Part shown: piece by piece, positions 1 through 64,000 of the stretch
How positions within the stretch are numbered: the stretch's first letter is position 1
How the letters are laid out: every line of letters starts with the position of its first letter
From: Escherichia phage vB_EcoM-P3322
Sequence record: PV191315.1
Direction: 5' to 3' (one strand)
Length of the DNA stretch: 64,000 nt
Program-made: the position numbers and the translations under genes
Notes under the pieces: generated by a model
Database searches by the model: none
What the model was told of the DNA's origin: nothing
Seen by the model: only the letters and a program-made list of their open reading frames with translations

Positions 1-744
1 ATTAACATGAAAGGAGAGTGTTTATCAAAAGCTGGGGAAGTGTACAACCTGCCACCTCATTGGAAAGGTATTCCAAACTTTATTAGTGAAGTTGTTGGTC
101 ATCCTCTTGATGGTGAAGTGTTTGCTGGGTTAGGTGTCCTTAGTCTACAACAAATTAACAGTGCCTGGAAGAAGCATAATGCAAATACACCTTTGCTGAA
201 CTATTACGTATACGATATTCCAGTTCCAGATCTACCGTTTGAAAAACGTGTTGATGTTCTTACTGCTCTTAAGGCAGTAGTGGAGGATTATGGTCTTGAT
301 GAGCTTATTTGTGTAGTTCATACAGAGTATATTGAAAACCAAGAACAGTTTGATGCTTTCTATGAAAAAGCTTTACTTGAGAAAGCTGAAGGTGTAGTAT
401 ATCGTAATGCTCACGGAGTTTACGAATTTGATAAACGTTCTTATGATGTTATTAAACGTAAGCCTCGTCATACGCTTGAAGTTAAAGTAATAAATTCAAA
501 AAGTGATAAAAATGGCGATGGAGTGTTGACAGGTGAGATGGAAAATGGTAAAGTAGTCGAATTCTTAATGCGTAAAGATGCTCATGAGACTATCAATTAT
601 CGTAAAGCAGAGAATGCTTCGACCTTGATTAATCAGTTCGTTGAAATAGAGTATGAAGAATTTTCAGATGAAGGTATTCCAACAAAACCTGTTGGTGTTC
701 GTATTCGAGAAATGATCCCAGGCACTTGGGAACCAGCAGAATAA
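1..744 (+). CDS. ATP-dependent DNA/RNA ligase, C-terminal part (5' end truncated by window edge)
   Basis: Frame open from nt 1; ligase nucleotidyltransferase motifs DGEV (III), EGVVYR (IV), KRK (V) by recall. Confidence 0.55.
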   Translation: MNMKGECLSKAGEVYNLPPHWKGIPNFISEVVGHPLDGEVFAGLGVLSLQQINSAWKKHNANTPLLNYYVYDIPVPDLPFEKRVDVLTALKAVVEDYGLDELICVVHTEYIENQEQFDAFYEKALLEKAEGVVYRNAHGVYEFDKRSYDVIKRKPRHTLEVKVINSKSDKNGDGVLTGEMENGKVVEFLMRKDAHETINYRKAENASTLINQFVEIEYEEFSDEGIPTKPVGVRIREMIPGTWEPAE

Positions 745-797
745 GGAGGAAAAATGTTCTTAGCTTATCATTGTGCAAAATACCTGGAGGCATTTTT

Positions 798-980
798 ATG
801 ATAATTTTAGCAACAATTCTTATGATGTTGATAGCAATTGCTATTGTAATTCTGGCATCTTTTCCGGCGGATAAATGGTATTTCAATATTCCACGTATGC
901 TTGTTTTCGGTTTCGCAGGAATTTACATGGGTGAGACTGTAGTAAATATTAGCAACTTTCTAGAAAGCTATTTTAAATAA
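798..980 (+). CDS. small hydrophobic membrane protein
   Basis: GGAGG RBS 8 nt upstream of ATG 798; hydrophobic core ILATILMMLIAIAIVILA. Confidence 0.4.
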   Translation: MIILATILMMLIAIAIVILASFPADKWYFNIPRMLVFGFAGIYMGETVVNISNFLESYFK

Positions 981-989
981 GGAGTTATA

Positions 990-1715
990 ATGATCGAGAA
1001 TTTTTTTAAAGATATTAAATTCGATACTGAATTTTTCAAAAATGCAGCAAAGCACGTGATTGATTGGAATGCCAAAGCACGCGGTGGTGAACAACCTGAA
1101 TTCACTCAAGAGCTATTTATGTCCCAAATCGGGTTCGTTCGTGAAGAGCTTAAAGAGTATGAAACAGCCGCGAAAGTAAACGATCATGTAGAACTCTTGG
1201 ATGCAGCAGCGGATATTTTTGTAGTATCCAGTTATCTGACTTACATGTTCTTTGGTGAAGAACATACGATGAATTTCTTGGACTATGCTGTAGGCGATGT
1301 TTTTACTCCAACTGTGTATACTGATTTTGATGCTTTGGAACAAACATTTACAGAGCCAGTTCAAATGGCACTAATGGCTGCTGGTATTATGCGTATGTCT
1401 CGTGACACTCTAATCCGTTCAAAATATCCAGAAAAGAAAGTTATTAAAGAGGTATTGAAAAGTAATGATTCCAAGTATCCAACTAAACAACAGTTGCTGA
1501 AAACTTGGAAAACTTCGGATATCGATTCAGCCATTGCACAAGAATGCGCTGCAATTGAAGAACGAAATGCCAATCGTCCAGAAGGGGCATACACTGGTGT
1601 TCATGCTGTTTATAATGAAAAACAGAAAGTGTATGTGTTCTTTGATGATAAAGGTAAGATCATGAAACCATCGACCTTTGTCAAACCTAATATTGCAGGT
1701 ATTATTAACAAGTAA
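990..1715 (+). CDS. putative MazG-like all-alpha NTP pyrophosphohydrolase
   Basis: RBS AAGGAG; acidic motif REELKEYE...ELLDAAADIFVV resembles MazG/dCTPase EExxE...D signature (recall only). Confidence 0.4.
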   Translation: MIENFFKDIKFDTEFFKNAAKHVIDWNAKARGGEQPEFTQELFMSQIGFVREELKEYETAAKVNDHVELLDAAADIFVVSSYLTYMFFGEEHTMNFLDYAVGDVFTPTVYTDFDALEQTFTEPVQMALMAAGIMRMSRDTLIRSKYPEKKVIKEVLKSNDSKYPTKQQLLKTWKTSDIDSAIAQECAAIEERNANRPEGAYTGVHAVYNEKQKVYVFFDDKGKIMKPSTFVKPNIAGIINK

Positions 1716-1722
1716 TGTTGTA

Positions 1723-1742
1723 AGCCGCCCTTTACGGGCGGT
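1723..1742 (+). terminator. GC stem-loop downstream of 990..1715 (weak T tract)
   Basis: gccgccc-ttta-cgggcgg inverted repeat right after stop. Confidence 0.3.
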
Positions 1743-1771
1743 AATGTGAGATGTATTAAATAGGAGGAAAC

Positions 1772-2650
1772 ATGTTTGTAAAATCTTTTAAATCCGCTCT
1801 GCCTATGGTTGTTGGTGACAATGCTTCTGTAGCATCCCTTAACAGCATTACAGATATTCCTCTGGAATTTGTAACAGCAGAAGGCTCCCAGTCACACACT
1901 ATTGGTCTTGTTCGTTTCGAAGATGACTCTAAATTTGTAAAAGAGTTCTCAGATCTTGAACTGCTTAATGTAGGTCAATCTGTGAAGAAGGTAGATAAAA
2001 AGAAAGTTAAACGTATTCTGAATGAACGTCTAGAAGAAATGCGTCAGGACATGGAGAGCGAAGGTAAAGAGTTTTATGTCGATAAAGAAGTAGTCAAAGC
2101 AATGAAGGAAGATATTGAATTTGCACTATTGCCTGAAACAGAACCTGAAGATTTCTTTAACTATGTTGTCTTGGATAAAACTACGAATCTTCTTTATGTT
2201 CTTAATGGAAGTAAAAAGGTCGCAGAAGAGATTACTTCTTTCCTCCGTTCAGTTCTGGGGACTTTCCCTTCGGTAGGTTTTAGTGTGCATGAAGAAGCTA
2301 TTGTAAAAGGTTTTGGTGAATTGCTGGAGAATCACGAAGCAGATCGTATTACTCTCGGAAATTATATCAAAATGGAGGATAGCGAGGGCGTTGTTGTTTG
2401 GAGTAAAGAATCCCTATACGAGTCTAAAGCTGTCGAACTAAAAGAAGATGGTAAAGATGTTGTTGCAATCGGTCTTGAATATGACGGTGTTGTAGATTTT
2501 GTAGTGGATAAAGAGTTTAAACTTTCTAAACTACGTTTTCCGAAATATTTTGCAGACGAAGAAGGTAGTATTGAAGCTTCAGTCCTTCTGTGCTTCAATG
2601 AGATTCGAGGTCTGATGGAAGATTTAACCAAAGCAACAATCCTTAAATAA
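1772..2650 (+). CDS. rdgC: RdgC-like recombination-associated protein
   Basis: Strong RBS AGGAGG; ~290 aa; several blocks align by eye with E. coli RdgC (LLPE..D.T..L..V, KLS.LRF). Confidence 0.5.
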   Translation: MFVKSFKSALPMVVGDNASVASLNSITDIPLEFVTAEGSQSHTIGLVRFEDDSKFVKEFSDLELLNVGQSVKKVDKKKVKRILNERLEEMRQDMESEGKEFYVDKEVVKAMKEDIEFALLPETEPEDFFNYVVLDKTTNLLYVLNGSKKVAEEITSFLRSVLGTFPSVGFSVHEEAIVKGFGELLENHEADRITLGNYIKMEDSEGVVVWSKESLYESKAVELKEDGKDVVAIGLEYDGVVDFVVDKEFKLSKLRFPKYFADEEGSIEASVLLCFNEIRGLMEDLTKATILK

Positions 2651-2654
2651 GTTC

Positions 2655-2683
2655 TTGACTTGCGGGATTAGTTATGATATCAT
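2655..2683 (+). promoter_or_regulatory. sigma70-like promoter
   Basis: TTGACT-17nt-TATCAT upstream of 2723 gene. Confidence 0.45.
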
Positions 2684-2712
2684 GCCTACCTACTTAATGA
2701 GGTAGGCTTTTT
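2684..2712 (+). terminator. leader hairpin with T-run (terminator for rdgC-like gene or leader structure)
   Basis: gcctacc-tacttaatga-ggtaggc followed by ttttt. Confidence 0.45.
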
Positions 2713-2722
2713 AGGAGGCGTT

Positions 2723-2932
2723 ATGAAAAAGATTCTGACAGTCGTTCTTTTAGCTTTTAGTTTCACAGTAGCAGCAGGTCAAATTACTTTAATCTTGTCT
2801 GATTCTGAAGTTAATGGCAACACAAAATATTGCTACTATTCTAACGCTAACCAAGATGAAGTTATAGCAATCCCGAAAAGTCGTCAATGTCCGTATACTA
2901 AAACATTCTCAACAGAGGATGACGATGAATAA
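2723..2932 (+). CDS. small secreted protein (signal peptide)
   Basis: RBS AGGAGG; N-terminus MKKILTVVLLAFSFTVAAG is signal-peptide-like. Confidence 0.6.
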   Translation: MKKILTVVLLAFSFTVAAGQITLILSDSEVNGNTKYCYYSNANQDEVIAIPKSRQCPYTKTFSTEDDDE

Positions 2933-3373
2933 TTAGGGGGAAATATTAGCGGTTATATTTTAATTAAACCTGAAGATCTTCATTTATATGTCAACGAAGA
3001 AACAATAGCTGCAATTGATTATGATCAGATCGCTTTCCAAGCAGCGTCTGCATTAGAGAAAAGAACAATCATTGCGAAGCACATACCTTCAGGTGCTCAA
3101 AAGGAATTCAAAAATAAGACAGAGTTTTGGGGTAAAAGCAAGACTAAAATTGGAGGTTGGCTAGGAGATACAAATGCAGAAAGAGCCTCCAAAAACAAAC
3201 GTCCCTTCACAAAGGAAGAGTTCGAAATCATTGATAAGCAATACCCGCCAGAAGATATCGGACACACCTTCCAAGCAGCTAAAACAAAAGTCTTAGGTAT
3301 TCTAAAACATCTACGTTTAGAAAAATATTGCGGAGTTATTGGCGTAGGAAAAACTTTCAGACACGCCTTCAAA

Positions 3374-4063
3374 ATGCCTGTAGAATATAAATCTGAACGA
3401 TTAGATATCAAACCACTTCAGCTTTCAGAAACCAAAGATTATCTTGTGGAGTTCCACAATGGTGATGTTGTTACTGTAATAGAGGCTGATGATGAGTTAG
3501 AGAAGTATGGTTTCCAAGGTTATAAAGATTATAAAAGGACGGGTAAATTTTCTTATATTGTAGTGTCTATAGATAAAGATAGTTTACATACTCCTAGTAT
3601 CCTTTTTAATTTCTACAAAGAGGATGGAGTATTTAAAAATCCAGATATAATTCTTATTGACGAGTCTATTGGCGACATATGGATCGTAGATAAAGGTAAA
3701 AAGAAAGAAGTTAAAGGTTGGGGAAGTTATTGGTTAGCCTATCAGATGCTAATGGGAGATAAAACAGATAGTATCCGACCTTATCAAGATTTTGATATTA
3801 AGTTTGGAGATATTACTTGTTTTAATCTTCTTTCAGCTTGTAAAACTCAAGCAGAGCTTTTCCAAACAGTTAAAGATACTTACTACTCGTGGTTCCCAGA
3901 TGGTGTTAATTTTACTTCTTGGGATGGAGAAGAAGTCCATATGACAACAGATGAATGGATAGAAACAATTTTCCAGTTGGTATACATGAAACGCTGGGAT
4001 AACGACGATACAACATTTGAGAGTATGCTTCAGTCATACATCTCACAACAGGAGGCAGAGTGA
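3374..4063 (+). CDS. hypothetical protein (possible nuclease); reading frame is open upstream to 2933 without ATG/GTG/TTG
   Basis: Track ORF from first ATG; same frame is stop-free for 147 codons upstream (see findings). Confidence 0.55.
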   Translation: MPVEYKSERLDIKPLQLSETKDYLVEFHNGDVVTVIEADDELEKYGFQGYKDYKRTGKFSYIVVSIDKDSLHTPSILFNFYKEDGVFKNPDIILIDESIGDIWIVDKGKKKEVKGWGSYWLAYQMLMGDKTDSIRPYQDFDIKFGDITCFNLLSACKTQAELFQTVKDTYYSWFPDGVNFTSWDGEEVHMTTDEWIETIFQLVYMKRWDNDDTTFESMLQSYISQQEAE

Positions 4064-5019
4064 GCAGATTAACAGAAGAGCAGAAAGCAGATATCCTTAG
4101 TATGAGTGCAGAGGGTATGTCTTCTCGCAATATTGCAGCAATTGTTTTAGGTAGTCCAACAAGAAAAAGCACAGTAAATGATTTCCTTGCACGTTTCGGT
4201 GCAAGTAAACAAGAGCCAGTTAAAAAGAAACAACCAGTTATTAAAATTATTGATGTTGAAACTGCACCAGAGATTGCATATACTTTCCGTCGATTCAAAG
4301 CCTTCATTTCTCCAGACCAGGTAATTCGTAGGGGTTATTTGTTATCTTACTCTTCTGCTGATTTGTATACAGGTGAAGTGGAAGGTAAGAACTTGTCTTC
4401 TTATCCTCTTTTTGATATTGATCATACAGATGATTGGGAGCTTTGCCAAGATCTTTGGAACCTTCTGAACGAGGCAGATGTAGTTGTGGCACACAACGGG
4501 TATAAGTTTGACCGTGCATACATTAACCAACGATTTGCATATCACGATATGGCTCCTCCTTCTAATTATGTAGTTGTTGATACATTGAAGGCAGCTAAGA
4601 AACAATTTGCACTTCCTTCCAACTCCCTTAAAGAAATGGGAGCATATTTCGAAACAGAAAGTGAAAAACTGGATAACGAGGGGTTCCCTTTATGGAAAGC
4701 ATGTTGTGAAGGTGATCGTGATGCTTTTGAACGTATGCAGATTTACAATGATGGTGATGTTGTTTCACTCCGTGATTTGTATATGAAAATCCTTCCGTGG
4801 ATTCCGCAGCATCCTAACTTATCCGCTTATTACCCAGATGAGAAGGTCCGTTGTTCTCGTTGTGGAAGTGATCATGTTCACGTTGTTACTGGTAAGCAAT
4901 ACCACACTGCGGTAAGTTCTTTCGATATCATTCGTTGTGAATCTTGTGGAGGTTTGTCACGTAGTAGAGCAAACACCAGATCCAAGGATAAACGAGCAGC
5001 AACTATCATTGGAATCTAA
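4060..5019 (+). CDS. DEDD-type 3'-5' exonuclease with N-terminal HTH-like region and C-terminal Zn-ribbon
   Basis: GTG start overlapping upstream stop; motifs IDVET, HNGYKFD, YNDGD; CSRCGS...CESCGG. Confidence 0.6.
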   Translation: MSRLTEEQKADILSMSAEGMSSRNIAAIVLGSPTRKSTVNDFLARFGASKQEPVKKKQPVIKIIDVETAPEIAYTFRRFKAFISPDQVIRRGYLLSYSSADLYTGEVEGKNLSSYPLFDIDHTDDWELCQDLWNLLNEADVVVAHNGYKFDRAYINQRFAYHDMAPPSNYVVVDTLKAAKKQFALPSNSLKEMGAYFETESEKLDNEGFPLWKACCEGDRDAFERMQIYNDGDVVSLRDLYMKILPWIPQHPNLSAYYPDEKVRCSRCGSDHVHVVTGKQYHTAVSSFDIIRCESCGGLSRSRANTRSKDKRAATIIGI

Positions 5020-5025
5020 TAATCA

Positions 5026-5049
5026 GGGAGCTTATTGCTCCCTTTTTTA
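5026..5049 (+). terminator. rho-independent terminator
   Basis: gggagc-ttatt-gctccc then TTTTTT. Confidence 0.7.
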
Positions 5050-5078
5050 TTGACAAAAATTTTATATTAGTGTATACT
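5050..5078 (+). promoter_or_regulatory. strong sigma70-like promoter
   Basis: TTGACA-17nt-TATACT. Confidence 0.7.
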
Positions 5079-5105
5079 CTGCTAACCACAATAAAAGGAG
5101 GAAAT

Positions 5106-5333
5106 ATGAGCATTACATTAACAGGTAACGAAATTTTCGAACTGTTTGAAATGTTAGGTTTGAACTATACCATCGAGAAAGACCCAGATTTACTTGATGT
5201 TGAAATAACAATTCAAGAAGATACAGCAATCTACAATGATGATGGTGATGTTATCTATCAAGGTAGGGTAGCTTATTATACAGACTACCCAGAAGAAGGC
5301 GCAGTAGGAATTCAGGAGGAAAATTATGTCTAA
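5106..5333 (+). CDS. hypothetical protein
   Basis: RBS AAGGAGG 6 nt before ATG 5106; acidic 75 aa. Confidence 0.6.
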   Translation: MSITLTGNEIFELFEMLGLNYTIEKDPDLLDVEITIQEDTAIYNDDGDVIYQGRVAYYTDYPEEGAVGIQEENYV

Positions 5334-5721
5334 TGCTTTTGATAATCAGGTTGACGGTGATCACTACACAAAAATGGCAATGCAACCTATTGAACTAGCT
5401 TATTTGGTTGGTGGCACACCTTGTTTTTGCAAATTGGCAAAATACGCAACACGTATTAAAGGTGAACGTCAGATTAACCTAGATAAAGCTATTCATTGTA
5501 TTGAACTAGAAAGAACCCTTATGCAAAATAACACGTATATGGTTCGTGAAAATTATCCATCTATGACAAATGCAGCTAAACATGATCAAACTATGCTTCT
5601 GATTGATTTCTTCACAAAAGATCCTTTAGTACGAGTAGCACTGAAACATATGTATAACTCTTCTTATGTAGATGCAATCGAAGCTATTAAACAACTTAAG
5701 GAACGTATTAGTGGCGAGTAA
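5326..5721 (+). CDS. hypothetical protein
   Basis: RBS AGGAGG; start overlaps upstream stop. Confidence 0.6.
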   Translation: MSNAFDNQVDGDHYTKMAMQPIELAYLVGGTPCFCKLAKYATRIKGERQINLDKAIHCIELERTLMQNNTYMVRENYPSMTNAAKHDQTMLLIDFFTKDPLVRVALKHMYNSSYVDAIEAIKQLKERISGE

Positions 5722-5817
5722 TACTAAACAATATGGAGCAGGAGAAGTTTATAAAATATTCAACCGAAAAGGTGATAAACTTTTACTAACTTTGACTATT
5801 CCAGAAACAATGTGCAA

Positions 5818-5846
5818 GGCGGGGTTAGACCGCCTTTTGTTTTTTA
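5818..5846 (+). terminator. rho-independent terminator
   Basis: ggcgg-ggttaga-ccgcc followed by ttttgtttttt. Confidence 0.65.
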
Positions 5847-5915
5847 AACACAATATCCCACCAGGGGAATATACAGCTAAAAAGGTGAGCAATATTGGCA
5901 GGTGAACCAAAAATA

Positions 5916-6470
5916 ATGTGGGGTGAAGGAACACCCTGGAAAACACAAGCTGAATTTTATACTTATCTTAGGGGATGTTTTAGAAAAGCATGGATGAGAC
6001 ACCCTAATAAAATTAAGGTTATCAATGCAAGGCGTTTTAAAGTTGATCGTGTAGATAAAGACGGCAATGTAATGATAGACAAGAAAACTGGAAAACCAAA
6101 ACAAGTTTGGAATTGTGAGTGCGAAATATGTGGACACAGAGGAGGAATGAAAGACTTCCAAGTGGATCATATTCACGCAGCAAAACAACTTCAATGTTTT
6201 GAGGATATTCCCCTTTTTGTTTTCCGTTTGATCTATGTGAAAGAAGAAGATTTGCGAATGGTTTGTAAATTGTGCAACTCTATTCTTGCTTATGCAGACA
6301 AGCAAGGCATATCTTTTGAAGAAGCAAAAGCTGAAAAAGAAGCGATAGCTTTGTGTAGAGCTAAGAAAGATAAAGCGTGGCTGAAGAAGCGTAAAATAGA
6401 ACCTGAAAGCACAGTAGCAAAACGCCGTAAACAAATAGTCAAAATCCTATTGCAGGAAATTGAAAGTTAG
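5916..6470 (+). CDS. HNH-family endonuclease
   Basis: C-x2-C...DHIH...C-x2-CN zinc/HNH pattern; ATG 5916 after AGGTGA (TTG 5895 alternative). Confidence 0.55.
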   Translation: MWGEGTPWKTQAEFYTYLRGCFRKAWMRHPNKIKVINARRFKVDRVDKDGNVMIDKKTGKPKQVWNCECEICGHRGGMKDFQVDHIHAAKQLQCFEDIPLFVFRLIYVKEEDLRMVCKLCNSILAYADKQGISFEEAKAEKEAIALCRAKKDKAWLKKRKIEPESTVAKRRKQIVKILLQEIES

Positions 6471-6506
6471 TATAAGATAACTATACTAAAAGAGAGAGGA
6501 GGTTTT

Positions 6507-7115
6507 ATGCAGATAGTATGTGATTGGGATTTAGTTGTGGCTCCATTAGATGTTGCTTGGTTAGAATGGTTGAATAAGATTAGTGGACTTGGTGTTAAGA
6601 TAGACACATTCACAAAAAATGCAGACTATGATCTTACCAACTACTTTCCTGGTTTCAGGGAGGAGTTCAATATAGATCCTTACGGATTTCTGGATAATCC
6701 TCATCTCTATGATACAATGGGTTTTGTTCCAGGTATGCCAGATTTCTTAAAGTATGTTTCAAGGAAAGGTAGCAATCTTTTGATCGCAAGTGTGACAAAA
6801 GGTGGTCACTTAAGTTCTAAACATAAACATGTTTTAAGAACGTTAGATACGATTGATTTTAGCAAAGGATCTGGTAACGGCTTTTTTGCTACGAAAGAAA
6901 AATACTTATTGCCTTGTGACATAGCAATAGATGACAGGGCTGATAACCTACTATATTTTCCAGATGAAGTGGTTAAAATATATTTTAATACGCCTTATAA
7001 AGATAACCATCTAGAAGAACTAAAGAAAAAACCAAATGTTGTGATCACAGGTTTAGAAGATCAGTGGCTAACATGTTTGGATGTTTTTAACACTTTGAAC
7101 AATTTTAAAAACTAA
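6507..7115 (+). CDS. putative HAD-type 5'(3')-deoxyribonucleotidase
   Basis: RBS GAGGAGG; N-terminal DWD and later IDDRADN motifs resemble NT5C/HAD (recall only). Confidence 0.4.
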   Translation: MQIVCDWDLVVAPLDVAWLEWLNKISGLGVKIDTFTKNADYDLTNYFPGFREEFNIDPYGFLDNPHLYDTMGFVPGMPDFLKYVSRKGSNLLIASVTKGGHLSSKHKHVLRTLDTIDFSKGSGNGFFATKEKYLLPCDIAIDDRADNLLYFPDEVVKIYFNTPYKDNHLEELKKKPNVVITGLEDQWLTCLDVFNTLNNFKN

Positions 7116-7124
7116 GGAGAAAAA

Positions 7125-8123
7125 ATGACAAAACAGATTTCGGCTAGTATTATTGCGCATTCCATCACTGAAGACGGAAAAGAGATTGTAACTTTTGAAC
7201 TAGAATATCCACGTATTATTCATTCAGAATTGATGACTCACCGCCTGTTCAGTCGTAATGCTGCTTCTAGCCGTGCTATACCTGTTAAAACACTGATTGA
7301 AATGGTGCGAAATCAACCTGCTCGTCCTTATCGTTTTGGGGCTAACCAACCTGGTATGCAGGATAAAGGTGTTGATCATGACGCTCTTATTGATGCAGGT
7401 TATACTGCTCAAGAGTGGTGGAATCTTGCCGCGCTTAGTGCAGCACGTTTTGCAGAAGAATTCTCTTTGGCAGGGTACCACAAACAAGTTGCAAACCGTC
7501 TTCTGGAACCTTTCCAACGAATTAAAACAGTTCTGACAGCAACAGAATATGAAAATTTCTGGTGGCTACGTGATGACAAAGAAGCCGATCCTACTATCGA
7601 AGCTTTGGCTAAAGAGATGCACAAAGAGTATGAAGAATCTACACCAGAAGTGCTGAAACCAGGGCAATGGCACACACCTTATGTAGACCATTTCTATGAT
7701 ACTATTGGCACAGAAGGTGACGATCATTTTGTTTTTGGTGGATACTACGTTCAAGATGAATCTGGAGAAGTCGTTGTGCTTACTTTGGAAGAAGCCAAAG
7801 CTATTTCAGCTTCGTGTTGTGCACAGGTTAGCTATCGTCGTTTAAATGCAACTAAAGATAAAGCTTTAGATATCTATGGTCGCTTGCTGACTGGGCGCAA
7901 GGTTCATGCTTCTCCGTTTGAACATCAAGCCACTCCAATGCAAGAAACATACGAACAATATGGAGAGAACTGTTTTGAAGATTTGTTTATCAATGCTCCT
8001 TGGGATTTTAACTCTTGGGAACCAGGTATTACCCATGTAGATCGTAATGGTAAGTTTTGGTCTGGCAATTTCAAAGGCTGGATTCAACATCGTCAACTTT
8101 TAACAAATCATACTAAATGGTGA
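7125..8123 (+). CDS. thyX: ThyX-like flavin-dependent thymidylate synthase (unusually long, 332 aa)
   Basis: RBS AAGGAG; HRLFSRNAASSR resembles ThyX RHR-x7-S motif. Confidence 0.55.
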   Translation: MTKQISASIIAHSITEDGKEIVTFELEYPRIIHSELMTHRLFSRNAASSRAIPVKTLIEMVRNQPARPYRFGANQPGMQDKGVDHDALIDAGYTAQEWWNLAALSAARFAEEFSLAGYHKQVANRLLEPFQRIKTVLTATEYENFWWLRDDKEADPTIEALAKEMHKEYEESTPEVLKPGQWHTPYVDHFYDTIGTEGDDHFVFGGYYVQDESGEVVVLTLEEAKAISASCCAQVSYRRLNATKDKALDIYGRLLTGRKVHASPFEHQATPMQETYEQYGENCFEDLFINAPWDFNSWEPGITHVDRNGKFWSGNFKGWIQHRQLLTNHTKW

Positions 8124-8139
8124 TCTGTTTAAATAGTTA

Positions 8140-8167
8140 TTGACTTTAGTATTAGTTTTAGTATAAT
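8140..8167 (+). promoter_or_regulatory. sigma70-like promoter
   Basis: TTGACT-16nt-TATAAT; leader hairpin gggagga/cctccc follows. Confidence 0.55.
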
Positions 8168-8221
8168 ATAGCACAATACTGGGAGGAGGTGAGTCCTCCC
8201 ATTCAAAATGAAGGAGAAAAT

Positions 8222-8632
8222 ATGTCATTAGTAAATACTACAACTTGGGCTACCGTAAGCATGTCTACTGTAATGTCTACCCCTATCTGGAAACTAGAAT
8301 CAAATAAACACAATGGCAATATCCCACACGAGAAACAAAATGCTGTTATTAGAGCGTCGCTTGTAATGCTGGGTATGGCTGAAGATTCACACTATTCTGT
8401 TGAGCGTAATGTGAATATCCGAAGCAATAACGATAAGCGAGTAGTGTTTGCAAATACAACGCTTTTCACTTTCCCTGTTTCACCTAATTGTGGTTTTAAA
8501 CGAATCTATCAAGAAAATGATATTTTTCATTTTGGTGATGAAGAATTTACAGGTTGGGGTGCGTCACATATTAAGATGGATGATTTCGGTAACTCTTATG
8601 ATCCTGCGAAAGCAGATGATACTAATCAATGA
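8222..8632 (+). CDS. hypothetical protein
   Basis: ATG 8222 after AAGGAG; track start 8189 lies inside the leader hairpin. Confidence 0.6.
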   Translation: MSLVNTTTWATVSMSTVMSTPIWKLESNKHNGNIPHEKQNAVIRASLVMLGMAEDSHYSVERNVNIRSNNDKRVVFANTTLFTFPVSPNCGFKRIYQENDIFHFGDEEFTGWGASHIKMDDFGNSYDPAKADDTNQ

Positions 8633-8640
8633 GAGGGACA

Positions 8641-8883
8641 ATGACTGATAATAAATATGAAGGCTGTGAAATCGAAGTCTATTTTGATGAAACTGTTGGT
8701 TGTAATGTAACTGTAATTCTAGACACTTCAAAACGTTTATCTCCTAAAAGACAAGAAGCAGACCGTCGAGCAAAAGCAAAAGGGTTTGATGACATAACTC
8801 ATTTTGAAGGTTTTCTATATGCTAATGGACTTTTTAATGAAATGAAGTTCGGTTATGATGTAGATGTTTTGAATATGCATTAA
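8641..8883 (+). CDS. hypothetical protein
   Basis: ATG 8641 after GAGAGGGA; 80 aa. Confidence 0.5.
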   Translation: MTDNKYEGCEIEVYFDETVGCNVTVILDTSKRLSPKRQEADRRAKAKGFDDITHFEGFLYANGLFNEMKFGYDVDVLNMH

Positions 8884-8899
8884 TAATAGGGAGGAGAAG

Positions 8900-11140
8900 T
8901 TGATTCGTTTTGTAACTAAATCTAACGGTAAGACAGAGGAGTTTAATCCAGAAAAACTTCGCAAGTGGTCTGAATTTGCAGCAGGTAAACTAAACTGGTC
9001 TGAAATTGAATTAGAAGCTGTGAAGCGGTGTTATGACGGTGTGTCTACACGTGATCTGCATAAAGCAATGATTGCAGCGTGTATTGACAAGAAAACACAA
9101 GCTTACAGTGATATGGCAGGAAGACTTCTTCTTGGTATGATTTACAAACAGGCTCATGGGGGATACCACAGTATCCCTTCACTGAATACCTTTTATCATG
9201 ATATGGTAGAACGTGGACATTGGGCTAAAATGGATTATACTGATGAAGAGATCAAAGAAATCGGTAAGATTGTAAAGCATAATAAAAATCTAACTTATGG
9301 TTATTCTGTTTTACGTCAGATGGTAGATAAATATCTTATTCGAGATGCAGTAAACGATGTGGTGCATGAGTCTCCACAGTTTCTTTTCATTGGTATCGCA
9401 ATGAAGGTTATGGAGATCCAACCAAAAGAACGCCGTATAGAAGATATTAAAAAACTTTATACTTATGTTAGCGATCTTAAGATTAATCTGCCATCGCCGT
9501 ATCTGACAACTCTACGAACTCCAATCAAAGGAAGTGCGTCTTGTTGTTTATTCCGTGCAGACGATACAGCAGAGTCTTTAGCCATTGCTAATTACTTAGC
9601 TCATGAGTATACGTTGAATAACGCAGGTATTGGTGTTAATCTTCAAACTCGTGCCACAGGTCAAGGTGTTAAGAATAATCGTATTATTCATGGTGGTCTT
9701 CTTCCGTATCTGAAATGGATGGAAGATAGTGTTGGAGCTTCGAAGCAAGCAAGCCGTGGAGGTAGTGCTACAGTTACCTTTACCATACTTGAACCAGATT
9801 TCGACGATCTGATTCGACTGAAGAATCCAACAACACCTATAGATAAACGAGTAGACAAACTGGATTATTCTATTGTTGTTAACCGTTCGTTCTTGCGTCG
9901 AGCAGCAAAAAACGAAGATTGGATGTTAGTTAGTTGTGACGATGCTCCTGAACTTTATGAAGCTTTGTATAAAAGTGAAGAAGAGTTTGATGCAGTTTAT
10001 GACAAAGTAAGCCGTCGTCGCATTAAGAAAAAATTTGTTAAGGCTCGTGATCTTCTGACAGAGATTATTGTTCAACGTGCAGAAACAGGACGTATTTACA
10101 TGTTCTTTGCTGACAACGTTAACAACCATACACCTTTCCTGGATACGGTGTATCAATCAAACCTGTGTCAAGAAATCTTCTTACCAACTAAAGCTTTCCA
10201 TAGTATGCCGGATCTCTTTACTGGTGAGAATACAGAAGATCAAGAATTGGCTTTATGCTTCTTATCTTCTATTGTTGCTGGTCGTGTATTACCTGAAGAA
10301 TATGAAGATGTTGCATACTACACTGTATTGACAATTGACAACGTTATTGAAACAATGGATTATCCATTTAAACATAACGAAATAACTGCTAAAGCACGTA
10401 GATCTATTGGTGTAGGTATTACAAACTTAGCGCATTATTTGGCAAGTAATTTTGTAAATTATTCAGATGCTTATGCTAAAAAATTAATGCATGAACTTGC
10501 AGAACGTCATTACTTTTGGTTGGCAAAAGCCTCTCTGCGTCTGGCTAAGGAAAAAGGTAATGCAGAATGGATCGATAAGACCAAATGGCCTCAAGGTTGG
10601 CTACCAATTGACACTTATGCTAAAACAGTAGATAGTATCGGTAATTTTGATCTTAAAATGGACTGGGAAGGCTTACGTGCTGAAATCATTGAACAAGGTG
10701 GTATCCGTAACAGTGTCTTGGCTGCTATTGCACCTAATGAGTCCAGCAGTTTGGTAAGTAATACGACTAACTCTCTGTACCCTGTTCGTGATACTATTAT
10801 GTATAAACAAAGTCAGAAAGGTAGCGTATTATTTATTGTTCCAGATTACGAAAAACTGAAAATGTTCTACCAATCCGCCTGGGATACTCCGGCTAAAGAC
10901 CTTGCAGAAATGTATGGTATCTTTACCAAGTTTACGGACCAAGGAATTTCTTGTGATTCTTGGTTAGATTATTCTAAATTGGTAGGGGGACGTTTATCAG
11001 TTAAAGAAGAGATGAAATTTATTTTGAACTTTGCTAGACTGGGTGGTAAGTCATTGTATTACCTTAATAGTAGAACAAAATCAGCAGATTCTTTAGCACA
11101 AGAAGATTCTGATGGTGGTTGTGAAGCTTGTAAGATGTGA
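8900..11140 (+). CDS. nrdA: ribonucleotide reductase class Ia large subunit
   Basis: 746 aa colinear with E. coli NrdA incl. C-terminal redox cysteines (CEACKM); TTG start after GGAGGAG. Confidence 0.95.
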   Translation: MIRFVTKSNGKTEEFNPEKLRKWSEFAAGKLNWSEIELEAVKRCYDGVSTRDLHKAMIAACIDKKTQAYSDMAGRLLLGMIYKQAHGGYHSIPSLNTFYHDMVERGHWAKMDYTDEEIKEIGKIVKHNKNLTYGYSVLRQMVDKYLIRDAVNDVVHESPQFLFIGIAMKVMEIQPKERRIEDIKKLYTYVSDLKINLPSPYLTTLRTPIKGSASCCLFRADDTAESLAIANYLAHEYTLNNAGIGVNLQTRATGQGVKNNRIIHGGLLPYLKWMEDSVGASKQASRGGSATVTFTILEPDFDDLIRLKNPTTPIDKRVDKLDYSIVVNRSFLRRAAKNEDWMLVSCDDAPELYEALYKSEEEFDAVYDKVSRRRIKKKFVKARDLLTEIIVQRAETGRIYMFFADNVNNHTPFLDTVYQSNLCQEIFLPTKAFHSMPDLFTGENTEDQELALCFLSSIVAGRVLPEEYEDVAYYTVLTIDNVIETMDYPFKHNEITAKARRSIGVGITNLAHYLASNFVNYSDAYAKKLMHELAERHYFWLAKASLRLAKEKGNAEWIDKTKWPQGWLPIDTYAKTVDSIGNFDLKMDWEGLRAEIIEQGGIRNSVLAAIAPNESSSLVSNTTNSLYPVRDTIMYKQSQKGSVLFIVPDYEKLKMFYQSAWDTPAKDLAEMYGIFTKFTDQGISCDSWLDYSKLVGGRLSVKEEMKFILNFARLGGKSLYYLNSRTKSADSLAQEDSDGGCEACKM

Positions 11141-11147
11141 TGAAACT

Positions 11148-11168
11148 AGGGGCTTCGGCCCCTTTTTA
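11148..11168 (+). terminator. rho-independent terminator
   Basis: aggggc-ttcg-gcccct then ttttt. Confidence 0.7.
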
Positions 11169-11184
11169 TTGAGGAGAATTTTAA

Positions 11185-12270
11185 ATGGCAGCAATTAATT
11201 TACACAATGAAGTTTACAAAACAGGAAAATATCCAGTATTTTTAGGGGAACAATTAGGGATTTTTGATTCTGTTAACGTAACTTATCCAGAGATGCACAA
11301 ACTCTACAAACTTCAAAAAGCACAAGATTGGGATGAGAATGAAGTCAATCTGGATCAGACACGTAAAGATTTCGTAGCTTGTTCTAAAAACAACTATGAT
11401 GTTATGATTAAAAACTTATCGTTCCAATGGGAAAATGATTCTCTTGCAAAATCAATCATCACTTTGTTCTCTCCATTCTTGAGTAACAATGAAGCCTGTG
11501 CTATGATGATGAAGCAGAGTGAAATGGAAGTTCTCCATGCGTTAACGTATTCTGAAATAATCCGTCAATGTACTCCAGATCCAATTGAAGTCATCAATCA
11601 GATTATGATTAATGATAAAATTTTCAATCGTATGGGTATCATTGCTGATATCATGGGTCAGTTGGAAGAAGCTGGTCATAAGTATGCTCTAGGATTGATT
11701 GAAGCTAACGATGAACTTCGATTGCTGATTCTTAAAGGGATGGTAGCCCTGATTGGATTAGAAGGTATTCAGTTTATATCTTCCTTCTCTGCTACTTTTG
11801 CTATGGCAGAACAACAACTGTTTGTTGGGGCTTGTAAACTGATCCAGAAAATTATGCTAGATGAAATCTTGCATGTTAAGATGGATTATGCTGTAATTGA
11901 TGCATTGATGCATGACCCAATTTGGCGTAAAATTTACGAAGACAATATTGAAGAGTTGACTTTGATCCTCGACACTGTTGTTGAACAAGAGGAACAGTGG
12001 TGTGACTACCTGTTTAGTGAAGGTCGTTTTATTGTAGGTCTTAACGCCGAATTGTCTAAACAGTGGGTTTATTTCAATGCTGCGCCTATTTATCGTCGAT
12101 TGAAAATGAAAGCCAAGTTTAAAGCACCTAAACATAGTCCTTTAGCTTGGATGGAAAAATGGTTGAATCCTGATTTGATTCAGTCAGCAGCCCAAGAGAT
12201 TCAGTTAACTAATTACAAATTGAATTCAGCTAACAAAGATCTCTCTGATGATGAGGAGCTTGACTTCTAA
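11185..12270 (+). CDS. nrdB: ribonucleotide reductase class Ia small subunit
   Basis: 361 aa; NrdB-like N-terminus (PVFLGEQ) and iron-ligand regions; RBS GAGGAG. Confidence 0.9.
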   Translation: MAAINLHNEVYKTGKYPVFLGEQLGIFDSVNVTYPEMHKLYKLQKAQDWDENEVNLDQTRKDFVACSKNNYDVMIKNLSFQWENDSLAKSIITLFSPFLSNNEACAMMMKQSEMEVLHALTYSEIIRQCTPDPIEVINQIMINDKIFNRMGIIADIMGQLEEAGHKYALGLIEANDELRLLILKGMVALIGLEGIQFISSFSATFAMAEQQLFVGACKLIQKIMLDEILHVKMDYAVIDALMHDPIWRKIYEDNIEELTLILDTVVEQEEQWCDYLFSEGRFIVGLNAELSKQWVYFNAAPIYRRLKMKAKFKAPKHSPLAWMEKWLNPDLIQSAAQEIQLTNYKLNSANKDLSDDEELDF

Positions 12271-12479
12271 TGATTTTGAGATGTGTTGGTATAATCGACA
12301 CATTCAAAGACGTTTTTGATAAAGGGGCTTCTTATGAAGCCTCCGAAATGAAGAATGGTTTTTGTGATGTATTCGGTAAACGCCTGAAGAAAAACGGCGA
12401 TCCTTGGCTAGGAGTTATGTCTTGTGGTCATATTATTGTAAATGGTGTTGCCAAGTTTGAAATAATTAAGGAGGAATAA
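12270..12479 (+). CDS. hypothetical protein
   Basis: ATG overlaps nrdB stop (TAATG). Confidence 0.5.
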   Translation: MILRCVGIIDTFKDVFDKGASYEASEMKNGFCDVFGKRLKKNGDPWLGVMSCGHIIVNGVAKFEIIKEE

Positions 12480-12625
12480 TGGCTGAAAAACTTATTTTTT
12501 GTCCTGTGTGCGGTGGGACTGGACAGATGGAAGTGGAAATTATGGTAACATTTCCTTGCCTGAATTGTCATGGTGAGGGACGAGTAGTAGTCTTTGAAAA
12601 AGAAGAGGTGGAAGATGGAGAATGA
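12479..12625 (+). CDS. small zinc-ribbon protein (DnaJ-type CxxCxGxG)
   Basis: 48-aa ORF below track threshold; RBS AAGGAGG; CPVCGGTG...CLNCHGEG. Confidence 0.45.
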   Translation: MAEKLIFCPVCGGTGQMEVEIMVTFPCLNCHGEGRVVVFEKEEVEDGE

Positions 12626-12779
12626 AAAAGAGTATGTCCGTATTCCACGAGAATTAACAGATCACATTGCAGAAGCAATAGCTTTCGAAGCTAGATGTTG
12701 TGGAGGCATTGCTTACGATATTTATGAAGCAATTATTAAAGCTGCTCAAGAAGAGGAGGAGATGAAAAATGGGTATTGA
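12615..12779 (+). CDS. hypothetical acidic protein
   Basis: ATG 12615 overlaps previous stop; start uncertain (track 12594). Confidence 0.4.
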   Translation: MENEKEYVRIPRELTDHIAEAIAFEARCCGGIAYDIYEAIIKAAQEEEEMKNGY

Positions 12780-13095
12780 TATCGAATGGCGTATGTTACA
12801 GGGTGCACCTTTTAATAAGTGGGAAGAGGCTGTAGGAGAAGATCCTAGAATTGAAGAAGAATTTGATGGAGATTTTAACTGGTTCTTACAAGAAGGTCTG
12901 GACTTAAGCCGCATCTCTCCTTTCTACGATGCGGATGAGTCTTATTGCATATATGGCCTTGATTTAGAAGGCGGAGAGGGAAGCATAGCTGTAGATCTTG
13001 AGCAATTGAATGAGAATGCAAAAGAAGCCTATGCAAAGCTACTTGAAAAATATAACATTAAAACGGAAACTATTATTTCTCAACATGTCTGGTAA
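12769..13095 (+). CDS. hypothetical protein
   Basis: RBS GAGGAG before ATG. Confidence 0.55.
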   Translation: MGIDIEWRMLQGAPFNKWEEAVGEDPRIEEEFDGDFNWFLQEGLDLSRISPFYDADESYCIYGLDLEGGEGSIAVDLEQLNENAKEAYAKLLEKYNIKTETIISQHVW

Positions 13096-13104
13096 GGAGA
13101 ACTG

Positions 13105-14097
13105 ATGCGCTATCTGGTAACAGGTGGTCTTGGTTTTATTGGGAGTGCCGTGGTGCGCTCTCTTTGTCAAGATCCTAATAACGAAGTTTTTGTCGTTGAT
13201 AAGATGGGCTATGCAGCAGATATTGAGAATGTAGGCGATATCACTCACGTTAAACTAAGCATGACAGATTTGGCAAACGAAACCCAGGTCAAAAGTTTAG
13301 TAGTAGAGTGCAATCCTGACTTCATCATTCACTTAGCGGCAGAAAGTCATGTGGATAATTCTATCAAGAATCCACGAGTTTTCATCGACTCCAATATTAT
13401 CGGTACATACAATTTATTGGAAGCTGCAAGGCTCCTCCCAAAAAATAAACTGAAGATGTTCGTACACGTCTCCACAGACGAAGTGTACGGCGATATGGCA
13501 GACTCTGGCGTTCCCTTTACCGAAGAGACAGCTTATGCCCCTTCAAGCCCGTACAGTGCGTCTAAAGCAGCATCTGACCATCTTGTGAAAGCTTGGCACC
13601 GCACCTACGATTTGCCTGTTGTGATAACCAACTGCTCCAATAACTTTGGGCCTTATCAACATCCAGAAAAGCTGATCCCAAAAATCATCACAAGTATCTT
13701 GACGAATAAAGAGATTCCGGTGTATGGTAAAGGCGACCAGGTGCGAGACTGGCTTTTTGTTGAGGATCATGCGCGAGCTATTCTTCAAGTGGCAACAGGT
13801 GGAGAACCAGGTCAAACGTATAATGTTGGAACACGTAATCCCAAAACCAATATGGAGATCATCTATATGGTTTGTGACTATATGGATACTGTACATCCAG
13901 AAGCAGTAACCTACCCTTCTTCCAACTTGATAACTTTTGTTGAAGATCGTAAAGGACATGACTTGCGTTATGAAATCAATCCTTCTAAGATAGAGTCTGA
14001 ACTGGGCTGGAGTGCAAACTCTACATTTGAACAAGATCTCTACTCAACGATTGAATGGTACTTAAACAACCCTCAATGGTGGAGTGAGAAAATTTAA
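13105..14097 (+). CDS. rfbB: dTDP-glucose 4,6-dehydratase
   Basis: [10 protein letters not shown] Rossmann motif, YSASK catalytic motif, RmlB-like length. Confidence 0.9.
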
Positions 14098-14105
14098 GGA
14101 GGGTT

Positions 14106-14984
14106 ATGAAAGGTATTATTTTGGCGGGAGGAAGTGGAACCCGCCTTCATCCGGTAACACGCAGTGTGAGCAAGCAATTGCTCCCTGTGTATGACAAACC
14201 CATGATCTACTACCCTTTATCGGTATTGATGTTGGCTGACATTAAGGATATTTTAATCATCACCACACCAGGTGATCAGGAAGACTTTCAGTATCTTCTC
14301 GGAGATGGGTCTATGTTTGGAATAAAACTCACTTACGCAATCCAATCCGAGCCACGAGGTCTTGCGGAAGCTTTCATCATAGGTAAAGATTTTATCGGAG
14401 AAGACTCTGTTGCTCTTATTTTAGGTGACAACCTATTCTTCGGACAAAGCTTTGGTAAACTACTGATTAACGCCAGTGAGATGGTAGATGTTTGGGGAGG
14501 AGCTTGTATTTTCGGGTATTTGGTGAAAGATCCTGAACGATTCGGTGTGGTTGAATTTGGGAGTAATCGTCAAGCTATTTCTATTGAAGAGAAACCTGAA
14601 AATCCTAAATCAGATTATGCTGTCACAGGTTTGTATTTCTATGATAACTCTGTTATTCAACGTGCATTAGAAGTAACCCCTTCCGCGCGTGGAGAACTGG
14701 AGATCACTGATATCAATCGCAGCTACCTAGAAGACAGGAAGTTACAAGTGGAAGTTCTCGGACGAGGATTTACTTGGCTTGACACAGGAACACACGCCAG
14801 TCTGATGGAAGCTGGTCAATTCGTGCAGACTATTGAGAACTGTCAAGGATTGAAGATTGCGTGCCTGGAAGAAATTGCTTTCAAAAAAGGGTGGATTTCT
14901 TTAGAGACTTTGGTGTATCATGGAAACTCACTGAAGAAAACAGAGTACGGGCAATACCTACTCAAATTAGCGGAGAGAAAATGA
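14106..14984 (+). CDS. rfbA: glucose-1-phosphate thymidylyltransferase
   Basis: [16 protein letters not shown]...[17 protein letters not shown] signature. Confidence 0.92.
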
Positions 14985-15547
14985 AAGTAGAAAAAACAAA
15001 AATTGAAGGTGCGGTAATTATCAAACCAGACGTTTATAAAGATGATCGTGGTTTCTTTCTAGAAACATATAATGAACAAAAATACGAAGATATTATTGGT
15101 AGACAAACTTTCGTTCAAGATAACATGTCTAAATCAAACTTCGGTGTTTTGCGAGGAATGCACTTTCAAACAAATAACCCGCAAGGTAAGCTAGTTCGTT
15201 GTGTAAGTGGGGAAGTATTGGATTTCGCTGTAGATTTACGTAAAGATAGTCCAACTTACGGTGCTTGGGACGGTGTTGTTCTTCGTGCACGACACCATAC
15301 GCAGTTTTGGCTTCCGCCTGGTTTGGCTCATGGTTTTATAGTTTTGAGTATGGATGCTATCTTTGAATACAAATGCACAACTCCATACGACCCTTCTAGT
15401 GAACAAAGTTTACGTTGGGATGATCCTGATATAGGGATCGATTGGGGCTTCGATATGATTTTTGACGAAGGTTTTAAACCTATTCTATCAACAAAAGATG
15501 CAATGGCTAAATCTTTTCAACAGTTACGTAGCGAGGGTGTATGCTAA
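14981..15547 (+). CDS. rfbC: dTDP-4-dehydrorhamnose 3,5-epimerase
   Basis: ATG overlaps rfbA stop (ATGA); RmlC-like DDRGFF and cupin motifs; track start 14861 is an upstream GTG. Confidence 0.88.
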
Positions 15548-16382
15548 CATATCTGGTATTGGGCGGTAATGGACAACTGGGACAAGCTTTACGTAAAGTG
15601 GCTCCTTCAAATGTATCTTTAATTTATCCTAAAGAACGTGTAGATATTACAAATTTTGAAGCTGTGCGAAACGCTATTATTGAAGATTATGTAGATGGTG
15701 TTATTAATTGCGCCGCTTATACGGCTGTAGATAAAGCAGAACATGATTTTGCTACTGCTTTGGCTGTTAATGCGTATGGACCTGCAAATATTGCGGCAGT
15801 GTGCAGCAAACTTAAAATTGATTTTGTGCATATTTCTACAGACTATATTTTTAATTATTCTCATCCTATTTTTGAAGATACTACACCTAACCCAATAAAC
15901 AATTATGGGTATACGAAAGAACTTGGTGAAAAATGGTGCGAGGAGTTAACCCAAATGCATATATTATTCGAACAGCCTCGGTATATAGCGAATTTGGAAA
16001 TAACTTTCTAAAAACCATGTTGTCTCGCTATAATGATGGACAACGTGATTTTATTATTGTTGCTGATCAGTTCTCTTGTCCAACATATGCTCCAGATTTA
16101 GCAGAAGCTATTTTTGAAGTATTAAAAACAGGTTGGTCAAGGTCTATTAAGACTTACCATTTTGCAGGAAGCCATCTTATTTCTTGGGCGGAGTTTGCGG
16201 AAAAGATCTTGACACAGATGCCAGAACCTGTTAAGATATCGGCGGTATCAGCTTCAACCTACAATGCTCCAGCAGCACGTCCGGTGAAGTCACAACTAGT
16301 AACCAGTCACTATCTTACAAAATCAGATTTAAATAAAGGTATTGAACAGTCTTTAGCAGTATTACTTAATAAGGAGAGGTAA
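15541..16382 (+). pseudogene. rfbD: dTDP-4-dehydrorhamnose reductase, interrupted by 1-nt frameshift in A5 run near 15928-15933
   Basis: N-terminal half (15541..16011) and C-terminal half (15933..16382) in different frames; together colinear with RmlD. Confidence 0.75.
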
Positions 16383-16642
16383 TGGAATTTGTAATTTTTG
16401 GTAAACCTAACTGTCAATTTTGTGAAATGTCAAAACAACTATTAACTATGCGCAATAAACAGTTTGAATATTTAAGTCTTGATCAAGACTATGATTTAGA
16501 ATCAATGACTAAAACAGTTGTTGATCTTACCGGAGTTCCTCCACGCACATTTCCACAAATTCTGTCCGAAGTGAACGGGGAGGTAACATACGTAGGCGGT
16601 TTTACCGAACTGCGTGATCTCATGGCTCAAATTGCGGAGTAA
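16382..16642 (+). CDS. nrdC: glutaredoxin (T4 NrdC-like)
   Basis: CQFC active site; C-terminal PQI...GGF..LR resembles T4 NrdC. Confidence 0.75.
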   Translation: MEFVIFGKPNCQFCEMSKQLLTMRNKQFEYLSLDQDYDLESMTKTVVDLTGVPPRTFPQILSEVNGEVTYVGGFTELRDLMAQIAE

Positions 16643-16647
16643 CAATT

Positions 16648-16797
16648 ATGAAAAGTAAACAGAAACGTAAGATCTTTTCTCGTGCTTTGGCAAATGAGCT
16701 GAAGTCCAACATAAAGAAAACGAAACCAAAACGTGAAACTTCTCCAGAACATCTGTTGTTTAACGAGTTGGATCACGGAGTAGGAGACGACGAATAG
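16648..16797 (+). CDS. small basic hypothetical protein
   Basis: 49-aa ORF below track threshold; fills gap between nrdC and lysozyme. Confidence 0.35.
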   Translation: MKSKQKRKIFSRALANELKSNIKKTKPKRETSPEHLLFNELDHGVGDDE

Positions 16798-16804
16798 GAA
16801 GTAA

Positions 16805-17305
16805 ATGGCTAAAGTAGTAGATGAGTTTGATATGCTACGAGTCGATGAAGGACTGAAGCTTACTGTTTATCAAGACCATCTTGGTTATTGGACAGTCGGC
16901 ATAGGACACCTTCTGACTAAAATAAAAGATAAAGCAAAGGCTATTCAAATCTTAGATAATCTTCTTGGTCGTAAGACTAATGGAGTTATCACAGAAAAAG
17001 AAGCCCGTCAAATCTTTGCTGACGATGTTGCAAAAGTGAAGAGAGACATAAAAAACAGTACTATCTTATCACCAATCTATGATAAGGTTAGTGATACTCG
17101 TAAATTGGGAATAATTAACATGGTTTTCCAGTTGGGGTTAAAAGGTGCTGAAGGGTTTCAAAATAGCTTGACTTTAATCAGCAATGCATATTATACTCAA
17201 GCAGGTAAAAACATGCGTAAAAGCCGATGGTATAGCCAGACGCCAAACCGTGCTGAACGAGTAATTAAAGTTCTGACTTCTGGAACTTTAGATGCTTACA
17301 ACTAA
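16805..17305 (+). CDS. e: T4-type lysozyme (endolysin)
   Basis: MLRVDEGLKLTVYQD..GYWTVGIGHLL and SRWYSQTPNRAERVI match T4 lysozyme. Confidence 0.92.
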   Translation: MAKVVDEFDMLRVDEGLKLTVYQDHLGYWTVGIGHLLTKIKDKAKAIQILDNLLGRKTNGVITEKEARQIFADDVAKVKRDIKNSTILSPIYDKVSDTRKLGIINMVFQLGLKGAEGFQNSLTLISNAYYTQAGKNMRKSRWYSQTPNRAERVIKVLTSGTLDAYN

Positions 17306-17309
17306 TAAA

Positions 17310-17330
17310 GGGGCTTCGGCCCCTTCTAAA
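17310..17330 (+). terminator. stem-loop terminator
   Basis: aggggc-ttcg-gcccct. Confidence 0.6.
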
Positions 17331-17342
17331 AGGAGTGCTACT

Positions 17343-18101
17343 ATGGGAAATAAAACCGCAGCTAAAACACAACGGCAGAAACTGGCTAATTCAGCAAAGA
17401 TTGAAAGCCGTTATGCAGCAAAAGCGGTAGGTAATGACGATTACCGTTTAGATGAATTTATGCCTGAAGGGGACCAAAATAAGATTGTTCAAAGCATGAT
17501 TTGGAATGATCTGACTGTTGTAAATGCTCCGGCAGGGACTGGTAAAACCTCTGTTGCTTTATGGAAAGCTTTGCAGATGCTTCGTTCAGGAGACTTCCGT
17601 AAACTACTTTTTATCAAGAACCCTACTGAAGTCGGAGATGACCAGATTGGTTTCTTGTCTGGGGATAAAACAGATAAACTAGCAGCACACTATGAATCTA
17701 CAAAACGTATTTTCCAGCAATTCATGACAGCCAACAAATTGGAAAACGATATTGGATCAGGTAAGATCGAATTGAATATTCCTAACTATTTGTTGGGGGC
17801 CACCCTGGATAATACTATCGTCATTATTGACGAAGCACAACTTATGTCAACAGAAACACTTAAACTTCTTATTGAACGTGCAGGTATTAATACGCATGTT
17901 ATTGTATTAGGCGATGTTCGCCAGACATATGCAATTAAAAAACGTAGTAATGGTCTGCATCAAATTTTGGAACTTTTATATCCAGAGAATGAAGAAGGTG
18001 TTCGTGAGCCAATTGTAGATTTTATTGGATATGTTGAACTGACAACGGACGATAATAAACGTGGACGTTTGTCTAAACTGATTACTGAAGTGTTTATTTA
18101 A
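17343..18101 (+). CDS. phoH: PhoH-like ATPase
   Basis: Walker A GTGKTS; PhoH-like length; ATG 17343 after AAAGGAG. Confidence 0.85.
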   Translation: MGNKTAAKTQRQKLANSAKIESRYAAKAVGNDDYRLDEFMPEGDQNKIVQSMIWNDLTVVNAPAGTGKTSVALWKALQMLRSGDFRKLLFIKNPTEVGDDQIGFLSGDKTDKLAAHYESTKRIFQQFMTANKLENDIGSGKIELNIPNYLLGATLDNTIVIIDEAQLMSTETLKLLIERAGINTHVIVLGDVRQTYAIKKRSNGLHQILELLYPENEEGVREPIVDFIGYVELTTDDNKRGRLSKLITEVFI

Positions 18102-18136
18102 TAATGTGGCAGGGAAGCCATTTATAAGGAGGATTG

Positions 18137-18637
18137 ATGGGTGTAGCAACAATAGCTATCGGAAGAAGCGGTATAGATGAGTGCTATCAAACGGGACTCG
18201 TAAAACCTAACGAATTTCGTCAAATTTGTGTAAACCATATTGAAAAAGAGATTGCTCTTACTTTAGAGAATATGACCCTCCGAGATAAACTGGAAATGTT
18301 TAAATGTTGGTGTCTAGGAGAAGATTGGCTTTTAAACCATTTTCAAGAACTTTCTGATAGTAAAGAAAGCTTGTTTGATTGTATAATAGGAATAGCTGGC
18401 TCCGATCCTAGCCTTCTGCACATAACAGAAGAAGAGGCGAAGTTACTGTTCTTAAGTAATTTGTTTAATAAGAAAGCACTGCTTGTTCGTGATTGCAGTG
18501 ATCTTCTTAATAACCCGCTCGCAACGTCTGATCAAATTTTTGTTGACAAAGAGACACTACGTGCGATAGAATACATCTGCAAATATGTGAATGGCGGGAA
18601 AGCGGTTCTTAAAACATTAACAGAGGAGGAAGAATAG
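18137..18637 (+). CDS. hypothetical protein
   Basis: RBS AAGGAGG. Confidence 0.6.
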   Translation: MGVATIAIGRSGIDECYQTGLVKPNEFRQICVNHIEKEIALTLENMTLRDKLEMFKCWCLGEDWLLNHFQELSDSKESLFDCIIGIAGSDPSLLHITEEEAKLLFLSNLFNKKALLVRDCSDLLNNPLATSDQIFVDKETLRAIEYICKYVNGGKAVLKTLTEEEE

Positions 18638-19329
18638 TGACGACAATTATTGCAACCAAAAATAAGATTTTGAGTGACGGTAAGGTAACTTTTGGTGGAC
18701 GTGTAGATTCTATTAATTTCAAAAAGGTTCGAAAAATTGGAGATTACCTTGTAGGTGGTGCTGGTCGTCTGACCTCCGTGCTTTCTTTCTTTCAATGGTT
18801 TGAACAAAATCTACAGTGCGAAGCAGCACGTGATGCTGTCCCTGGTTTGATGATTCACTCTGATCCAGACAAAGAAGATGAAGAATTTATTGCACTTGTT
18901 GTTCATCCAGATGGACGTATTTTCCTGCACGAAGGTAACAACCCAACACGTGCATATCCGATTGATGAAGAATATTATGCAGTAGGAAGTGGGTCAGACT
19001 TTGCTTTAGCTGCTCTTGACGCAGGGGCAACACCAGAACAAGCTATGGAAGTAGCTAAAAAGCGAGATGCTTTTTCTGGTGGTGAAACATTTATTGAAGA
19101 ACAAGACGAGATTATTGAATTAACAGACGATGATTTAGAAAACTTCTCCAAAGAAGAATTGATCAATCTTTTGAAATTCGGTAATCCCTACGGTGAAGAA
19201 GAACCTCGTAACGTGGCAGGTAACGAGGCGGATACTGAAGAAAAATCTGTTGCAGAAAACAACTTGACTTCTAAATCTGAAAATATTAATCTCGTAAATG
19301 TGGCGGATTTCGAAGGAACCGCTATTTAA
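18637..19329 (+). CDS. HslV/proteasome-beta-like Ntn peptidase with acidic C-terminal extension
   Basis: N-terminal MTTIIATKN (Thr1 nucleophile); GxGxxxS-like segments; GTG start after GAGGAGGA. Confidence 0.5.
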   Translation: MTTIIATKNKILSDGKVTFGGRVDSINFKKVRKIGDYLVGGAGRLTSVLSFFQWFEQNLQCEAARDAVPGLMIHSDPDKEDEEFIALVVHPDGRIFLHEGNNPTRAYPIDEEYYAVGSGSDFALAALDAGATPEQAMEVAKKRDAFSGGETFIEEQDEIIELTDDDLENFSKEELINLLKFGNPYGEEEPRNVAGNEADTEEKSVAENNLTSKSENINLVNVADFEGTAI

Positions 19330-19335
19330 CAAACT

Positions 19336-19355
19336 GCCCCTTCGGGGGCATTTCT
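19336..19355 (+). terminator. stem-loop terminator
   Basis: gcccc-ttcg-ggggc then atttctt. Confidence 0.6.
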
Positions 19356-19374
19356 TAAACATAGGAGATTAATA

Positions 19375-19809
19375 ATGTTACAAGTTCCTGCTAAGTTTGT
19401 TGAAGGCGCTATCCACTCTTACCGTCAAACATGTAAGAGGGCAAGAAACTGTTTAGATGGTCTGGTGGCAAAAACCTATACTGTTGAAAAGAAGAAACGT
19501 TGGTTTGGCAAAGATGTTTACGAAGTTAATATTTTTGGTGAACATAAACTAAACCACGATACTCCTGAAAACATGTTAGAAATATTTCTAAGAGATGACA
19601 AAATATCTCCTATGGATTACCAACTTTTAAAATTTTATGATTCTTCTTTGGCTATTGATAAGTTTGTTGAAGATATTCTATCTAGAAAAACAGATAAAAA
19701 CACTTATCCTCTAGAAGCTGATCAAATAGGATTATTAAACGAGATTTCATCCTTTAAAGAGTTGGATAATATTACAAAAGAGGAGATTTTAGATGGCATT
19801 AGATTATGA
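19375..19809 (+). CDS. hypothetical protein
   Basis: RBS AGGAG. Confidence 0.6.
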   Translation: MLQVPAKFVEGAIHSYRQTCKRARNCLDGLVAKTYTVEKKKRWFGKDVYEVNIFGEHKLNHDTPENMLEIFLRDDKISPMDYQLLKFYDSSLAIDKFVEDILSRKTDKNTYPLEADQIGLLNEISSFKELDNITKEEILDGIRL

Positions 19810-20302
19810 TCGCCCAACGAGCGATTATTATCCGACACCGCAAAAAGCAATCAATAGTTTGTTTAGTGTTATAGATTTCAAAAATCTAAAGGAAGAAGGT
19901 TGGGTTTTTGCAGAACCTTGCAGAGGTGAAGCTGAAGCGATTTATCGCCATTTTCCTGAAGGTTCAGAATATTGCGAACTTGAAGAAGGTAAAGATTATT
20001 TTAGTCATGAATGGGAAAATCGTCCCGACATTATAATCACAAATCCTCCATTTAAGTTAGCAATGGAGTTCTTGGAAAAGAGCTTAAAAGAGGCGGATGT
20101 TTGTATTTATCTTCTTCGGTTGGGCTTCTTGGAGTCAAAGAAACGACGAGAGTTCCATCAAAAGAATCCACCAACAAACCTTATAGTCCTTTCAGAACGG
20201 CCTTCGTTTGTTGCAGGTGGAACAGATAAGACAGCATACGCTTGGTATGTATACGACCCAAAGAATCGTTTGGGCCTCTCTCAACCATTTTATTTTGTTT
20301 AA
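19793..20302 (+). CDS. putative small DNA N6-adenine methyltransferase
   Basis: NPPF catalytic-type motif and upstream YYPTP motif. Confidence 0.45.
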   Translation: MALDYDRPTSDYYPTPQKAINSLFSVIDFKNLKEEGWVFAEPCRGEAEAIYRHFPEGSEYCELEEGKDYFSHEWENRPDIIITNPPFKLAMEFLEKSLKEADVCIYLLRLGFLESKKRREFHQKNPPTNLIVLSERPSFVAGGTDKTAYAWYVYDPKNRLGLSQPFYFV

Positions 20303-20314
20303 GGAGTGTGAACT

Positions 20315-20551
20315 ATGGGTAAACTAATTATGACAGTGGCTATTGATTTTGATGAAGTAGATGAAAGCCTCAACCTTTCACTTTCTACTGACGTAGATGG
20401 CGAAATGGATAATATTGAAGCAGCTACTGCTCTTTTCTTCAAAAAAGCCATTGAAGTTTATGCCGAACATGCTGCAAATCAGGCAGTAGATTACGGTGGT
20501 ATCGTGCGAGCTTTAGTTCACTCTACCGAGGGCAATGACTGGGAAGATTAA
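20315..20551 (+). CDS. hypothetical acidic protein
   Basis: RBS AAGGAG. Confidence 0.5.
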   Translation: MGKLIMTVAIDFDEVDESLNLSLSTDVDGEMDNIEAATALFFKKAIEVYAEHAANQAVDYGGIVRALVHSTEGNDWED

Positions 20552-20754
20552 TGGCTTACAATTATTACTGCATTTATGCACATGAAAAGAAAAAAGGTGA
20601 CACTGGGACTAACGTTTATGCGGAGTCCGAATCTCATGCAAAAGAGATTGGTGCTATCCTTTTATCACGCTGGACTGGAAATAATTACAGTGCAGAAGAT
20701 ATGTTTGCAGAAGTGGATTCTAGAATCCAAGAAGACAACATAACAACTACGTGA
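20551..20754 (+). CDS. hypothetical protein
   Basis: ATG overlaps upstream stop. Confidence 0.5.
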   Translation: MAYNYYCIYAHEKKKGDTGTNVYAESESHAKEIGAILLSRWTGNNYSAEDMFAEVDSRIQEDNITTT

Positions 20755-20763
20755 TATACTTAT

Positions 20764-20790
20764 ACTCCCTTTTCGGAGGGAGTATTTTAA
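20764..20790 (+). terminator. stem-loop terminator
   Basis: actccct-tttcgg-agggagt then attttaa. Confidence 0.6.
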
Positions 20791-20799
20791 GGAGGGATT

Positions 20800-20994
20800 A
20801 TGCAGAGCGGAGAAGAACTTTTAGAGAAACAATTCTCAACGCGTCAACAAGCTTTAAGTTATATGGTTTTTCTAAGCAATCTTGATGTGAATGAGATACT
20901 TTTACGGCGCGAAGGTAATTTCTGGAGCGTTAAATATCATGCAACAAGGTCTGTAATCTACCTGGAAGAGGCGGAATTCTCTTTGGTAGAATGA
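20800..20994 (+). CDS. hypothetical protein
   Basis: RBS AAGGAGGG. Confidence 0.5.
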   Translation: MQSGEELLEKQFSTRQQALSYMVFLSNLDVNEILLRREGNFWSVKYHATRSVIYLEEAEFSLVE

Positions 20995-21008
20995 TCCGAG
21001 GAGTAGTT

Positions 21009-21581
21009 ATGCGTTCAACTTTCACTGGCAAAATAAATGCTGGTTTGATTTTTACAGCAGTAAGCATTCTTAGCAAAAAGTTTAAAGTTGTTAACTTACC
21101 TGTGTGTGTCGATTTCGATCATGTTTTTGATCCTTCGAACCCCACTCGTTGCATAGTAAGGAGTAATGTTGAAAACCCAACAGAAAATCTTTTTTATGTA
21201 ACAAAACCATCTCAAAGCATACTTAACCAGGTTGAGGCGAAATTGATACCTAACGGTAAATATTACTCCTTTTTACCTTGTAAGTCGGTTGAAGTAGAGA
21301 ATAGCAATACTTTCGCTAATAACTTGTCTGTATTCGTTTTCTTTGTTTCACAGGAAGACGAAACAGATGAAATGGTAGCAACAGTGAGATCACTTTATGA
21401 CTCTTTAGGGGTTGTTTATAGTCAACAAGTGTGCGAAAATAATAAAGCCTGTGTAGATTTCATTATCAACGGTATTTGTGTTTGTAGAGTAGAATCTTTT
21501 TGGCTGCACGATACATATGTGACTGTAGCAGAGGTTATATCTGAACCAAGATTTAGTCATGCGGTTTCGTTAATAATTTGA
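21009..21581 (+). CDS. hypothetical protein
   Basis: ATG 21009 after GAGGAG. Confidence 0.55.
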   Translation: MRSTFTGKINAGLIFTAVSILSKKFKVVNLPVCVDFDHVFDPSNPTRCIVRSNVENPTENLFYVTKPSQSILNQVEAKLIPNGKYYSFLPCKSVEVENSNTFANNLSVFVFFVSQEDETDEMVATVRSLYDSLGVVYSQQVCENNKACVDFIINGICVCRVESFWLHDTYVTVAEVISEPRFSHAVSLII

Positions 21582-21591
21582 GGAGGAAGGA

Positions 21592-21921
21592 ATGGAAATT
21601 ACTACAGAACAAGCCCTTATCGACGAGGGTCGTAAAATCTTAGAAAAGTATTTAGGGGAGATTCATAAAACCCCTGGCTATTTGGGTTGGAGAATTGTTG
21701 AAGCTGTAGATTTCCTTCCTCGTAACAGTAAAAACGTCGAAATGCGATCTCTTTTCTTATTAGTAAAGGTGGATGGGGATACGCCTTTTAAAGATGCCGC
21801 AGAACATATTGAAAAAGTTGAAGAGAAAGCTTATGCAGAATTTGCCGATCTTGTTTTAGAACAAGAGATTGAAGGAAAGGTGAATATTTTTATTTTCTTA
21901 GATTTTGAGGAGGATAAGTGA
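21592..21921 (+). CDS. hypothetical protein
   Basis: RBS GAGGAGGAAGG. Confidence 0.55.
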   Translation: MEITTEQALIDEGRKILEKYLGEIHKTPGYLGWRIVEAVDFLPRNSKNVEMRSLFLLVKVDGDTPFKDAAEHIEKVEEKAYAEFADLVLEQEIEGKVNIFIFLDFEEDK

Positions 21922-22661
21922 TCATACACAGAGAAATTACTGTTAAAAGCGATCAAGATCTTTTTATAATTGGAGATCTACACGGTTGTTATAATTTGTA
22001 TGAAAAAGGAAAGGCAAAGTTAGGTATCCGAGATACAGATGTGGTTGTATCTCTAGGAGATCTTACTGACCGTGGAAAGCAAAACTTTCGTTGTGTTTTA
22101 GAATTTACTCGTAAACACAATCGCTACGCTATTCGTGGCAATCATGAAGACATGATGATTAAAGGTATGCTGGAAGGAGATCGTAGCTACTACGAGTGTT
22201 GGTATCAAAATGGAGGATATACGGTCTTTGAAGAATGTGGTGAAGAAGGAGCTACAGCCTTAGCAATGATGACAGAAGATTTACCTGTTGTTCTCATTGT
22301 TAACTACAGAGGCATGAAACTTGCGTTTATTCATGGTGGGTATCCATCTTCTTTGGAATATCTCCCTGTAACAGATATTCCAGAATACATTTCGAAGATG
22401 ACAAAAACACAGGAAAACCGTTTTGCTGAAGCACTTATGTGGGACAGAGATATGGTAGACTGTGCTAAAGAGGGAATGAAACTTCCTGTTGTGATGGGTG
22501 TGGATTATGTGTTTCATGGACACTCTTATGTAAAAACACCTATTATCAATGCGAATCGTGTTTATATGGATACTGGATCTGTGTTCAATAATAACTTAAC
22601 ATTTGCTTATTTCGATATGGACGGTGGTCTTCAATTTTATTCAACTCTTGAGGAGGATTAA
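21918..22661 (+). CDS. Ser/Thr protein phosphatase (calcineurin-like metallophosphoesterase)
   Basis: GDLHG, GDLTDRG, GNHE motifs. Confidence 0.8.
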   Translation: MIIHREITVKSDQDLFIIGDLHGCYNLYEKGKAKLGIRDTDVVVSLGDLTDRGKQNFRCVLEFTRKHNRYAIRGNHEDMMIKGMLEGDRSYYECWYQNGGYTVFEECGEEGATALAMMTEDLPVVLIVNYRGMKLAFIHGGYPSSLEYLPVTDIPEYISKMTKTQENRFAEALMWDRDMVDCAKEGMKLPVVMGVDYVFHGHSYVKTPIINANRVYMDTGSVFNNNLTFAYFDMDGGLQFYSTLEED

Positions 22662-22969
22662 TGTATAAGATTACAATTATTCAAAGTGTAGGTAATATCC
22701 GTAAAGAAGTTATCTTAGAAACAGAAGATGTTAATCTTGTTCGTGAGATTGTTCTTAAGGAAGATAACCTGCAAGCTGTAGAATCAGATGCACCGAATCT
22801 TATGGTGGATCAAGAATATTCTGAACTTCGTCGTATTTTTGAAGAGATTCAGAAGAAAGAAACACAACCTACCATAAAACCTTTTGGTCCTTATGATCCG
22901 AGCAATCCTAGCAGTCCTTGGATCATGAGAAATACGGAACCCTATACACCTTTTGAAATTACTTGTTGA
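22661..22969 (+). CDS. hypothetical protein
   Basis: RBS GAGGAGG; ATG overlaps stop. Confidence 0.55.
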   Translation: MYKITIIQSVGNIRKEVILETEDVNLVREIVLKEDNLQAVESDAPNLMVDQEYSELRRIFEEIQKKETQPTIKPFGPYDPSNPSSPWIMRNTEPYTPFEITC

Positions 22970-22976
22970 GGTGATT

Positions 22977-23558
22977 ATGGCAGAACTGTTCTATACGGGA
23001 GTTGGAAGTAGGGACATATCTGAAGAAGAGTGGGCTTTGATGGTAGGCATAGGGAAATGGCTTTCAAACCTTGGGTTTAAATTACGGTCTGGGAAGGCAG
23101 AGGGTAGTGATTCTGCTTTTGAAACAGGTGTCCAAGAGTCTGAAAATCCTACTAACAAGGAGATTTATGTTCCTTGGGAAAATTTCAAAGGTAATCAGAT
23201 TCCAGGTGATGTTATTGTTCTTGCAAAACCAGATACAATGAACTATGCTATCTCTGTGCAATGGATCAAAGATGTTCACCCAGCTTATGAAAAGCTTAAG
23301 CAGGGTGCTAGAAAATTGCACCAACGTAATGTGCATCAAGTGTTAGGCAGAGATTTGGAGAATCCTGCTCCATCATGTTTCTTGTTGGCTTGTGCTAATA
23401 CTGATAAATATGGAGATGCAAAAGGTGGAACAGCTACGGCTTGGAAGATAGCTAAAGCCAATAATGTTCCTTGTTTAAACATTCGTGGGAAAACAAAACA
23501 AGAGATTTACGATTTTCTACGACCTTTGGTAATGAGGGCGATAACAAGTGATTCCTAG
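22977..23558 (+). CDS. DprA/SLOG-like Rossmann-fold protein
   Basis: GVGSRDIS...G..L..LGFKLRSGKAEGSDSA resembles DprA/LOG core; ATG 22977 after GAGGTGA. Confidence 0.45.
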   Translation: MAELFYTGVGSRDISEEEWALMVGIGKWLSNLGFKLRSGKAEGSDSAFETGVQESENPTNKEIYVPWENFKGNQIPGDVIVLAKPDTMNYAISVQWIKDVHPAYEKLKQGARKLHQRNVHQVLGRDLENPAPSCFLLACANTDKYGDAKGGTATAWKIAKANNVPCLNIRGKTKQEIYDFLRPLVMRAITSDS

Positions 23559-24060
23559 ACGTAAACGTGGTGAACAAAGAACAAACTTGGCAGAAATCTT
23601 AGATTACAACATGGTTAATGATGTGACAAAAGAAATTCTGCCTGTTGTAGAAGATATTCTTCGTAGAGGGTTACGATTCTGCTCGGATCGGGTGCATTTC
23701 ATGTGGACACATAAAAGTGACTCCGCTTTGAATTTCTATCCTTTGGACTATACTCTGAACAATACAGAGATGAAAGATATCAACAAATATTTAATGGGAT
23801 ATAAAGATATAACCGAAACTGTTCTTGGAGAATTGGCAGAAATCTTGGCTAACGATATCCTTAGAAATATTAATAAGGCTCTTGACAGAAGCCCAGCAGG
23901 AGTAGTAATATCTTTTGCTGTGCCAGATATGGTTAAATATGAGTCTACAATACCTAATAAAGCTTATGCCTTTCTTCGGAGAGACGTTCGTGGAAATGTG
24001 TTGGAGATGGAGTCAAACTACAAGATTGAGGAGGTTTTATGGCAGAGTTCGGATCAGTAA
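23548..24060 (+). CDS. hypothetical protein
   Basis: Track ORF; start uncertain (ATG 23608 alternative). Confidence 0.5.
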   Translation: MIPRRKRGEQRTNLAEILDYNMVNDVTKEILPVVEDILRRGLRFCSDRVHFMWTHKSDSALNFYPLDYTLNNTEMKDINKYLMGYKDITETVLGELAEILANDILRNINKALDRSPAGVVISFAVPDMVKYESTIPNKAYAFLRRDVRGNVLEMESNYKIEEVLWQSSDQ

Positions 24061-24329
24061 CAAGTTTTGAAAGTAACTTCGTTACCGCTTGGGAAGCTTG
24101 GGATGAAATGGGTGTTGGGGAACTTTATTTTTACAATGTAACACTACGCCCAGAATATGCTTACCTGGTACCAGAAGGAACAGTTCAAATTGGCATGTAT
24201 TTGTCTTCTCAAGACGGTGTTGTTCAATTTGAGTTTTATTCTAACACAACGGACAACGAATTTACATACCGCGCATTTCATGTCAACATGTCTTTAGGAG
24301 AGGAGAAATTTTATGACGACCAAGTTTAA
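24039..24329 (+). CDS. hypothetical protein
   Basis: RBS GAGGAGG. Confidence 0.5.
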   Translation: MAEFGSVTSFESNFVTAWEAWDEMGVGELYFYNVTLRPEYAYLVPEGTVQIGMYLSSQDGVVQFEFYSNTTDNEFTYRAFHVNMSLGEEKFYDDQV

Positions 24330-24510
24330 AACAGTAGAAGAAGCCGTAAAAGCAGCTTATGAGGCTTTAGCGGAAGCAGAGCAGTTAGCAGACGAGACTG
24401 GTGAAGGTTTCAGTTTCTCCCCTGAATATGGGATGGGTGGTTATTATGATCCAGAAGATGAAAATGAGAATACTGGAACAAATTGGCATCCATCTTCTTT
24501 AAGTTGTTAA
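24313..24510 (+). CDS. small acidic protein, C-terminal W-x-SS-x-C motif family
   Basis: RBS GGAGAGGAG; C-terminus NWHPSSLSC. Confidence 0.5.
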   Translation: MTTKFKTVEEAVKAAYEALAEAEQLADETGEGFSFSPEYGMGGYYDPEDENENTGTNWHPSSLSC

Positions 24511-24521
24511 TAGGAGGTAAA

Positions 24522-24791
24522 GTGGGAATCGAAGATATCAAAGGTTATAAACCGCATACCGATGACAAAATTGGTAAAGTGAATGCTATTAAAGATGCTG
24601 AAGTTCGATTAGGATTAATCTTTGATGCTCTAATGTCTGAATTGTGGGCTGAACTGGATGATTGTGAAGATTTGGAAGAGTCTACCAATATATCCACCCG
24701 CCTTGACCAAATTTCAATAGCAAAGACTAAGTTGAAAGAAGCTTCTATGTGGGCCTGTCGTTCCGTTTTCCAACCAGAGGAGAAATACTAA
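24522..24791 (+). CDS. hypothetical protein
   Basis: GTG 24522 after TAGGAGG; track start 24483 lacks RBS. Confidence 0.45.
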   Translation: MGIEDIKGYKPHTDDKIGKVNAIKDAEVRLGLIFDALMSELWAELDDCEDLEESTNISTRLDQISIAKTKLKEASMWACRSVFQPEEKY

Positions 24792-25009
24792 TGAGTTATC
24801 GTAATGTTGAAGAATTAACTGAAAAAGCCCAAGCTATTATGGCTTTGGTGGACGAACTTACAAAAGAAGCTGAAGATGCTGGTTTTGGTCTTAGTTTAGA
24901 AGATGACGCAATCTGTTTTGAAGATTGGCAATCCTCTTCTTGTTATGGTGAAGGTGATGATGGTTTCGTTGTTAATTCTCAAGGCGTTTGGCACAGTAGT
25001 AGCTGTTAA
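24791..25009 (+). CDS. small acidic protein, C-terminal W-x-SS-x-C motif family
   Basis: RBS AGAGGAG; C-terminus GVWHSSSC. Confidence 0.5.
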   Translation: MSYRNVEELTEKAQAIMALVDELTKEAEDAGFGLSLEDDAICFEDWQSSSCYGEGDDGFVVNSQGVWHSSSC

Positions 25010-25018
25010 GGAGAGATT

Positions 25019-25291
25019 GTGGAGTCTGAAGGCGAACTGCTGATAAAAAAGAAAGTTAAAGAGATGGAACAAGCACAAAGAAAGTTTCGTAAGGAAATTG
25101 AAGAACTTTGTGAACAGTTTCAGGAACAAGCTTGGATAGGTGACTACGGTAACGGAGAAACTTATTACCCTACAGGAACGCCAGCCGCAGATCACTATAT
25201 TGATTTCATTTGTGAAGATTATGGTGTAGAGTTGGATGAAAATGGTTTAACCACAAGAGGTGTTTGGATCTCTTCTTCCTCAATGTGTTAG
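25019..25291 (+). CDS. small acidic protein, C-terminal W-x-SS-x-C motif family
   Basis: RBS AAGGAGAG; C-terminus GVWISSSSMC. Confidence 0.5.
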   Translation: MESEGELLIKKKVKEMEQAQRKFRKEIEELCEQFQEQAWIGDYGNGETYYPTGTPAADHYIDFICEDYGVELDENGLTTRGVWISSSSMC

Positions 25292-25299
25292 TAAATAAT

Positions 25300-25322
25300 A
25301 ACCCGCTTCGGCGGGTTTTTTA
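25300..25322 (+). terminator. rho-independent terminator
   Basis: aacccgc-ttcg-gcgggtt then tttttt. Confidence 0.7.
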
Positions 25323-25351
25323 TTGACAGGAATCTGGAAGCTTGATAAACT
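25323..25351 (+). promoter_or_regulatory. sigma70-like promoter
   Basis: TTGACA-17nt-TAAACT. Confidence 0.6.
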
Positions 25352-25381
25352 TAACCTATCAACCAATAGAGGAGAAATATT

Positions 25382-26323
25382 ATGGTGTTAATTGGTAGCC
25401 GTGCATTACAAATTCATGCTATGGACATGGGAAAAGACTTGTATCGCCCTTGTGTAGATTTAGATTACCTGTGTACAGAACAAGAGTGGGAAGAATTATC
25501 AAAAATGTTCTCTCAAGACGAGTTTGTTGAACTTGTAGAACGTAAAGGGAACAAAGGCCATGTCAAAATGATAGCTGGTGCACATTTGGAATACGATATT
25601 GCTTCTCAAGGAGATAGCACAGAAGCTTTGATTAGTTATTGTGAAGATTCTGATGATGTTCGTCGAACTTACGCTGGACATGTTGTTGCTCCTTTAGATG
25701 TGCTCTACCTTCTTAAAATGAGTCATCGTTTTAAAAAGGATAGTCCTCACTTCTTTAAAACTATGAAAGATATTCATTTCATGCGGTCACTGGGCGCAAA
25801 GATCCCAGAAAATCTTAAGAGTATTTATGAGTTGCGTGAGAAAGAAACATACACTTACTCTCATCCTAACTTAAACGTAAAAAGTAAAGAGTTCTTTAAA
25901 GGTGACGAGGTTCCGTATGTTTATGATCATGATTCTATCCATGAAGCAATCGCGTTAATGGATGCTCCAGCATATAAATCTTATATGAAAGATGGAAGTG
26001 AAGTTATGACCAGCAAAGAAAAGTTTTTTGCTCAACCAAAACATGTGCGCCTGTTAGGTGTTTATGAAGAAGCGTGTGTTTTGGCTTTGGAACGTTCACA
26101 AATTCCTTTCGGTGGAGAGATCGGAGGTCCAACCCCTAAGCAAAGTTTTATAATGGCTTTATCTAAAGTCTGCACATCCATCACTAGTGGTTGGTTTAGG
26201 GAATATGCTTGGGAAAACTTTTATGTTGTTATTAAGCTATATGAAAACATGGGCGAAAACGACTATGTTGAACGTTTTAAAGCTAATCAACATGTAGTAA
26301 AGCCTTTTGAAGGAGGTTATTAA
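25382..26323 (+). CDS. hypothetical protein (possible Pol-beta-type nucleotidyltransferase fold)
   Basis: RBS AGAGGAG; N-terminal IGSRA...DLD pattern, weak. Confidence 0.55.
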   Translation: MVLIGSRALQIHAMDMGKDLYRPCVDLDYLCTEQEWEELSKMFSQDEFVELVERKGNKGHVKMIAGAHLEYDIASQGDSTEALISYCEDSDDVRRTYAGHVVAPLDVLYLLKMSHRFKKDSPHFFKTMKDIHFMRSLGAKIPENLKSIYELREKETYTYSHPNLNVKSKEFFKGDEVPYVYDHDSIHEAIALMDAPAYKSYMKDGSEVMTSKEKFFAQPKHVRLLGVYEEACVLALERSQIPFGGEIGGPTPKQSFIMALSKVCTSITSGWFREYAWENFYVVIKLYENMGENDYVERFKANQHVVKPFEGGY

Positions 26324-26324
26324 T

Positions 26325-26720
26325 ATGTGTGGATATCTTTCAGAAAGTTATTTCAAAGTGACGCATGAGGATTTAGAAAAAGCACGATTGAAACTGACAG
26401 CTATTATTGAATACTCTAATACTGTTGAACACAGATTAAAGACTACTAAAGTATCTGTTCCTTGTTGGTTAGGTTTACGGCATAAAATAATGTCTCAACA
26501 TGACCATGTTGTTCGAGAGATGCATGGTTGGTGTTGGTTTCACGATGTGGCTCTGCATTTTGGTTATATTACAGAAGAAGAGCATAGATTCTGTGAACTA
26601 ACATATCGTATTCCAACCCTTCACGATTTAGATTTGTGGAAGAAAGCAAACGAGATTTTTCTTACAGAAAGTGATTGGCGTAAAGTTATGGCTTGTCTTG
26701 AATGGAGGGGTAATGAGTAA
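26325..26720 (+). CDS. hypothetical protein
   Basis: ATG 26325 after GAAGGAGG. Confidence 0.5.
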   Translation: MCGYLSESYFKVTHEDLEKARLKLTAIIEYSNTVEHRLKTTKVSVPCWLGLRHKIMSQHDHVVREMHGWCWFHDVALHFGYITEEEHRFCELTYRIPTLHDLDLWKKANEIFLTESDWRKVMACLEWRGNE

Positions 26721-27396
26721 AACAGTTTTGTCTATGTTTGACGGATCTGGGATCATGGTGTTACGTTATGCCGAAGCAGGTCACAAGTGTTTTTGTGTAA
26801 ACGCTGATGAAGGGGATCACGGTAAATACGAGGTTAGGATGGAGCACCCAAACATAACCTATGTGAATGCCTGGATAGATTCTACATTCAACCCTGAAGA
26901 TCATGGGATACCTAAACCCGATATTATTTTTGGATTTCCACCTTGCACTATGTTAGCAGGTAGTGGTAGCAAACACGAACGTAGCACAGAGGAATTAGAT
27001 GAAGCTTTAGCTAATATTCGTGTAGTGGAAGCTTTGGGTAACAAATATAATGTTCCTTGGATGATTGAAAACCCAGTAGGTAAACTTTCAACCTTATGGC
27101 GTAAACCCGATTTTTACTTTGATCCTTATGAGTATGGTGGGTATTTGTTTGAAGAGGAAGGAAGCTTTCATCCTAAAATGCCTACCCGTGATGGGTATAC
27201 AAAGAAAACTTGTATTTGGCACGGCAATGGTTTTGTTCAACCAGTGAAGAAACCAGTAGATCATATAGGCTGCTTCTGGGGTTGGAAAAGCTTAGGCGGA
27301 GCTAGTGCAAAAACAAAACAACTTAGATCCCTAACCGCACGTGGTTTTGCTCGTGCCGTGTTTTTGTCTAACAATCTTCTAGATAAGGAGAAATAA
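26713..27396 (+). CDS. C5-methyltransferase-like protein (short, PPCT in place of PCQ)
   Basis: FDGSG (motif I-like), FGFPPCT (motif IV-like), ENPVG (motif VI-like); ATG 26713 after GGAGGGG. Confidence 0.5.
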   Translation: MSKTVLSMFDGSGIMVLRYAEAGHKCFCVNADEGDHGKYEVRMEHPNITYVNAWIDSTFNPEDHGIPKPDIIFGFPPCTMLAGSGSKHERSTEELDEALANIRVVEALGNKYNVPWMIENPVGKLSTLWRKPDFYFDPYEYGGYLFEEEGSFHPKMPTRDGYTKKTCIWHGNGFVQPVKKPVDHIGCFWGWKSLGGASAKTKQLRSLTARGFARAVFLSNNLLDKEK

Positions 27397-28049
27397 TGTC
27401 AAATTCAAAACCAATAGTTGCTTATCAAGTAGATCGTAATGATGGTGAAGGAAGTGTTATTATTTTCAGTACACACGGTCTTGAGGCTCGTCGAAAAGGT
27501 GCATATCGTTTAGAATGTGAGTTTGAAGACTGCACAAGCCACCGTGTCAAACAATTCGATCAATATGCTGATAAAGGCTTCGTCCCTATCAAAGCCTTAC
27601 TGGAAGATGGTTGGTGGGTATATTCTGCTTTTGATTACTCAAGACTGGAGGAGTCAGCCTCGTGCGCCTCCGAGATCGAATATGATGATTACTATGACAC
27701 TCTCTACCTTCCAGAATGGCTTGTCTTTTCTCCTGATGAAAGAAGTGTCTGGAAAACGTGGGAAGAAATGGAGAGACATGCATATAGCATCAATGAAGCT
27801 TTAGATCGTAAAGCTTGGTTTATTGAGGCAGTAAAGGCGGCATACCCCCAATTCTCATTCTGTGATTTCACTGGTGGCCCAGGATACATTACACATACAG
27901 CCTCTTTTGAGTTCCCTGGTTCACGTTATAAGGGTAATGTTTATTGGGACTGGGATGAAAATAAACAACCTTCGGCTCAAGACTTCCGTTGCTATGTTTG
28001 TCAAGGCGATCAAGAAGCCCTTGACAAATACCTACAAAGTCTGGTATAG
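27396..28049 (+). CDS. hypothetical protein
   Basis: RBS AAGGAG; ATG overlaps stop. Confidence 0.55.
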   Translation: MSNSKPIVAYQVDRNDGEGSVIIFSTHGLEARRKGAYRLECEFEDCTSHRVKQFDQYADKGFVPIKALLEDGWWVYSAFDYSRLEESASCASEIEYDDYYDTLYLPEWLVFSPDERSVWKTWEEMERHAYSINEALDRKAWFIEAVKAAYPQFSFCDFTGGPGYITHTASFEFPGSRYKGNVYWDWDENKQPSAQDFRCYVCQGDQEALDKYLQSLV

Positions 28050-28065
28050 TGCCAGCATCTGAACA

Positions 28066-28096
28066 AAGCCTCCTGTTTCAGGGGGCTTTTCTTTTA
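28066..28096 (+). terminator. stem-loop terminator
   Basis: agcctcc-tgtttca-gggggct then ttttctttt. Confidence 0.6.
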
Positions 28097-28107
28097 TAGG
28101 AGGGAAT

Positions 28108-28593
28108 ATGTTTCAAGTAAATGTCAATGTGCATAATAGTTACTCTGATTGTGAAACGTGTGGCTATAATTCATCTAATGTTATTCGTATTAGTGGCGAT
28201 TTAGGAGAAGCTTCTTTTGGAGAAGAAGCAAGTTGCTTTAGTGGTATGGATGCAGAATGGAATGATATTGCACATTGGTTAGTGAGCAAACTAAAAGAAA
28301 AAGAGAAACCATTTCCTACTCTGCTTGATCGTTCTCTTGTGGAAGATGCAGGTAAAGCATATGCAGACTATGCGTATGCAGACGGGAAATATTTGGAAGA
28401 TGATAAGGCTAACCATTTGCTTTATGTTTACTATGAAGCTGAATCTGCCTACGATAATTATTACAGCATGTCTAACATCCTACGTCTGTTTGCAGAGTTT
28501 GATATTTATTTCGAAGTAGAATTTTCAGAAGATGATACTTACGAGTACAATTCTTATGATCCATTTGAGGAGGAAGAATGCCAAGACGAGTGA
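28108..28593 (+). CDS. hypothetical acidic protein
   Basis: RBS AGGAGGG. Confidence 0.55.
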   Translation: MFQVNVNVHNSYSDCETCGYNSSNVIRISGDLGEASFGEEASCFSGMDAEWNDIAHWLVSKLKEKEKPFPTLLDRSLVEDAGKAYADYAYADGKYLEDDKANHLLYVYYEAESAYDNYYSMSNILRLFAEFDIYFEVEFSEDDTYEYNSYDPFEEEECQDE

Positions 28594-29393
28594 TTTTTGT
28601 AAGCGGTGCAGGTTTAAGTGCAGACAGTGGGATTCGAACATTTAGAACAGACACAGATAGTGGTCGTGCTTTATGGGAAGAATATGATTTAGAAGAGGTC
28701 TGCGATATTGGAGCTTTCCAGGCAGGTTATCGTGTTAGAACATCTCCAGATCTTCCAGTGGTCGGTGGTGTAGACGAGAACGGTATGGATTTGTATGCCA
28801 AAACACACGAATTTTATAACAAAAGACGTGTTGAGCTTAAAGATGTACAACCTAATGCTGCACATATTCAAATAGCAAAGTGGTTTAAGGAATATCCTAA
28901 CCAAATAGTAAACTTGACAACAAACGTTGATGATCTACTAGAGCGAGCAGGTGTAGACAGAGATTCTGTTATTCACGTACACGGATATCTTCCTGAAGTA
29001 GTTTACCGTATGCATCCTGGAGATTACAAAACACTGGTAGATATTGGTTACAATAGTATAAACATAGATGATTATAACTGGGTGAAGCCTAATGTTGTAT
29101 TTTTTGGTGAGGCTGCACCTTTGTATGCAGATATGGCTCACTTGTTTGATACTTTGACCATGCAAGATTTGGTTGTTGTAGTGGGATGTTCAAACCAAGT
29201 TATCAATTTTAATTGGGAATTGTTCCCTGCACTTAGTATGGGTACAAAAATGATTGTTGTTAACCCAGGAATTAATTACGAAGAAACTCTTCTTTACGAA
29301 GATAGAGGAGTCTTTGTTTACCGAGAAAAAGCTGCAACAGCCTTCAGTAATGAAGGTTTCATTAAAATGGTCGAAGACCACTTAAACAAATAA
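28578..29393 (+). CDS. Sir2-family (sirtuin-like) NAD-binding protein
   Basis: GAGLSADSGIRTFR and TTNVDDLLERAG...HVHG resemble Sir2 motifs; RBS GAGGAGGAAG. Confidence 0.7.
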   Translation: MPRRVIFVSGAGLSADSGIRTFRTDTDSGRALWEEYDLEEVCDIGAFQAGYRVRTSPDLPVVGGVDENGMDLYAKTHEFYNKRRVELKDVQPNAAHIQIAKWFKEYPNQIVNLTTNVDDLLERAGVDRDSVIHVHGYLPEVVYRMHPGDYKTLVDIGYNSINIDDYNWVKPNVVFFGEAAPLYADMAHLFDTLTMQDLVVVVGCSNQVINFNWELFPALSMGTKMIVVNPGINYEETLLYEDRGVFVYREKAATAFSNEGFIKMVEDHLNK

Positions 29394-29401
29394 ACCACTC
29401 A

Positions 29402-29425
29402 AGGGGCTTCGGCCCCTTTCTTATT
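29402..29425 (+). terminator. rho-independent terminator
   Basis: aggggc-ttcg-gcccct then tttcttatt. Confidence 0.7.
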
Positions 29426-29436
29426 AGGAGAATAAA

Positions 29437-29709
29437 ATGACTGAAGAAATCCGTGATTACTACCTTGCACATTACGTTTACTACTTTGCTAATGCTACAC
29501 AAAAAGGGGAAGGTAATCTTTACTTGGCAACAGGACATGGAACAGGCGTTAGGAAATCAAATATTGATAATGCCTTGGCTCAAGTGGCTGCGGGGCTAGA
29601 AGATAAACTTCAAACACCTGTAGTTGTAGTGATGCAAAATATAAGTTACCTAGCAAGTTGTACTGAAACCGAATTTAACGCGTCTGAGACGCAATCTAAC
29701 GAAGAATAA
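29437..29709 (+). CDS. hypothetical protein
   Basis: RBS TAGGAG. Confidence 0.55.
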   Translation: MTEEIRDYYLAHYVYYFANATQKGEGNLYLATGHGTGVRKSNIDNALAQVAAGLEDKLQTPVVVVMQNISYLASCTETEFNASETQSNEE

Positions 29710-29712
29710 AAC

Positions 29713-29745
29713 AAAGGCACCCAAGTGGGTGCCTTTTCTATTTTA
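29713..29745 (+). terminator. rho-independent terminator at end of + strand block
   Basis: ggcaccc-aagt-gggtgcc then ttttctatttt. Confidence 0.65.
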
Positions 29746-29778
29746 GAGCGTCTCTGTTCGATTTAGGTGGGTTCTAGC

Positions 29779-30009
29779 TTACTTGTGTAGTGCTCTCTCG
29801 TATAACTCAATGATCAATTCATCCTCTACTGTAATACGCGCCATTTGATCCGTCTTAAGTATTGTTGGTTGGTAGTGGTGCATTTCACTATTGATACTGC
29901 AATCCCATTCGTCATAACCTAAATACTCTCCTACATGGACCTTAACCATAAAGGGAAACGGGTTATCTACCAAAAATGCCATACAACCTTCTTCGATTTT
30001 ATTTAACAC
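29779..30009 (-). CDS. hypothetical protein
   Basis: Track ORF; first gene of minus block. Confidence 0.45.
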   Translation of the reverse strand: MLNKIEEGCMAFLVDNPFPFMVKVHVGEYLGYDEWDCSINSEMHHYQPTILKTDQMARITVEDELIIELYERALHK

Positions 30010-30034
30010 ACGACCTCCTATTGCTACAGATATG

Positions 30035-30055
30035 AAAAAACCCGCCGAAGCGGGT
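30035..30055 (-). terminator. rho-independent terminator (minus strand)
   Basis: aaaaaa-cccgc-cgaa-gcggg on + strand = hairpin+T-run on minus. Confidence 0.65.
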
Positions 30056-30100
30056 TCTATTGCTACGATAGGATCACTATCCTATAGTATTGTTTCTGTG

Positions 30101-30382
30101 TCAAGCCTTAGCGTAGAAAAACTTCTCATATTCAGATTTTGTTACGATTGTGGGGCAACCTTTTGTTCCATCCTCGATAACAGGGGCTTCTACCATTCTG
30201 GTGTTGAATAAGCAATAAGTTCCACGCATGTAAATACCCAGTTTTGTTTCTACGATGTGCTCTTTACTTACGCTTGAAAACTTAATCTCACCATCGGAGT
30301 CTCTTATAGCAATAAGCGCATGTTCGGGCCAATCTTTTCCTTTTGCTCCTAAAGCATTATACAATTCTTGAACGAGTTCCAT
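30101..30382 (-). CDS. hypothetical protein
   Basis: RBS AAGGAGG. Confidence 0.6.
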   Translation of the reverse strand: MELVQELYNALGAKGKDWPEHALIAIRDSDGEIKFSSVSKEHIVETKLGIYMRGTYCLFNTRMVEAPVIEDGTKGCPTIVTKSEYEKFFYAKA

Positions 30383-30394
30383 ATGACCTCCTTA

Positions 30395-30568
30395 TTAAAT
30401 AACAAATTTTTCTTCTTCTGGCTTATCGTAATCTGGAGAATAAACATGTGCGGGATTAAAACCTTTAAAATTTCCGCGACCTTTACGTGGACAGTTGAAT
30501 GTGCGAGCTTGATGATCCCCAAAAGATTTCCCACAATGCATACATTTAAAATCAGTGCGTTTAGTCAT
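30395..30568 (-). CDS. small zinc-ribbon protein
   Basis: ATG 30568 after AAGGAG; CMHCGK...CPRKG. Confidence 0.5.
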   Translation of the reverse strand: MTKRTDFKCMHCGKSFGDHQARTFNCPRKGRGNFKGFNPAHVYSPDYDKPEEEKFVI

Positions 30569-30588
30569 GCCATATCTCCTTTTAAAAG

Positions 30589-30611
30589 GCTGCACCTATT
30601 GAAGATGCAGC
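30589..30611 (-). other. intergenic hairpin (terminator/attenuator-like)
   Basis: gctgca-N11-tgcagc inverted repeat. Confidence 0.35.
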
Positions 30612-30620
30612 TTTGATAGA

Positions 30621-30722
30621 TTATTTAGATGAGTCTAAAATGTCTTTTACTTTTGCCGTGATAACGTCTTGATATTTGTTAATAAGATAGCCTACAACTA
30701 CACCTACGATAAATGAAACCAT
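30621..30722 (-). CDS. small hydrophobic peptide (33 aa)
   Basis: Below track threshold; RBS GGAGAAATA; MVSFIVGVVVGYLINK. Confidence 0.3.
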   Translation of the reverse strand: MVSFIVGVVVGYLINKYQDVITAKVKDILDSSK

Positions 30723-30731
30723 TATTTCTCC

Positions 30732-31340
30732 TTATTTAAGTGGTGAGAGAACAATCTCTCGGTTTTTTAAGAACCAAAGCATGTCATCTTGATCATAGTC
30801 TGATCCCTCTGTAGTAGAATTTTTGATAGAATCAAAAAACCAACGAGGTATACCAAAACAACTTCCAGATGACTGTATGTCTTTCTGCGACATTTTAAAT
30901 GTGATTGGAAAATCACAATTATCAATCTCTCGGATATCTGCTGAAGATAAGATTGTAACTTCAACCAGTTCGTCGTTAGATGTAGTATCGTTGTCTTCCT
31001 GAATAATGTCAAATGCTTTTTGCACATCTTTTGCATCTAATGTTAAACCTGTGGCTTTCTGAAAAGCCGAAACAAAAATTAGAGCTTCTTCAGAGCAAGG
31101 GGCTTCCAGCAAATGAGCCATAATAGGTGACAAGCAAATGTTAAGATCTTTGTCATACCAACGAACAATCCACACAGGCGTTGCTCCGTTTTGTTTGTCA
31201 CGAGCCAAAATTGTAACGTGCTGACCTTCTTCTTGTATATGATACAAACCAGAAAAACCAGGACCTGTAGTAGATTTTTTGACACGCGCTACGTGTCCAA
31301 CTTCTAAAGGATCTTTACCATCCCAAATCTTCTCTTCCAT
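30732..31340 (-). CDS. hypothetical protein
   Basis: RBS TAGGAGG. Confidence 0.6.
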   Translation of the reverse strand: MEEKIWDGKDPLEVGHVARVKKSTTGPGFSGLYHIQEEGQHVTILARDKQNGATPVWIVRWYDKDLNICLSPIMAHLLEAPCSEEALIFVSAFQKATGLTLDAKDVQKAFDIIQEDNDTTSNDELVEVTILSSADIREIDNCDFPITFKMSQKDIQSSGSCFGIPRWFFDSIKNSTTEGSDYDQDDMLWFLKNREIVLSPLK

Positions 31341-31348
31341 ATAACCTC

Positions 31349-31612
31349 CTAAATAACATCTTTGAAATAGTGAATCACTTCAATATTATGGTACAAAGTA
31401 CTTCGCTCTTTTGTGTACTCTGTTTTAGTAACAAACACTTTTGCAATACCGTACTTATGCGCTGGTAGGTTTGGATTGGTTTGCATAATTTCTTTCACTA
31501 CACTTATAGTTTCGTGCTCGGATTCCCAATAAGTGAAGTAACCCTCACTATCAACGATTAAAGACTCGTTTTCAAGATCTACAAAACAGAAAAATATTGA
31601 CGGATGGCTCAT
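31349..31612 (-). CDS. hypothetical protein
   Basis: Track ORF; start overlaps upstream stop (ATGA). Confidence 0.55.
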   Translation of the reverse strand: MSHPSIFFCFVDLENESLIVDSEGYFTYWESEHETISVVKEIMQTNPNLPAHKYGIAKVFVTKTEYTKERSTLYHNIEVIHYFKDVI

Positions 31613-31776
31613 TCTTTTTCTTCAACCTTCCTCAAAGCTTTTTGATCGAATATAGCGTGTTGCAACTCCCCGTTTTCATCAAACCAAGTTACTTTACAAG
31701 ATTCACCATAACTTTCTATTACTGTCATTTGTTTGTTTGCACCTTTAAGACAAACCACATCACCTACTTGCATCAT
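31609..31776 (-). CDS. small DUF2158/YodC-like protein
   Basis: 55-aa ORF below track threshold; RBS AAGGAA; GDVVCLKG...MTV...C.WFDENGEL pattern. Confidence 0.5.
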   Translation of the reverse strand: MMQVGDVVCLKGANKQMTVIESYGESCKVTWFDENGELQHAIFDQKALRKVEEKE

Positions 31777-32222
31777 GATTGAGTTCCTTTTTGTTTTTCA
31801 ATAGCTGCACGAATTTCTGCTAAAGGCTCTGCTACCAGATCTTCAACTTCTTGGATTTGTTCATTCATTACGTCACGAACCATTTGAATCCGCTCTTCAA
31901 GGGAAACAGCAAGTTCATCTGCATAAGCCATATTAAGAACGTGGTAGAAATTTTCTTGTGCACTTAAAGCACCAGATAACAAATAATCCTGATCTTCCTC
32001 TGGTAAAAGCATGTGTTGCTCATATTCAGCAAAAGTGTTTTTGTTAATCTCAAGCAAAGCACCCATCATAACATCATACTGATAATCTTTATGACCAGGA
32101 TTGTTTAAAATAACATCTTCAAAGATATTAAGAAGAATCTTAGTAACAAAAGCATTGTTTTCGGCACCTTCCATCTGACGGATTACCGTGATTACTTCTT
32201 TTTCTTTAGTGTTTTGGCTCAT
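31773..32222 (-). CDS. hypothetical acidic protein
   Basis: RBS GAGGAG. Confidence 0.6.
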   Translation of the reverse strand: MSQNTKEKEVITVIRQMEGAENNAFVTKILLNIFEDVILNNPGHKDYQYDVMMGALLEINKNTFAEYEQHMLLPEEDQDYLLSGALSAQENFYHVLNMAYADELAVSLEERIQMVRDVMNEQIQEVEDLVAEPLAEIRAAIEKQKGTQS

Positions 32223-32412
32223 AGTGTTTCTCCTCTGATTCTATTTGGATATAACCTGTGGTTTTGCACGGGTTACACTCGTAAATTTGACCTACATCCG
32301 CCATAACATATCCTGCACCACCACAATAGGGACAAGGCATAGGAGGACAAGGTATGGACGTAGTGATTGTTACGACATTATCAATTTCCAACATTTTCGC
32401 CATTATTACCAT
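32206..32412 (-). CDS. small zinc-ribbon protein (CxxCxGxG)
   Basis: CPYCGGAG...CNPCKTTG. Confidence 0.45.
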   Translation of the reverse strand: MVIMAKMLEIDNVVTITTSIPCPPMPCPYCGGAGYVMADVGQIYECNPCKTTGYIQIESEEKHYEPKH

Positions 32413-32654
32413 TCCGCTATTAACGTCAAACCAAGTGCATCGTTAAAACGCTCAACATTTGAGTATAGGTATGGAGGGGTTATTTGCTCTAAAATTTGTG
32501 CTGCTTCCACTTGGTGTTCTATGTTTTGAGAAGTTCGGGCATAAACTAAGACACCCATTTTATTCAAAATAAAAACAGAATCAGACCCATCCAGCTTATC
32601 AACGGCTGCATACATTTTAGTCATATTTTCTCCTGGATTACCACTCAGCAACAA
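32406..32654 (-). CDS. hypothetical protein
   Basis: Track ORF, overlapping neighbours. Confidence 0.5.
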   Translation of the reverse strand: MLLSGNPGENMTKMYAAVDKLDGSDSVFILNKMGVLVYARTSQNIEHQVEAAQILEQITPPYLYSNVERFNDALGLTLIAEW

Positions 32655-32853
32655 GACTAGGATTCATAGCAAAAGCTTTGAAAGTTGTTATGTCATGACT
32701 AACATTAAAACTAACACCTTTTACTTTCTCTAGTATTTGAACTTTCGTCTCTCCGTCCCACGGCAGGATGATAACACCATCTGCTGTGATCAACCACCAA
32801 TGGTTCTCTCCATCTCGTGAATCTTTTGCTTTGTATAGAAAATTGGAACTCAT
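32638..32853 (-). CDS. hypothetical protein
   Basis: RBS GGAGGAAG. Confidence 0.55.
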   Translation of the reverse strand: MSSNFLYKAKDSRDGENHWWLITADGVIILPWDGETKVQILEKVKGVSFNVSHDITTFKAFAMNPSLVAEW

Positions 32854-32904
32854 TCTTCCTCCTGTTCGGTATTATTCACCTGTGAGACACAATGTAACAC
32901 AAGC

Positions 32905-32940
32905 TTTGTGAGTTTGTCAAGGATCTAATTACATTCTACA
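32905..32940 (-). promoter_or_regulatory. sigma70-like promoter (minus strand)
   Basis: rc: TTGACA-18nt-TACATT. Confidence 0.4.
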
Positions 32941-33213
32941 GAAGAAGAGGGTTAATAACTATAGGAATAGTCTTACTATAGGTGCAATACTAGTTAAGAG
33001 TTAGATTGATAGGTAAGATTTATCTTAAACGGATAATTGATAGGTGAGTCAGCATTGACTTTTTCAAAAAAATATGGTACCCTAAACATATGTTTACGAG
33101 CGATAGCGAGTAGTAGATTTCTATATAATAGTGTTTCATGTTACTCACGATAGTGAGGTATGAAACGTAAGTGAAGGTAGATAAACTATGATCATCTATC
33201 TACCATCTATTAA

Positions 33214-33423
33214 TCAGTATAGATCCAATGTTAGACTAACAGTTATCCAACAAACAATAACAGTCCATATAACAAGTAATGATCTACAAACTACATCCCA
33301 TTCAAATACATTGTATGTTAACCATTCTCCCATCACAACACAAGAACCTAACCAACATCCGACAATAACTATAATCCAATAAAAGAATCCTACAGTAGAG
33401 TATATAGCAAAAGCTTTTAACAT
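33214..33423 (-). CDS. small membrane protein
   Basis: RBS GGAGGA; two hydrophobic segments. Confidence 0.5.
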   Translation of the reverse strand: MLKAFAIYSTVGFFYWIIVIVGCWLGSCVVMGEWLTYNVFEWDVVCRSLLVIWTVIVCWITVSLTLDLY

Positions 33424-33836
33424 CTTTCCTCCAGAAGTTGTTCAACAGTTTGACGAGTATGATTGTCCCAGTAAACCTTAGTGAAGTCAAGAGTTCCTTG
33501 TTCGTTTCTCTTAGTTTCGAAGAAGTATCCGCCTTCTCTTTCTACTCTGTCTCTAATGTGCTCTATGAGGTGCTTTTTACAAGATGCTGATAAACAATAG
33601 TCATACTCCCCACGAAGCAATGCTATAGCTGCAAGTCTGTTATCACCAACTTGAGATATTGTCCAAGAAAGCATACTACCTTTTATACCTAAAGGTGTTT
33701 GTTTAATTGAATATCCACCATACCGACTGATAGAAATTATGGCAAGTGGTTCTCCTGTTAGAGATCTTCCTAATGCACCTTCTGTTGGACTTCCTTCAAC
33801 AATACGTTTGAAAAAAGCTTTGATCTTACCTAACAT
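33417..33836 (-). CDS. hypothetical protein
   Basis: RBS AGGGGGAC. Confidence 0.6.
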   Translation of the reverse strand: MLGKIKAFFKRIVEGSPTEGALGRSLTGEPLAIISISRYGGYSIKQTPLGIKGSMLSWTISQVGDNRLAAIALLRGEYDYCLSASCKKHLIEHIRDRVEREGGYFFETKRNEQGTLDFTKVYWDNHTRQTVEQLLEERC

Positions 33837-33853
33837 AAGTCCCCCTTAAAAAT

Positions 33854-33988
33854 TTACTTGTTTAAAGTATCTCTTACTTGTTCTGCTTGACGTTTAGTAA
33901 TAAAAGTCCCAACCGAAACGTTAAACTCATTGACTACAGAGAACGATCCATCACGGTTCTCACGAATATTAAACAATTTCTTACTCAT
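33854..33988 (-). CDS. small hypothetical protein (44 aa)
   Basis: Below track threshold; strong RBS GAAGGAGG. Confidence 0.4.
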   Translation of the reverse strand: MSKKLFNIRENRDGSFSVVNEFNVSVGTFITKRQAEQVRDTLNK

Positions 33989-34184
33989 TTCTACCTCCTT
34001 CAATGCTTTGTGCCGTACCATCCCAAGCCATTAGAATGTTTTCCAATAGTTCACGAGGCTCTTTAAACCAAACTTCCATTTCATCAAGAATCTCGTCCGT
34101 GTCGTAAGTATAACCTGGAACACCAAGTTCACATTTCTTAAGATAGCTTTCTAACCAGCGGTGATAATTCTTAACCCCATTCAT
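33981..34184 (-). CDS. hypothetical protein
   Basis: Track ORF. Confidence 0.45.
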   Translation of the reverse strand: MNGVKNYHRWLESYLKKCELGVPGYTYDTDEILDEMEVWFKEPRELLENILMAWDGTAQSIEGGRNE

Positions 34185-34557
34185 ACTGTGCTACCTTTTC
34201 TTTTACCCAATCTACACGATCTTTATCATAATGTTGAGTGCCAAGGAAAAGACCATTGTGGAAACTTTCCTCACCGAAAGGATAAATTGGATCTAAACCA
34301 TCTTCTTCAAACAACATTTTTAATCTGTTTGATGTAGATTTCTTAGTTTCTGAATTGTAGTTTGTGGTTATAAGCCAATCTTCCAAACAACGACACAAGC
34401 CTTGACGAGAATCCCAAGGAAAAACACAATCTCCGACAGGAGCTTGTTCCGCCCATTTCAACCAACCTTTAAAAAAGTTATACAATATGTAGTCTTCAGT
34501 GTAATACATTAGCGCCTCCTTTACATATACAATAACACCCCGCAGAACGGGGTGCAA
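34171..34557 (-). CDS. paralog family A member (divergent)
   Basis: Shares W..W......GLC.C....PF.....(V/I).WVKE.(V/I) pattern with 5 other ORFs. Confidence 0.55.
   Translation of the reverse strand: MHPVLRGVIVYVKEALMYYTEDYILYNFFKGWLKWAEQAPVGDCVFPWDSRQGLCRCLEDWLITTNYNSETKKSTSNRLKMLFEEDGLDPIYPFGEESFHNGLFLGTQHYDKDRVDWVKEKVAQYEWG
34536..34554 (-). other. intergenic hairpin
   Basis: caccccg-cagaa-cggggtg. Confidence 0.35.
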
Positions 34558-34560
34558 CTA

Positions 34561-35172
34561 TTATTTAATCTGTTTAAAAATTTCGTTTGGAACGGTACCG
34601 TTTAAAATACCTTCTACGATCTCTTGTGCAGATGTGTAAGAGAGTCCAAAAGAAGCTACGCCTAAAATTGCCTCCTTCAAAGGATCTGGCAGGGGTTCAA
34701 AATTACCTGCAACAAAGCCACCTGCACAAGCAGCGCCTTCATCATCCCAGAAAACAACTGCTACATCGTTACCATGCGAAGTTGTGCGATGTGCAATAAC
34801 TTCAACTTCGGTGCCTTCTTTAGGAATAGAATAAGAACTGTCCCAAGAATATCTTTCCAAATCAGGAACAAAGATAACCTTTACACCTACTGGCGGCAGT
34901 TCACAACGATAATACCAAGAATTTTTTTCGTTCATTGTTTTATTTTCCTCCACGTCTTCAAAAGTAACGATCCAATCGTAGCCGTAAGAAAACGGATATT
35001 TTAGATCTAAAGAATAAGTTTGACCCAGATCGTCCTCAACAAGAACCATCCTATCAAAGTTTGCGATGTTAGGATTATGTTTAATGACAGGATATGTTTC
35101 CCCTACAGTAAATTGTCCCAAATGGTAAAGTTCATCTCTCCAAGTAATTTGGATATGAGTGCATTGAATCAT
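34561..35172 (-). CDS. hypothetical protein
   Basis: Track ORF, 203 aa. Confidence 0.6.
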   Translation of the reverse strand: MIQCTHIQITWRDELYHLGQFTVGETYPVIKHNPNIANFDRMVLVEDDLGQTYSLDLKYPFSYGYDWIVTFEDVEENKTMNEKNSWYYRCELPPVGVKVIFVPDLERYSWDSSYSIPKEGTEVEVIAHRTTSHGNDVAVVFWDDEGAACAGGFVAGNFEPLPDPLKEAILGVASFGLSYTSAQEIVEGILNGTVPNEIFKQIK

Positions 35173-35176
35173 AAAA

Positions 35177-35449
35177 TCACCCCCAAGAAATATTTATATA
35201 TCTTACAATGTTTGCACTGTCTAAAGCCATGTTTGCACCACACCCACGCTCGCGCCAGTAACTAACAATACCTTCACAGATACTCTCTTGTATCTTCTTA
35301 TCACTTGGCATTTCTAGTATAAGACTTGGGTTGTGGATGTTTATGTTATAATATCCTTCCTCTGCGGCTTGAGCTACCAATTTACTTACTTTTTCAAAGT
35401 ACGGGGAATTAGTGGCATCTGCCATTGTTTTTAAGGTTTGTCTATCCAT
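35177..35449 (-). CDS. hypothetical protein
   Basis: Track ORF. Confidence 0.55.
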   Translation of the reverse strand: MDRQTLKTMADATNSPYFEKVSKLVAQAAEEGYYNINIHNPSLILEMPSDKKIQESICEGIVSYWRERGCGANMALDSANIVRYINISWG

Positions 35450-35814
35450 TATTCTGCCTCATCATAGAAGAAATCCAACTCTTGTTCCAGTTGTTTAACT
35501 CGATCCTTAACCCACTGTACACGTTTTTCATTAAACATGCAACGTTTTTCCTTACACTCTTGCTCAAAAGATTTTGCTGTGTTAAATGGGAAAGTTGTAT
35601 CTAAGCCAGCGTTTTCAAAACTGGCTAATTGCATACCATAAACAGAATATGCTAAAGAATGCTCGGCCCGAAATTCATCACTTATATACATACGTAGACC
35701 TCGGCATAAGCCAACATCAGCGTAACCACTTTCTCTTGGAAAGAGCCGGAGGTGTTCTAACCAATTATTATAGAAATCTAAAAGAATCCTCTTACACTTC
35801 AAATCGATTGTCAT
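35449..35814 (-). CDS. paralog family A member
   Basis: ATG 35814 after GAAGGAG; LLDFYNNWLEH...GLCRGL...PFN...RVQWVKDRV. Confidence 0.6.
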   Translation of the reverse strand: MTIDLKCKRILLDFYNNWLEHLRLFPRESGYADVGLCRGLRMYISDEFRAEHSLAYSVYGMQLASFENAGLDTTFPFNTAKSFEQECKEKRCMFNEKRVQWVKDRVKQLEQELDFFYDEAE

Positions 35815-36214
35815 AAAAAGTTTCTCCTTCATCAAACAAGTTGGCAAGATTGTTCACGGCAATCTGGGTGGAAAGAAGACAACTGTTTGCAGACACATAA
35901 GCACGAGCTATTTTGTAAACATAGACTTTCGTATTACAATTATCTAGGATCGGAAGACTTTCGTCGATAGCATCTATAACACTAAACATCACATCTAAAA
36001 CTTTAATGGTGAGTGTTGTATTTGTATCTTCGTAACCTTTTTCAATCCGACCTGAATAGAAAGCATAGTCCTCAACAGTTCGTCGTTTAAACTGGCGCAT
36101 AAAATCGGAACCATCTGTAGCAGAATTGAACAAATTTTCAAAAAATACGTCCCATCCGGCAAAAAGGGCTGACAGCATGATTAAGTGATCTACAGATTCA
36201 TTTTCTTGTTTCAT
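35792..36214 (-). CDS. hypothetical protein
   Basis: RBS AGGAGAGG. Confidence 0.55.
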   Translation of the reverse strand: MKQENESVDHLIMLSALFAGWDVFFENLFNSATDGSDFMRQFKRRTVEDYAFYSGRIEKGYEDTNTTLTIKVLDVMFSVIDAIDESLPILDNCNTKVYVYKIARAYVSANSCLLSTQIAVNNLANLFDEGETFYDNRFEV

Positions 36215-36222
36215 ATCCTCTC

Positions 36223-36894
36223 CTATTTAATGTTCAGTCTGGCACACAAACGAGAAACAGTTTTAGCATCCCATTTACCACCACGTGCTGTTGCTATTTT
36301 CTTACTATTGAATTTTTCAGCAATAGTTTTGTAAGGGGTATTTAAATCTCTAAGGATCTCCAAGCGTTCACGGAATGTCTCTGCAAAAGCGTCTGCTTTA
36401 ACAGAATTGTATTCCATTTTTCCTTTTCTACGTGCAGCGGCAGTTTTAGGATTAGCACTGCCTAATAAAACACCTTTACTTTTTGCTACAGCAAGACCCT
36501 TTTTAATACGATCAGCAATACCTCTAACTTCTTGTTCAGCCAGAACAGACAGAAGCTGTATAACCATTTTATCTGCGTCTGGCATAATGGCTATCTTAAC
36601 ATCGATCATTTCTAGAAGAGTTGCTACGGAGGCGTTGTTACGACCCAAGCGGTCAACTTTAGCTACCAATAAAGTTGCTCCGGTAGCTTTACACATTTCA
36701 ACCGCTTTAACCAGTTCCTTACGTTGCTTCCAATCGCCCTTACCCGAATAGTATTCAGAAAATTGACCAATAACTTCCGCATCAGGCACAGAGTCTAAGA
36801 AGTAACGGATATCATTCTCTTGGCTCTCCATACCATATTGTGCCTCACCTTTTTTCTGTTTAGAAAGACGACTGTAAACAACAAACTTTTTCAT
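36223..36894 (-). CDS. serine recombinase (resolvase/invertase family)
   Basis: YSRLS (catalytic Ser region), VAKVDRLGRN, C-terminal HTH-like TARGGKW..TVSRL; ATG 36894 after AGGAGTGG. Confidence 0.75.
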   Translation of the reverse strand: MKKFVVYSRLSKQKKGEAQYGMESQENDIRYFLDSVPDAEVIGQFSEYYSGKGDWKQRKELVKAVEMCKATGATLLVAKVDRLGRNNASVATLLEMIDVKIAIMPDADKMVIQLLSVLAEQEVRGIADRIKKGLAVAKSKGVLLGSANPKTAAARRKGKMEYNSVKADAFAETFRERLEILRDLNTPYKTIAEKFNSKKIATARGGKWDAKTVSRLCARLNIK

Positions 36895-36914
36895 AACCAC
36901 TCCTAAACTATTGC

Positions 36915-36945
36915 TGTATTCTCACTTTACAAAACGAATAAACAC
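36915..36945 (-). promoter_or_regulatory. sigma70-like promoter for recombinase
   Basis: rc: TTGACA-17nt-TAAAGT. Confidence 0.45.
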
Positions 36946-36964
36946 TTGTCAAGGTATTTATTAT

Positions 36965-37177
36965 TTACAGCCATTCTACTCTTAAGCAGTATTCCTCGAC
37001 ATGTTGTTTACGCTTGTTTTTGTCTATGTAAGTGTATTCAACAAATGTCCCAAGATAGTCCTTGTCTACATTGTGTGGGCTATTGATTGGACATTTAGTA
37101 CGACAAACCCGTTGCCACTGACGAAGAATTACGGCTTTGTTTTTAGGATCAAAGGGATGAGGGTAATGTACCTTCAT
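36965..37177 (-). CDS. hypothetical protein
   Basis: RBS AGGAGG. Confidence 0.55.
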   Translation of the reverse strand: MKVHYPHPFDPKNKAVILRQWQRVCRTKCPINSPHNVDKDYLGTFVEYTYIDKNKRKQHVEEYCLRVEWL

Positions 37178-37501
37178 TCACGCCTCCTGTTTTAGTCGAA
37201 AAATATTTTGAATAACTAGAGATGTATAGTTATCACCTAGTCCCATAAGTTCTACTTCCAAGTTTCGAATATCCTCCACCGTAGGAGGATATGTTGGTAA
37301 AAATGCTTGAGCATTACCAGATCCAACTTCATTGCTGTAAGCAGTTGTAAAATTGTAAGATACAAAACATGAAACACCTTTTTGTCGGTACCCGATTAAT
37401 CGACGAATACACCAGATAAGAGCCAAACCTATGAGAACACCTCCTAAACCAGCTAACAAGAAGGATAAGTTCATAATAGCTTCGTTAACAACTGCTTCCA
37501 T
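37178..37501 (-). CDS. membrane protein
   Basis: RBS AAGGAG; TM segment LSFLLAGLGGVLIGLALIW. Confidence 0.6.
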   Translation of the reverse strand: MEAVVNEAIMNLSFLLAGLGGVLIGLALIWCIRRLIGYRQKGVSCFVSYNFTTAYSNEVGSGNAQAFLPTYPPTVEDIRNLEVELMGLGDNYTSLVIQNIFRLKQEA

Positions 37502-37511
37502 TCTTTTCTCC

Positions 37512-37811
37512 TTAGTTATGTAAACCCAAATGTGCTACAACTTCTCTACGATAAGACAACTGCATAGCGATTTTATAGCCAGGATGAAAACCATTTACAT
37601 CAATGTCATCAAACCAAATCTCAAACGAACCGTGCTTAAGAGTCATTAAGTTGATATACCATTCGATAATATAATGATCGTCAGCAATACCTTCGATGTA
37701 AAATTCTCGGCAACAGTGAGATAGGTCTTCACTCGTTTCACGTTTCCAGTCTTTGATAGCACCCTTCTCTTTGGCTTTATTCAGAATCTGGATCAGGTCT
37801 TCAACTTGCAT
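37512..37811 (-). CDS. hypothetical protein
   Basis: RBS AAGGAGAG. Confidence 0.6.
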   Translation of the reverse strand: MQVEDLIQILNKAKEKGAIKDWKRETSEDLSHCCREFYIEGIADDHYIIEWYINLMTLKHGSFEIWFDDIDVNGFHPGYKIAMQLSYRREVVAHLGLHN

Positions 37812-37864
37812 TTTCTCTCCTTTTGTGGTTAATCTTTATATTTTAAATATTGCACCGTTTTCTG

Positions 37865-38278
37865 TCAAATAGCCTCTTTCTCTAAAACAACTCTTTGGAT
37901 CACAACATCTTCAATGTTTGCCAAACAATGACCCAAAGTCAATCCCGCCTTGAAAGGTGCTTGTAGCTTGGATTCGGCTTCTACGCGAACAGAATGTTCC
38001 GCTCCGCACATGGTGTAATCTACACGGTAAACGTTTAAACCTAAGAACATAGATTCTTCTTCTTCACAACAAGGATTGAGTTCAGCCCAGTCCCAAGCAT
38101 CTCCTTCTAAAGCAAATGGAGTGTTGTAATTGAAGAAAGTGCAGCGCGGATATTCCCCGTTGAAAGAATCTTTCAGCAGAATATATTTCTTACCGTTTGC
38201 ATGGAAGAGTTCTCCTTTGATAACCTTACCTACAAGGATATCACTGTTAGTGGAACGGGTGCAAATAAACTTTTTCAT
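37865..38278 (-). CDS. hypothetical protein
   Basis: RBS AGAGGAG. Confidence 0.6.
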   Translation of the reverse strand: MKKFICTRSTNSDILVGKVIKGELFHANGKKYILLKDSFNGEYPRCTFFNYNTPFALEGDAWDWAELNPCCEEEESMFLGLNVYRVDYTMCGAEHSVRVEAESKLQAPFKAGLTLGHCLANIEDVVIQRVVLEKEAI

Positions 38279-38332
38279 GATTTTCTCCTCTTTGTTTCGA
38301 TGAGATGATTATGACAAAGACAGATCCTTCTG

Positions 38333-38659
38333 TCAACTATTTATTTCTTCTGCTACACGTTCTTTTACCCAGTTCACACGATCCACATTCAAATGACAAC
38401 GGCTTTTTTCCGCTTCTAAGGTGTACTTTCCAAAATTACTGTTGAAAGGCAACACCATAACCAAATCTTTGTGGTAGAACTGCTCATGCATTTCATCCAG
38501 TACGGGTTCGTATCGTTCGCTTTCACCCATATCGTAAAAATCATAGAGGTTCGAGCACAAACCTGTGCAACGGGTGAACGGTTCGCCTTCAGGAGCACCA
38601 GCTTCCAACCATGCCAAATACGTGCGGTAAAATGTTAATAGTTCTTCGCTCATTTCCAC
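38333..38659 (-). CDS. paralog family A member
   Basis: RBS GAAGGAG; FYRTYLAWLEAGAPEG...GLCSNL...PFN...HLNVDRVNWVKERV. Confidence 0.65.
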   Translation of the reverse strand: MEMSEELLTFYRTYLAWLEAGAPEGEPFTRCTGLCSNLYDFYDMGESERYEPVLDEMHEQFYHKDLVMVLPFNSNFGKYTLEAEKSRCHLNVDRVNWVKERVAEEINS

Positions 38660-38868
38660 TCTCCTTCATGATAGTAAACCTCAAAAGAATAGTAAGTGAA
38701 CATGCTCATTGTAACACCTGCCATTTCTGGATCAACGGAAGTGTTGTTATACATGTCAACTACTGCCTGACCCGCTGCTTTGGCATGTGCTGCCGAATCA
38801 CAAGCACAAACATCTTTCTCCCACGGAAACTTGCCATCATACTTAAGACGCACAATCCACATGATCAT
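38650..38868 (-). CDS. hypothetical protein
   Basis: Track ORF, translationally coupled. Confidence 0.5.
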   Translation of the reverse strand: MIMWIVRLKYDGKFPWEKDVCACDSAAHAKAAGQAVVDMYNNTSVDPEMAGVTMSMFTYYSFEVYYHEGEWK

Positions 38869-39092
38869 TCTTCCATCTCAAACCATTCAGGGAACACTTT
38901 GCGGAAGACCCGCGTGTTTTCTAAGAGAAATTCCAACTCTTTTTCCAAATCTGCGTTCCAACCGTTTATTTTAACACGGATTGCCAATGCACTTGCACGG
39001 CGACTCAATTCTTGACAGATTGGATCACGCAGAACTATTGAGTCATAAAACTGACAAACAGCCTCAAGTTCATACCAGTTATAATCCGACAT
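38865..39092 (-). CDS. hypothetical protein
   Basis: Track ORF, ATGA-type overlap. Confidence 0.5.
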   Translation of the reverse strand: MSDYNWYELEAVCQFYDSIVLRDPICQELSRRASALAIRVKINGWNADLEKELEFLLENTRVFRKVFPEWFEMEE

Positions 39093-39418
39093 TATTCATC
39101 CTCCTCTGCAATACGATCTCTTACCCAATTAATCCTGTCCACATTCAGGTGACATACCTCTGCATCTGATTCTAAGACATATGCATCGTAGTTCTCATTG
39201 AAGGGTAATTCTTGACTCAACCCTTTGTGGTAAAACTGTGCGTGCATTTCATCTGCCAAGGTTGTTATAAGGGGATTGTAGCCATCCGCGTGCACATAGT
39301 CGAATAAGTTGGCACACAAACCGCAATCCCGCCGAAAAGGTTTACCATCAGGAGCACCAACATCAATCCATGCTAGATAAATTTTATAAAACTCCATCAA
39401 CCTTGCGCTTGTTTTCAT
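39092..39418 (-). CDS. paralog family A member
   Basis: FYKIYLAWIDVGAPDG...GLCANL...PFN...HLNVDRINWVRDRI. Confidence 0.65.
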   Translation of the reverse strand: MKTSARLMEFYKIYLAWIDVGAPDGKPFRRDCGLCANLFDYVHADGYNPLITTLADEMHAQFYHKGLSQELPFNENYDAYVLESDAEVCHLNVDRINWVRDRIAEEDE

Positions 39419-39656
39419 TTAGCCACCTCGTTAGTTTTTCTTGCTCTTTGTTTGCGCGTTCTAAGCTTCTGAACTTTAAACAGAGGGAACGAGAATCCCT
39501 ACCCATGCACAAGCTTTCATCTAAGCTGTGCTCCCCAACCAACCAAAGAGAGTATGTTTGAACATCTAACCCATAGTTTCTGTCTTTCCATAATCTCACC
39601 CCAAGAACATCAAAAGGCGCTTCCGCGACTAAAGAAAGAAACCGATCTTTATTCAT
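39384..39656 (-). CDS. hypothetical protein
   Basis: RBS AAGGTGG. Confidence 0.45.
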   Translation of the reverse strand: MNKDRFLSLVAEAPFDVLGVRLWKDRNYGLDVQTYSLWLVGEHSLDESLCMGRDSRSLCLKFRSLERANKEQEKLTRWLNENKRKVDGVL

Positions 39657-39714
39657 ATTACACCACCTTGCTCACGTTGATAATGTACACCATACATAAA
39701 ATAAATGTCAAGGC

Positions 39715-39912
39715 TTATCGACACAGATGGTTGTAACGATCTGCTTTATCCTCTGCTTCAGCAAAGTCAGCAATCAAGGAAGTTTTGAGTTCTTCCAACT
39801 CTTTCACCCAAGAGTCGTAATCGTTCTGTGTTTCTCCAATAGTTTGGAGAAAACAATCGTCGTAGCCAATAGACATGGCTAACTCGATAATACGTTCCAG
39901 TTTTTCTTCCAT
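39715..39912 (-). CDS. hypothetical protein
   Basis: ATG 39912 after AAGGAGAG. Confidence 0.5.
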   Translation of the reverse strand: MEEKLERIIELAMSIGYDDCFLQTIGETQNDYDSWVKELEELKTSLIADFAEAEDKADRYNHLCR

Positions 39913-40274
39913 CACTTCTCTCCTTCTACACACTTCTGTTTAACATAGAAGTAAGCACCACGAGCAAGATACAAATCATGTTCAATATCGCTCACAGGAA
40001 AACCATCTGGATTTTTAAAGCCATCTTCTACAGCCAAAATGAGAGATCGTAAACTGATAGCTAACAACTCCATTTGATCTTGTAGTTTTCTATTTTCTGC
40101 GTAAAGGTTTTTGCATTTTTGTTCTGCATTTTTCCATTGTTCTAGTGCATGATCATAGCGGTGCATAAGAATAGCTTTTTCTTGTTCACGCTTAAAAGTT
40201 TCTTCACAAATGAAACCCGTGCCTAAACCAGTTTCTTCATCTTTAACAAATACTTCAACAAAATCTTTAGACAT
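39912..40274 (-). CDS. hypothetical protein (coiled-coil-like)
   Basis: ATG 40274 after AGGAGAT; track start 40394 overlaps next gene. Confidence 0.5.
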   Translation of the reverse strand: MSKDFVEVFVKDEETGLGTGFICEETFKREQEKAILMHRYDHALEQWKNAEQKCKNLYAENRKLQDQMELLAISLRSLILAVEDGFKNPDGFPVSDIEHDLYLARGAYFYVKQKCVEGEK

Positions 40275-40275
40275 A

Positions 40276-40539
40276 TTATCTCCTATTTGCTTTTGGATAC
40301 TCCCAACCCTCTGGGAGATCTTCTTTACACATCCACTCAAAAGGCCAGCGACAATAACTGTGCCACTTTCCATCGAGATACAAGCAATCTTCATCTACTG
40401 GTCCACAAGGGTTGATAACTACAACACACCCTTTCGCTCGCCAATATTGAACTATTTCAGGGTAAAAACAAGAAACGTCGGTCCACTCCCAAATACGCTC
40501 ATCATTCAAACGGTATGCTGCTGGCAATGTTTCTTCCAT
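40276..40539 (-). CDS. hypothetical Cys/Trp-rich protein
   Basis: RBS AGAGG. Confidence 0.5.
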   Translation of the reverse strand: MEETLPAAYRLNDERIWEWTDVSCFYPEIVQYWRAKGCVVVINPCGPVDEDCLYLDGKWHSYCRWPFEWMCKEDLPEGWEYPKANRR

Positions 40540-40543
40540 ATTA

Positions 40544-40990
40544 TTAAACCTCTGTCAAAGAGAAACGCCAATCCTTACTACTACCTACACCAAGGAAGAT
40601 ATAGTTTCCGGTACTAACGGAATATCTCCAAGCGGGAATCCAATCAGGAATCTCTGGCTTATGGCTGTAGCCATAACGCTCGCCACTCGAATCTGTTGCA
40701 ATATAATTAACAAATTCAGGAACCTCTAAAGTTTCACCTTGATACTCTACACGCTTGAAGCCATCTTCCACTTCTTTCTCACCTTCTACCAGACAAGCAA
40801 GAAGTTTGATGTGAGGGCAAGTGAAATCTTGTCCTGGATAACGTGAACGGATATCGGTTAACAATGCGATCACAGCATCCGATAACTCTTTATAATCCTC
40901 ATATCTTACAAATGTGCCTTCTGTCGGATCATCAGGACACAAACGCCAAGCATCGTTGCAGTTTACAGCATAATGTCGCACTTTAGTCAT
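40544..40990 (-). CDS. hypothetical protein
   Basis: RBS AGGGGG. Confidence 0.6.
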   Translation of the reverse strand: MTKVRHYAVNCNDAWRLCPDDPTEGTFVRYEDYKELSDAVIALLTDIRSRYPGQDFTCPHIKLLACLVEGEKEVEDGFKRVEYQGETLEVPEFVNYIATDSSGERYGYSHKPEIPDWIPAWRYSVSTGNYIFLGVGSSKDWRFSLTEV

Positions 40991-41000
40991 AAATACCCCC

Positions 41001-41399
41001 TTATCGTTGCGTACAATCAGCTTCTAGAGTAAGAACATTCGTTATTGTTTTATCATTTTTTAGAAATGCAAACCAAGCTAAAGTGTCTCGATACTCTGTG
41101 CGCATCATCACAACTTCAGTAGTGCCAATAAACTGTTGTGAACCATACATAGCACTACCATCTTTACTTTTTTCTCCTGTGTATTGCAGAATGCCACTCA
41201 TCAAAGCACCACCTGAATTTTTAAGGATAAAGGAGTTATCTTTATTAATGACAACAGAAGCCATTTTCTTAGGACCAGAAATCACTTCACCTTTCAGATT
41301 TTTAACAACCACATCTGACACACACTCATAAACTTGAGACGCATTTGCTGTTCCGAGTGATGCAATGAGTAACAATAAACCTACGATGATCTTTTTCAT
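41001..41399 (-). CDS. secreted/lipoprotein-like protein (signal peptide)
   Basis: RBS AGAGGAGAG; MKKIIVGLLLLIASLGTANA. Confidence 0.6.
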   Translation of the reverse strand: MKKIIVGLLLLIASLGTANASQVYECVSDVVVKNLKGEVISGPKKMASVVINKDNSFILKNSGGALMSGILQYTGEKSKDGSAMYGSQQFIGTTEVVMMRTEYRDTLAWFAFLKNDKTITNVLTLEADCTQR

Positions 41400-41494
41400 A
41401 TAAACTCTCCTCTTTATTTACCCGACGCGCCCCTGTTGGGCGGAAAGGGTTGTACGCAAAATTTTTAGCTCCAATCGTCGGGTGTCCCGACTCC

Positions 41495-41701
41495 TTACGC
41501 TTTTAATGTTTTAACAGAATGACAAGCTTTGCAAACCATAACCGGAACAAGTTCGTCTCCACTGTCCGCATAAATCACTGTTTTCTTCATTCTGCTACCA
41601 CATGAACAATACTCTGTATGATCCGCTGGAATATTAAATATTCCGTAATCACTTTCATACTGTTTCTTACATATGGACACTGCTTTTGTAAAACGAGACA
41701 T
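41495..41701 (-). CDS. small zinc-ribbon protein
   Basis: RBS GGAGTAGG; CSCGS...CKACHS. Confidence 0.5.
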   Translation of the reverse strand: MSRFTKAVSICKKQYESDYGIFNIPADHTEYCSCGSRMKKTVIYADSGDELVPVMVCKACHSVKTLKA

Positions 41702-41703
41702 AC

Positions 41704-41925
41704 CTACTCCGCAAGAACATTCACTTCGTCAGAGAAAAATACGTAATCACAACCTTCCCAAACATCTTCTTCAAACCACTCCCATCCCTCAACTTTGGAC
41801 ATTTCTTCTATCGTAACAAAGAATGTTGTCATATCATCGCTAACAAGATGCGCTTCAACAACAAAAGGAATCTGAACATTCTCAAAACCAACATAACCCA
41901 ATACATCACAAACTCTAATTTTCAT
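41704..41925 (-). CDS. paralog family B member
   Basis: RBS AAAGGAG; shares W.W...........DYVFF motif with 45957..46187. Confidence 0.55.
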   Translation of the reverse strand: MKIRVCDVLGYVGFENVQIPFVVEAHLVSDDMTTFFVTIEEMSKVEGWEWFEEDVWEGCDYVFFSDEVNVLAE

Positions 41926-41926
41926 A

Positions 41927-42115
41927 TTATGCTCCTTTGTAGATTATGTTGGTGCGTTCACACTCTGCCACCAGCAAGCGATTAGCAATGTTGTCCATAG
42001 GAACATCAATCTCTACGCTCCAGGCATTGATATACACTTCTTCAATCTTTGCTCCAAGCATTTGTGCGATCAGAGCAACAGCCCCAGCATATTCAAGTTT
42101 AATCTCAATTACCAT
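41927..42115 (-). CDS. hypothetical protein
   Basis: ATG 42115 after GAGGTG. Confidence 0.5.
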   Translation of the reverse strand: MVIEIKLEYAGAVALIAQMLGAKIEEVYINAWSVEIDVPMDNIANRLLVAECERTNIIYKGA

Positions 42116-42129
42116 TTTGCACCTCAAGG

Positions 42130-42330
42130 TTATTTATCTTGCTTGTATCTTACAAGGCGATCACACTCCAGGTCAAGAAATTTCTCCGCATTTCGTTCGT
42201 GTTTGAGCACAATACATTGTTCTTTCCAGTCTGTAGCTCTTTGCTGCGCTGCTCCTGGGTCAAAATCCCAAAGCCATGCCGCGAAAAGAACAACCATAAC
42301 AATTACTAAGAAACTAAACACTATTGGCAT
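42130..42330 (-). CDS. small membrane protein
   Basis: ATG 42330 after AGGAGGA; TM segment IVFSFLVIVMVVLFAAWLW. Confidence 0.5.
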   Translation of the reverse strand: MPIVFSFLVIVMVVLFAAWLWDFDPGAAQQRATDWKEQCIVLKHERNAEKFLDLECDRLVRYKQDK

Positions 42331-42635
42331 TGCACATCCTCCTGTGTAGCATGGTCTTTTACCCATTTTATACGGGCAGCATTCAAATGCAATAGCCCGT
42401 TTCTTTGTGCAAAATCATATTTAAACCAGTCTCCGTCATCAAACGGGTATTCTTCAGACAATCCTGCCTCACGGAATTGCATTTGCATTTCATAATTTAG
42501 ATCATCATAACCTCCAGTCCAAAGGTAGAGGCAACTACATAATCCTTTATCATGCCAGAAAGGATTATTATCTGGAGCACCAGCTAATAGCCAATTATGA
42601 TATGCCTGATAAAATTCTTTAAGTTCCTCTGACAT
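42321..42635 (-). CDS. paralog family A member
   Basis: RBS AGGAGG; FYQAYHNWLLAGAPDN...GLCSCL...PF...HLNAARIKWVKDH. Confidence 0.65.
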   Translation of the reverse strand: MSEELKEFYQAYHNWLLAGAPDNNPFWHDKGLCSCLYLWTGGYDDLNYEMQMQFREAGLSEEYPFDDGDWFKYDFAQRNGLLHLNAARIKWVKDHATQEDVQCQ

Positions 42636-42812
42636 TTAACCTCCTGTATATAGTGTTGAAAGATACACAGCAAAAGCATTCTCGGCTGTTTTCACCTCCT
42701 CTTCAAGATCTTCACGCTCTGCTGGCGTTAATGCATTCCGCACAGCAGCGTCTGCTTCTCGGATTTTTCTTACTAAACGTGAAACATCTTTCAGTTGTTG
42801 AAAAGTAGCCAT
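42636..42812 (-). CDS. small hypothetical protein (58 aa)
   Basis: Below track threshold; RBS AACAGGAGAAAG. Confidence 0.4.
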   Translation of the reverse strand: MATFQQLKDVSRLVRKIREADAAVRNALTPAEREDLEEEVKTAENAFAVYLSTLYTGG

Positions 42813-42827
42813 AGTCTTTCTCCTGTT

Positions 42828-43187
42828 TTAGTGAGTGTCGCGCCATTCGGCAATCTCTTCGGCTAAACGATCACAAGAATCGAAAGCCACTTTACCTTCG
42901 CCAGGGTAGTTCCAGAAGACACCCCGTGAATCTGTAATGTTTATATGATACTTGTCCCACATCTCTTTTGCAAGTGGTCGATCAACATATCCTTCAAAAT
43001 ATACTTCAGTTTCTGCTGAATATGGAGTGTAATCGCTGGCAGCAAAAGCGTTCTGGAAGATCACCATCACATTACGTGTTGTGCTTGGATGCATCAATTG
43101 GTGAAATTTTAACAATCTTCCGTTGATCCTAACAACATCTCCTTCAAACAAGGAGATATCTTTTACTTTACGAAATTCTCCGCTCAT
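42828..43187 (-). CDS. hypothetical protein
   Basis: RBS AAGGGGG. Confidence 0.6.
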   Translation of the reverse strand: MSGEFRKVKDISLFEGDVVRINGRLLKFHQLMHPSTTRNVMVIFQNAFAASDYTPYSAETEVYFEGYVDRPLAKEMWDKYHINITDSRGVFWNYPGEGKVAFDSCDRLAEEIAEWRDTH

Positions 43188-43196
43188 TTTACCCCC

Positions 43197-43388
43197 TTAA
43201 TACACATCTCCTACAAACCAGATTTCTGGATCGCCATACTGATCCTTCTCGTAAGATTTATAGACACTACAGCAATATTTCAAAACACCATCGACAAGGA
43301 TTGTTGATCTTTCTTCTGGAATCTCTGTGATTTCACCTTTGCGGGTTTCGAAGATGGTATCACCCTTTTCAATCAGTCTGATTTTCAT
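43197..43388 (-). CDS. hypothetical protein
   Basis: Track ORF. Confidence 0.5.
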   Translation of the reverse strand: MKIRLIEKGDTIFETRKGEITEIPEERSTILVDGVLKYCCSVYKSYEKDQYGDPEIWFVGDVY

Positions 43389-43587
43389 ATCGTACTTCCT
43401 TCAATGCGAGTAATGCATTTACCAGATTATCAACACCTTGATCATCCAGTGCGATAACATCGAAGTTAAACCCTGTGTCAGTTGGGACTTTACGTTTTAT
43501 GGTGTAATAGTCCCCTTCATGACGTTCAACATACACGTATGGGTAACTGCTGTTCGGATCATGTTTCACGCGAATAGATGTTTTCAT
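43369..43587 (-). CDS. hypothetical protein
   Basis: RBS AAGAGGAG. Confidence 0.55.
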   Translation of the reverse strand: MKTSIRVKHDPNSSYPYVYVERHEGDYYTIKRKVPTDTGFNFDVIALDDQGVDNLVNALLALKEVRYENQTD

Positions 43588-43602
43588 GTTTTGTTCTCCT
43601 CT

Positions 43603-43839
43603 TTAGTCAAACCAGTTGTATTCAGAAGGGTAACGAGCGTAGTTTGGCTTATACCCCAGCCTTTTCATCTTGACAGACATACGAGTGAAGCCAAAAGTTG
43701 TTTTGCCCTTAGACATAAACTTCTTCCCACTCTTCATTGGCTTCTTAGGGTCTTTGATCGTCTGGTGTAACGCTCGCGCAAGCCACAAAGTGTATGCGCT
43801 CGGCACTTGATTAACTTTCATCTTGTTACCTTTCATCAT
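43603..43839 (-). CDS. small basic protein
   Basis: ATG 43839 after GAGGT; Lys/Arg-rich. Confidence 0.5.
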   Translation of the reverse strand: MMKGNKMKVNQVPSAYTLWLARALHQTIKDPKKPMKSGKKFMSKGKTTFGFTRMSVKMKRLGYKPNYARYPSEYNWFD

Positions 43840-44135
43840 TTTACCTCGGACCAATCAATAGTGATCCACTCGTATGCCCCGTTCAGATCCATTTCTTTAT
43901 AAACAATAAGCCCACGCTCACGAAGAATTGCTACTGCTTCATCCATCCACTTCACCTGATTGTAGATCTGCTCTGGGTGGGTGGGAGAATTATTCAGACC
44001 AAAATCGGATGGCGTGAAATTTCTTGAAGAGTTTCCCGCTCGGGCTTCAGCAAAACATGTCTCGATCACTTCTTCAACAGGGAAATTGAAGGAAGCTTCT
44101 TTTGCAATACGGCGTAACTGTTCGGTCAGATTCAT
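43836..44135 (-). CDS. hypothetical protein
   Basis: RBS AAAGGAG. Confidence 0.6.
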   Translation of the reverse strand: MNLTEQLRRIAKEASFNFPVEEVIETCFAEARAGNSSRNFTPSDFGLNNSPTHPEQIYNQVKWMDEAVAILRERGLIVYKEMDLNGAYEWITIDWSEVK

Positions 44136-44162
44136 CTTATTCTCCTTTCGTTGTGCGAAACA

Positions 44163-44600
44163 TTATAACAGATCTAATGCTTTCAACTCTTCTTTCAATG
44201 ATTCAGGCAGGTCACATTCAATGTCAATCAGAGATAACAAGTGACCAACAATGCCTTCCAGATGTTGATACTCACTATAACTTATAAATTCAGAATTGTA
44301 AACAGAAACATCCTTAGTTTCTTTCACAACTTCCCCCGCAGACACGCACATAAAAAAGTTACGCTCTCCGCGAGCTAACAATATCTCCCAACTCCTGAAC
44401 GGATACTGTCCAGCTTCAATAATATCTCCACTGTCCAGTAAAGTCAATGAGCAAACAGACCCTGATTCACTAACATCTTCGACGCGGAAACAAGACCCTT
44501 CAATCAAAGCTGCCATTTTGAAATTTTCATCAGAGATCATAGAGAAAGCTTCACATGCAGCTTTACTTTTGAAACAATAAACAGCATTAACTTTAAACAT
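44163..44600 (-). CDS. hypothetical protein
   Basis: RBS AAAGGGGAA. Confidence 0.6.
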   Translation of the reverse strand: MFKVNAVYCFKSKAACEAFSMISDENFKMAALIEGSCFRVEDVSESGSVCSLTLLDSGDIIEAGQYPFRSWEILLARGERNFFMCVSAGEVVKETKDVSVYNSEFISYSEYQHLEGIVGHLLSLIDIECDLPESLKEELKALDLL

Positions 44601-44612
44601 AACATTCCCCTT

Positions 44613-45068
44613 TTAAACAAAAGATACGCCGATGGTAGCAACAACCAAACGTTTATAAACTTCAACCTCTTCTGTAGGATTAGCCATTTTATGCTCTGCT
44701 GCTTCTTTCAAAGCTTCTTCATAACTTTCAAATCCAGAAATACAGGTGTCATCAGTCATTACAACATACCACTCTTCTTTTGTTGTATCAACAGGTTCTT
44801 CTTGGGGTTTTCCACGACCACCGCGAATACCACCGTCAACAAAATAATCTATATGAGCAGAATTGATTATGTAACGATCCCCATCACTAGCAGTGATAAT
44901 ACCGTCTCTCCCTATCACAACAATTGACAAGATATTACCATTTGCATCAGTGCTCAACACCTCGAAAAAATTCTCTCCAATGATAGCAGCAATACTGTTA
45001 TCAAAGGTAGAATATAGTCGCATATAATCCTCATCCTGGAAACGGTAGACATGACCTTCTTTAAACAT
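44613..45068 (-). CDS. hypothetical protein
   Basis: ATG 45068 after GAAGGAG. Confidence 0.55.
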   Translation of the reverse strand: MFKEGHVYRFQDEDYMRLYSTFDNSIAAIIGENFFEVLSTDANGNILSIVVIGRDGIITASDGDRYIINSAHIDYFVDGGIRGGRGKPQEEPVDTTKEEWYVVMTDDTCISGFESYEEALKEAAEHKMANPTEEVEVYKRLVVATIGVSFV

Positions 45069-45161
45069 TGTATGCTCCTTCTTGTTCAAGAGTAAAAGGA
45101 ATGATCTCACCATAGCTGTATTGCATGGCATCCACTTCTGCTTCTGCACGTTGTGCTAGTT

Positions 45162-45254
45162 CTAATGTTGCACAGATCTTGTAAGGGACAGTGCTGCATT
45201 GGCTCCAGCCTGGGTATTCTTTGTTACTAAATATACAGTAGTTCCTTTATTCAT
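45162..45254 (-). CDS. small hypothetical peptide (30 aa)
   Basis: Strong RBS AGAGGAGAAAG; below track threshold. Confidence 0.25.
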   Translation of the reverse strand: MNKGTTVYLVTKNTQAGANAALSLTRSVQH

Positions 45255-45708
45255 AACTTTCTCCTCTTAGTTCATCATACCATTTCAAAGCGTCTTTTGG
45301 AAGCATACCAAAATCTTCTTTTAGTTCTTTTTCAATCTCTTCTTGCATTTCCATCAGCGTTTTCAGTTGACGGACTTTTTTGTGCATAGCCACATTCCTT
45401 TCATTAAGGTTTGTCACTACATTATTTGCACGACTTGGTGGAAATGACAAAGGTTTCACGGGAAGATAATCTTCGATATTATCTAGTGCGTTACGAAAAT
45501 TATGATCCAAGAAACGTACATCTACACGATTGTAATCGGCAGCTACAACAGTGAACACTTTAAACGGCACATTGGATAAAGTATGTTGCACATAGACAGT
45601 ACCCATATTGCCTTCAATTTTACTATTAACTTCCAGCAAACCTGTATGAGCACTAACATAATCGTGAACACATTGCACATAAGCTGCCAGTATAGTGAAT
45701 TGTCTCAT
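45247..45708 (-). CDS. hypothetical protein
   Basis: RBS GGGGAGG. Confidence 0.6.
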   Translation of the reverse strand: MRQFTILAAYVQCVHDYVSAHTGLLEVNSKIEGNMGTVYVQHTLSNVPFKVFTVVAADYNRVDVRFLDHNFRNALDNIEDYLPVKPLSFPPSRANNVVTNLNERNVAMHKKVRQLKTLMEMQEEIEKELKEDFGMLPKDALKWYDELRGESYE

Positions 45709-45953
45709 TTTCTACCTCCCCATAATGCTAACATTTTATTGAAAATGGAAACGCGTCGTGCGCGAGATGCCATATCATAATTCATTCTTTCCGTCTCTGC
45801 AAGAAATTGATCTACTGTAATCAACGCTTTTGTCTTCTCTTTCAGAGTTTGCATATTCATCCATTCACATTCAGAATACCAATTATCGAAATACAAACTA
45901 TCAAGAAGATCCATTGCTGCTTCGTTCTGCTGTGGTGTGATCATTGCACACAA
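45705..45953 (-). CDS. hypothetical protein
   Basis: Track ORF; start likely internal ATG. Confidence 0.5.
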   Translation of the reverse strand: MCAMITPQQNEAAMDLLDSLYFDNWYSECEWMNMQTLKEKTKALITVDQFLAETERMNYDMASRARRVSIFNKMLALWGGRK

Positions 45954-45956
45954 CCT

Positions 45957-46187
45957 TTAATAGACAATTTCATATTCGTGAGGAAAGAAAACATAATCTT
46001 CCCCTTCTCGTGCATCTATCTCGTCCCAAAACCATTCCTGCACTTCCATCATCTTCGAGAATCGCACATGAGCAAGCCCACTGTATTCCACCGTAGCTTC
46101 CAGCACAAGTGGAAATTTTGCATGTGCCAATCCTTTATAACCACCATCATTCTCAATACGAATTTTCATGCGTTTCATATTATGCAT
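45957..46187 (-). CDS. paralog family B member
   Basis: Shares W.W........DYVFF motif with 41704..41925. Confidence 0.55.
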   Translation of the reverse strand: MHNMKRMKIRIENDGGYKGLAHAKFPLVLEATVEYSGLAHVRFSKMMEVQEWFWDEIDAREGEDYVFFPHEYEIVY

Positions 46188-46389
46188 CCTTCAGACCCTT
46201 AATGAAATAACGACCAACCGGATTCCCTCGGAAGTATTCGTTAATGAAATCGATAACACACGTTTCACTACCTGTCACAACGGACGGTGCGAAGTTTCGG
46301 AACTGCACGAGTACACGACTTGCGTTAGCAAGGGTGTGCACACGATCAGTGTTAGCTAAATACAAGGATACAGTTTTCAAATTCTTCAT
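46180..46389 (-). CDS. hypothetical protein
   Basis: RBS GAGGAG. Confidence 0.55.
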   Translation of the reverse strand: MKNLKTVSLYLANTDRVHTLANASRVLVQFRNFAPSVVTGSETCVIDFINEYFRGNPVGRYFIKGLKDA

Positions 46390-46438
46390 TTCATCTCCTC
46401 ATTGGCTATCTGTTATGTCATCCATTATACAAACATCT

Positions 46439-46813
46439 TTATTCAAAGCAAACATTATTTGCATCTTCAATTCTGTCTTTCACCCATTGAAGACGTAACG
46501 TGTTGGTATGACACGCCAAGTTTATACACTCTGAAAGGTAATCCATGCAATCTGCATTGAACGGAAGATTGTAGTCCAGCCCTGCACATGTAAACTGTTT
46601 CCTCATTTCGTATTTCAAACTATCCAACAAACGATCACGCCATCTTTTATCTTCTTCTCTGGTTGTCTCACCAACAAAATCATCTACATAATCTACCAGA
46701 CAACCACATAAGCCACTCGTTGTGCGATTCATTGCAGGATAGTTGGCAATCCATGCTTTATAGAAGCGAAGCAATGTTGCACTACTCAACGGAATATTTT
46801 TACTCTCTTGCAT
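46439..46813 (-). CDS. paralog family A member (N-terminally extended)
   Basis: RBS GAGAGGAG; FYKAWIANYPA...GLCGCL...PFN...RLQWVKDRI. Confidence 0.6.
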   Translation of the reverse strand: MQESKNIPLSSATLLRFYKAWIANYPAMNRTTSGLCGCLVDYVDDFVGETTREEDKRWRDRLLDSLKYEMRKQFTCAGLDYNLPFNADCMDYLSECINLACHTNTLRLQWVKDRIEDANNVCFE

Positions 46814-48434
46814 GACAATCTCCTCTCATCGTTAGCCATCTTTCATGGCAATCATCAATCACCAACATCATACGATCAATCTCAGGGAATTACAATCGAA
46901 TTATCATAGGGGATTCCTATCAATTATCCCATATATACCGATTATTTTTGACACCCCACTCTTGTATAAAAAGTAACCCAAAATATCTACGGGGAGAGAT
47001 TATTTCGGGACACCCTGTTTCATGGCAATCATGGCAAGAATATCTAATAGAATCAATATCATATGGCAAAAATCATGACGCATACGTAAGAAGTGCTTAA
47101 CGCGAATTTTCGGGCCGTCAGGTCCACGCAGCGACAATTCCCAAATATCATGAGAATGAGAATAATTATCATTCGTATTCAATGACTTATGCAAGGCTCA
47201 TGCCAACATAGCGACAAGGTGGGCCACTTGATTATAAATCACACAAACACTTATTTATCAATAGGTTGGCAACTTCATCATATGACGGAACATTGTCAAC
47301 TGATCCCGCTCATGACAAGCAGACTATTATTTATATGAGAATGATTATTATTTAAACGTTTATTAACATAAAAATTAAAATAAATCAAGAATTTTCTGAT
47401 TTTATTTACGTTTAAGAGAAGATGCTCAACATCCTACCGGATCGCCGTTGGCAATCCTCGGATATTTACGCCCCCATGATTAAGGTTTATCTCTTTTCTT
47501 AGTGCTCAACATTCCCGCCCGTGGCGGTAACATTTCGCCCCCAAAATTATTGCTTTTTATTCTATTATGTGCATAGTGTGCAATGTATCGGAATGATGAT
47601 AATCATCCTCCCATTGCCCCCATAATTATTGCCATGCTAATGATTTCATCTTGTAATTACCACAATGATTATTGTTATTGCGCTAATGTTATGATCTTGG
47701 TAATTACATATAATGCTAATAATAAGCCAGCGCAATAAGTGTAAGCGTCATTACGCTTGCAATTATTGCAAGCTACGCAGTAACAAGAAATAACCATCAC
47801 CGATGGTTATGATTGTTGGGGTGTAGTTGGCTTATTATTAGCTCGCTATGTGTCCGGCATAGCGTGCTAATGATGATCCTGGGAATGATTCGTTTTGTAA
47901 TGATTTCATTCAGTCACTATTATGGCAATAGTTATTATTTTAATGGTTTCGTTTGTTATTGTTCGTTAGTTGGTTGTTTTGTCGTGTTATCGTTATCTTG
48001 CTTAGTATTCATCATGGTTTGATTGTTTGTCGTTATCAATCATCTTGCTATTATTCCTTTGATTATGATTAGTTTGCTTATTGTTTTAGGTTGTTGGTTA
48101 GTTAGTTGTTGCGAACTATTATCAACATTATAGTTATGCACTTATATTGCATAGATAAACATGGATAGATGATAATGGTTATCATTGAACTAGAAAAGAG
48201 GTAAAAGGGTGTTTTTGATGGTTTGTTGTTGGTTGTTGATCGATTTTAACCGCTATAAATGGCTCTCTAACAGCCTGTTACCCTGGGAGGTATGGTTATT
48301 CGTTTAATGGTTGATTAGCTCGATACCGCGATTTATTCAATTTTGTTCTGTGTCGGTTTTTCATAGGCGAAAGCTATCAACATTGTTCGGGCAAAAAGAA
48401 AGGGCGCTTGGTGCGCCCCTTGTTTTGTTGTCGC
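46814..48434. other. 1.6-kb ORF-poor region with iterons, palindromes and a GT-skewed tract; candidate origin/packaging/regulatory region
   Basis: No convincing ORF; direct repeats gctaatg..atcttg.taattac; perfect palindrome gcttgcaattattgcaagc; GT-rich low-complexity 47930-48130. Confidence 0.5.
48398..48429 (-). terminator. bidirectional hairpin terminator (copy 1 of AAGGGCGC-N5-GCGCCCTT)
   Basis: aaagggcgc-ttggt-gcgcccctt flanked by T/A runs. Confidence 0.6.
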
Positions 48435-48854
48435 TTATAACGCTTCATAGATTGAGTAGATCCGGTTTGCCAGATCATTACGAAAGCGGAATTTTTCATC
48501 ACGTTTGATCATCAGATCCTTAAAACCGCATTCTTTCAGTGCTTCATTAACTTTATGGCGGCAAACGTTCATATTATCCTGCGCGTCACCAATAAACTTA
48601 TTGCTGTGATGCATTGCTTTGATCTCTTCCTCTAATACCAGGGCAACTACACGGATCGGATCAAGCTGATATGCGGTAACATCCATGCGGCATTGTAGAC
48701 GGCTTTTAACATCGTTTACCGGATATACTGCAACCTCTTCCCCGTCAACGTTCACAATAACCAATTTACCATCGATTTCGAAGCCTTTGGCGGCGCTACC
48801 GTGACAAAAAGCGTTATCGAAGGAGTAAGCTGGATTATTTGATTTAATGTTCAT
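48435..48854 (-). CDS. hypothetical protein
   Basis: ATG 48854 after AAAGGATAA; track start 48938 lacks RBS. Confidence 0.55.
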   Translation of the reverse strand: MNIKSNNPAYSFDNAFCHGSAAKGFEIDGKLVIVNVDGEEVAVYPVNDVKSRLQCRMDVTAYQLDPIRVVALVLEEEIKAMHHSNKFIGDAQDNMNVCRHKVNEALKECGFKDLMIKRDEKFRFRNDLANRIYSIYEAL

Positions 48855-48894
48855 AGTGTTATCCTTTGTTTCGTTGTTTGCTGCCAGTGAATTA

Positions 48895-48923
48895 AATATA
48901 ATATAACGCCGATCCCCTGTCAA
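48895..48923 (-). promoter_or_regulatory. sigma70-like promoter embedded in palindrome
   Basis: rc: TTGACA-17nt-TATATT; -35 flanked by atcccct/aggggat inverted repeat. Confidence 0.5.
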
Positions 48924-48959
48924 TAGGGGATAGCGCATTATTTACATTTCTTTACGTTA

Positions 48960-48980
48960 AAGGGCGCTTAGTGCGCCCTT
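48960..48980 (-). terminator. hairpin terminator (copy 2 of AAGGGCGC-N5-GCGCCCTT)
   Basis: aagggcgc-ttagt-gcgccctt. Confidence 0.55.
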
Positions 48981-48988
48981 GTATAATC

Positions 48989-49357
48989 TTACTTTGTGCT
49001 GTTGTAAACGTTATCGCGTTCAACCATCACGGCAAGGCGGATCAGTTGATCAGTTGTATCGCGTAAATTGTCGGGCCATGTTTTACTGTTCCAGCTATCC
49101 AGGTTTGATTGTATATAGGTTTCAATGGCTTGATCCATATTATCAAACAAGTTTTCCTCCAGGCTCTCGGCTGTTTCACACTGGAAAGCATTAGCGACAC
49201 TATTAATCAATAAGCAAGCCAGTAAATCAGCATTACGCCAATTTTTACGGATAGTTTCATCTGTCAAATAACCAACGAGATTAACCTTTGCGCCAGTGGT
49301 TGACGTTGCGATCACTTCTTGTGCTTTTTCAAGTGCTTTAATTGCTGATTTGCTCAT
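48989..49357 (-). CDS. hypothetical protein
   Basis: RBS AAAGAGGAAAAG. Confidence 0.6.
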   Translation of the reverse strand: MSKSAIKALEKAQEVIATSTTGAKVNLVGYLTDETIRKNWRNADLLACLLINSVANAFQCETAESLEENLFDNMDQAIETYIQSNLDSWNSKTWPDNLRDTTDQLIRLAVMVERDNVYNSTK

Positions 49358-49369
49358 CTTCTTTTCCTC

Positions 49370-49425
49370 TTTGTGGGCTTGCTGTATTGCTCGCCCTACG
49401 CAATAACTATAAGTTAACAGGAGAA
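49370..49425 (-). promoter_or_regulatory. PeSL-like unit (degenerate)
   Basis: gcccTACGcaataa core; weak stem gggc/gccc. Confidence 0.35.
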
Positions 49426-49435
49426 ATAAAGCAAG

Positions 49436-49669
49436 CTATTTTTTATAAAATTTTTCTGCTGTGATATTCTTCCCAGTAGGCTTAACCACTTGCAAGATCT
49501 TATCATGTGCCGAACGTCCAAAAGAGTAAGATCCGTACACGGTAAACCAATAATCCCCGTTCGGTTGAACGGTTACGGCGGCGTACGGTGTACCTCTTTC
49601 ATTATCCCCGATGAAGTGAGAAACATTACCGTTAACATTTGGTTTAGTGCTTTTAATTTGTTCGATCAT
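49436..49669 (-). CDS. hypothetical protein
   Basis: Track ORF preceded by PeSL-like unit. Confidence 0.6.
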   Translation of the reverse strand: MIEQIKSTKPNVNGNVSHFIGDNERGTPYAAVTVQPNGDYWFTVYGSYSFGRSAHDKILQVVKPTGKNITAEKFYKK

Positions 49670-49685
49670 GATATGACTCCTAAAT

Positions 49686-49748
49686 CAGGCGGGAAACATT
49701 CCCGCCCTACGTGATAAATGATAATGTAAGCGTGATCCGGTGTCAATA
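49686..49748 (-). promoter_or_regulatory. PeSL-like unit
   Basis: hairpin ggcgggaaacattcccgcc; rc TTGACA-17-TATCAT. Confidence 0.65.
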
Positions 49749-49887
49749 GGTAGGATTGTAAAGATTTGATAGTTTATCTCTTTGATGTTTTGTTGTTTGA
49801 TAGATGTTAGCTATCAATATATAGCGGGGTCGTCCGGTGATTATCTTCCCCTGCTCCCAGGTGCCGCCCGTTCAATAAGTATAACAA

Positions 49888-49913
49888 AAAACAGGACAAA
49901 AACAAGCCCTGTT
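49888..49913 (-). terminator. hairpin terminator (minus strand)
   Basis: aaacagg-acaaaaacaagc-cctgttt with T-run on minus. Confidence 0.45.
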
Positions 49914-49921
49914 TATTTATC

Positions 49922-50056
49922 TTAAAACCAGTTGCCAACCGTTTCCAATAGGTCACTGACTACCAGGACAACATTAATCAGCACATATTCAACCAGGAAG
50001 GGAATAAGCGCCAGCGTTGCTACTACGATCCCCATTGTGATGATTACCTTTCTCAT
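49922..50056 (-). CDS. small membrane peptide (44 aa)
   Basis: Below track threshold; ATG 2 nt after upstream stop; hydrophobic. Confidence 0.35.
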   Translation of the reverse strand: MRKVIITMGIVVATLALIPFLVEYVLINVVLVVSDLLETVGNWF

Positions 50057-50058
50057 GG

Positions 50059-50343
50059 TTAGCGGCTTACGTAAGCTTTACCGTTTACGGTCATCGGTAT
50101 GGCCTCAAGGTCTGGATCTTCCTTAAGGTCGCGTGCAAGCTCACCGCAGCGGATACCCTCGAATCCGTGGTATTCTGTCGCGCCGTCCTGGAAAGTTTTA
50201 GCGGCAAGGCATAGGCGATAATTAACACCGATCCGGTTTACCGCGTTGATATCGGTTAACGTGATGGATTCAGGCAAATCATTAGCCATTACAGGCGCGT
50301 TAATACCAACAACCAGGGCAACTACTGCGATCATCTTTTTCAT
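50059..50343 (-). CDS. small secreted protein (signal peptide)
   Basis: MKKMIAVVALVVGINAPVMA; PeSL-like hairpin upstream. Confidence 0.6.
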   Translation of the reverse strand: MKKMIAVVALVVGINAPVMANDLPESITLTDINAVNRIGVNYRLCLAAKTFQDGATEYHGFEGIRCGELARDLKEDPDLEAIPMTVNGKAYVSR

Positions 50344-50369
50344 GTGTCTATCCTCTTCCTATTGCGTTT

Positions 50370-50392
50370 AATGGGGGCGTTACCGCCCTGCT
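50370..50392 (-). promoter_or_regulatory. PeSL-like hairpin
   Basis: gggggcg-ttac-cgccc. Confidence 0.5.
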
Positions 50393-50398
50393 TATGGT

Positions 50399-50635
50399 TT
50401 ATTGATTGATGTTATAATGAAAATTATTTTCTTCAATAGCTTTTAAAATAAAAGCCGTGATCGCTTTCGTGTCTACTTGTTCGAACGTATCAGAATAGCA
50501 CCAATAATAATCATCCCCTACTTTCGGCGGGTAAACCTGGACAAGGAGATCGCCACCTGGTTGATCTATAAGCTCAACATGCAAGCCGGATGATTCAGCG
50601 GTTTTAACGGCGGTTAATACTGTTGCAATACTCAT
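50399..50635 (-). CDS. hypothetical protein
   Basis: Track ORF; hairpin upstream. Confidence 0.6.
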   Translation of the reverse strand: MSIATVLTAVKTAESSGLHVELIDQPGGDLLVQVYPPKVGDDYYWCYSDTFEQVDTKAITAFILKAIEENNFHYNINQ

Positions 50636-50652
50636 AATCTTTTCCTTTCTGA

Positions 50653-50672
50653 TGTGGGGCGTTGCCGCCCCT
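50653..50672 (-). promoter_or_regulatory. PeSL-like hairpin
   Basis: ggggcg-ttgc-cgcccc. Confidence 0.5.
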
Positions 50673-50679
50673 TTGTTGA

Positions 50680-50979
50680 TTAGATCGCTGTTTCCAGTAG
50701 TTCGGCTAACGTCTTACCGCCTGATAGTTGGTCTAACGTTTGCTCTTCTGGCAAGAAATTAGCTGATATTAATCCGACTTGATTTCCTTTGTGCCAATTA
50801 GCTTGACGGATGATTCCATCCTTTAAAGATTTTACCGCCATTGTGCAACCGTCGCCAAATGATTCATTTTTATGATCCATCACTTCATAAGCGCCCAGCT
50901 TGCTACTGTTAGGCACCATTAACGCGAATACATCACCAACAACCAGTTTTTCTACGGTAATAATAGCGATAGTTTCCAT
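50680..50979 (-). CDS. hypothetical protein
   Basis: RBS AGGAAAG; PeSL upstream. Confidence 0.6.
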   Translation of the reverse strand: METIAIITVEKLVVGDVFALMVPNSSKLGAYEVMDHKNESFGDGCTMAVKSLKDGIIRQANWHKGNQVGLISANFLPEEQTLDQLSGGKTLAELLETAI

Positions 50980-50985
50980 TTTACT

Positions 50986-51046
50986 TTCCTCATTATCGGC
51001 GGCACCATTGCCGCCCTACGTGGTAAATATTAGCACACTGGCGATC
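50986..51046 (-). promoter_or_regulatory. PeSL-like unit
   Basis: hairpin ggcggcaccattgccgcc; rc TTGACA at 51039-51044. Confidence 0.65.
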
Positions 51047-51060
51047 TGTGTCAATACTTT

Positions 51061-51447
51061 TTATTCAATATAAATCAAATTATCTTCACCAATGTAAGCC
51101 GACACGTTCGGCATAAACTTAGCTGCATTGGTTAGGCGGTTGGCTGTGTTAGTGGTGTATATTTCAGGGCGATCCCAAAAGCCTACGCCGTGACCGTTAC
51201 GGGTAAAATGTAAATCATTCCCGATCTGGTTGGCTGTTGCGCCGTCGCTCATTGCCTCAGAGATAGCGGCAAGATTAGCATTAATAAAGGCTGTTACATC
51301 CTGGGCGATCCGTTGATCTGCGCTAGGAGAAAAATCATAATCGTCTAAGTTATCAATAAAATTACCTTCATGATCCCTTGCTGATTCAGCAAAAATAAAG
51401 GCTTCTTTATAGCCGTTGATGATTTCAATAATGATTTCTGTTTTCAT
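51061..51447 (-). CDS. hypothetical protein (conserved HFTRNGHGVGFWDR motif)
   Basis: Track ORF, 128 aa. Confidence 0.6.
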   Translation of the reverse strand: MKTEIIIEIINGYKEAFIFAESARDHEGNFIDNLDDYDFSPSADQRIAQDVTAFINANLAAISEAMSDGATANQIGNDLHFTRNGHGVGFWDRPEIYTTNTANRLTNAAKFMPNVSAYIGEDNLIYIE

Positions 51448-51668
51448 GCTGTACGCTCGACAATAATAATAGTTTGCGGGATCTCGTTTTCTACTACTAA
51501 CAAGGCTTTTTTCTGTGTGATAGATATTTTAACACGTTGTAAAGTAGCGGTAAAATCTTTCATTTCATTATGCGCGGATTTAGTACAATGCCAGATCTCA
51601 GGCTTACCAACTTGTAAGCCGCGTAAAAATTCCGTTTTGCCTGTTTTGTTCGTGATCATTTGTTTCAC
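51444..51668 (-). CDS. hypothetical protein
   Basis: Track ORF, overlaps neighbours. Confidence 0.55.
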   Translation of the reverse strand: MKQMITNKTGKTEFLRGLQVGKPEIWHCTKSAHNEMKDFTATLQRVKISITQKKALLVVENEIPQTIIIVERTA

Positions 51669-51669
51669 C

Positions 51670-51774
51670 TTAACCGATACCGTGGGAAGATAGGATCATA
51701 TTAGCCATAGTTGCAACTACTCCAACCGATAACGCCAGGCCAACCACTGCAACCGTGAAAATTTTCTCTAACAT
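51670..51774 (-). CDS. small single-TM peptide (34 aa)
   Basis: ATG 51774 after GAGGGTAG, downstream of PeSL; track start 51873 reads through the hairpin. Confidence 0.45.
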   Translation of the reverse strand: MLEKIFTVAVVGLALSVGVVATMANMILSSHGIG

Positions 51775-51790
51775 GATTCTACCCTCATTA

Positions 51791-51856
51791 ATGGGCGTTG
51801 CACCATTGCCCCGCCCTACGTAATACACTTTACTAGATAACAAATTATTGTCAAGC
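51791..51856 (-). promoter_or_regulatory. PeSL-like unit
   Basis: hairpin gggcgttgcaccattgccccgccc; rc TTGACA at 51849-51854. Confidence 0.6.
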
Positions 51857-51857
51857 T

Positions 51858-51995
51858 TTATTTTACTTCCCAAACGGAAAATTCGCTGCCTGTTGGGATC
51901 ATTTTTTTAATCTTGTTTGCTGCCGCTACCAGGTCAACGGCTTGTACTGTAATAATATAACCAATTGTCGAGGCTGTTGCGTTGAAAGTTTTCAT
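51858..51995 (-). CDS. small hypothetical protein (45 aa)
   Basis: Below track threshold; RBS AAAGGG; perfect palindrome upstream. Confidence 0.35.
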   Translation of the reverse strand: MKTFNATASTIGYIITVQAVDLVAAANKIKKMIPTGSEFSVWEVK

Positions 51996-52012
51996 TATAT
52001 TGCCCTTTAATA

Positions 52013-52034
52013 CAGGCGGGATTAATCCCGCCTT
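52013..52034 (-). promoter_or_regulatory. perfect palindromic hairpin
   Basis: ggcgggattaatcccgcc. Confidence 0.5.
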
Positions 52035-52039
52035 TTTGA

Positions 52040-52210
52040 TTACTCTTCATTATCGCCGTTATAGTATTCAATGCCGTTTTCATCGGTTACGGTGATGTTA
52101 ACGCCACCGATAGCAACACGATCACGGGCAAACGTCATAGCTTCATTTAAATCTTCAGACCAAAAAATATTGTGACCTTTGCGCGATACATAAAACATAG
52201 TCGGGATCAT
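52040..52210 (-). CDS. hypothetical protein
   Basis: ATG 52210 after AGAAGAGAAA; track N-terminus reads through PeSL. Confidence 0.5.
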   Translation of the reverse strand: MIPTMFYVSRKGHNIFWSEDLNEAMTFARDRVAIGGVNITVTDENGIEYYNGDNEE

Positions 52211-52230
52211 GATTTGTTTCTCTTCTGTTA

Positions 52231-52296
52231 TGAGCGGTGGACCATTCCGCCGCCCTATGTGGTAAACTTTACTACGTTGTTTGCCTGCTGTCAAAC
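52231..52296 (-). promoter_or_regulatory. PeSL-like unit
   Basis: hairpin agcggtggaccattccgccgccc; rc TTGACA at 52289-52294. Confidence 0.6.
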
Positions 52297-52580
52297 TATT
52301 TTTTAATGTTTTGCCCTACAAAATCGATCACTTCCTTAAGCTGTCTCTCTGTCATGATCGTACCTGGTAACTCTTCTTTAATTTCTTCCGGTAAATAGAT
52401 ATTACCGCGCCAGGTTAACAAACAACCGTTTTGATCTTCGCAGATAGAATAAGAAAACATCCACTCGCAATCATTTTCAAGCTCCCAAAAACACAAAAAG
52501 TCTTCTTTCCCTAAGTTTTCAACGGTTAAACATAATCCGCGACGTGCTGCATAATTAGTTAGGCTTTTTGTGATTTTCAT
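52296..52580 (-). CDS. hypothetical protein
   Basis: ATG 52580 after AGAAGAGAGAAA. Confidence 0.55.
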   Translation of the reverse strand: MKITKSLTNYAARRGLCLTVENLGKEDFLCFWELENDCEWMFSYSICEDQNGCLLTWRGNIYLPEEIKEELPGTIMTERQLKEVIDFVGQNIKK

Positions 52581-52598
52581 GATTTTTCTCTCTTCTTG

Positions 52599-52659
52599 TG
52601 AGCGGCACCATTGCCGCCCTACAAGATACATATTACCAGATTAAGCGGACTTGTCAAAC
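52599..52659 (-). promoter_or_regulatory. PeSL-like unit
   Basis: hairpin agcggcaccattgccgccc; rc TTGACA-17-TAATAT. Confidence 0.65.
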
Positions 52660-52769
52660 TATTTTTTCTTTTTCTTTGCTTTCAATCGTCTAAGGTTACG
52701 GCTGGACTTATTGCGCAAGGCGCTTAGATCGTCGTACCCTTTCCATGCTTGCATATCTTTCGGATTCAT
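52659..52769 (-). CDS. small basic peptide (36 aa)
   Basis: Below track threshold; RBS AAGGGGATAAC; Lys-rich C-terminus. Confidence 0.35.
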   Translation of the reverse strand: MNPKDMQAWKGYDDLSALRNKSSRNLRRLKAKKKKK

Positions 52770-52778
52770 GTTATCCCC

Positions 52779-52940
52779 TTACTTGTTAGCCGGATCATAT
52801 ACCAGGACCGCGCCGCTTGCTTTCACGCTTTCCGCTTCATAGTTGCGCAGATCGTTTTCTGTAAGATTGAGCGCGATCACTTCCTCGATCTCAACGCCAG
52901 CGGCAAGGGCGATCTCTTTGATAATATCTGTTGTTTTCAT
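52779..52940 (-). CDS. hypothetical protein
   Basis: ATG 52940 after AAGGTG. Confidence 0.5.
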   Translation of the reverse strand: MKTTDIIKEIALAAGVEIEEVIALNLTENDLRNYEAESVKASGAVLVYDPANK

Positions 52941-52950
52941 GGTGTGCACC

Positions 52951-53070
52951 TTATAAGATGATTGATAAGATAGTGACAACGAAAGCGATTATACTGATGG
53001 CAAATGTCATCTTTTTACCTTCGGATACTGCCGGATTTTCTACCGTGTATTCTACTGTGTACTTGCTCAT
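52951..53070 (-). CDS. small single-TM peptide (39 aa)
   Basis: Below track threshold; RBS GAGAGGATTA; FAISIIAFVVTILSIIL. Confidence 0.4.
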   Translation of the reverse strand: MSKYTVEYTVENPAVSEGKKMTFAISIIAFVVTILSIIL

Positions 53071-53091
53071 CGTGTAATCCTCTCGTTTGCT

Positions 53092-53152
53092 TTGGGAACT
53101 ATTCCCGCCGCCCTATGAATTAAATATACACTATCTCAAAATGATTGCAAGC
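53092..53152 (-). promoter_or_regulatory. PeSL-like unit
   Basis: hairpin gggaactattcccgccgccc; rc TTGCAA -35. Confidence 0.55.
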
Positions 53153-53168
53153 CTTTTTCTAAATTATT

Positions 53169-53453
53169 TTATTCAGTAAACAAACCATCATTTACAACGG
53201 CGGCGATGATCTCCCGTGCCATTGATTCAGGGAAAGGGGCGCTATAGTCCTGGCTTGTCTCATCGGTATCGGTGATCCAATGATAAGCTAACGAGTAAAA
53301 GCCTTTACTAACTGTTTTCAGTGAGATGATGATCACTCGGTCAAGCTTATTGGTGAATGTTGCCGTTAATGTGTTACCCTCCTGCGTCATGTTGGACAAG
53401 TAAGCGAGATCATTAATCAGGGAAAACATTAGCACGGTGTTAGCTTTACTCAT
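53169..53453 (-). CDS. hypothetical protein
   Basis: ATG 53453 after GAGGATG. Confidence 0.55.
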   Translation of the reverse strand: MSKANTVLMFSLINDLAYLSNMTQEGNTLTATFTNKLDRVIIISLKTVSKGFYSLAYHWITDTDETSQDYSAPFPESMAREIIAAVVNDGLFTE

Positions 53454-53468
53454 GATTGCATCCTCAAA

Positions 53469-53529
53469 GGGGCGCGGCACCATTGCCGCCCTACACGATA
53501 ACTATAACACAATGTAAAACAGGGTCAAC
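53469..53529 (-). promoter_or_regulatory. PeSL-like unit
   Basis: hairpin gcgcggcaccattgccgccc; rc TTGACC -35. Confidence 0.6.
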
Positions 53530-53731
53530 CTTTATTTTTCCACGGTGTCAGCTTGTTAATCATTGGTGATAAATAGCGTTTACCAACGTAAAACAGTACG
53601 CCAACTGATGCAACGGCGGCGACCTCATGCATAGCCGACGGGAAACGGGTATCATAATAAGATCCAATAATAGCAATAGCGGCAACGGCTGCAACGTCGA
53701 TAATGATTTTCTCTTGTTTTGCGGTGATCAT
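53525..53731 (-). CDS. small two-TM membrane protein
   Basis: RBS AAAAAGG; hydrophobic segments. Confidence 0.55.
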   Translation of the reverse strand: MITAKQEKIIIDVAAVAAIAIIGSYYDTRFPSAMHEVAAVASVGVLFYVGKRYLSPMINKLTPWKNKG

Positions 53732-53750
53732 AGTATTTACCTTTTTGTAT

Positions 53751-53811
53751 GGTGGGGAACTATTCCCCGCCTGATGTAATACAGTTTAACAGGTCCGGTT
53801 ATGGTGTCAAC
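53751..53811 (-). promoter_or_regulatory. PeSL-like unit
   Basis: hairpin ggggaactattccccgcc; rc TTGACA at 53804-53809. Confidence 0.6.
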
Positions 53812-53816
53812 CACTT

Positions 53817-54002
53817 TTAAAGATATTTTATGCTAATGACGTTTTCAGGTTTTACCTTGTTATAATGTGCATCAACATAGATCAAACCATCGTCAGAAAA
53901 GCCCAGGATCACGCCCTGCGCGATAAAACCGTACTCGTCACGGTAACGCACGGCTATTTTTAATGTTGCGTTGTAGGCTGTTTTAAGCTCGTTTAAAGTC
54001 AT
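53817..54002 (-). CDS. hypothetical protein
   Basis: RBS AGAGGATAA. Confidence 0.55.
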   Translation of the reverse strand: MTLNELKTAYNATLKIAVRYRDEYGFIAQGVILGFSDDGLIYVDAHYNKVKPENVISIKYL

Positions 54003-54029
54003 TTTTGTTTATCCTCTACATGTAAAAAG

Positions 54030-54051
54030 AAAGGGCGCTTGATGCGCCCTT
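54030..54051 (-). terminator. hairpin terminator (copy 3 of AAGGGCGC-N5-GCGCCCTT)
   Basis: aaagggcgc-ttgat-gcgccctt. Confidence 0.55.
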
Positions 54052-54057
54052 GTTATG

Positions 54058-54204
54058 TTAATCCTCTAAATCCATCCAATTATATTTGTCACTCTTCCCG
54101 CGCTTTGTTTTATTACGCTTGTCACCTTTGCGGATCACTTCCTCGTTCCAGGCCTTGCGGATCTTGGAAGATTGAATTTTTTCTGCGCGATTAGATGTAT
54201 TCAT
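54058..54204 (-). CDS. small basic protein (48 aa)
   Basis: Below track threshold; RBS AAGAGGAAAC. Confidence 0.4.
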   Translation of the reverse strand: MNTSNRAEKIQSSKIRKAWNEEVIRKGDKRNKTKRGKSDKYNWMDLED

Positions 54205-54220
54205 TTTGTTTCCTCTTTAT

Positions 54221-54279
54221 ATGAGCGGCACCATTGCCGCTATATTGTTAATTTAAACTGTTTTGTAAAATTGTCAAGG
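54221..54279 (-). promoter_or_regulatory. PeSL-like unit
   Basis: hairpin gagcggcaccattgccgct; rc TTGACA at 54272-54277. Confidence 0.6.
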
Positions 54280-54283
54280 TTTA

Positions 54284-54637
54284 TCATTCATAAGAGCAAG
54301 CAAGGATCACGCCTGCAATATAAAGCCAATAATTTTCCCTTTCTCGTTGGATTTTATCATCGCTGCTATTCTCTTTAATGTATCCCCAGGATGTTAACAA
54401 GCGATCAATTTCCCAATATTCGAAAGCTATATTAATATCTGATGGCAAACCTTGTAACCATGATGCAAGTGCTTTAACAATACTATAATTAAAACGTGAT
54501 TGATTATCAGGGTACCAGTACTCGGAATTAAAACGGCGCATCAATTCCGCGATCTTCTCTTTTTCGGTTGTAATACCGTAATCATTAAAATCGATAGCGG
54601 CAAGGATGTACTCTTTAATTGCATTTTGTGCTTTCAT
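54284..54637 (-). CDS. hypothetical protein
   Basis: RBS AAGAGAGAAAG. Confidence 0.6.
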   Translation of the reverse strand: MKAQNAIKEYILAAIDFNDYGITTEKEKIAELMRRFNSEYWYPDNQSRFNYSIVKALASWLQGLPSDINIAFEYWEIDRLLTSWGYIKENSSDDKIQRERENYWLYIAGVILACSYE

Positions 54638-54652
54638 GGTCTTTCTCTCTTT

Positions 54653-54714
54653 TTAGCGGGAACTATTCCCGCCCTACGTGTAACAGTTTACTGAAAATTA
54701 AATCCGTGTCAAGC
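54653..54714 (-). promoter_or_regulatory. PeSL-like unit
   Basis: hairpin agcgggaactattcccgcc; rc TTGACA at 54707-54712. Confidence 0.65.
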
Positions 54715-54715
54715 T

Positions 54716-54937
54716 TTATTTTGTTACTACCATTTGGTACCCTGTTTCAATGTTAGTAAATACTGTTATCCCGTCCTGGCGTTCACTCATTAGCATACAA
54801 GGCGCTAACATCCTTTCTACTGCCTTGCACTCATTGTAAACGGCGGTTATGTCTCCTGCGGCCTTGTCTTCTGTGGTGAATGTATCGTTTATGTAAACTT
54901 GACTAGCGACAACGGCGACAATAGCGAAAGTGATCAT
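54716..54937 (-). CDS. small secreted protein (signal-peptide-like)
   Basis: RBS AAAGAGAAA; MITFAIVAVVASQVY. Confidence 0.55.
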   Translation of the reverse strand: MITFAIVAVVASQVYINDTFTTEDKAAGDITAVYNECKAVERMLAPCMLMSERQDGITVFTNIETGYQMVVTK

Positions 54938-55010
54938 GATATTTTTCTCTTTATGTGTTTCTATTAGTTGATATTACAGCAATTCGCAGATTATTTTTTA
55001 GCAATTCGTG

Positions 55011-55229
55011 CTATTTACTCATAACAGTATCGAAAACAAATTTTTCTTTGTTGTCAAAGCTCACGTATCCGATTCTACCACGCAAGCCGCAAGTAGTGCC
55101 GTATTCGTAACCGTCAAGACCTTTAACCTTCCAATCCACGCCCATTAAAACCGCATTATATTTCTGACCAACTACAAACGCGCCACCAGTTGATTCAATG
55201 CAAACAACTTTAATTTTACGGATTGCCAT
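55011..55229 (-). CDS. hypothetical protein
   Basis: RBS AGAAAGAGAGAAAG. Confidence 0.55.
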   Translation of the reverse strand: MAIRKIKVVCIESTGGAFVVGQKYNAVLMGVDWKVKGLDGYEYGTTCGLRGRIGYVSFDNKEKFVFDTVMSK

Positions 55230-55267
55230 TTTCTTTCTCTCTTTCTGGTGATTGGTTTCTCTTCTCT

Positions 55268-55310
55268 ATAGCGCCCATTGTAAGGCGCTATAACGAAAAG
55301 TCAACGATTA
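55268..55310 (-). promoter_or_regulatory. variant promoter/hairpin unit
   Basis: hairpin tatagcgcc-cattgtaa-ggcgctata; rc TTGACT -35. Confidence 0.45.
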
Positions 55311-55475
55311 TTTTTTAAGGCTTAAAGTACCTAACTTGTCAGCATGACGCAGACCAGGGAATATCCATTTGCCTGACTCATCTTTCACCGGGGCTTTAAG
55401 CGTAGCGCCCAGGTTGGCGGCGTTAACTTTACGTGCAACGTTGCGAGCGGCTTCACGGGTAGCGAAAGTGATCAT
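55308..55475 (-). CDS. small hypothetical protein (55 aa)
   Basis: Below track threshold; RBS GAGGAAAACACC. Confidence 0.4.
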   Translation of the reverse strand: MITFATREAARNVARKVNAANLGATLKAPVKDESGKWIFPGLRHADKLGTLSLKK

Positions 55476-55497
55476 GGTGTTTTCCTCTTCTCTTTGT

Positions 55498-55563
55498 TAG
55501 GCGGTGGACCATTCCGCCGCCTTGATGTAATACAGTTTACTTTATTTTATTAAGATTGCAAGC
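55498..55563 (-). promoter_or_regulatory. PeSL-like unit
   Basis: hairpin ggcggtggaccattccgccgcc; rc TTGCAA -35. Confidence 0.6.
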
Positions 55564-55567
55564 GGTT

Positions 55568-55783
55568 TTATGAAATAATTGTCAAAGTAAAATCATAAGA
55601 CTGATTTAATTTATATTGTACTTTATTGCCGTAGTAGTCACCTTTACGTAAAGATCCGCGAATACCTATCACATCCTTTACATCTTTAAGATTTTTTACG
55701 CCTGTAATGTCTTTATTGAAATACTCGTCATCTGAAAATAAAACTTGACTTGCATTTTTTAACAGTGTACGGATATTAGCCAT
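55568..55783 (-). CDS. hypothetical protein
   Basis: RBS AGAAGAGAGATTA. Confidence 0.55.
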   Translation of the reverse strand: MANIRTLLKNASQVLFSDDEYFNKDITGVKNLKDVKDVIGIRGSLRKGDYYGNKVQYKLNQSYDFTLTIIS

Positions 55784-55805
55784 CGTGATAATCTCTCTTC
55801 TGTTG

Positions 55806-55866
55806 TGAGCGGCACTATTGCCGCCCTACGTAATACAGTTTACTCTTTTTCTTTCCGGTGTCAACA
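55806..55866 (-). promoter_or_regulatory. PeSL-like unit
   Basis: hairpin gagcggcactattgccgccc; rc TTGACA-16-TAAACT. Confidence 0.65.
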
Positions 55867-55873
55867 ATCTTTT

Positions 55874-56101
55874 TCAGATTAATTCATCCAGGCATAACAG
55901 GCGATCAACGTTGAGATCGGTTAGGCTGATGGTTGGCACCTGGTAGGATTCGATGTACTCGACGCTTGCATATTCCCCAAAATTAGCAACAGCCCACTTA
56001 TTCAAGATCTCACATACATCATTAATCTTTTTGTTTGTTACAACTGCAATGACCTGGGAAGTGCCAACGGTGCCGGATACGCGAACAATATTGATAGCCA
56101 T
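55874..56101 (-). CDS. hypothetical protein
   Basis: RBS AGAGAGATTAAAG. Confidence 0.55.
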   Translation of the reverse strand: MAINIVRVSGTVGTSQVIAVVTNKKINDVCEILNKWAVANFGEYASVEYIESYQVPTISLTDLNVDRLLCLDELI

Positions 56102-56120
56102 AATCTTTAATCTCTCTGTT

Positions 56121-56184
56121 TTGGCGGGAAACCACTTCCCGCCCTATGTGATACATCTTACACTAATTTTAAACGTTGTCAACT
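56121..56184 (-). promoter_or_regulatory. PeSL-like unit
   Basis: hairpin ggcgggaaaccacttcccgccc; rc TTGACA at 56177-56182. Confidence 0.65.
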
Positions 56185-56191
56185 GTTTTTA

Positions 56192-56431
56192 TTACATTCC
56201 AACCATCGCGGCACGGATCGCAGTAGTGCTATATTTGAAACCGTCTGGCGTTTTATCTTGTCCAGTTTGTTCCAGAAAAAGCATCATATCCCGCGCCGCA
56301 TCATTACGATTAGCATTAGCGTTAATAAAATCTTGGGCCAACCGGTATAACGATTCATCGTTATTAATCCAAAGGCTTACATTCCAATGAGTTTTGTTTT
56401 TGTGACCGTTGTACATTTTAGATTTAGCCAT
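56192..56431 (-). CDS. hypothetical protein
   Basis: RBS AAAGAGAGAAAA. Confidence 0.55.
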   Translation of the reverse strand: MAKSKMYNGHKNKTHWNVSLWINNDESLYRLAQDFINANANRNDAARDMMLFLEQTGQDKTPDGFKYSTTAIRAAMVGM

Positions 56432-56452
56432 GATTTTTCTCTCTTTTTCAGT

Positions 56453-56516
56453 GAGGCGGGAAGTGTTCCCGCTCTCTATGTAATACAGTTTACTCTTTTT
56501 ATTCGTGCTGTCAATG
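56453..56516 (-). promoter_or_regulatory. PeSL-like unit
   Basis: hairpin gaggcgggaagtgttcccgctctc; rc TTGACA at 56509-56514. Confidence 0.6.
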
Positions 56517-56520
56517 CTTT

Positions 56521-56886
56521 TTATAAATCTTTTTTACGTTTTACATCGCTCGCATGACTGTATACAGTGATCCCATTGTCACGGCAAAAACGGGAAAGAT
56601 ACGCGCCGCGTGAAAACTCTTTACCTTCCATATTAATAACCTTGCTAAATTCTTCTAGGGCAACGGTATCAAAATGATCCCCATAGCCATATTGAAACGG
56701 AACGTTAACTACTTCGATCAGTTTACCGCCGATCTCAACATCAACCATCAAAGAGAAATAAGTATTACCATAAGACTTTTGAAACCAGCGACGGGCGCTA
56801 ATATGTACCGCTTCAATGCTGGATAGTTCAATTTTAGCAGTGTTAGCCAGGGTAGCATAAGCAGAAACATTGATATTTTTAGCCAT
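56521..56886 (-). CDS. hypothetical protein
   Basis: RBS AAGAGATTAAAG. Confidence 0.6.
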   Translation of the reverse strand: MAKNINVSAYATLANTAKIELSSIEAVHISARRWFQKSYGNTYFSLMVDVEIGGKLIEVVNVPFQYGYGDHFDTVALEEFSKVINMEGKEFSRGAYLSRFCRDNGITVYSHASDVKRKKDL

Positions 56887-56909
56887 AGTCTTTAATCTCT
56901 TTTGATTAG

Positions 56910-56964
56910 TTAGGAGTATTCCCGATAAAAGTTATTATGCTTATACTATCACTCATTGTCAATA
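56910..56964 (-). promoter_or_regulatory. PeSL-like unit (degenerate hairpin)
   Basis: rc TTGACA at 56957-56962; truncated ggagtattcccg. Confidence 0.4.
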
Positions 56965-56981
56965 GTATAAGACTAAAACTT

Positions 56982-57161
56982 TTAACGATAATCGTTATAG
57001 GCTTTATTGACCTGGCGAATGTAACATTCGAAAGCAAGATCAATGTATTCGTATTCACGCACATAATCACCATAGGTCACTACATACATTTTTAAAGTTT
57101 CCTCATAAGCCAGGAGGATCGAATCTAAACCTATAATCTCAGTTTTTGCAATGATAGCCAT
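56982..57161 (-). CDS. small hypothetical protein (59 aa)
   Basis: Below track threshold; RBS AAAGG. Confidence 0.4.
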   Translation of the reverse strand: MAIIAKTEIIGLDSILLAYEETLKMYVVTYGDYVREYEYIDLAFECYIRQVNKAYNDYR

Positions 57162-57179
57162 GATGTTAACCTTTTATTG

Positions 57180-57240
57180 TTGGCGGCACCATTGCCGCCC
57201 TACGTGATAAACTATACCAGAATTTTAAACAGTGTCAACC
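57180..57240 (-). promoter_or_regulatory. PeSL-like unit
   Basis: hairpin ggcggcaccattgccgcc; rc TTGACA at 57233-57238. Confidence 0.65.
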
Positions 57241-57244
57241 GTTT

Positions 57245-57607
57245 TTATTCGTAAATTTTACCGCTTTCGGCCCATACCATAACGCGGCGCATACTATCCC
57301 AAGTGTTTTGATCCAAGTTTAAGCCGTGCAACTCTTCGGTACTTCCCAGACCAGGTACCGCTTTGTTGTAAGTTGCATATAAGCGCCCTTGATACTCATA
57401 CGCCAGAGTAAGATCCGTTTGAATCATCTTTTTAAGCATAGCATTAAGCATCATATTAGCGGCATGTTGATCACGTTTTAGCGGTAACATATCAATAAGG
57501 GCGCGATAAGCTGAAACATGAATATCAACCGTTTCACGTGGTAAATTTTTCATATCATCACGGAAAGATACCAGATTAAACATGATAGTATTGATTTGCT
57601 TGCTCAT
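57245..57607 (-). CDS. hypothetical protein
   Basis: RBS AAAGGGTAA. Confidence 0.6.
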   Translation of the reverse strand: MSKQINTIMFNLVSFRDDMKNLPRETVDIHVSAYRALIDMLPLKRDQHAANMMLNAMLKKMIQTDLTLAYEYQGRLYATYNKAVPGLGSTEELHGLNLDQNTWDSMRRVMVWAESGKIYE

Positions 57608-57626
57608 TGTGTTACCCTTTTTTGTT

Positions 57627-57691
57627 TTGGCGGGGAAGTATTCCGCCGCCCTATGTGATACATCTTACCAGATTAAAAAACGTTGTCAAGA
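57627..57691 (-). promoter_or_regulatory. PeSL-like unit
   Basis: hairpin ggcggggaagtattccgccgccc; rc TTGACA at 57684-57689. Confidence 0.65.
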
Positions 57692-57698
57692 ATATTTT

Positions 57699-57794
57699 TT
57701 AGAAAATAATAACCGCTACTACAACCCAAAATGGAACGGCTAGAATGATAGCGTTAATCGTTCCAACCGTCAAGCTATTTTCTTTATTAATCAT
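57699..57794 (-). CDS. small single-TM peptide (31 aa)
   Basis: Below track threshold; RBS AAGAGGCTTACA; AIILAVPFWVVVAVIIF. Confidence 0.4.
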   Translation of the reverse strand: MINKENSLTVGTINAIILAVPFWVVVAVIIF

Positions 57795-57820
57795 TGTAAG
57801 CCTCTTGCATAATTTCACTA

Positions 57821-57883
57821 TTAGCGGCACCATTGCCGCCCTACGTGGTAAATATTATGCCAGTGGCGGCGATATGTCAAAGA
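57821..57883 (-). promoter_or_regulatory. PeSL-like unit
   Basis: hairpin agcggcaccattgccgcc; rc TTGACA at 57876-57881. Confidence 0.65.
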
Positions 57884-58434
57884 CTATTTTCAAAGTTTTC
57901 TAGTGCGATCCTTTTTTCTTCCTCTGTTGGCTGATAATCAGGAAAAGCATCAACACACAACAACGGCGGGATCTCTTCGTACTCTTCCTCTTCCGTTGTC
58001 TCCTCGTCTTCCTCCTGGGCTATGGCTGCAATTTTGGCTAATTTTCTTTCAGCTTGAATCAATTTACCATCAAGTACGTTTTTTGCCATGTTGTAAGCGG
58101 TCCAGGTGATGCGCTTACTTTCCAATGCTTCATCAAGCGCCGCTATCTTGCTGGGGTATTCATCCAGGACACGAAAAGCCGGATCAATTTTGTACAAAGG
58201 ATTATCTTTCGCGCCGTCGCTCGCATCTTCCGCACTGGATAAATCAGCGTTACCATTTGCCAGCCAGCCAGGGCGCACATAACGCGCTTTTACGTTGCCG
58301 TTACTACGTGCTAATCTGTTACCTATTTGCTCACCGCTATATCCCGTGGATTCATCGATAAGATGATCGGGAATGATGCGCGGATCATCTGCTTCATGTT
58401 TTACCCAAGACTGGATCACATATTCGCGGCCCAT
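57877..58434 (-). CDS. hypothetical protein with acidic C-terminal tail
   Basis: ATG 58434 after AAGGTGG. Confidence 0.6.
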   Translation of the reverse strand: MGREYVIQSWVKHEADDPRIIPDHLIDESTGYSGEQIGNRLARSNGNVKARYVRPGWLANGNADLSSAEDASDGAKDNPLYKIDPAFRVLDEYPSKIAALDEALESKRITWTAYNMAKNVLDGKLIQAERKLAKIAAIAQEEDEETTEEEEYEEIPPLLCVDAFPDYQPTEEEKRIALENFENSL

Positions 58435-58435
58435 A

Positions 58436-58693
58436 TTAACCACCTTTTTTCAACAATTGGCATACTTTAAAAAGACTTGCTGAATCCTTGCAAGGGTAGA
58501 AAGATGTACGATAATCACGTACGCCAACCTTGCGGATCTCGATGTTTTCGCATGTTGTTTGATCAAAGATATTTATTTCATCACGCCCCCTTATATAAAC
58601 ATAGTGGGGATGTATTAACGCATATTTTGCTAATCTGTAAAAAGCGTTATCTTTGAACGCGATCACGTGACCTTTTAATTTGATGTAAAACAT
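58436..58693 (-). CDS. hypothetical protein
   Basis: RBS AAGGTGG. Confidence 0.55.
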   Translation of the reverse strand: MFYIKLKGHVIAFKDNAFYRLAKYALIHPHYVYIRGRDEINIFDQTTCENIEIRKVGVRDYRTSFYPCKDSASLFKVCQLLKKGG

Positions 58694-58707
58694 TCTACCA
58701 CCTTACA

Positions 58708-58767
58708 AATAGCGGGAACTATTCCCGCTTTATGTAACATATTAACAAATTATTCGTTAATGTCAAG
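58708..58767 (-). promoter_or_regulatory. PeSL-like unit
   Basis: hairpin agcgggaactattcccgct; rc TTGACA at 58760-58765. Confidence 0.65.
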
Positions 58768-58769
58768 CC

Positions 58770-59042
58770 TTAAAGCAAAAACGCTACATCTTGCGCTTTT
58801 AGTGTAGTATCAACCATTTTCGGGCTTTTATAATCAACAAAGCGCGCGGTTTTTTCAATAGCGAAACCGAGATAATCTTGCTTGTTGAAATTACATTCTT
58901 TCTTAAATGTTTCCCGTGCAATGGCAATCGCTGCGTCCAGGGATAAACGCCCGTCAATATTGATATTAGCGAAAGATCCGCCACCGCTCATAGGTTTACC
59001 AGTGGTGCCAGCTACGATCATTGTTGCGCTATATGATGCCAT
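58770..59042 (-). CDS. hypothetical protein
   Basis: RBS AGAAGAGAGATTA. Confidence 0.6.
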   Translation of the reverse strand: MASYSATMIVAGTTGKPMSGGGSFANINIDGRLSLDAAIAIARETFKKECNFNKQDYLGFAIEKTARFVDYKSPKMVDTTLKAQDVAFLL

Positions 59043-59064
59043 GATGATAATCTCTCTTCTGTTA

Positions 59065-59128
59065 CGAGCGGGAAACCACTTCCCGCCCTATGTGATACAT
59101 CTTATCAGGTTGTTGTTTGTTGTCAATA
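59065..59128 (-). promoter_or_regulatory. PeSL-like unit
   Basis: hairpin agcgggaaaccacttcccgccc; rc TTGACA at 59121-59126. Confidence 0.65.
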
Positions 59129-59132
59129 CTTT

Positions 59133-59330
59133 TTATTCTATCCCTGCAATTTGATTAACGCGCTTGCATTTTGTAGCGTGCTGGTCTTCTGTAATGACTC
59201 CCATTTCTAACAGGGAATCAATGAAAGATAAAACCGTTTCATGATCATCCTGGGGATGACTGAACTCAGTAAAACCGTTTACTATTACGTTGATTTGTCC
59301 AGCTTTCGCCACAATATGCAATGTTGCCAT
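59133..59330 (-). CDS. hypothetical protein
   Basis: RBS TGGAG; long GC-rich leader upstream. Confidence 0.55.
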   Translation of the reverse strand: MATLHIVAKAGQINVIVNGFTEFSHPQDDHETVLSFIDSLLEMGVITEDQHATKCKRVNQIAGIE

Positions 59331-59603
59331 GATCTTAACTCCAGGTGATGAATGATGTTTTTTGTTGGTGGACGGTGGATTATGGAGATCCTCACCTTTG
59401 CCCGTCCTGCATTGCGCCCTCCTGTTGTTTATTGTCGTTGTGCCGCGCCCCCCTCGACAAGATGAATACTACGCTACCAGGCGAGGAACGTCAACCACTT
59501 TTTCAATCTTTTTTATTTTCTTTTTGCTTGCTATATATAAAGGAAAGGGCTATCATCTTTCTACCGCGCCAACCAGGGCGCACAACAAAGAAAGGGCGAC
59601 ACC

Positions 59604-59870
59604 ATGACAAATACTACATTACACCTTATGCACTCATTGGGCTGGCAAGGCGGCACGGTGCACCAGGTAGCAAGCGCAACGGGCTTAAAGGTTGAAACAG
59701 TTCTCAACCTGGGCGATCATAAGGTGGAAGAGATAGACCATTTTGATCCGTTCGCTGATGGTTATTTATGGGCTTGCAGTGGCGGCGGGGAAAGCAAGAT
59801 CCCACCAGGGGCGCGGGGCGATATGCATTTTTGGTTAGGTGTCCTTTCCTGGCAAGAAAACAAAAAATAA
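59604..59870 (+). CDS. hypothetical protein (isolated + strand ORF in GC-rich island)
   Basis: Track ORF with non-repetitive sequence; weak RBS. Confidence 0.3.
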   Translation: MTNTTLHLMHSLGWQGGTVHQVASATGLKVETVLNLGDHKVEEIDHFDPFADGYLWACSGGGESKIPPGARGDMHFWLGVLSWQENKK

Positions 59871-59872
59871 TC

Positions 59873-59901
59873 TTGACAAGCCCAGGGATCGGGCTTATAC
59901 T
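59873..59901 (+). promoter_or_regulatory. strong sigma70-like promoter with palindromic spacer, no downstream ORF
   Basis: TTGACA-17nt-TATACT; spacer agccc-agggatc-gggct. Confidence 0.55.
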
Positions 59902-59907
59902 GTTTTA

Positions 59908-60010
59908 CATACAGAAGAGGAAGCGCCACCCCACGGCGTAAAGGCGGGGCTAACATACCAGGGCGCTGGTTGGAAGGTTGATCGCCGGTAGGCTGGGCGC
60001 TATATATTTG
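59908..60010 (+). ncRNA. candidate small structured RNA
   Basis: GC-rich transcript from consensus promoter; no credible ORF; boundaries approximate. Confidence 0.25.
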
Positions 60011-60119
60011 TAAAGAAATGTAAAGATAAAATAATCGCTTGCTTTCCTGGCTGGATCTGTTATTCTTATTACATGGCGAGGGGACACGGGAGCGCGAGAC
60101 AAACACCGCCCCTGCGCGT

Positions 60120-60500
60120 CATTCTCTAAATGAGAATGATTATCATTTACCTTATCAAATAAGAATCAATCTCATTTATAAACCTAAATGCGAATCATTA
60201 TCATTTGCATTTCCATATGAGAACTCTTCTCATTCCCATCTGCATAAATTTTTGTAAACTTTAAATTTTGCTTTTGTACTTTCATTTTTGTAAAAGCAAA
60301 AAAACTTTAAATACTGTGGGCGCGCAAAATTTTTAAAATTTTCCTTGACTTTTGAGTTTTGTTTTGTATCTAACATTTTAAGATAATTTTCCTAAACTTT
60401 AAATTTTGGTTTTCAACTTTCACTTTTGTAAATTCTTAAAAAGTTTAAATAATTTGAGGAATTTTTGAGATAACAAGTAGGGGTAATTTGAGATAACCTT
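60120..60500. repeat. AT-rich iteron cluster
   Basis: Direct repeats aaactttaaattttgNttttNNactttcaNttttgtaaa x2; aatgattatcattt x2; tttgagataac x2. Confidence 0.5.
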
Positions 60501-60593
60501 TAATCTTATTGGCAGACCTTCAGGAACCCACCTAGATCGAATCCTAATGATGCAAACTGAAAAAGATAAGTGTTTGTATAGGACAAAATAATA

Positions 60594-60626
60594 GGCTCTC
60601 TACAGTGTTGTAGGAGCCTTATTTCT
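60594..60626 (-). terminator. bidirectional hairpin terminator downstream of NADAR gene
   Basis: ggctc-t-ctaca-gtgt-tgtag-gagcc flanked by T-rich runs on both strands. Confidence 0.55.
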
Positions 60627-60674
60627 GTGCTACAAAGTGACACCTTTGTTCTAAAAATGAAAAAAGTTAAAATA

Positions 60675-61217
60675 TCACAAATATCGTCTTTGCGGTATTT
60701 TGTCTGGGAAAAGTATTTCGATCAGTTTGTTATGATATTTGCCTAAAAGATTCTGCCCTTTCCAGGTGGCAGGGTTTAGCACCCCTGGTTCATACATCCC
60801 CATTCCAATTCCGTAAACCTTATCGTAGGGGCTTGCTTCAACAAACGTTTTGTATTGGTAAAGGTGTAAGTCTGCATACAAATCTGGATTCTGTACATAT
60901 TTCAAGCATAAACCTCGCATAACAATACGCTCACGGTTCTCTTCCCATACGTTGTTATCAAAATCCGACACTGCCCTACCCATACGTTTGTAATAAGCTT
61001 GGATCTTCTCATCTTTCCGTATCAAACTATGAGTCAGAATAGCCTGTGCAGTGTTGTGGTCATTAAAAAGCAAAGCTTTACGCCACATCATGTATTGTTC
61101 GACACAATTAAATGTCTGATTGTAACCTGGTTCGGTTTCTGTAAAGGGTGCAATATACCAATTACTAAAAACATCTTTATGTGAAAAGAAGAATACATAT
61201 TCGTCAGTTATTCTCAT
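60675..61217 (-). CDS. NADAR-domain (YbiA-like) protein
   Basis: 180 aa; N-terminal FFFSH..FSNWY and central NCVEQYMMWRKALLF resemble the NADAR/DUF1768 signature (recall only). Confidence 0.6.
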   Translation of the reverse strand: MRITDEYVFFFSHKDVFSNWYIAPFTETEPGYNQTFNCVEQYMMWRKALLFNDHNTAQAILTHSLIRKDEKIQAYYKRMGRAVSDFDNNVWEENRERIVMRGLCLKYVQNPDLYADLHLYQYKTFVEASPYDKVYGIGMGMYEPGVLNPATWKGQNLLGKYHNKLIEILFPDKIPQRRYL

Positions 61218-61393
61218 TTTTTCATACCTTCTAAGACTTTAGCTTGCCCGTCTTGAAAAGCTTTCATCAGAACTATCTTAAGATTGACTTCCAAGCGTTC
61301 TTCATCCTCTTTATAACAATCCAACACTGCTTTAAGTTCATCATAGTGGTTCAGAATAGGTTTAAAGATTTCATGATCTGCTAAACGTGCCAT
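61214..61393 (-). CDS. hypothetical protein
   Basis: ATG 61393 after AAAGGAGAAAC; track start 61429 overlaps next gene. Confidence 0.5.
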   Translation of the reverse strand: MARLADHEIFKPILNHYDELKAVLDCYKEDEERLEVNLKIVLMKAFQDGQAKVLEGMKK

Positions 61394-61406
61394 AGTTTCT
61401 CCTTTG

Positions 61407-61772
61407 TTAATCCATCCACCAGTAGCCATAAACTGCGTCTGCGTCGATTAGTTTGTGTTTGTTGTTCCGCATGTAGTCTAAGATAAGTAGGCGTTTATTG
61501 TATCTGGAGAGATTATGACCCTCTTTTCCGCCATAGTCAAAATATTTTGCAAGATCTTTGCACTCAAACAAAATTAGTTCGGGAGTTTCTTCACACTGGT
61601 CTGTCTGGTACACTTGACGAATGATCATGTATACATCGTCGTCTTCCGCTAAATGCTCTACTGGTCCACATCCAGCAGGAACAAATTCATAGTCCCATCT
61701 GATCAGATGTTTCTCTACTGCTTCAAAGAAGTCCATTCTTTCGTTGCGCATAATTTGAACGTCAACTAACAT
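61407..61772 (-). CDS. hypothetical protein
   Basis: RBS CAGGAGGAAAC. Confidence 0.6.
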   Translation of the reverse strand: MLVDVQIMRNERMDFFEAVEKHLIRWDYEFVPAGCGPVEHLAEDDDVYMIIRQVYQTDQCEETPELILFECKDLAKYFDYGGKEGHNLSRYNKRLLILDYMRNNKHKLIDADAVYGYWWMD

Positions 61773-62755
61773 GTTTCCTCCTGTAATGTTCCACCATAAA
61801 GTTTATAAATGTTTTGTATTGAGGCCATGCAAGATAACTCTACTGTTTCTGTGTAGCCATCTGGCATAGAATATTTGCTCACTGCTTCCGTGTGAAGGAC
61901 ACGCTTACAACGCTTTTCTGCATCTTTGCATTGCTTCACAGTAGGGAAGTGCCACACTTGGCTCTGTTTCATAGTAAACACATTATGACTATTTTGTTCT
62001 TTGATACGGCGATCACTACTATTGGCAATACCAAACTTCAAAGCACAGAGAAGATTTTGTTCATCGTAGATATAGTTGATGTATGCCTGTTGTTGTGTAT
62101 GCCCTTTACACTTCGGACAACCACGCCCCTTATGTAATAAGTGGTCAGCATTCCCTATTTGCTCCCCGTGATCCTTACATCCATATTTAAACTCTCCTGT
62201 TGAGGAAGGTTTACTAATCCACTCTATCCAGATATATCCTTTACTTTCTAAACCTTTTCTCACCTTGTAAGTGATCTGATCTTTTGTATAACGGTAAACT
62301 CTAGTACAACGACAAGGGATAATCCCTTTTTTAAGATCGTTCCCTGCAATGTAAAATTTACCATCACACACTCCTGCTTGTACGTATTCATCATGAGAAC
62401 AAACAGGACATTCAACCATCCAGAGAATATGACTCCCTTTACGTTTGCCTGTATTGGTGAAAATGGTACCAGGTTTAAACTTTCCTGTGTTAATGAAATC
62501 TTTTATGTGCTGATCGTCTGTCTTACCTCCTTTCCCAAATCCTTTCCCAATTGCACAGACAGGACAACCAGCACGACCAGTTTTAAAGTTTTTAAATGTT
62601 GTAGTGTTCCATTCATGAGCATACTGACAACGATTGATCATTTTCGTGTGTTGTCCTGTAAACGGCTCAACAATTCCAATAATCTCAATCCCTTTAGCAG
62701 CAGCAATAGGTTGACACTCTTCAATATATTGTTCAATACTCTTCTTTACTGGCAT
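61766..62755 (-). CDS. multi-zinc-ribbon protein with C-terminal T5orf172/GIY-YIG-like domain (possible homing-endonuclease-like)
   Basis: Repeated CPVC/CPKC motifs; C-terminal YINYIYDEQNLLCALKFGIANSSDRRIKEQ; ATG 62755 after AGGGAGA. Confidence 0.5.
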   Translation of the reverse strand: MPVKKSIEQYIEECQPIAAAKGIEIIGIVEPFTGQHTKMINRCQYAHEWNTTTFKNFKTGRAGCPVCAIGKGFGKGGKTDDQHIKDFINTGKFKPGTIFTNTGKRKGSHILWMVECPVCSHDEYVQAGVCDGKFYIAGNDLKKGIIPCRCTRVYRYTKDQITYKVRKGLESKGYIWIEWISKPSSTGEFKYGCKDHGEQIGNADHLLHKGRGCPKCKGHTQQQAYINYIYDEQNLLCALKFGIANSSDRRIKEQNSHNVFTMKQSQVWHFPTVKQCKDAEKRCKRVLHTEAVSKYSMPDGYTETVELSCMASIQNIYKLYGGTLQEETC

Positions 62756-62796
62756 ATCTAACAATTATCTCCCTGTTAAACTGAAATCAATATAAC

Positions 62797-62815
62797 AAAA
62801 CCCGCCGAAGCGGGT
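62797..62815 (-). terminator. rho-independent terminator (minus strand)
   Basis: aaaa-cccgc-cgaa-gcggg on + strand. Confidence 0.65.
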
Positions 62816-62833
62816 TTAGCTATTTGTGCTGTA

Positions 62834-63973
62834 TCAGAATACGCTACCCAGGGTAGTGGAACGTTGTGTTACAGGCTCCAGCACCACTCGCAGAGTGTTT
62901 CCTGGTGTAGTGCTCATAACCAGAATCTTACCACCTTCAATCAGATCACAAGTTAGACCATCAGCCGTTGCACATAGATCAATATGTGGATCACCATCTT
63001 CATCCAGGATAACATAACTGTTGGTTTCCATTGCTTCCACTTCATCATCTTTCAAACTTTGTAGATAGATGTTCAGGGAACAAGCACCCGACAAAAACTT
63101 AGTAGGGGTGAAGTCGTGCCAGTTATTGATCCAATTCACCTTCAGCGTTTTGCCATTAGCTACGATAGAAGCCACATTCCATTTAGCATCGTTGCCTAAA
63201 GAAATACCCATCATTTCAAGACATTCTTTAAAAGTCATTTTTGGATAGAAATTCAATTCTTCTACAATACCTTGAATAACATCGAAAGACAACTCTGTGC
63301 TAACATCCCATAAACGTTGGAAGTTATCTACGTGTTTTTTATTTACCAAGTTCTTATCCAAGTAATCTAACATAGTTTCACTAGACAGTTTATCGTAATT
63401 GAAACTGTAATAGATACGACTAGGACGGTTTACAAAATATTCCGAGATATAACCACTATTTTTAGTTAGGATGTAAAGTTTATTCCCACTTCCTGTTCCA
63501 TCCAACAAGGTCAACAGTGCTTCCTGATCTTCTTTCTTAGCGTACACTTTATCAAATTCGTCAAATAAAACAACAGCACGATCTGTAATTTTACTCATAA
63601 ATTCTAAGAAGCCAGCATCTGTGTAAGGCTGTGTAACCAAAATGGTTGGAATACCTAAACCTTCTGTGGACATTAGGGACATGCTAATTAGTTTAGCTAA
63701 CATCGTCTTACCACTGCCTTTTGTGCCTGTCAGTAACACCCCAGTATTTTTACCTTCTTTACTACGACGAGCAAATGTTTTAATAACATGTGCGGCGCGG
63801 TCTTTAGTTTCCCCATAAAGAGTGTTCGGAAGAGAGAAACTTTCGCCACGCACTAAAGAGTAGTTACCGTGCGGATCGCAGTTGACAACCCAAACTCCAG
63901 CAGGAAGTTTATTAGCTTCAACACCATATTCCTTATTTACAACAGCCACATCTCCAAAAATAGTGTATTTCAT
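62834..63973 (-). CDS. AAA+/P-loop ATPase (possibly clamp-loader/RFC-like)
   Basis: Walker A GTKGSGKT, Walker B VVLFDEFD; motif order resembles T4 gp44 (recall only); RBS AAAGGAGAAAC. Confidence 0.6.
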   Translation of the reverse strand: MKYTIFGDVAVVNKEYGVEANKLPAGVWVVNCDPHGNYSLVRGESFSLPNTLYGETKDRAAHVIKTFARRSKEGKNTGVLLTGTKGSGKTMLAKLISMSLMSTEGLGIPTILVTQPYTDAGFLEFMSKITDRAVVLFDEFDKVYAKKEDQEALLTLLDGTGSGNKLYILTKNSGYISEYFVNRPSRIYYSFNYDKLSSETMLDYLDKNLVNKKHVDNFQRLWDVSTELSFDVIQGIVEELNFYPKMTFKECLEMMGISLGNDAKWNVASIVANGKTLKVNWINNWHDFTPTKFLSGACSLNIYLQSLKDDEVEAMETNSYVILDEDGDPHIDLCATADGLTCDLIEGGKILVMSTTPGNTLRVVLEPVTQRSTTLGSVF

Positions 63974-64000
63974 TAGAACGTTTCTCCTTTTAAAATAATT

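Follow-up and report, generated by a model that had tools for sequence, protein, structure and literature searches.

A conserved, mostly non-coding control module in a phAPEC8-like phage: a candidate transcription-activated replication origin with predicted Fur and CpxR sites

What is the function of a gap in a bacteriophage genome in which two promoters oppose every neighbouring gene and read into DNA that holds no ORF? The question is raised by positions 59331-60674 of a 64,000-nucleotide stretch of Escherichia phage vB_EcoM-P3322 (sequence record PV191315.1), the whole of which was analysed and is referred to here as the window. The window is from a Phapecoctavirus, i.e., a phAPEC8-like phage of E. 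coli. As judged from its sequence, the region is a conserved, mostly non-coding, early control module, and our best reading, offered tentatively, is that it may serve as a transcription-activated replication origin with inputs from the host regulators Fur and CpxR. An initial annotation had recognized a promoter, repeats, and a terminator, all of which have been borne out; it overlooked the gene ORF88, a second promoter (P2), an exact CpxR consensus, and the Fur-box identity of part of the repeats. From left to right, the module comprises the following features.

59331-59460, minus strand: G-rich 5' UTR of ~125 nt, following the TTGACG-17-TAGTAT promoter-like site
59466-59494, minus strand: promoter-like site TTGACG-17-TAGTAT, putatively for the leftward early gene starting at 59330
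59528-59556, plus strand: promoter-like site TTGCTA-17-TATCAT, divergent from the preceding one and putatively for ORF88
59604-59870, plus strand: ORF88, a protein-coding gene of 88 aa upstream of P1 (phrog_19316)
59873-59901, plus strand: P1, sigma-70 promoter TTGACA-17-TATACT, matching 11 of 12 consensus positions with a 17-nt spacer
59911-59991, plus strand: RNA1, a highly conserved, GC-rich non-coding element of ~80 nt downstream of P1
60010-60024, plus strand: exact CpxR consensus direct repeat GTAAA-gaaat-GTAAA, ending 14 nt 5' of the P2 -35 hexamer
60039-60066, plus strand: P2, early-class promoter TTGCTT-16-TATTCT, its -10 followed by ACAT(A/G)GCG and a 5' hairpin
60071-60126, plus strand: RNA2, an imperfect hairpin of ~50 nt with conserved loop GAGACAAACACC, at the 5' end of the predicted P2 transcript
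60130-60233, no strand: four Fur-box-like (7-1-7 TGATAATnATTATCA) palindromes at 29-nt spacing, consensus AAATGAGAATnATTaTCATTT, at 60130-46, 60159-75, 60188-04, and 60217-33
60247-60456, no strand: AT-rich DNA (21.5-24% GC) containing two direct repeats of 72 nt each, putatively the iterons and the site of unwinding
60464-60497, no strand: TTTGAGATAAC twice, separated by ..GGGGTAA.., an element that also occurs at the end of the T5 terminal repeat
60586-60624, no strand: bidirectional intrinsic terminator, a hairpin flanked on either side by U-tracts; the phAPEC8 annotation also labels the element a terminator

The neighbours of the gap encode a NADAR protein, a homing endonuclease, and a classic Cdc48/Rix7-type AAA ATPase. 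The layout, together with its gene context, is kept across Stephanstirmvirinae and Vequintavirinae, and such conservation of architecture over two subfamilies argues for an origin. P1 and P2 are both rightward, and no ORF lies between them and the bidirectional terminator, which is ~700 nt away. The GC-rich island and AT-rich DNA of the initial annotation proved to be the most GC-rich and AT-rich stretches of the window: 59900-59999 is the top-GC 100 bp of the 64 kb (60%), and 60255-60454 the lowest-GC 200 bp (21.5% GC), with 24% GC over 60158-60457, after P1 and P2. GC skew reaches +0.15 to +0.22 over 59600-60099; this skew and the presence of both compositional extremes in the region are each counted for an origin. 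As was claimed earlier, no credible ORF follows P1. A minus-strand ORF of 114 aa annotated in phAPEC8 lacks codon periodicity (its variable sites divide 26/22/23) and differs between relatives by indels of 1, 4, and 5 nt; with no periodicity and with indels that break the frame, a hidden gene downstream of P1 was rejected. Searches of the region found no tRNA or tmRNA. Tandem Repeats Finder reported no tandem array there, for which reason head-to-tail repeats of ~36 nt of the type III antitoxin or pseudo-ToxI kind were dismissed; identity with the pseudo-ToxI of phiTE, the known escape locus of that phage, was also dismissed, as pseudo-ToxI lies at 106.7 kb in phiTE and the homologous module at 39.6 kb. 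A plasmid origin was discarded as well, the single “plasmid” match being a 137.6-kb record with the size of an rV5-like phage. It is highly likely that the region is non-coding and under selection, and very likely that P1 and P2 are real promoters.

By its pattern of variation, ORF88 is a real protein-coding gene. Its variable sites are distributed 25/16/50 by codon position, its reading frame is intact in 11 genomes, and its PHROG match has E = 4.5e-59. All 21 homologues reside on phage-sized contigs. The AlphaFold2 model is a five-helix bundle (pLDDT 93), and the conserved N-terminus, LGWQGGTVHQVA..TGL.V, has helix-turn-helix-like spacing; neither a Pfam match for the protein nor a significant PDB fold match for the model was found. 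ORF88 is an unlikely binder of the palindromes, since 4MG has a different gene in its place and nimi has none, with the boxes kept in both, and its fold is also without a PDB match.

The near-perfect promoter first reported at P1 holds up. Promoters matching at least 11 of 12 positions occur 12 times in the whole window against 2.6 expected, and P1 is the sole plus-strand example in the window's minus-strand half. Its spacer is indeed palindromic: AAGCCC-AGGGATC-GGGCTT forms a terminator-like hairpin at 59878-59896, directly after the ORF88 stop codon. A clear spacer hairpin is present in the window, FBKp34, and phiTE, which are the three with an ORF88-family gene upstream. The -35/-10 pair is found at the same position in 4MG, FBKp34, phiTE, PBES02, and others with a different spacer sequence, and the strength of P1, with its position kept while the sequence changes, favours an origin.

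Between the two promoters lies the CpxR consensus, GTAAA-N5-GTAAA (PMC4846824). Exact copies number two in the window, against 0.24 expected, and the other, at 48.9 kb, is also just 5' of a phage promoter. All 18 aligned relatives in which this segment is retained keep the motif (a relative designated L026 has an insertion there). As in CpxR-activated promoters, the exact predicted site is ~50-55 nt 5' of the probable P2 start; unlike those promoters, it is located in a virulent phage genome, is absent in Vequintavirus, and is degenerate in some metagenome variants.

P2 keeps its position in relatives that have better hexamers (TTGATC or TTGCAA, a 17-nt spacer, and TATTAT or TATATT), and its “CACATAGGGCGG + hairpin” start is common to the minus-strand early promoters at 59130, 57693, 56186, and 52297. 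This early-promoter signature, together with the non-coding DNA that follows P1, again points to an origin. The hairpin at the P2 start, RNA2, has an outer helix that is 91% paired across 14 sequences, and its many G.U pairs make it strand-specific; covariation in these 14 sequences was not significant against shuffles. The inner helix pairs GGG with CCC in the window, but CCC with GGG in phiTE. Folding z for RNA2 is ~0 (+0.3) by itself and -2.6 when the adjoining box hairpin is included.

An RNA could itself be the product of the module. In this alternative, which is possible but somewhat unlikely, P1 and/or P2 would make functional RNAs acting on host or phage targets, namely RNA1 (~80-100 nt) and/or a transcript of ~560-720 nt to the 60.6-kb terminator, with the DNA repeats being secondary. 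Such a product might, for example, bind a protein, serve as a decoy, or act as a leader in cis. A strong promoter, the absence of an ORF, and a unit closed by a terminator are all as expected of such a locus, and so is the conservation of RNA1, with 86% mean column identity among 22 distinct sequences from subfamilies whose flanks fail to align. RNA1 consists of a CGCC/GGCG hairpin, a possible H-type pseudoknot (CCCC with GGGG) that can be drawn with an A-rich loop 3, and a second, longer hairpin whose length varies. Its pair 46-68 is AU in 11 of the distinct sequences and GC in 11, and the two one-sided changes both lead to G.U, a strand-specific pattern. Among metagenome variants, one gains a compensatory G-C pair and, in two, the middle segment is shorter and contains UUCG. 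Relatives differ by indels whose lengths are not multiples of three. L026 has a gene, complete with a ribosome-binding site, inserted directly after RNA1, which suggests that RNA1 can serve as a leader.

Several results weigh against an RNA locus, however. An Rfam scan of 58500-61500 on both strands, proposed earlier as a check, returned nothing real at E ≤ 1; the only match, FtrA (E = 0.87), lay over the terminator and reached 25.8 bits, the gathering score being 134. Folding, also proposed as a check, gave only z = -1.8 for RNA1, and RNA2, as noted, is no better; these unexceptional energies count against the origin reading as well. No intrinsic terminator lies behind RNA1 or RNA2, the covariation may derive from one recombined segment, and the Vequintavirus nimi lacks RNA1 yet keeps the promoter, hairpin, boxes, and repeats. 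RNA1 has no similarity to E. coli sequences that would hint at mimicry, and mimicry of the host was set aside on that basis. A looser pattern for widening the RNA1 set, GGAAGGTNNATCGCCGG, produced chance hits only. As far as a sequence can show, the small regulatory RNA of the initial annotation is supported: a promoter position conserved in distant relatives, ~80 nt of non-coding conservation, the covarying pair, and the strand-specific G.U changes speak for it, but no terminator defines a length of ~100 nt and the folding is unremarkable. In turn, RNA1 is conserved far beyond the needs of an R-loop primer, suggesting a function of its own, and this is counted against an origin.

The four palindromes probably bind Fur. 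One of the repeats reported earlier, aatgattatcattt twice, is real as part of this array, although its second copy matches at only 13 of 14 positions. The palindrome motif has 8 matches in the window against 0.89 expected. With a position weight matrix (PWM) derived from a published set of 11 Fur boxes (PMC10665472), which themselves score 13.3-25.5 bits, the site at 60132 is the top match of the 64 kb, with 22.0 bits (maximum of 50 null sequences, 17.7), and the site at 60190 scores 13.7 bits. Boxes 2 and 4 are weak Fur matches (at most 11 bits) that favour TGAGAA over TGATAA. Fur-PWM matches were conserved in every relative scanned, and in 16 of 18 related loci they were confined to the box array or the terminal repeat, with two T5-like loci having a few elsewhere too. 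The placement here of the window's top Fur match, conserved in all relatives, is counted for an origin, as is an unrelated viral contig in which DnaA-box-like repeats form an array beside a Fur-like one. Like enterobacterial Fur boxes (19-bp GATAATGATAATCATTATC, 7-1-7 TGATAATnATTATCA), box 1 matches at 15/19 and 14/15 positions, and the core AATGAGAATCATTAT of T5-like copies is part of the published box GATAATGAGAATCATTATT. Unlike them, the phage boxes are arrayed at 29-nt spacing, prefer G at position 4 of the half-site (TGAGAAT), and overlap no -35 or -10, lying 55-160 nt downstream of the P2 start; no strong promoter overlapping 60130-60233 was found at which Fur might occlude polymerase. 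No report of Fur boxes in lytic phages was found in the literature searched.

It is well established that multicopy Fur boxes titrate Fur, which is the principle of the FURTA assay. The array might therefore act mainly as a sponge for this host factor as phage DNA multiplies, derepressing the host iron-uptake regulon and thereby feeding iron-dependent phage enzymes, with the promoters and repeats as unrelated neighbours. In addition to the titration precedent, the top box scores inside the range of true sites, further boxes occur in the window at 47152, 47337, 47592, and 48171, and 27 of the 119 viral loci that bear the motif have arrays of three or more. We nevertheless regard the sponge as unlikely to be the main function: the weakness of boxes 2 and 4 would allow for another protein of similar taste, and the fixed place of the array between P2 and the repeats in every relative suggests a local role. 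The “binding sites” of the initial annotation are accordingly best read, in qualified form, as likely host Fur and CpxR sites plus phage-specific repeats.

Beyond the palindromes, the 40-nt unit reported twice is genuine and forms the core of the 72-nt direct repeats at 60247-60318 and 60385-60456, which are 82% identical (90% in the core). The ~40-nt core reads ACTTTCAyTTTTGTAAA..AAAAAsTTTAAATA. The Justusliebigvirus phages KMB37 and BME3 have three copies of the ACTTTCAyTTTTGTAAA.. core, and FBKp34, 4MG, phiTE, POP17, and nimi carry other direct repeats at the same place, such as cGATCGAGAacc units. Between genera, sequence and copy number change and the place is kept, and this constancy of place argues for an origin; the presence of only two long repeats in Phapecoctavirus argues against one. 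Next, the second short repeat described earlier, TTTGAGATAAC, is present in two exact copies. The window-type element is GGGGTAATTTGAGATA, compared with the T5-like GGGGAAATTTGAGATA; T5 has TTGAGATAAtttGGGaagATTTGAGATA at about 10120-10147, and 4MG has TTTGAGATA three times. Finally, the terminator is truly bidirectional (z = -4.67 on the plus strand and -5.93 on the minus strand; none of the shuffled sequences folded so stably). It closes both the rightward non-coding unit and the leftward operon ending with the NADAR gene (60675-61217), and the insulation of the unit that it provides is counted for an origin.

Position within the genome bears on two further alternatives. Partition or packaging had been suggested earlier, and packaging in particular is unsupported. 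A packaging (pac/cos) site or genome terminus would suit a non-coding, repeat-rich region, and one public record (EC152) begins inside the homologous repeats. The reading is nonetheless extremely unlikely: the 329-bp terminal repeat of Schickermooser, of the same genus, maps to 47098-47426, ~13 kb away, the 342-bp DTR of BME3 is homologous to that place and not to the module, and the DTR of KPP-1 is 8.6 kb from the KPP-1 module. A long, T5-like terminal repeat spanning 47-60 kb was also rejected, as the repeats measure 328-514 bp and double coverage is found there only.

The second alternative is a counterpart of the T5 injection-stop region (iss), in which the module would be a host-factor landing pad at a fixed fraction (~8%) inside the entering end, serving to pause, anchor, or gate DNA entry, or to bound the first-expressed takeover genes. 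By analogy with T5, the likeness is considerable. T5 Repeat Region 3, at the inner end of the left terminal repeat, is also non-coding and repeat-dense, with AAATGAGAATnATTaTCATTT palindromes at roughly 29-35-nt spacing, followed by short family-specific direct repeats (GTGCAAATCCGAC in T5) and then by a TTGAGATAA..GGG..ATTTGAGATA element, and it likewise lies ~8% from the genome end, past small genes read toward that end. The sequence of Fur-like array, family-specific short direct repeats, and TTGAGATAA..GGGG.AATTTGAGATA is shared, in this order, with T5, phiR2-01, and HildyBeyeler. The module thus has the palindrome array, the family-specific direct repeats, and TTGAGATAA..ATTTGAGATA in the T5 order, and in T5 the shared elements fall inside the RefSeq-annotated iss feature at 9140-10149. 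The module is ~13 kb inside the genome end, at 8.5-8.9% from the 329-bp repeat in Phapecoctavirus, 8.1% in BME3, and ~6% in KPP-1, compared with 7.9% in T5, and small genes between end and module read toward the end in both phage groups.

There are differences too, and an injection-stop counterpart is improbable. Repeat Region 3 belongs to a 10.2-kb terminal repeat and contains a LexA box and DnaA-box inverted repeats; T5 is nicked in one strand at 9748, lacks RNA1 and the CpxR site, and needs A1 and A2. In place of a terminal repeat of ~10 kb, whose inner end the module would occupy, Phapecoctavirus has one of 329 bp, and KPP-1 double coverage is limited to 514 bp. Homologues of A1, A2, and other T5 pre-early proteins are lacking in the window (tblastn of 17 pre-early proteins gave no match below E = 0.1), and the paired DnaA boxes (IRD'-spacer-IRC') proposed by Davison as key elements (10.1101/866236) are absent from 59000-60900. 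For these myophages there is no report of two-step injection, and the role of the shared elements in T5 itself is unproven. The likeness also counts against an origin, since the closest sequence relative of the module's right half is the T5 injection-stop region and T5 origins reportedly lie near the genome centre (Davison preprint, 10.1101/866236).

The origin reading, to which we return as the preferred one, would operate as follows. Host RNA polymerase starting at P1 and P2 would open or prime the adjacent AT-rich iteron region by way of a G-rich transcript or R-loop; the transcripts would begin with the GC-rich, G-skewed RNA1 and RNA2 and then cross the four palindromes and the AT-richest DNA. 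A phage protein would bind the genus-specific repeats, and firing would be tuned by the host through Fur (iron) bound at the palindromes and CpxR (envelope stress) acting at P2. As it replicates, the array would also titrate Fur, either as a side effect or as a further function.

The logic may be likened to that of the T7 primary origin, T4 oriF/oriG, and lambda ori. As in transcription-activated phage origins generally, tandem promoters face an AT-rich, repeat-bearing, ORF-free stretch and the transcript is G-rich. The T7 primary origin consists of the phi1.1A/B promoters plus an AT-rich stretch, and here tandem P1 and P2 are followed by the ORF-free 60158-60457. Lambda ori has four dyad-symmetric iterons beside an AT-rich stretch, to which the phased palindromes of the module, next to AT-rich DNA, bear a likeness that is counted for an origin; in iteron-type fashion, these palindromes and the pair of 72-nt repeats fall within the 200-300 bp of lowest GC in the window. 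The dyad sites, however, resemble host Fur boxes in place of sites for a phage O-type protein, the promoters are those of host and not phage RNA polymerase, and no initiator gene is adjacent. T7, with its promoter-plus-AT-rich origin, is also the model for a replisome of the Gp230 type. Gp230 of rV5 has GP4d_helicase and DnaB domains, and its homologues include podovirus primase/helicases (PMC3606486). This helicase type, combined with the T7 style of origin, is counted in favour.

An origin had been among the options of the initial annotation, and the architecture fits it. On the other side, none of the neighbouring genes is an initiator (ORF88 has no known fold), and no consensus DnaA box (TTWTNCACA) was found, only matches with one mismatch; both absences count against an origin. 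So does the fact that, to our knowledge, Fur boxes are a component of no known origin. In the rV5 genome paper, skew analysis was tried and no origin was found, the skew following transcription direction (PMC3606486).

The preferred origin and the T5 likeness can be joined. It is conceivable, although decidedly unlikely, that in these myophages the module corresponds to the T5 iss, being a Fur and CpxR landing pad ~8% inside the entering end that gates entry and/or the start of replication by host state, for which the T5-side sites would be Fur-like, LexA, and DnaA.

The rV5-like and phAPEC8-like phages are widely used as candidates for therapy and biocontrol, and for their origins and early control regions the module offers a concrete, testable candidate with mapped parts. 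Within the literature searched, three things are newly connected: a conserved phage RNA element absent from Rfam, Fur and CpxR consensus sites in virulent phages, and the T5 repeat region at the first-step-transfer boundary, which has long been unexplained. If Fur does bind, the iron status of the host would be linked to replication or entry of the phage, or host iron uptake would be derepressed, and this would be relevant to phage efficacy in iron-limited body sites. If true more generally, Fur arrays near phage ends or origins would represent a widespread, undescribed way to read or titrate the host's iron regulator.

The module under study (59331-60674) is a gap of 1.35 kb between two leftward transcription units of an E. 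coli myophage that is phAPEC8-like and belongs to Phapecoctavirus (Stephanstirmvirinae), and all of the genes flanking it lie on the minus strand. From 59000 to 60900, the sequence shares 95-98% identity with ECO340P1, DE16, ZCKP1, phAPEC8 and others, and the module DNA is present in more than 100 public genomes. As comparison with relatives shows, the module is a selected, non-coding, rightward early transcription unit that is insulated by a terminator. The relevant features are as follows:

59604-59870, plus strand: ORF88 (phrog_19316), a protein-coding gene
59911-59991, plus strand: RNA1, a conserved element after promoter P1
60010-60024, plus strand: putative CpxR consensus site, GTAAAgaaatGTAAA, an exact GTAAA-N5-GTAAA
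60039-60066, plus strand: P2, a second promoter, with modest hexamers here and better ones in relatives
48941-48955, minus strand: second putative CpxR site, an identical 15-mer
59130, 57693, 56186 and 52297, minus strand: leftward early promoters with a common signature

Public records annotate the gap differently, with an 88-aa plus-strand ORF in anhysbys and a 114-aa minus-strand ORF plus a terminator in phAPEC8. The former, ORF88, is a real gene; its frame is unbroken in 11 genomes, its variable sites are distributed 25/16/50 by codon position among 10 Stephanstirmvirinae sequences, and all 21 of its homologues come from phage-sized contigs. No match to ORF88 was found in Pfam, nor did its confident, five-helix AlphaFold2 model (pLDDT 93) significantly match any PDB structure, and residues 19-38 may form a helix-turn-helix. 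The 114-aa ORF and a 116-aa plus-strand ORF were ruled out as genes by their flat codon-position profiles (26/22/23 and 53/53/56, respectively) and by indels of 1, 4 and 5 nt among relatives. The hypothetical protein phAPEC8_00257 (3677-4018 of the phAPEC8 locus; window 59762-60106, minus strand) overlaps P1, RNA1 and P2 on the opposite strand, shows no sign of being coding and was probably called as a gene in error; the module contains no coding sequence downstream of P1. To the right of the terminator, a NADAR-domain protein (Pfam E = 7.8e-36) is encoded at 60675-61217 on the minus strand; its counterpart is apparently labelled “GTP cyclohydrolase II” in several public records, seemingly in error. 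Between the NADAR operon and an AAA ATPase lies a homing-type endonuclease (CapR domain, phrog_681; 61766-62764, minus strand). Since this endonuclease is nearby and, at one related locus (L026), RNA1 is directly followed by the insertion of a different gene that has a ribosome-binding site of its own, the module looks like a hotspot for mobile insertions.

The initial annotation described a consensus promoter with a palindromic spacer, GC-rich and then AT-rich DNA, direct repeats and a bidirectional terminator, and this description is accurate, although it overlooked one gene and the identities of several sites. P1 (TTGACA-17-TATACT; 59873-59901, plus strand) matches 11 of 12 consensus positions; the window holds 12 promoters of such quality against 2.6 expected, and P1 is the sole plus-strand example in its minus-strand half. 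Both composition extremes of the 64 kb are found here (60% GC at 59900-59999 and 21.5% GC at 60255-60454), the 40-nt repeat forms the core of a longer direct repeat of 72 nt, TTTGAGATAAC is present in two exact copies, and the terminator is a strong hairpin at 60586-60624 (z = -4.7 and -5.9). The palindrome within the P1 spacer is a hairpin, AAGCCC/GGGCTT, that stands out in the three with an ORF88-family gene upstream (the window, FBKp34 and phiTE), and no such hairpin occurs in the P1 spacer of 4MG, which has a different upstream gene. It can be read as the terminator of the ORF88-family gene, embedded in the promoter.

RNA1 has a column identity of 86% across 22 distinct sequences. Its consensus fold comprises a hairpin (CGCC/GGCG), an outer helix (GGCGG/UCGCC) and an inner hairpin, and the CCCC of the hairpin loop can pair with a downstream GGGG, giving, in our reading, a pseudoknot of the H type whose third loop is A-rich. 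Pair 46-68 divides evenly between A-U and G-C, with 11 sequences each, and only two one-sided changes occur, both G.U, which fits the plus-strand orientation. Paired cells amount to 95.9% overall versus 23-53% with partners slid. Among variants from a metagenome scan, L215 has changes at both A44 and G70 that create an extra G-C pair and lengthen the helix in the predicted fold, and L226 and L232 have a shorter middle segment with UUCG inside; the predicted minimum-energy folds of the latter two contain no UUCG-capped hairpin, and the support that these two lend is by eye only. Such features would suit a functional RNA, a reading that we consider rather unlikely; a strong structural claim is weakened by the invariance of most pairs, an AU/GC switch that a single recombined segment may have carried along, a predicted pair that fails in half of the sequences, and a folding z-score of only -1.8. 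RNA1 matched nothing in Rfam, tRNA or E. coli sequence. No clean terminator was found after it, and P1 transcripts may run on to 60.6 kb.

The -10 region and start of P2 (TATT-ACATGGCGAGGGG...) copy the signature of the leftward early promoters, namely TTGACA-17-TAAGAT-gtat-CACATAGGGCGG, followed by a short GC hairpin and then AACAGAAGAGA and ATG. This shared signature puts P2 in the early class of promoters; the 5' hairpin usual for that class is enlarged in P2 and bears the conserved loop GAGACAAACACC. Pieces of the leftward early-promoter leader recur in P2 and at the 5' end of RNA1 (ACAGAAGAGGA). In RNA2, the element at the 5' part of the P2 transcript, the outer helix is 91% paired, with many G.U pairs and covariation not above shuffles, the inner helix is GGG:CCC in the window phage and CCC:GGG in phiTE, and the stability z-score is ~0. 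The putative CpxR site ends 14 nt upstream of the P2 -35 hexamer. Exact matches to the CpxR consensus (GTAAA-N5-GTAAA; PMC4846824) number 2 in the window versus 0.24 expected, and the second, within 48885-48955 on the minus strand, follows directly on a terminator and precedes an 11/12 promoter (TTGACA-17-TATATT) by 17 nt. The motif is present in all aligned relatives that retain the segment and is degenerate in some metagenome variants.

A sensitive search found 59904-60176 at 68-77% identity in several Vequintavirinae, namely Seunavirus (4MG, SSE121, EC152), Certrevirus (phiTE, PBES02, POP17, F5M1E) and Klebsiella phages, as well as in FBKp34, a Klebsiella phage of the Stephanstirmvirinae; Vequintavirus and T5-like phages carry shorter pieces. 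Each such myophage relative has a gap of ~0.85-1.3 kb in its leftward gene array with an identical order of parts: an optional ORF88-family gene, P1, RNA1, GTAAA-N5-GTAAA, P2, the RNA2 hairpin, 1-6 palindromic boxes and then genus-specific direct repeats in AT-rich DNA. The Vequintavirus nimi lacks both RNA1 and the GTAAA repeat and possesses two promoter-hairpin-box units followed by repeats. The module is old and modular. An E. coli “plasmid” of 137.6 kb in PLSDB (CP057073.1), equal in size to an rV5-like phage genome and perhaps a phage filed as a plasmid, carries a 74%-identical copy of the RNA2/box segment at 17311-17419.

The “aatgattatcattt” repeats are parts of four palindromes (60130-60233) with 29-nt spacing and the consensus AAATGAGAATnATTaTCATTT, a pattern with 8 matches in the window versus 0.89 expected; those outside the array lie at 47156, 47335, 48169 and, more weakly, 50417. 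At its core, this consensus differs by one change from the 7-1-7 Fur motif, TGATAATnATTATCA. A Fur weight matrix, built from 11 published boxes (PMC10665472) and independent of this phage, placed 60132 at the top of the 64 kb with 22.0 bits (training sites, 13.3-25.5 bits; maximum over 50 Markov null sequences, 17.7), followed by 47152, 47337, 47592 and 48171. Boxes 2 and 4 are weak (at most 11 bits), and the half-sites prefer TGAGAAT. The palindromes are Fur-box-like in sequence, and it is possible that a different protein of similar specificity recognises them. Every related module has 1-4 matrix matches (12-22 bits) directly after RNA2, with no further matches in the 1.8-7.9-kb flanks of the 12 myophage loci scanned, and T5-like phages have 4-6 in the region itself. 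More than 120 IMG/VR contigs, widely varied in size, contain the exact 18-base motif, and at 27 of 119 motif-bearing loci at least three matrix matches fall within 350 bp. The array in the module might act as a Fur sponge, an improbable role in our estimation and one that can coexist with an origin. Three unrelated viral contigs carry 5-8 Fur-type boxes each in non-coding DNA: L141 (2950-3240), adjoining terminase genes; L093 (2350-2760), adjoining an array of DnaA-box-like repeats; and L182 (11420-11690), near the contig end. No description of Fur boxes in virulent phage genomes was found in the literature searched.

The same palindromes occur in the T5 injection-stop (iss) region, Davison’s “Repeat Region 3”, which contains, in order, a perfect LexA box, DnaA boxes, about six palindromes, a hairpin, direct repeats (GTGCAAATCCGAC; nine copies of the DRD repeats by Davison’s count, 10.1101/866236) and TTGAGATAAtttGGGaagATTTGAGATA, the window counterpart of which is TTGAGATAAcaagtaGGGGtaATTTGAGATA at 60466-60497. 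Because the same elements recur in order, the right halves of the module and of the T5 region are collinear. In contrast, T5’s DnaA-box inverted repeats are absent from the module, and the window encodes no homologue of any of 17 T5 pre-early proteins. In T5-like phages (T5, L007 and L008), the perfect LexA (SOS) box, TACTGTATAAATATACAGTA, lies inside the annotated injection-stop region together with six to eight Fur-type palindromes; in T5, the box is at ~9409-9428, the palindromes at ~9553-9725, and the 7.9% nick (9748) falls in the hairpin directly after them. Davison’s preprint (10.1101/866236) mentions neither Fur nor LexA.

The genome of Schickermooser, a phage of the same genus, carries a terminal repeat of 329 bp (PMC6563267); the two ends of its record match without a difference over this length and map to window 47098-47426, to which the 342-bp terminal repeat (DTR) of BME3 (PMC12210895) is also homologous. 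Owing to this homology, 47098-47426 probably represents the end of the phage’s physical genome. Within it lie two Fur-type boxes (47152, 47337) and, at 16% GC, the most AT-rich 100 bp of the window, and the wider non-coding stretch (46813-48435) has further boxes at 47592 and 48171. The BME3 module lies at 11.6-12.4 kb, and the 514-bp DTR of KPP-1, its only double-coverage stretch, is 8.6 kb from the KPP-1 module. The module therefore lies 6-9% of the genome inside one end and is not the packaging end, so that the packaging site proposed in the initial annotation is highly improbable; a long T5-type terminal repeat is likewise rejected. First-step transfer in T5 covers 7.9% of the genome, and the small genes between end and module are transcribed toward that end, an arrangement shared with the left part of T5’s repeat. 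An iss-like entry or boundary role, for which position and collinearity speak and the missing T5 elements do not, is about as improbable as the sponge and equally compatible with an origin. The BME3 record (PP239276) repeats ~860 bp plus the DTR at both ends, with N bases in one copy, and the ends as deposited seem in part to be an artefact of assembly or editing.

Taken together, the rightward unit is predicted to cross host-factor-type sites and to enter an AT-rich repeat region, the repeats of which co-vary with phage genus. The mechanism that we hold most likely, tentatively, is a transcription-activated origin, which the layout of promoter, G-rich transcript, iterons and AT-rich DNA would suit. 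Also in its favor are an rV5 protein that carries both GP4d_helicase and DnaB domains and is related to podovirus primase/helicases (PMC3606486), and the Fur-like array of L093 beside DnaA-box-like repeats. However, no initiator gene adjoins the module, no consensus DnaA boxes were found in it, the conservation of RNA1 far exceeds a primer’s needs, and T5 origins are reported elsewhere in that genome (Davison, 10.1101/866236). In rV5, skew analysis for an origin gave only transcription switches (PMC3606486). The literature searched held no description of the module, RNA1, or Fur or CpxR sites in these phages. The module may represent an origin-like regulatory region of a phage in which the content of host-factor sites is unusual and the link to the iss region of T5 was not expected.

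Follow-up and report, generated by a model that had tools for sequence, protein, structure and literature searches.

Gene organization of the locus

The window (the whole 64,000-nucleotide stretch of Escherichia phage vB_EcoM-P3322 that was analyzed; PV191315.1) contained, on its minus strand, a series of genes that overlap or lie close together, the last of which encodes a protein with a NADAR domain. The features of this operon were as follows.

62834-63973, minus strand: AAA ATPase gene
61766-62764, minus strand: CapR and T5orf172-like (homing-endonuclease-like) gene
61407-61772, minus strand: 121-amino-acid ORF in the overlapping gene chain (PHROG 24465), absent from Justusliebigvirus
61512-61540, minus strand: sigma-70-like promoter match (TTGACT-17-CATAAT; consensus match, 10/12) inside the 121-amino-acid ORF
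61214-61429, minus strand: 71-amino-acid ORF (PHROG 22330), absent from Justusliebigvirus
60675-61217, minus strand: NADAR-domain gene, 180 amino acids, putative AdfN^Bas60 ortholog (from the ORF listing, Pfam, the 8BAU alignment, the structure model, and the identity to bas60_0111)
60583-60619, minus strand: intrinsic-terminator-like element closing the leftward operon (hairpin, 60593-60619; U-tract AUUAUUUUGU, 60583-60592)

Many genomes of Phapecoctavirus (phAPEC8, ESCO5, tuntematon, and iGC_PHA_EC001; Stephanstirmvirinae) contained a 2-kb region of this locus at 95-99% identity. The coordinates of the NADAR ORF agreed exactly with those in an earlier note on this DNA, which named no strand. 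The ORF starts with ATG, and a Shine-Dalgarno-like sequence (GAAGG) was found approximately 10 nt upstream. Since the start codon shares nucleotides with the stop codon of the 71-amino-acid ORF that precedes it (ATGA), the two genes are probably translationally coupled, and the promoter match inside the 121-amino-acid ORF could drive both of them. No ADP-ribosyltransferase domain was detected in the upstream operon genes or in five ORFs that were scanned on the far side of the intergenic region, and PADLOC gave no matching hit on the operon genes; therefore, the NADAR gene is an orphan and not half of a toxin-antitoxin pair. The only PADLOC match, PDC-M42C (a NADAR model from a candidate system), was uninformative on function. 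Neither tRNAs nor credible matches to Rfam were found around the NADAR gene. Elsewhere in the window, a Sir2-family protein is encoded at 28578-29393, and a serine-recombinase-like ORF was observed at 36223-36900. No evidence was found for a link between the Sir2 and NADAR genes, which are 31 kb apart in opposite transcription blocks.

The hairpin of the terminator-like element was located 56 nt past the NADAR stop codon and consisted of 11 pairs with one bulge; on the NADAR strand, it reads GGCUC-CUACA, loop ACAC, and UGUAG-A-GAGCC, followed by AUUAUUUUGU. For the 71-nt stretch containing this hairpin, the folding energy was -23.2 kcal/mol, a stability that was not reached by any of 200 shuffled sequences (z = -5.4). 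Furthermore, a terminator was predicted by ARNold at the homologous site in the phAPEC8 RefSeq record, and the stretch retained 97% identity across five Phapecoctavirus genomes; the NADAR proteins of these genomes differ by as much as 9%. The 60593-60619 site was missed on both strands by a simple scan for terminators. Judged from these features, the element should serve the NADAR operon well as a terminator. The earlier note had described it as a strong bidirectional terminator: a terminator on the NADAR strand was supported by the fold, the U-tract, and the phAPEC8 annotation, whereas bidirectionality is plausible only, because the plus-strand reading had a weaker U-tract (UUAUUUCU) and a z value of -3.4. 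Only one plus-strand gene (59604-59870) is located nearby, and a separate terminator-like hairpin (59878-59896) directly follows its stop codon.

Family membership and structural model

The sole Pfam match of the protein at E ≤0.1 was NADAR (PF08719; DUF1768), with an E value of 7.8e-36 and a score of 124.2 bits (gathering score: 35.1 bits). Residues 11-161 were aligned with positions 3-154 of the 163 in the model, and nearly the whole protein was covered. A phmmer search against PDB sequences found 8BAU, the NADAR of Phytophthora nicotianae (Pn) with bound ADP-ribose, at an E value of 4e-15. The protein also matched PHROG 1017 (function not known) at 5e-52. It was 100% identical to its counterpart in Phapecoctavirus 536P1, and copies with at least 80% identity were present in approximately 70 Phapecoctavirus records; the phAPEC8 homolog (gp010) is annotated as hypothetical.

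An AlphaFold2 model, built from the family alignment of 40 sequences, had a mean pLDDT of 95.6 and a pTM of 0.89. In a Foldseek comparison with the PDB, the model matched 8BAU (E value of 2.7e-9 and TM score of 0.78) and E. coli YbiA (2B3W; 2e-6 and 0.69/0.74, respectively), and no other match had an E value below 1. The modeled protein possessed the α-helical core of NADAR with small flanking β-sheets, similar to both of these structures. The NADAR/YbiA signature, which had been proposed in the earlier note, was therefore correct and well beyond chance: the profile searches for NADAR homology were strongly positive with Pfam, phmmer, and the family profile described below, in addition to Foldseek.

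Predicted catalytic residues and subfamily placement

NADARs hydrolyze ADP-ribose off the N2 of guanine and serve as the antitoxin DarG1 (Schuller et al. 2023; PMC11543638). The mechanistically relevant residues are E43, K50, and an acid at E125 (numbering of Pn NADAR); at the last of these positions, DarG1 carries Asp and T4-like phage NADARs carry His (PMC11543638). The Glu and Lys residues, corresponding to E88/K95 in E. coli C7 and E36/K43 in T4 AdfN, position the distal ribose and the diphosphate. In the alignment to 8BAU, E40, K47, R81, W91, R95, E127, D132, and Y135 of the window protein corresponded to E43, K50, R79, W89, R93, E125, D130, and W133 of Pn NADAR, respectively; E40 and K47 were also aligned with the T4 pair. 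Among the ADP-ribose contacts of 8BAU, R79, W89, R93, and D130 were identical in the aligned window protein, and W133 was conservatively replaced by Y135. In the alignment of 40 homologs, E40, K47, W91, E127, and D132 were invariant, R81 was nearly invariant, and the motif E127-A128-S129-P-Y-D132 (EASPYD) was invariant across the family. Based on these alignments, E40, K47, and E127 are predicted to be catalytic residues, and R81, W91, R95, D132, and Y135 to be ADP-ribose contacts.

The catalytic segments were compared in an alignment of nine sequences, as follows.

VEASPYD: window protein, Bas60, Seunavirus, and two bacterial NADARs
VEASPRD: Certrevirus
YEASRHD: P. nicotianae NADAR
VEHTEND: E. 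coli YbiA
LKHSI: T4 gp30.3

Sequence identity to the window protein was 43-47% in the stand-alone NADARs of bacteria (Burkholderia and a Kofleriaceae MAG), 35% in Pn NADAR, 30% in YbiA, and 18% in T4 gp30.3. The family profile gave 125 bits on 8BAU versus 61 bits on YbiA, and did not find any DarG1 structure at E ≤1. By its catalytic segment, identities, and profile scores, the window protein belongs to the Glu-type group, "NADAR proper"; it is neither DarG1-like (Asp) nor T4-like (His), and probably not YbiA-like. The placement agreed with the published position of AdfN^Bas60 among bacterial NADARs outside the YbiA and DarG1 groups (PMC11825919). The NCBIfam model NF053876 ("NADAR family anti-phage protein") scored only 17 bits against a cut-off of 240, and the window protein is not a member of that family.

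Within the NADAR-proper group (Pn 8BAU, S. coelicolor SCO5665, and the stand-alone bacterial proteins; Schuller et al. 2023; Toxins 2026), the catalytic residue is Glu (E125 in Pn NADAR and E167 in SCO5665), and 8BAU was the best match of the window protein in both structure and profile score. The window protein differed from this group in its origin from a lytic phage, in the replacement of Pn W133 by Y135, and in a clade-specific insertion at residues 63-71. DarG1 (the BC4488 family) belongs to the same superfamily and, by inference, catalyzes the same reaction, the removal of ADP-ribose from guanine N2; however, it possesses a catalytic Asp, an N-terminal β-β-α extension, and an adjoining darT1 gene (PMC11543638), none of which was found for the window protein, whose modeled core fold begins at residue 2 (first conserved strand, residues 7-10). 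AdfN^T4 (gp30.3) is also an orphan phage NADAR that counters DarTG1 and retains the Glu/Lys pair, but has His in place of E127, belongs to a family with a minimal core domain, and matched no NCBIfam model, whereas the window protein passed TIGR02464 (see below). AdfN^T4 requires the context of a T-even infection, while AdfN^Bas60 functions alone (PMC11825919). A DarG1-like or T4-like NADAR was thus ruled out by the catalytic residue, the absent N-terminal extension, and the low identity to T4 gp30.3, and the T4-type and window-type NADARs appear to be independent acquisitions.

Ortholog in phage Bas60

Bas60 is Escherichia phage PaulScherrer (MZ501100.1), now assigned to Justusliebigvirus and, similar to the window phage, to Stephanstirmvirinae. 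The window protein was 59% identical over 172 residues (E value of 1e-69) to bas60_0111 (QXV83846.1), which is annotated as "putative YbiA-like N-glycosidase" and is common to three BASEL Justusliebigvirus phages (56 records in all). By this annotation and the presence in the three BASEL phages, bas60_0111 was equated with the published AdfN^Bas60. The order ATPase, endonuclease, NADAR, intergenic region, opposite-strand 88-amino-acid ORF, orf90, and orf188 was common to the window and Bas60, with the following protein identities.

ATPase: 64%
Endonuclease-like gene: 55%
NADAR: 59%
Opposite-strand 88-amino-acid ORF, beyond the intergenic block: 95%
orf90: 91%
orf188: 65%

Judged from this conserved gene order and these identities, the window NADAR and bas60_0111 are positional orthologs. 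Both share the EASPYD motif, an insertion of approximately seven residues after the helix at 54-62, TIGR02464 scores in the same range, and a position downstream of the ATPase and endonuclease-like genes and ahead of the same conserved intergenic block. On the other hand, they differ at 41% of residues, the NADAR and endonuclease genes are separated by two additional small ORFs in Phapecoctavirus, and the terminator sequence of the window is not shared by Bas60, in which the DNA downstream of the NADAR gene is different.

Johannesman et al. (2025, Nat Commun; PMC11825919) named such phage proteins AdfN, and reported that AdfN^T4, AdfN^Bas32, and AdfN^Bas60 counter DarTG1 with no effect on DarTG2. 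AdfN^Bas60 neutralized DarT1 without any other phage factor and restored the plating of RB69, T5, and Bas25 on DarTG1 hosts, and mutations of E36 and K43 in T4 AdfN impaired counter-defence (PMC11825919). AdfN^T4 hydrolyzed G-ADPr, but not T-ADPr, on DNA in vitro; for AdfN^Bas60, the rescue from DarT1 together with the absent rescue from DarTG2 points to activity on G-ADPr but not T-ADPr. A 2025 preprint described T4 adfN as dispensable on E. coli K-12 and essential on DarTG1 hosts. Cihlova et al. (2024; PMC11125620) found that T4 gp30.3 and YbiA hydrolyze G-ADPr in vitro, yet neither rescued cells from DarT1. Among the papers that could be searched, none named AdfN or DarTG1 together with Phapecoctavirus or Stephanstirmvirinae.

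Proposed function as an anti-DarTG1 eraser

These results suggested that the gene product is an orphan ADP-ribosyl glycohydrolase, composed of a single NADAR domain, that acts as an AdfN-type anti-DarT factor, to which we assign a probability of roughly three in four. In the proposed mechanism, which is taken over by inference from the AdfN^Bas60 ortholog, infection of a host with DarTG1 would release the DarT1 toxin, which would ADP-ribosylate guanines of the phage DNA at their N2 amino group; this modification would block replication. The phage enzyme would hold the ADP-ribose moiety by R81, W91, R95, D132, and Y135; E40 and K47 would position the distal ribose, and E127 would cut the bond between ribose and guanine. 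Unmodified DNA would be regained, and replication could proceed. The target of the enzyme would be the lesion and not the toxin, and it should therefore counter any guanine-directed DNA ADP-ribosyltransferase, but not the thymine modification by DarT2. The counter-defence against DarT-like toxins suggested in the earlier note is thus supported by the experiments on the 59%-identical AdfN^Bas60, although not for DarT in general: the expected target is DarT1 (guanine), not DarT2 (thymidine).

For the window protein itself, the domain, the fold, the conserved active site, the orthology and synteny with AdfN^Bas60, the orphan status, and the terminator hairpin were observed here, and the enzymatic activity, in vivo target, and time of expression are predicted. 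The 59% identity to bas60_0111 leaves room for a changed substrate or a changed efficiency in the cell, and specificity in the cell is known to vary among NADARs, as in T4 gp30.3 and YbiA (PMC11125620). Since enzymes with the same Glu remove both C-ADPr and G-ADPr, the Glu-type NADAR of Stephanstirmvirinae might be a broad eraser of G- and C-ADPr on DNA and RNA, serving against several ADP-ribosylating defences beyond DarT1, including undiscovered ones; we regard this extension as possible but doubtful.

Alternative functions

The enzyme may also be a broader or different eraser, for which the reversal of DarT1 modification is only one facet and which acts in vivo mainly on ADP-ribosylated RNA or on cytidine-linked ADP-ribose, produced by non-DarT1 ADP-ribosyltransferase toxins (pierisin/ScARP-like or YarT-like) or by undescribed defences. 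The Glu-type active site (E127-A-S129...D132) is as in SCO5665 and P. nicotianae NADAR, and Glu-bearing enzymes of the NADAR-family and YbiA types erase both G-ADPr and C-ADPr on DNA and on RNA, while the activity of the types with Asp (DarG1) or His (T4) is confined to G (PMC12945103); wider targets were also suggested by Johannesman et al. (PMC11825919). However, no phage defence using C-ADPr, or G-ADPr on RNA, is known, and the phenotype demonstrated for the AdfN^Bas60 ortholog is anti-DarTG1 (PMC11825919). We consider this function unlikely.

A housekeeping role as a YbiA-type N-glycosidase, which destroys reactive intermediates of the riboflavin pathway, is less probable still. The window protein passed the NCBIfam model TIGR02464 ("riboflavin biosynthesis intermediates N-glycosidase"), as did YbiA, with 113 bits against a cut-off of 73.7, and several public records of such proteins are labelled "YbiA-like N-glycosidase", "swarming motility protein", or "GTP cyclohydrolase II", the last through RibA-fusion relatives. 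However, this model is blind to the NADAR type: YbiA scored 169 bits, two non-YbiA bacterial NADARs 169-171 bits, and the anti-DarT1 Bas60 protein 109 bits, and a match to TIGR02464 was therefore rejected as proof of a riboflavin function. In spite of the similar fold, YbiA differs from the window protein in its low identity, its EHTEND motif in place of EASPYD, its low score with the family profile (half that of P. nicotianae NADAR), its chromosomal rhlE-ybiA-dinG-ybiB locus, and its failure to rescue cells from DarT1 (PMC11125620). Only one phage NADAR is even distantly related to the YbiA group (Johannesman et al.; PMC11825919). The window protein is a single NADAR domain, and since Pfam found no RibA domain in it, the label "GTP cyclohydrolase II" (RibA) is wrong and may have been carried over from RibA-NADAR fusion proteins.

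A non-catalytic role, in which the protein binds ADP-ribose and blocks a defence that consumes NAD+ (for example, Retron-Eco1) instead of repairing DNA, would be in keeping with the retained ADP-ribose-binding residues and with the Retron-Eco1 inhibitor of Carabias et al. (2024; as cited elsewhere), but is very improbable, because the invariance of E40, K47, and E127 in the 40 homologs argues for selection on catalysis and the AdfN^Bas60 ortholog acts on DarT1 (PMC11825919).

Conserved intergenic region beside the NADAR gene

Nucleotide identity to Bas60 was 92% in the region 59371-60148, versus approximately 70-72% in the flanking genes. The plus-strand 88-amino-acid ORF is located in this region and differs from that of Bas60 at nine positions; since six of these are third codon positions, the ORF appears to be coding and under purifying selection. 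It is followed by a near-consensus sigma-70 promoter (59873-59901; 11/12 matches) and by two GC-rich non-coding blocks. These blocks were 70-78% conserved in Seunavirus, Certrevirus, and Mydovirus, and the second block was also kept in Vequintavirus; all of these copies are in unannotated DNA. This second block was preceded by a conserved promoter-like sequence (TTGC-N17-TAnnAT) and had a similar two-hairpin fold in every lineage, with a conserved GAGACAAWCAC loop and differing stem sequences. The RNAalifold consensus was weak (-6 to -7 kcal/mol), because the stems of the different lineages are not in register. Folded as a single sequence, 59905-60125 was not more stable than shuffled sequences (z = 0.57), and Rfam gave no match to the second conserved block. 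A pattern scan of IMG/VR for the conserved block returned chance matches only, in unrelated contigs.

After the blocks, a 19-bp palindrome (AATGAGAATGATTATCATT) was present in three to four copies, 29 bp apart, and the motif had six sites in the window versus 0.06 expected by chance. At 60132-60150, 16 of the 19 positions agreed with the Fur-box consensus of E. coli; when up to four mismatches to the Fur consensus were allowed, six sites were found, versus 0.4 expected. The palindromes were followed by an AT-rich stretch of approximately 350 bp (25-30% GC) with a duplicated 72-nt unit. The region would fit small RNAs together with a Fur-regulated or Fur-titrating region, and would also fit a replication origin with promoters, iterons, and an AT-rich unwinding element. 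No literature was found on Fur boxes in rV5-like phages. This intergenic region, conserved across rV5-like phages with its Fur-box-like palindromes, is a more unusual feature than the NADAR gene.

Significance

The anti-DarTG1 biology of NADAR was already published in 2025 for the 59%-identical positional ortholog, and the window protein is a further, putative member; with both the concept and a close ortholog published, no new question is opened. A well-supported predicted function, DarTG1 counter-defence, is here assigned to a gene that is "hypothetical" or misnamed "GTP cyclohydrolase II" in most of approximately 125 Stephanstirmvirinae records. The finding also supports the repeated uptake of NADARs by phages from different branches of the superfamily. 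Many Stephanstirmvirinae phages are candidates for phage therapy of APEC, STEC, and multidrug-resistant E. coli, and the predicted resistance of these phages to DarTG1-carrying hosts would bear on the prediction of their host range.

Conserved island and adjoining non-coding DNA

The nucleotide identity to the Justusliebigvirus Bas60 was 92% in the island 59371-60148, but only approximately 70-72% in the flanking genes. The features of the island and of the DNA between it and the NADAR gene are listed below, together with three palindromic sites located elsewhere in the window.

Features of the island, the adjoining DNA and the palindromic sites
59604-59870, (+), 88-aa ORF (PHROG 19316), inside the island
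59873-59901, (+), near-consensus sigma-70 promoter (TTGACA-17-TATACT), identified by consensus match
59905-60000, (+), first non-coding block, GC-rich, downstream of the sigma-70 promoter
60078-60147, (+), second block (~70 nt), following the first and preceded by a second conserved promoter-like element
60129-60234, cluster of AATGAGAATGATTATCATT motifs (3-4 copies with 29-bp spacing), just downstream of the conserved block
60240-60600, AT-rich stretch (25-30% GC), separating the palindromes from the NADAR terminator (hairpin and U-tract)
47155-47173, 47334-47352 and 48168-48186, further sites of the AATGAGAATGATTATCATT motif

The 88-aa ORF is oriented opposite to every neighbour, and its protein, which gave no match in a Pfam search, was 95-97% identical across genera; third codon positions accounted for 6 of the 9 substitutions. 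The minus-strand "gp009", annotated at this island in the close relative phAPEC8, is probably spurious.

Both non-coding blocks were 70-78% conserved in Seunavirus, Certrevirus and Mydovirus, the second being kept also in Vequintavirus, and their counterparts in relatives were always located in unannotated DNA. A similar two-hairpin fold of the second block was found in each lineage, in which the GAGACAAWCAC loop was kept while the stems differed. RNAalifold support for a consensus structure of the conserved block was weak, and an Rfam search gave no match. This region is a candidate for a phage small RNA or leader, or for part of a replication origin.

The palindromic 19-bp motif AATGAGAATGATTATCATT was found at 6 distinct sites in the window (0.06 expected by chance), and was kept in all of the rV5-like phages aligned. 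The site at 60132-60150 matched the Fur box of E. coli (GATAATGATAATCATTATC) at 16 of 19 positions, and matches to the Fur consensus with four or fewer mismatches numbered 6, against 0.4 expected. A literature search on a Fur-box-like motif of rV5-like phages found nothing. Three of the Fur-box-like motifs, together with odd T/G-rich repeats, lay in a second region of approximately 1.6 kb (46815-48435), in which the longest ORF did not exceed 69 aa.

Within the AT-rich stretch, a 72-nt unit was duplicated (60247-60318 and 60385-60456; 82% identical), and the direct repeat TTTGAGATAAC was present twice. Speculatively, when considered alongside the promoters and iteron-like repeats, this stretch resembles an origin of replication's unwinding element.

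Other genes of the window

Three further genes were characterized by domain and family matches.

Genes beside and distant from the NADAR gene
61766-62764, (-), homing-endonuclease-like gene (CapR domain, 78 bits; weak T5orf172 and MUG113 matches; PHROG 681)
28578-29393, (+), Sir2-family protein, 271 aa (Pfam PF02146, 80.5 bits; PHROG 2162, E 2e-104)
36223-36900, (-), serine-recombinase-like ORF, 225 aa (Resolvase N-terminal domain, PF00239, E 5e-18)

The endonuclease-like gene shared only 72% identity with that of phAPEC8, versus 97-100% for the neighbour genes, and the phAPEC8 and Bas60 versions were both longer; so this gene, beside the predicted counter-defence gene, is variable and probably mobile. 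The Sir2-family protein is another NAD+-dependent enzyme in a NADAR-bearing genome; no evidence tying its gene to the NADAR gene was found. The serine-recombinase domain occurs here in a lytic myophage.

NADAR homologs in public records

The orthologous NADAR gene was publicly labelled as "GTP cyclohydrolase II", "DNA methyltransferase", "Dda-like helicase", "swarming motility protein" or "hypothetical protein" (e.g., ESCO5, NC_047776.2; TSP7_1, MW175890.1; Eryne, PQ529420.1; vB_Kpl_K54lambda1.1.1, OY979426.1). Judging from the sequence, "NADAR family protein" is the only public label that fits. Homologs were present in approximately 720 phage records, and the carriers included myophages (Staphylococcus Kayvirus-like, Listeria A511-like, Enterococcus and Bacillus SPO1-like), Lak megaphages and Xanthomonas Xp12. 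Therefore, orphan NADARs of the Glu type (a glutamate at the catalytic position and no adjacent toxin) occur in large lytic phages of many hosts.

Follow-up and report, generated by a model that had tools for sequence, protein, structure and literature searches.

A class of putative phage homing endonucleases in which CapR domains are combined with a T5orf172 domain has already been described (Netter 2021; Barth 2023). Its members include Gp53, Gp121, Gp130, Gp165 and Gp174 of Vibrio phage ICP1, all of which share the same order, with repeated N-terminal CapR-type zinc fingers followed by a C-terminal T5orf172 domain (PMC8096241; PMC10448857). Free-standing homing endonuclease genes (HEGs) typically adjoin a widely conserved gene (PMC10448857). 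The published CapR domain contains two cysteine pairs, CxxC and CxC, about 24-26 residues apart, and EMSA and Cys-mutant data indicated that CapR binds DNA via its cysteine ligands (PMC8096241). PLE CapR, the capsid-operon repressor of a Vibrio cholerae satellite, is a small repressor of 15.5 kDa whose likeness to these HEGs is confined to their N-terminal domains (PMC8096241). Odn (Gp88), the origin-directed nuclease of ICP1, carries a T5orf172 domain that does not have the helix-1 His/Tyr of canonical GIY-YIG enzymes, and Glu-dependent cleavage by Odn has been shown experimentally (PMC8263062).

Here, we describe a gene in a window of 64,000 nucleotides (the whole stretch of DNA that was analysed) from a Phapecoctavirus genome with 99% identity to phage tuntematon. 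The gene comes from Stephanstirmvirinae, a different phage lineage than ICP1; it is an ordinary further member of the known CapR and T5orf172 class, and it is notable only for the swapping of very different versions.

The encoded protein also resembles I-TevI and the T4 Seg enzymes, which combine a GIY-YIG catalytic domain, linkers and a modular DNA-binding region that includes a zinc finger, and which, like the coliphage gene, are free-standing genes between conserved genes; repair-mediated co-conversion of the flanks would be expected in both cases. The domain order is reversed, however, with the nuclease at the N terminus in I-TevI and at the C terminus in the coliphage protein. The motif of I-TevI is GIY...YIG, whereas the coliphage motif is the T5orf172 variant Y...K-F-G...R...E, and the DNA-binding part of I-TevI consists of a zinc finger, a minor-groove helix and an HTH in place of three CapR modules. 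The likeness to SLX1 and URI-domain GIY-YIG nucleases (10-13% sequence identity) is at the level of the fold only; unlike the coliphage protein, SLX1 acts in DNA repair in eukaryotes, has a RING/PHD finger and is partnered by SLX4.

Domain architecture of the 329-aa protein

The ORF that the earlier note had placed at 61766-62755 was retained as a complete gene on the minus strand. An alternative in-frame TTG at 62764 is the RefSeq start for phage tuntematon (332 aa), but ATG 62755 is the better start, because all homologues start at the corresponding Met. Three CapR-type zinc-finger modules are followed by a C-terminal T5orf172-like nuclease domain:

61766..62755, minus strand: complete CDS, 329 aa; ATG at 62755, TAG stop at 61766-61768
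62552..62719, minus strand: CapR-homology module 1, aa 13-68; 25.5 bits, E=1.5e-5; ligands C43, H47, C64, C67
62303..62503, minus strand: CapR-homology module 2, aa 85-151; 56.6 bits, E=3.1e-15; ligands C116, C119, C148, C150
62105..62278, minus strand: CapR-homology module 3, aa 160-217; 20.2 bits, E=6.7e-4; ligands C193, H196, C213, C216
61787..62092, minus strand: T5orf172-like, GIY-YIG-fold nuclease domain, aa 222-323; conserved Y225, K240, G242, R250, Q254, E280, D299, G300, E303

The Pfam model PF21817 (CapR homology domain) matched three stretches of the protein with a score of 78.5 bits (gathering cut-off 24.2 bits, E=4.5e-22). The modules were also scored separately, and module 3 alone fell under the cut-off (20.2 versus 24.2 bits). 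What had been described from the sequence as at least three CPxC zinc-ribbon repeats proved to be these three modules, each of which carries one CPxC motif (CPVC at aa 64, CPVC at aa 116 and CPKC at aa 213) that, together with its partner ligands, gives one of the three four-ligand sites listed above. Module 2 is canonical, with the arrangement C116-x2-C119-x28-C148-x-C150 and a spacing of 28 residues between the cysteine pairs, slightly over the published 24-26; modules 1 and 3 have the variant form C-x(2-3)-H...CPxC. All four cysteines of module 2 were invariant in 30 homologues, as were C193, C213 and C216, and C43, C64, C67 and H196 were at least 90% conserved, whereas H47 lay outside the conserved columns. 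Module 2 covers the PF21817 model from end to end, in which it resembles PLE CapR; the coliphage protein differs from this repressor in having three modules and an apparently intact nuclease domain. By analogy with CapR, the modules would bind DNA in a zinc-dependent and sequence-specific manner.

Module 1 additionally gave a weak DUF4379 treble-clef match and is followed by a Gly-rich, low-confidence linker (aa 68-78; pLDDT dips at aa 61-80). A BLASTP comparison of module 1 with module 3 recovered only a shared GCPxC knuckle, and the repeat relationship of the modules therefore rests on the profile matches. In the full-length model, the CapR modules look alpha-beta-beta-beta-alpha, which we note and do not claim.

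The C-terminal part, 110 residues long, had been compared with T5orf172 (GIY-YIG-like) domains on account of the segment YINYIYDEQN...KFGIANSSDRRIKEQ, which sits at aa 225-254. Both relevant Pfam models were near misses in the 329-aa protein: T5orf172 (PF10544) scored 16.3 bits with the full protein (E=0.014) and 18.6 bits with the domain alone (E=0.0027) against a cut-off of 20, and MUG113 (PF13455) scored 17.3 bits (E=0.007) and 20.0 bits (E=0.001) against a cut-off of 22.3. Neither model appears in the precomputed Pfam annotation of any of 47 homologues. When C-terminal domains of the family were searched, however, 11 of the 17 matched T5orf172 (best E=4.3e-6) and 9 matched MUG113. The homology to the ICP1 HEGs is direct, in that the CapR modules align and the nuclease domain is 41% identical over 120 aa (E=2e-23) to the C terminus of an ICP1 protein, which itself carries CapR and a T5orf172 match of 21.1 bits, above the Pfam cut-off. 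In addition, an AF2 model of the nuclease domain (pLDDT 92.6, pTM 0.85) has beta-beta-alpha-beta-alpha topology. Given the transitive homology through ICP1, the family profile matches and the fold, the C terminus is a divergent domain of the T5orf172/GIY-YIG superfamily, and the comparison made at the outset was sound.

Among the homologues, G242, R250, E280, D299 and G300 are invariant, and Y225, K240, Q254 and E303 reach at least 90% conservation; even with homologues of only about 20% identity included, R250 and E280 stay invariant and Y225 and E303 near-invariant. In place of Y-I-G, the second motif reads K240-F-G242, as in the T5orf172 form, with Lys/Phe at the canonical second Tyr, and the helix-1 His/Tyr of canonical GIY-YIG enzymes is Gln. 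The Glu that we take to be equivalent to I-TevI E75 and Odn E180 was assigned by topology and from the I-TevI sequence, not by superposition. Odn shares with the coliphage protein the conserved Arg and Glu, the departure from the canonical helix-1 residue and the modular fusion of a nuclease to a sequence-specific DNA-binding domain (putative in the coliphage protein). In Odn, which has an anti-satellite role, that domain is a RepA_N captured from the satellite target, whereas the coliphage DNA-binding part is of the CapR type.

The protein matches PHROG 681 'endonuclease' (E=1.8e-63) and is 98.8% identical to tuntematon YP_009986429.1, which is annotated 'endonuclease'. Other searches with the 329-aa protein added little: NCBIfam returned only a sub-threshold YnfU zinc match, and PDB sequence and profile searches returned nothing meaningful (bL31 zinc ribbon, E=0.04; adenylate kinase, E=0.15). 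A Foldseek search of the full-length model against the PDB gave weak matches only (best E=7e-3, tandem dsRBD proteins), which were set aside as uninformative because the protein is a multi-domain string and the model has a pTM of 0.51. We hold the architecture and the family assignment with high confidence, and the label 'homing-endonuclease-like' in the earlier note agrees with the published class of putative CapR and T5orf172 HEGs (PMC8096241, PMC10448857).

Exchange of diverged alleles at a fixed site

The nuclease gene and its surroundings comprise the following further features:

62834..63973, minus strand: AAA-type ATPase gene, 379 aa, upstream neighbour; PHROG 2376, E=3.9e-111
62834..62858, minus strand: final 25 nt of the ATPase gene, where synonymous differences cluster; upstream cassette border
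62798..62817, minus strand: terminator-like element (G+C hairpin, then a T-rich tail) that separates the ATPase stop from the nuclease gene
61766..61782, minus strand: last 17 nt of the nuclease CDS (ACAGGAGGAAACATGTTAG), with the Shine-Dalgarno sequence and ATG of the 121-aa ORF; downstream cassette border
61407..61772, minus strand: 121-aa ORF, downstream neighbour with no assigned function; PHROG 24465

The neighbour that had been called an ATPase gene is indeed one, and this AAA ATPase, directly upstream of the nuclease gene, is conserved in many large myoviruses. The nuclease gene is free-standing and lies beside a conserved gene of essential type, the essentiality of the ATPase being assumed. 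On the other side, the start of the 121-aa ORF overlaps the nuclease stop by 7 nt; the two are thereby linked in translation, which suggests integration into an operon.

Protein identity across six Phapecoctavirus relatives was 99-100% for both the ATPase and the 121-aa ORF, whereas the nuclease was 37-99% identical and 326-486 aa long, with one to three copies of the module-1 type among the alleles. Likewise, the ATPase was at least 99% identical in amino-acid sequence in 62 phage records, but the nuclease was at least 95% identical in only 4. The sliding identity profile collapsed exactly at the ATPase stop and recovered inside or at the end of the nuclease gene. In the extreme case, the ZCKP1/ESCO37 allele had no detectable DNA similarity at 61783-62828 between flanks that were 94-98% identical. 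At 37% identity, this allele lies further off than the one in Justusliebigvirus (57%), a sister genus in which the ATPase has only 65% identity. In the DNA-binding part, which varies more than the nuclease part, dS was 0.75-2.5 versus 0.07-0.10 in the ATPase, about 10-25 times as high, with dN/dS of 0.23-0.30 and ORFs intact in all alleles; the nuclease domain was also under purifying selection (dN/dS 0.15-0.24).

The borders were equally distinct. The downstream border (61766..61782) showed 0 differences in 6 relatives, the ZCKP1-type allele included. The upstream border (62834..62858) showed 3-6 differences in 25 nt versus 0-10 in the preceding 275 nt, and these differences, including TGA/TAA stop variants, vary by nuclease allele class, while the ATPase protein is 100% identical. 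The terminator-like hairpin falls within the variable cassette, with a different hairpin in other alleles, and the annotation of phAPEC8 includes a terminator at the equivalent position. The gene history is therefore incongruent with that of its surroundings, with sharp borders at 61782 and about 62834-62858, as expected of horizontal transfer. Because the flanks are near-identical while the nuclease gene ranges from 37 to 99% identity, with one to three modules and a dS some 10-25 times higher, we conclude that anciently diverged alleles have been replaced as a cassette within a near-identical backbone.

The site itself was occupied in all the loci read. The nuclease gene lay between the ATPase gene and the 121-aa ORF in 8 of 8 relatives, and it occupied the same site in all seven Phapecoctavirus loci read and in Justusliebigvirus. 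When 70 records were searched with a chimeric query joining the left and right flanks, the flanks matched in most of them as two separate places, fitting an occupied site (about 1 kb or more apart). The single contiguous 'empty' junction was found in EP57. There, the ATPase gene has lost its stop and the 3 codons before it, two ORFs are fused, and the record (130.7 kb) has other deletions nearby. We rejected EP57 as a genuine HEG-minus allele because the ATPase end is deleted and the record carries several other deletions; the junction looks like a non-specific deletion. Sporadic presence and absence with a clean empty target site, as is usual for HEGs, was not found in the 70 records. The possible mobile element of the earlier note is accordingly seen in the exchange of alleles at a fixed site and not in presence and absence, for which EP57 is the sole gene-less record. 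A conserved locus with no sign of mobility and no catalytic residues, which would have spoken against the note, is not what we observed, since both allele replacement and conserved nuclease-type residues were present.

Variable repeat number, domain shuffling between alleles and a position beside a conserved gene, at a boundary of genetic exchange, are common to the ICP1 HEGs and the coliphage gene. The ICP1 HEGs, however, form a variably present paralogue family, whereas the coliphage gene is mostly single-copy and occupies the same site in the relatives read. Most relatives have one copy per genome, and a phmmer comparison with every ORF of 70 aa or longer detected no paralogue in the window. 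The GC content of the gene (39.0% versus 38.9% for the window) gave no foreign mark, a promoter scan yielded nothing exceeding the shuffled expectation, and Rfam had no match within 59000-64000.

Homing and alternative explanations

The explanation that we favour, with a probability of roughly 60%, is that the product of this free-standing gene is a modular endonuclease that cuts DNA site-specifically and belongs to the 'CapR-domain + T5orf172' class of homing-type enzymes of phages. Three tandem CapR modules, arranged with flexible linkers like beads on a string, would together read an extended DNA site, and the C-terminal GIY-YIG-fold domain would cut nearby DNA via the conserved Tyr, Arg and Glu. 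In a co-infection with a related phage of a different allele, cleavage would occur in or near the locus, and recombinational repair would then copy the whole cassette (terminator, RBS and ORF, with the ATPase stop codon at one end and the downstream RBS at the other) into the rival genome. The data show the domain architecture, the conserved zinc ligands and nuclease residues, the fold, purifying selection and the cassette-like replacement of alleles, whereas we infer DNA binding, cleavage, target location and homing drive. The protein is probably an active sequence-specific nuclease, and the odds that it currently acts as a selfish homing element are about even. Counting against this explanation are the 7-nt overlap with the downstream ORF, the sub-threshold T5orf172 and MUG113 scores and the departures from the canonical second Tyr and helix-1 residue, the latter also seen in Odn.

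Constant occupancy departs from the presence and absence that textbooks give for HEGs, and it fits equally well with retention of the gene because the phage benefits from it. Such a domesticated nuclease could serve as a weapon of phage competition or exclusion, as an Odn-like anti-satellite factor or as a host-DNA nuclease, with allelic diversity kept by an arms race or frequency-dependent selection and not by selfish drive. The shared locus in all Phapecoctavirus loci read and in Justusliebigvirus, the flank spacing that points to occupancy in most of the 70 records, the intact ORFs with low dN/dS and the overlap of the nuclease stop with the downstream RBS and ATG are all in keeping with it. 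Precedents for domesticated T5orf172 nucleases include the RepA_N-T5orf172 proteins of Inny, Muut and Mt1B1_P17, which are related coliphages (PMC10448857, PMC8263062). The DNA-binding modules of the coliphage protein, however, are the generic CapR type of putative HEGs and, unlike a RepA_N domain, were not taken from any target that can be recognised, and the nuclease had no PADLOC match. Moreover, the data do not separate domestication from homing, because a homing element with rival alleles would likewise give fixation and allele competition. We consider domestication a serious but somewhat unlikely alternative.

Still more tentatively, the ATPase-proximal locus of Stephanstirmvirinae might be a permanently occupied 'allelic battleground', in which rival cassettes with re-assortable CapR modules cut genomes of another allele, the synonymous cluster in the final 25 nt of the ATPase-coding sequence represents immunity or target polymorphism, and persistence comes from allele competition and not from the HEG cycle of invasion, decay and loss. 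This proposal is speculative, and we doubt it; if it were true, the natural series of one- to three-module alleles would be a readable recognition code for CapR fingers.

The protein could instead be a cleavage-dead, sequence-specific DNA-binding regulator acting around the ATPase and early-gene region, either as a CapR-like repressor or as an I-TevI-like autorepressor. CapR is a repressor derived from the DNA-binding domain of such an HEG, and autorepression is a second role of I-TevI (PMC8096241); the sub-threshold HMM scores of the nuclease domain are in line with this. In a pure regulator, however, the nuclease domain would be expected to be lost or degraded, because the 15.5 kDa PLE CapR resembles only the N-terminal domains of the HEGs. 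Here, the domain is full-length, confidently folded in the AF2 model and under purifying selection, and its R250 and E280, together with the near-invariant Y225 and E303, are maintained among distant homologues, which makes a cleavage-dead regulator improbable.

Fast diversifying selection in place, with the gene passed on only vertically, would fit the syntenic locus in every relative read and the greater variability of the DNA-binding part, but it is effectively refuted by the elevated dS with dN/dS below 1. The sharp borders at 61782 and about 62834, a ZCKP1-type allele beyond that of the sister genus in distance and the changes in module copy number from 1 to 3 also speak against it, and no sign was seen of a diversity-generating mechanism or other local hot spot of mutation.

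Annotation and use of the allele series

For the specialist, nothing here is surprising, and the practical value of the analysis lies in better annotation, since the homologues carry only CapR, DUF723 or DUF4379 in precomputed Pfam annotation. The GIY-YIG-fold, T5orf172-type C terminus justifies the RefSeq name 'endonuclease'. HEG screens that rely on the Pfam T5orf172 model at E<=0.001 miss the sub-family of the 329-aa protein; its T5orf172 and MUG113 E-values of 0.007-0.014 would fail the screen of that stringency in PMC10448857, and phAPEC8-like loci are absent from the text and supplements of that study.

The locus also provides a clean natural example of nuclease genes marking the boundaries of genetic exchange, with a 1-kb cassette of ancient allelic diversity between near-identical flanking proteins across Phapecoctavirus. 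Members of this genus are used in phage-therapy and biocontrol collections, and if the alleles truly exclude each other, the design of phage cocktails would be affected, since related phages may cut one another on co-infection. Efforts to decode DNA recognition by CapR fingers could also draw on the module series. In public data, about 25,000 cluster representatives match the CapR and T5orf172 architecture.

Architecture of the nuclease protein

The nuclease protein matched the Pfam CapR homology domain (PF21817) in three stretches (E=4.5e-22), and its N-terminal 217 residues were tested against CapR in three separate parts (cut-off 24.2 bits).

Nuclease gene and CapR matches of its product
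61766-62755, minus strand: nuclease ORF, ATG at 62755 to TAG stop at 61766-61768, 329 aa
aa 13-68: CapR match, 25.5 bits
aa 85-151: CapR match, 56.6 bits
aa 160-217: CapR match, 20.2 bits, under the 24.2-bit cut-off

For the corresponding protein of Escherichia phage tuntematon (98.8% identical), RefSeq places the start at an in-frame TTG (62764); because all homologues start at the Met equivalent to 62755, we preferred that ATG, from which the earlier note had read the gene. Its base composition is unremarkable (39.0% GC versus 38.9% for the window), no paralogue was found within the window, and tblastn gave a single match per genome in most relatives and two in a few records.

The zinc-ribbon repeats of the CPxC type, at least three according to the earlier note, were borne out: three CPxC motifs are located at aa 64, 116 and 213 and, with partner ligands, give the four-ligand sites C43/H47/C64/C67, C116/C119/C148/C150 and C193/H196/C213/C216. 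The protein also matched PHROG 681 'endonuclease' (E=1.8e-63). Its AF2 model was confident (mean pLDDT 90.9), less so at the Gly-rich linker (aa 68-78) and just ahead of the C-terminal domain, and the pTM of 0.51 for the full protein is what a chain of separately folding 'beads on a string' should give.

The same note had seen a T5orf172/GIY-YIG-like domain in the C-terminal segment, from which it quoted a string located at aa 225-254. MUG113 and T5orf172 matches of this domain were sub-threshold only (E=0.007-0.014); independent lines of evidence agree in placing it in the T5orf172/GIY-YIG superfamily, as proposed. With the C-terminus of a protein of the Vibrio phage ICP1 that has CapR and a T5orf172 match exceeding the Pfam cut-off, it shares 41% identity (E=2e-23), and 11 of 17 family C-terminal domains matched T5orf172 (best E=4.3e-6), with 9 of 17 matching MUG113. 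Among homologues down to ~20% identity, five residues (G242, R250, E280, D299, G300) never vary, and four more (Y225, K240, Q254, E303) reach at least 90% conservation. The 8-residue spacing of G242 and R250 equals that of G19 and R27 in I-TevI, residues that we take to be equivalent, and Q254, judged from this spacing, presumably stands at the position of I-TevI H31. Odn, the ICP1 T5orf172 nuclease, whose activity has been demonstrated and requires a conserved Glu, is likewise without the helix His/Tyr at this position, which is Q254 here (PMC8263062).

Exchange of an allelic cassette at a fixed site

Window 60500-64000 is 99.1% identical to tuntematon (Phapecoctavirus, Stephanstirmvirinae) and was matched in 71 phage records, nearly all of phAPEC8-like coliphages. 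In all seven Phapecoctavirus loci compared (tuntematon, phAPEC8, ESCO5, ZCKP1, ESCO37, vB_Ec-G1 and SKA64), the AAA ATPase gene is followed by a nuclease homologue and then by a 121-aa ORF, the start of which is overlapped by the nuclease stop; Justusliebigvirus, the sister genus, also has a homologue directly after the ATPase (phage outra). Across the seven loci, the ATPase protein is invariant (100% identity) and that of the 121-aa ORF 99-100% identical; the nuclease identities are 98.8, 75.6, 74.8, 71.6, 61.6, 37.5 and 37.5%, and, with one, two or three N-terminal modules depending on the allele, its length varies between 326 and 486 aa. In the whole database, 62 records have an ATPase of at least 99% identity; for the nuclease, identity is 95% or more in 4 records, 80-90% in 1, 60-80% in 34 and <60% in the rest.

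Flank DNA is 97-100% identical among relatives, and identity falls away exactly at the ATPase stop. It is regained at ~62050, inside the nuclease-domain coding part, in the phAPEC8, ESCO5, EcG1 and SKA64 alleles and only at 61782 in the ZCKP1 and ESCO37 alleles, for which no DNA similarity to window 61783-62828 was detectable. Downstream, this cassette is bordered by a 17-nt sequence, ACAGGAGGAAACATGTTAG, that is identical in all alleles and holds both the SD and the ATG of the following gene, which also accounts for the conserved ...EETC C-terminus. Upstream, the border consists of the final 25 nt of the ATPase gene (62834-62858, minus strand), where each relative has 3-6 synonymous differences, TGA/TAA stop variants among them; the preceding 275 nt have 0-10 differences. 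This ATPase-end haplotype is particular to each nuclease allele class, the ATPase protein still being 100% identical, and could represent either a junction of recombination or a polymorphism that gives immunity at the target site. A terminator-like intergenic hairpin (62798-62817) belongs to the cassette and differs among alleles. The clean exchange of this cassette at a fixed site is the most interesting aspect of the locus.

By the Nei-Gojobori method, dS was lowest for the ATPase (0.07-0.10), higher for the nuclease part (0.2-0.46) and highest for the DNA-binding part (0.75-2.5), with dN/dS of 0.15-0.30 throughout. The excess over the ATPase at such dN/dS indicates alleles far older than the backbone divergence and under purifying selection, which have thus been moved by recombination into near-identical genomes; decay of the gene and purely local diversifying selection are both excluded by these estimates. 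Gene and backbone are also directly incongruent, since the ZCKP1-type allele is more distant from the window nuclease (37% identity) than the Justusliebigvirus allele (57%), despite a Justusliebigvirus ATPase that is merely 65% identical.

When an 800-nt chimera (400 nt of each flank) was used as the query, one of 70 records, vB_EcoM_EP57, had a contiguous flank junction; in most others the flanks matched in two separate places, as expected with ~1 kb or more between them. EP57 (OR544956.1; locus L011, 3380-3440) lacks window 61786-62843 (1058 nt) and hence the nuclease gene, together with the last three ATPase codons and stop, so that the ATPase is fused to the 121-aa ORF in a 501-aa CDS. The 130.7-kb record has many tiny annotated CDSs and further deletions nearby (window 60473-60595 and 60910-61281). 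Because the ATPase end is removed and other deletions lie close by, EP57 was rejected as an ancestral empty site and is regarded as either a non-specific deletion in a deletion-rich isolate or an assembly artefact. No ancestral empty site was found in the 70 records, and the sporadic distribution that is the classical criterion for HEGs was therefore not observed. The mobile element suspected beside the ATPase accordingly holds for allele exchange at a fixed site, but not for sporadic presence. The earlier note had set against it a locus conserved in all relatives, with no sign of mobility and no nuclease-type catalytic residues; the locus is indeed occupied in the relatives read, yet alleles are exchanged and the nuclease residues conserved.

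Relation to known HEGs and proposed action

CapR, a repressor of the Vibrio cholerae phage satellite PLE, binds DNA through a Zn-finger domain (CxxC...CxC) and has relatives in the N-terminal domains of putative homing endonucleases of ICP1 that terminate in a T5orf172 domain (PMC8096241). In the survey of 229 T5orf172 HEGs by Barth et al. 2023, 87% have CapR, DUF723 or DUF4397 Zn fingers, often repeated; repeats recombine, domains are swapped, and the genes adjoin essential genes and mark boundaries of genetic exchange (PMC10448857). The phAPEC8-type locus is absent from its text and supplements, and our protein (E=0.007-0.014) would have escaped its E<=0.001 screen. Members of the class are very numerous: a family profile search gave 25,010 cluster representatives (50% identity) at E<=0.001 and 1,316 at E<=1e-30. 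As putative CapR/T5orf172 HEGs have been published (PMC8096241, PMC10448857), the present gene, already named 'endonuclease' or 'putative homing endonuclease' in several GenBank/RefSeq records, is an ordinary member of a described class.

The best-supported reading is a modular, sequence-specific GIY-YIG-type endonuclease acting as a homing or allele-replacing element, for which we infer cleavage, target and drive. The CapR modules would bind the DNA target, the T5orf172 domain would cut it, and repair from a co-infecting donor would copy the cassette from one conserved border to the other. The chief alternative, a domesticated nuclease retained for phage benefit, fits a gene that is fixed, intact and operon-embedded, and would overlap with homing if rival alleles cut one another. 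A pure regulator is unlikely, given a nuclease domain that is conserved and under selection, so that of the 'homing-endonuclease-like or DNA-binding regulator' envisaged earlier the first half is retained; observation and interpretation were essentially right.

Related proteins and neighbouring features

In a 411-aa protein of Salmonella phage SalP219 (Seunavirus; PP595732.1; locus L010, 3164-4399), similarity to the window protein is confined to the final Zn module plus the nuclease domain (41% identity over aa 193-322), and the N-terminal CapR/DUF723 region is unlike. This protein, encoded by a lone plus-strand gene inside a minus-strand block at an unrelated locus, exemplifies domain shuffling and between-lineage transfer. 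Six Justusliebigvirus homologues (P0017, P0020, P0022, P0025, P0027 and P0028; locus L008, 4716-5888) have nearly identical nuclease domains and lengths stepping through ~325, 390 and 465 aa, that is, 1, 2 and 3 N-terminal CapR modules, which suggests repeat expansion and contraction via recombination between modules.

The AAA ATPase (62834-63973, minus strand; PHROG 2376) has homologues (27-45% identity) in numerous large myoviruses that infect Gram-positive or Gram-negative hosts, among them phages of Bacillus, Enterococcus and Staphylococcus and jumbo phages of enterobacteria, and is labelled 'Hda-like regulatory inactivator' or 'FtsH-like protease' in some records. A 180-aa NADAR-domain protein (60675-61217, minus strand; PF08719, E=7.8e-36) is called 'GTP cyclohydrolase II' in several related phage records, probably a mis-annotation.

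Window 59900-60670 is ORF-poor and AT-rich (35% GC). Its repeats (60126-60234 and 60247-60456) comprise three palindromic units of ~22 nt (AAATGAGAAT..ATT.TCATTT) at 29-nt spacing and a pair of 72-nt direct repeats that are 82% identical and lie 138 nt apart. An Rfam search of this stretch gave no match, and its tuntematon equivalent is annotated as 'repeat_region' only. The repeats resemble iterons or operators in their layout and could mark an origin or a promoter cluster.
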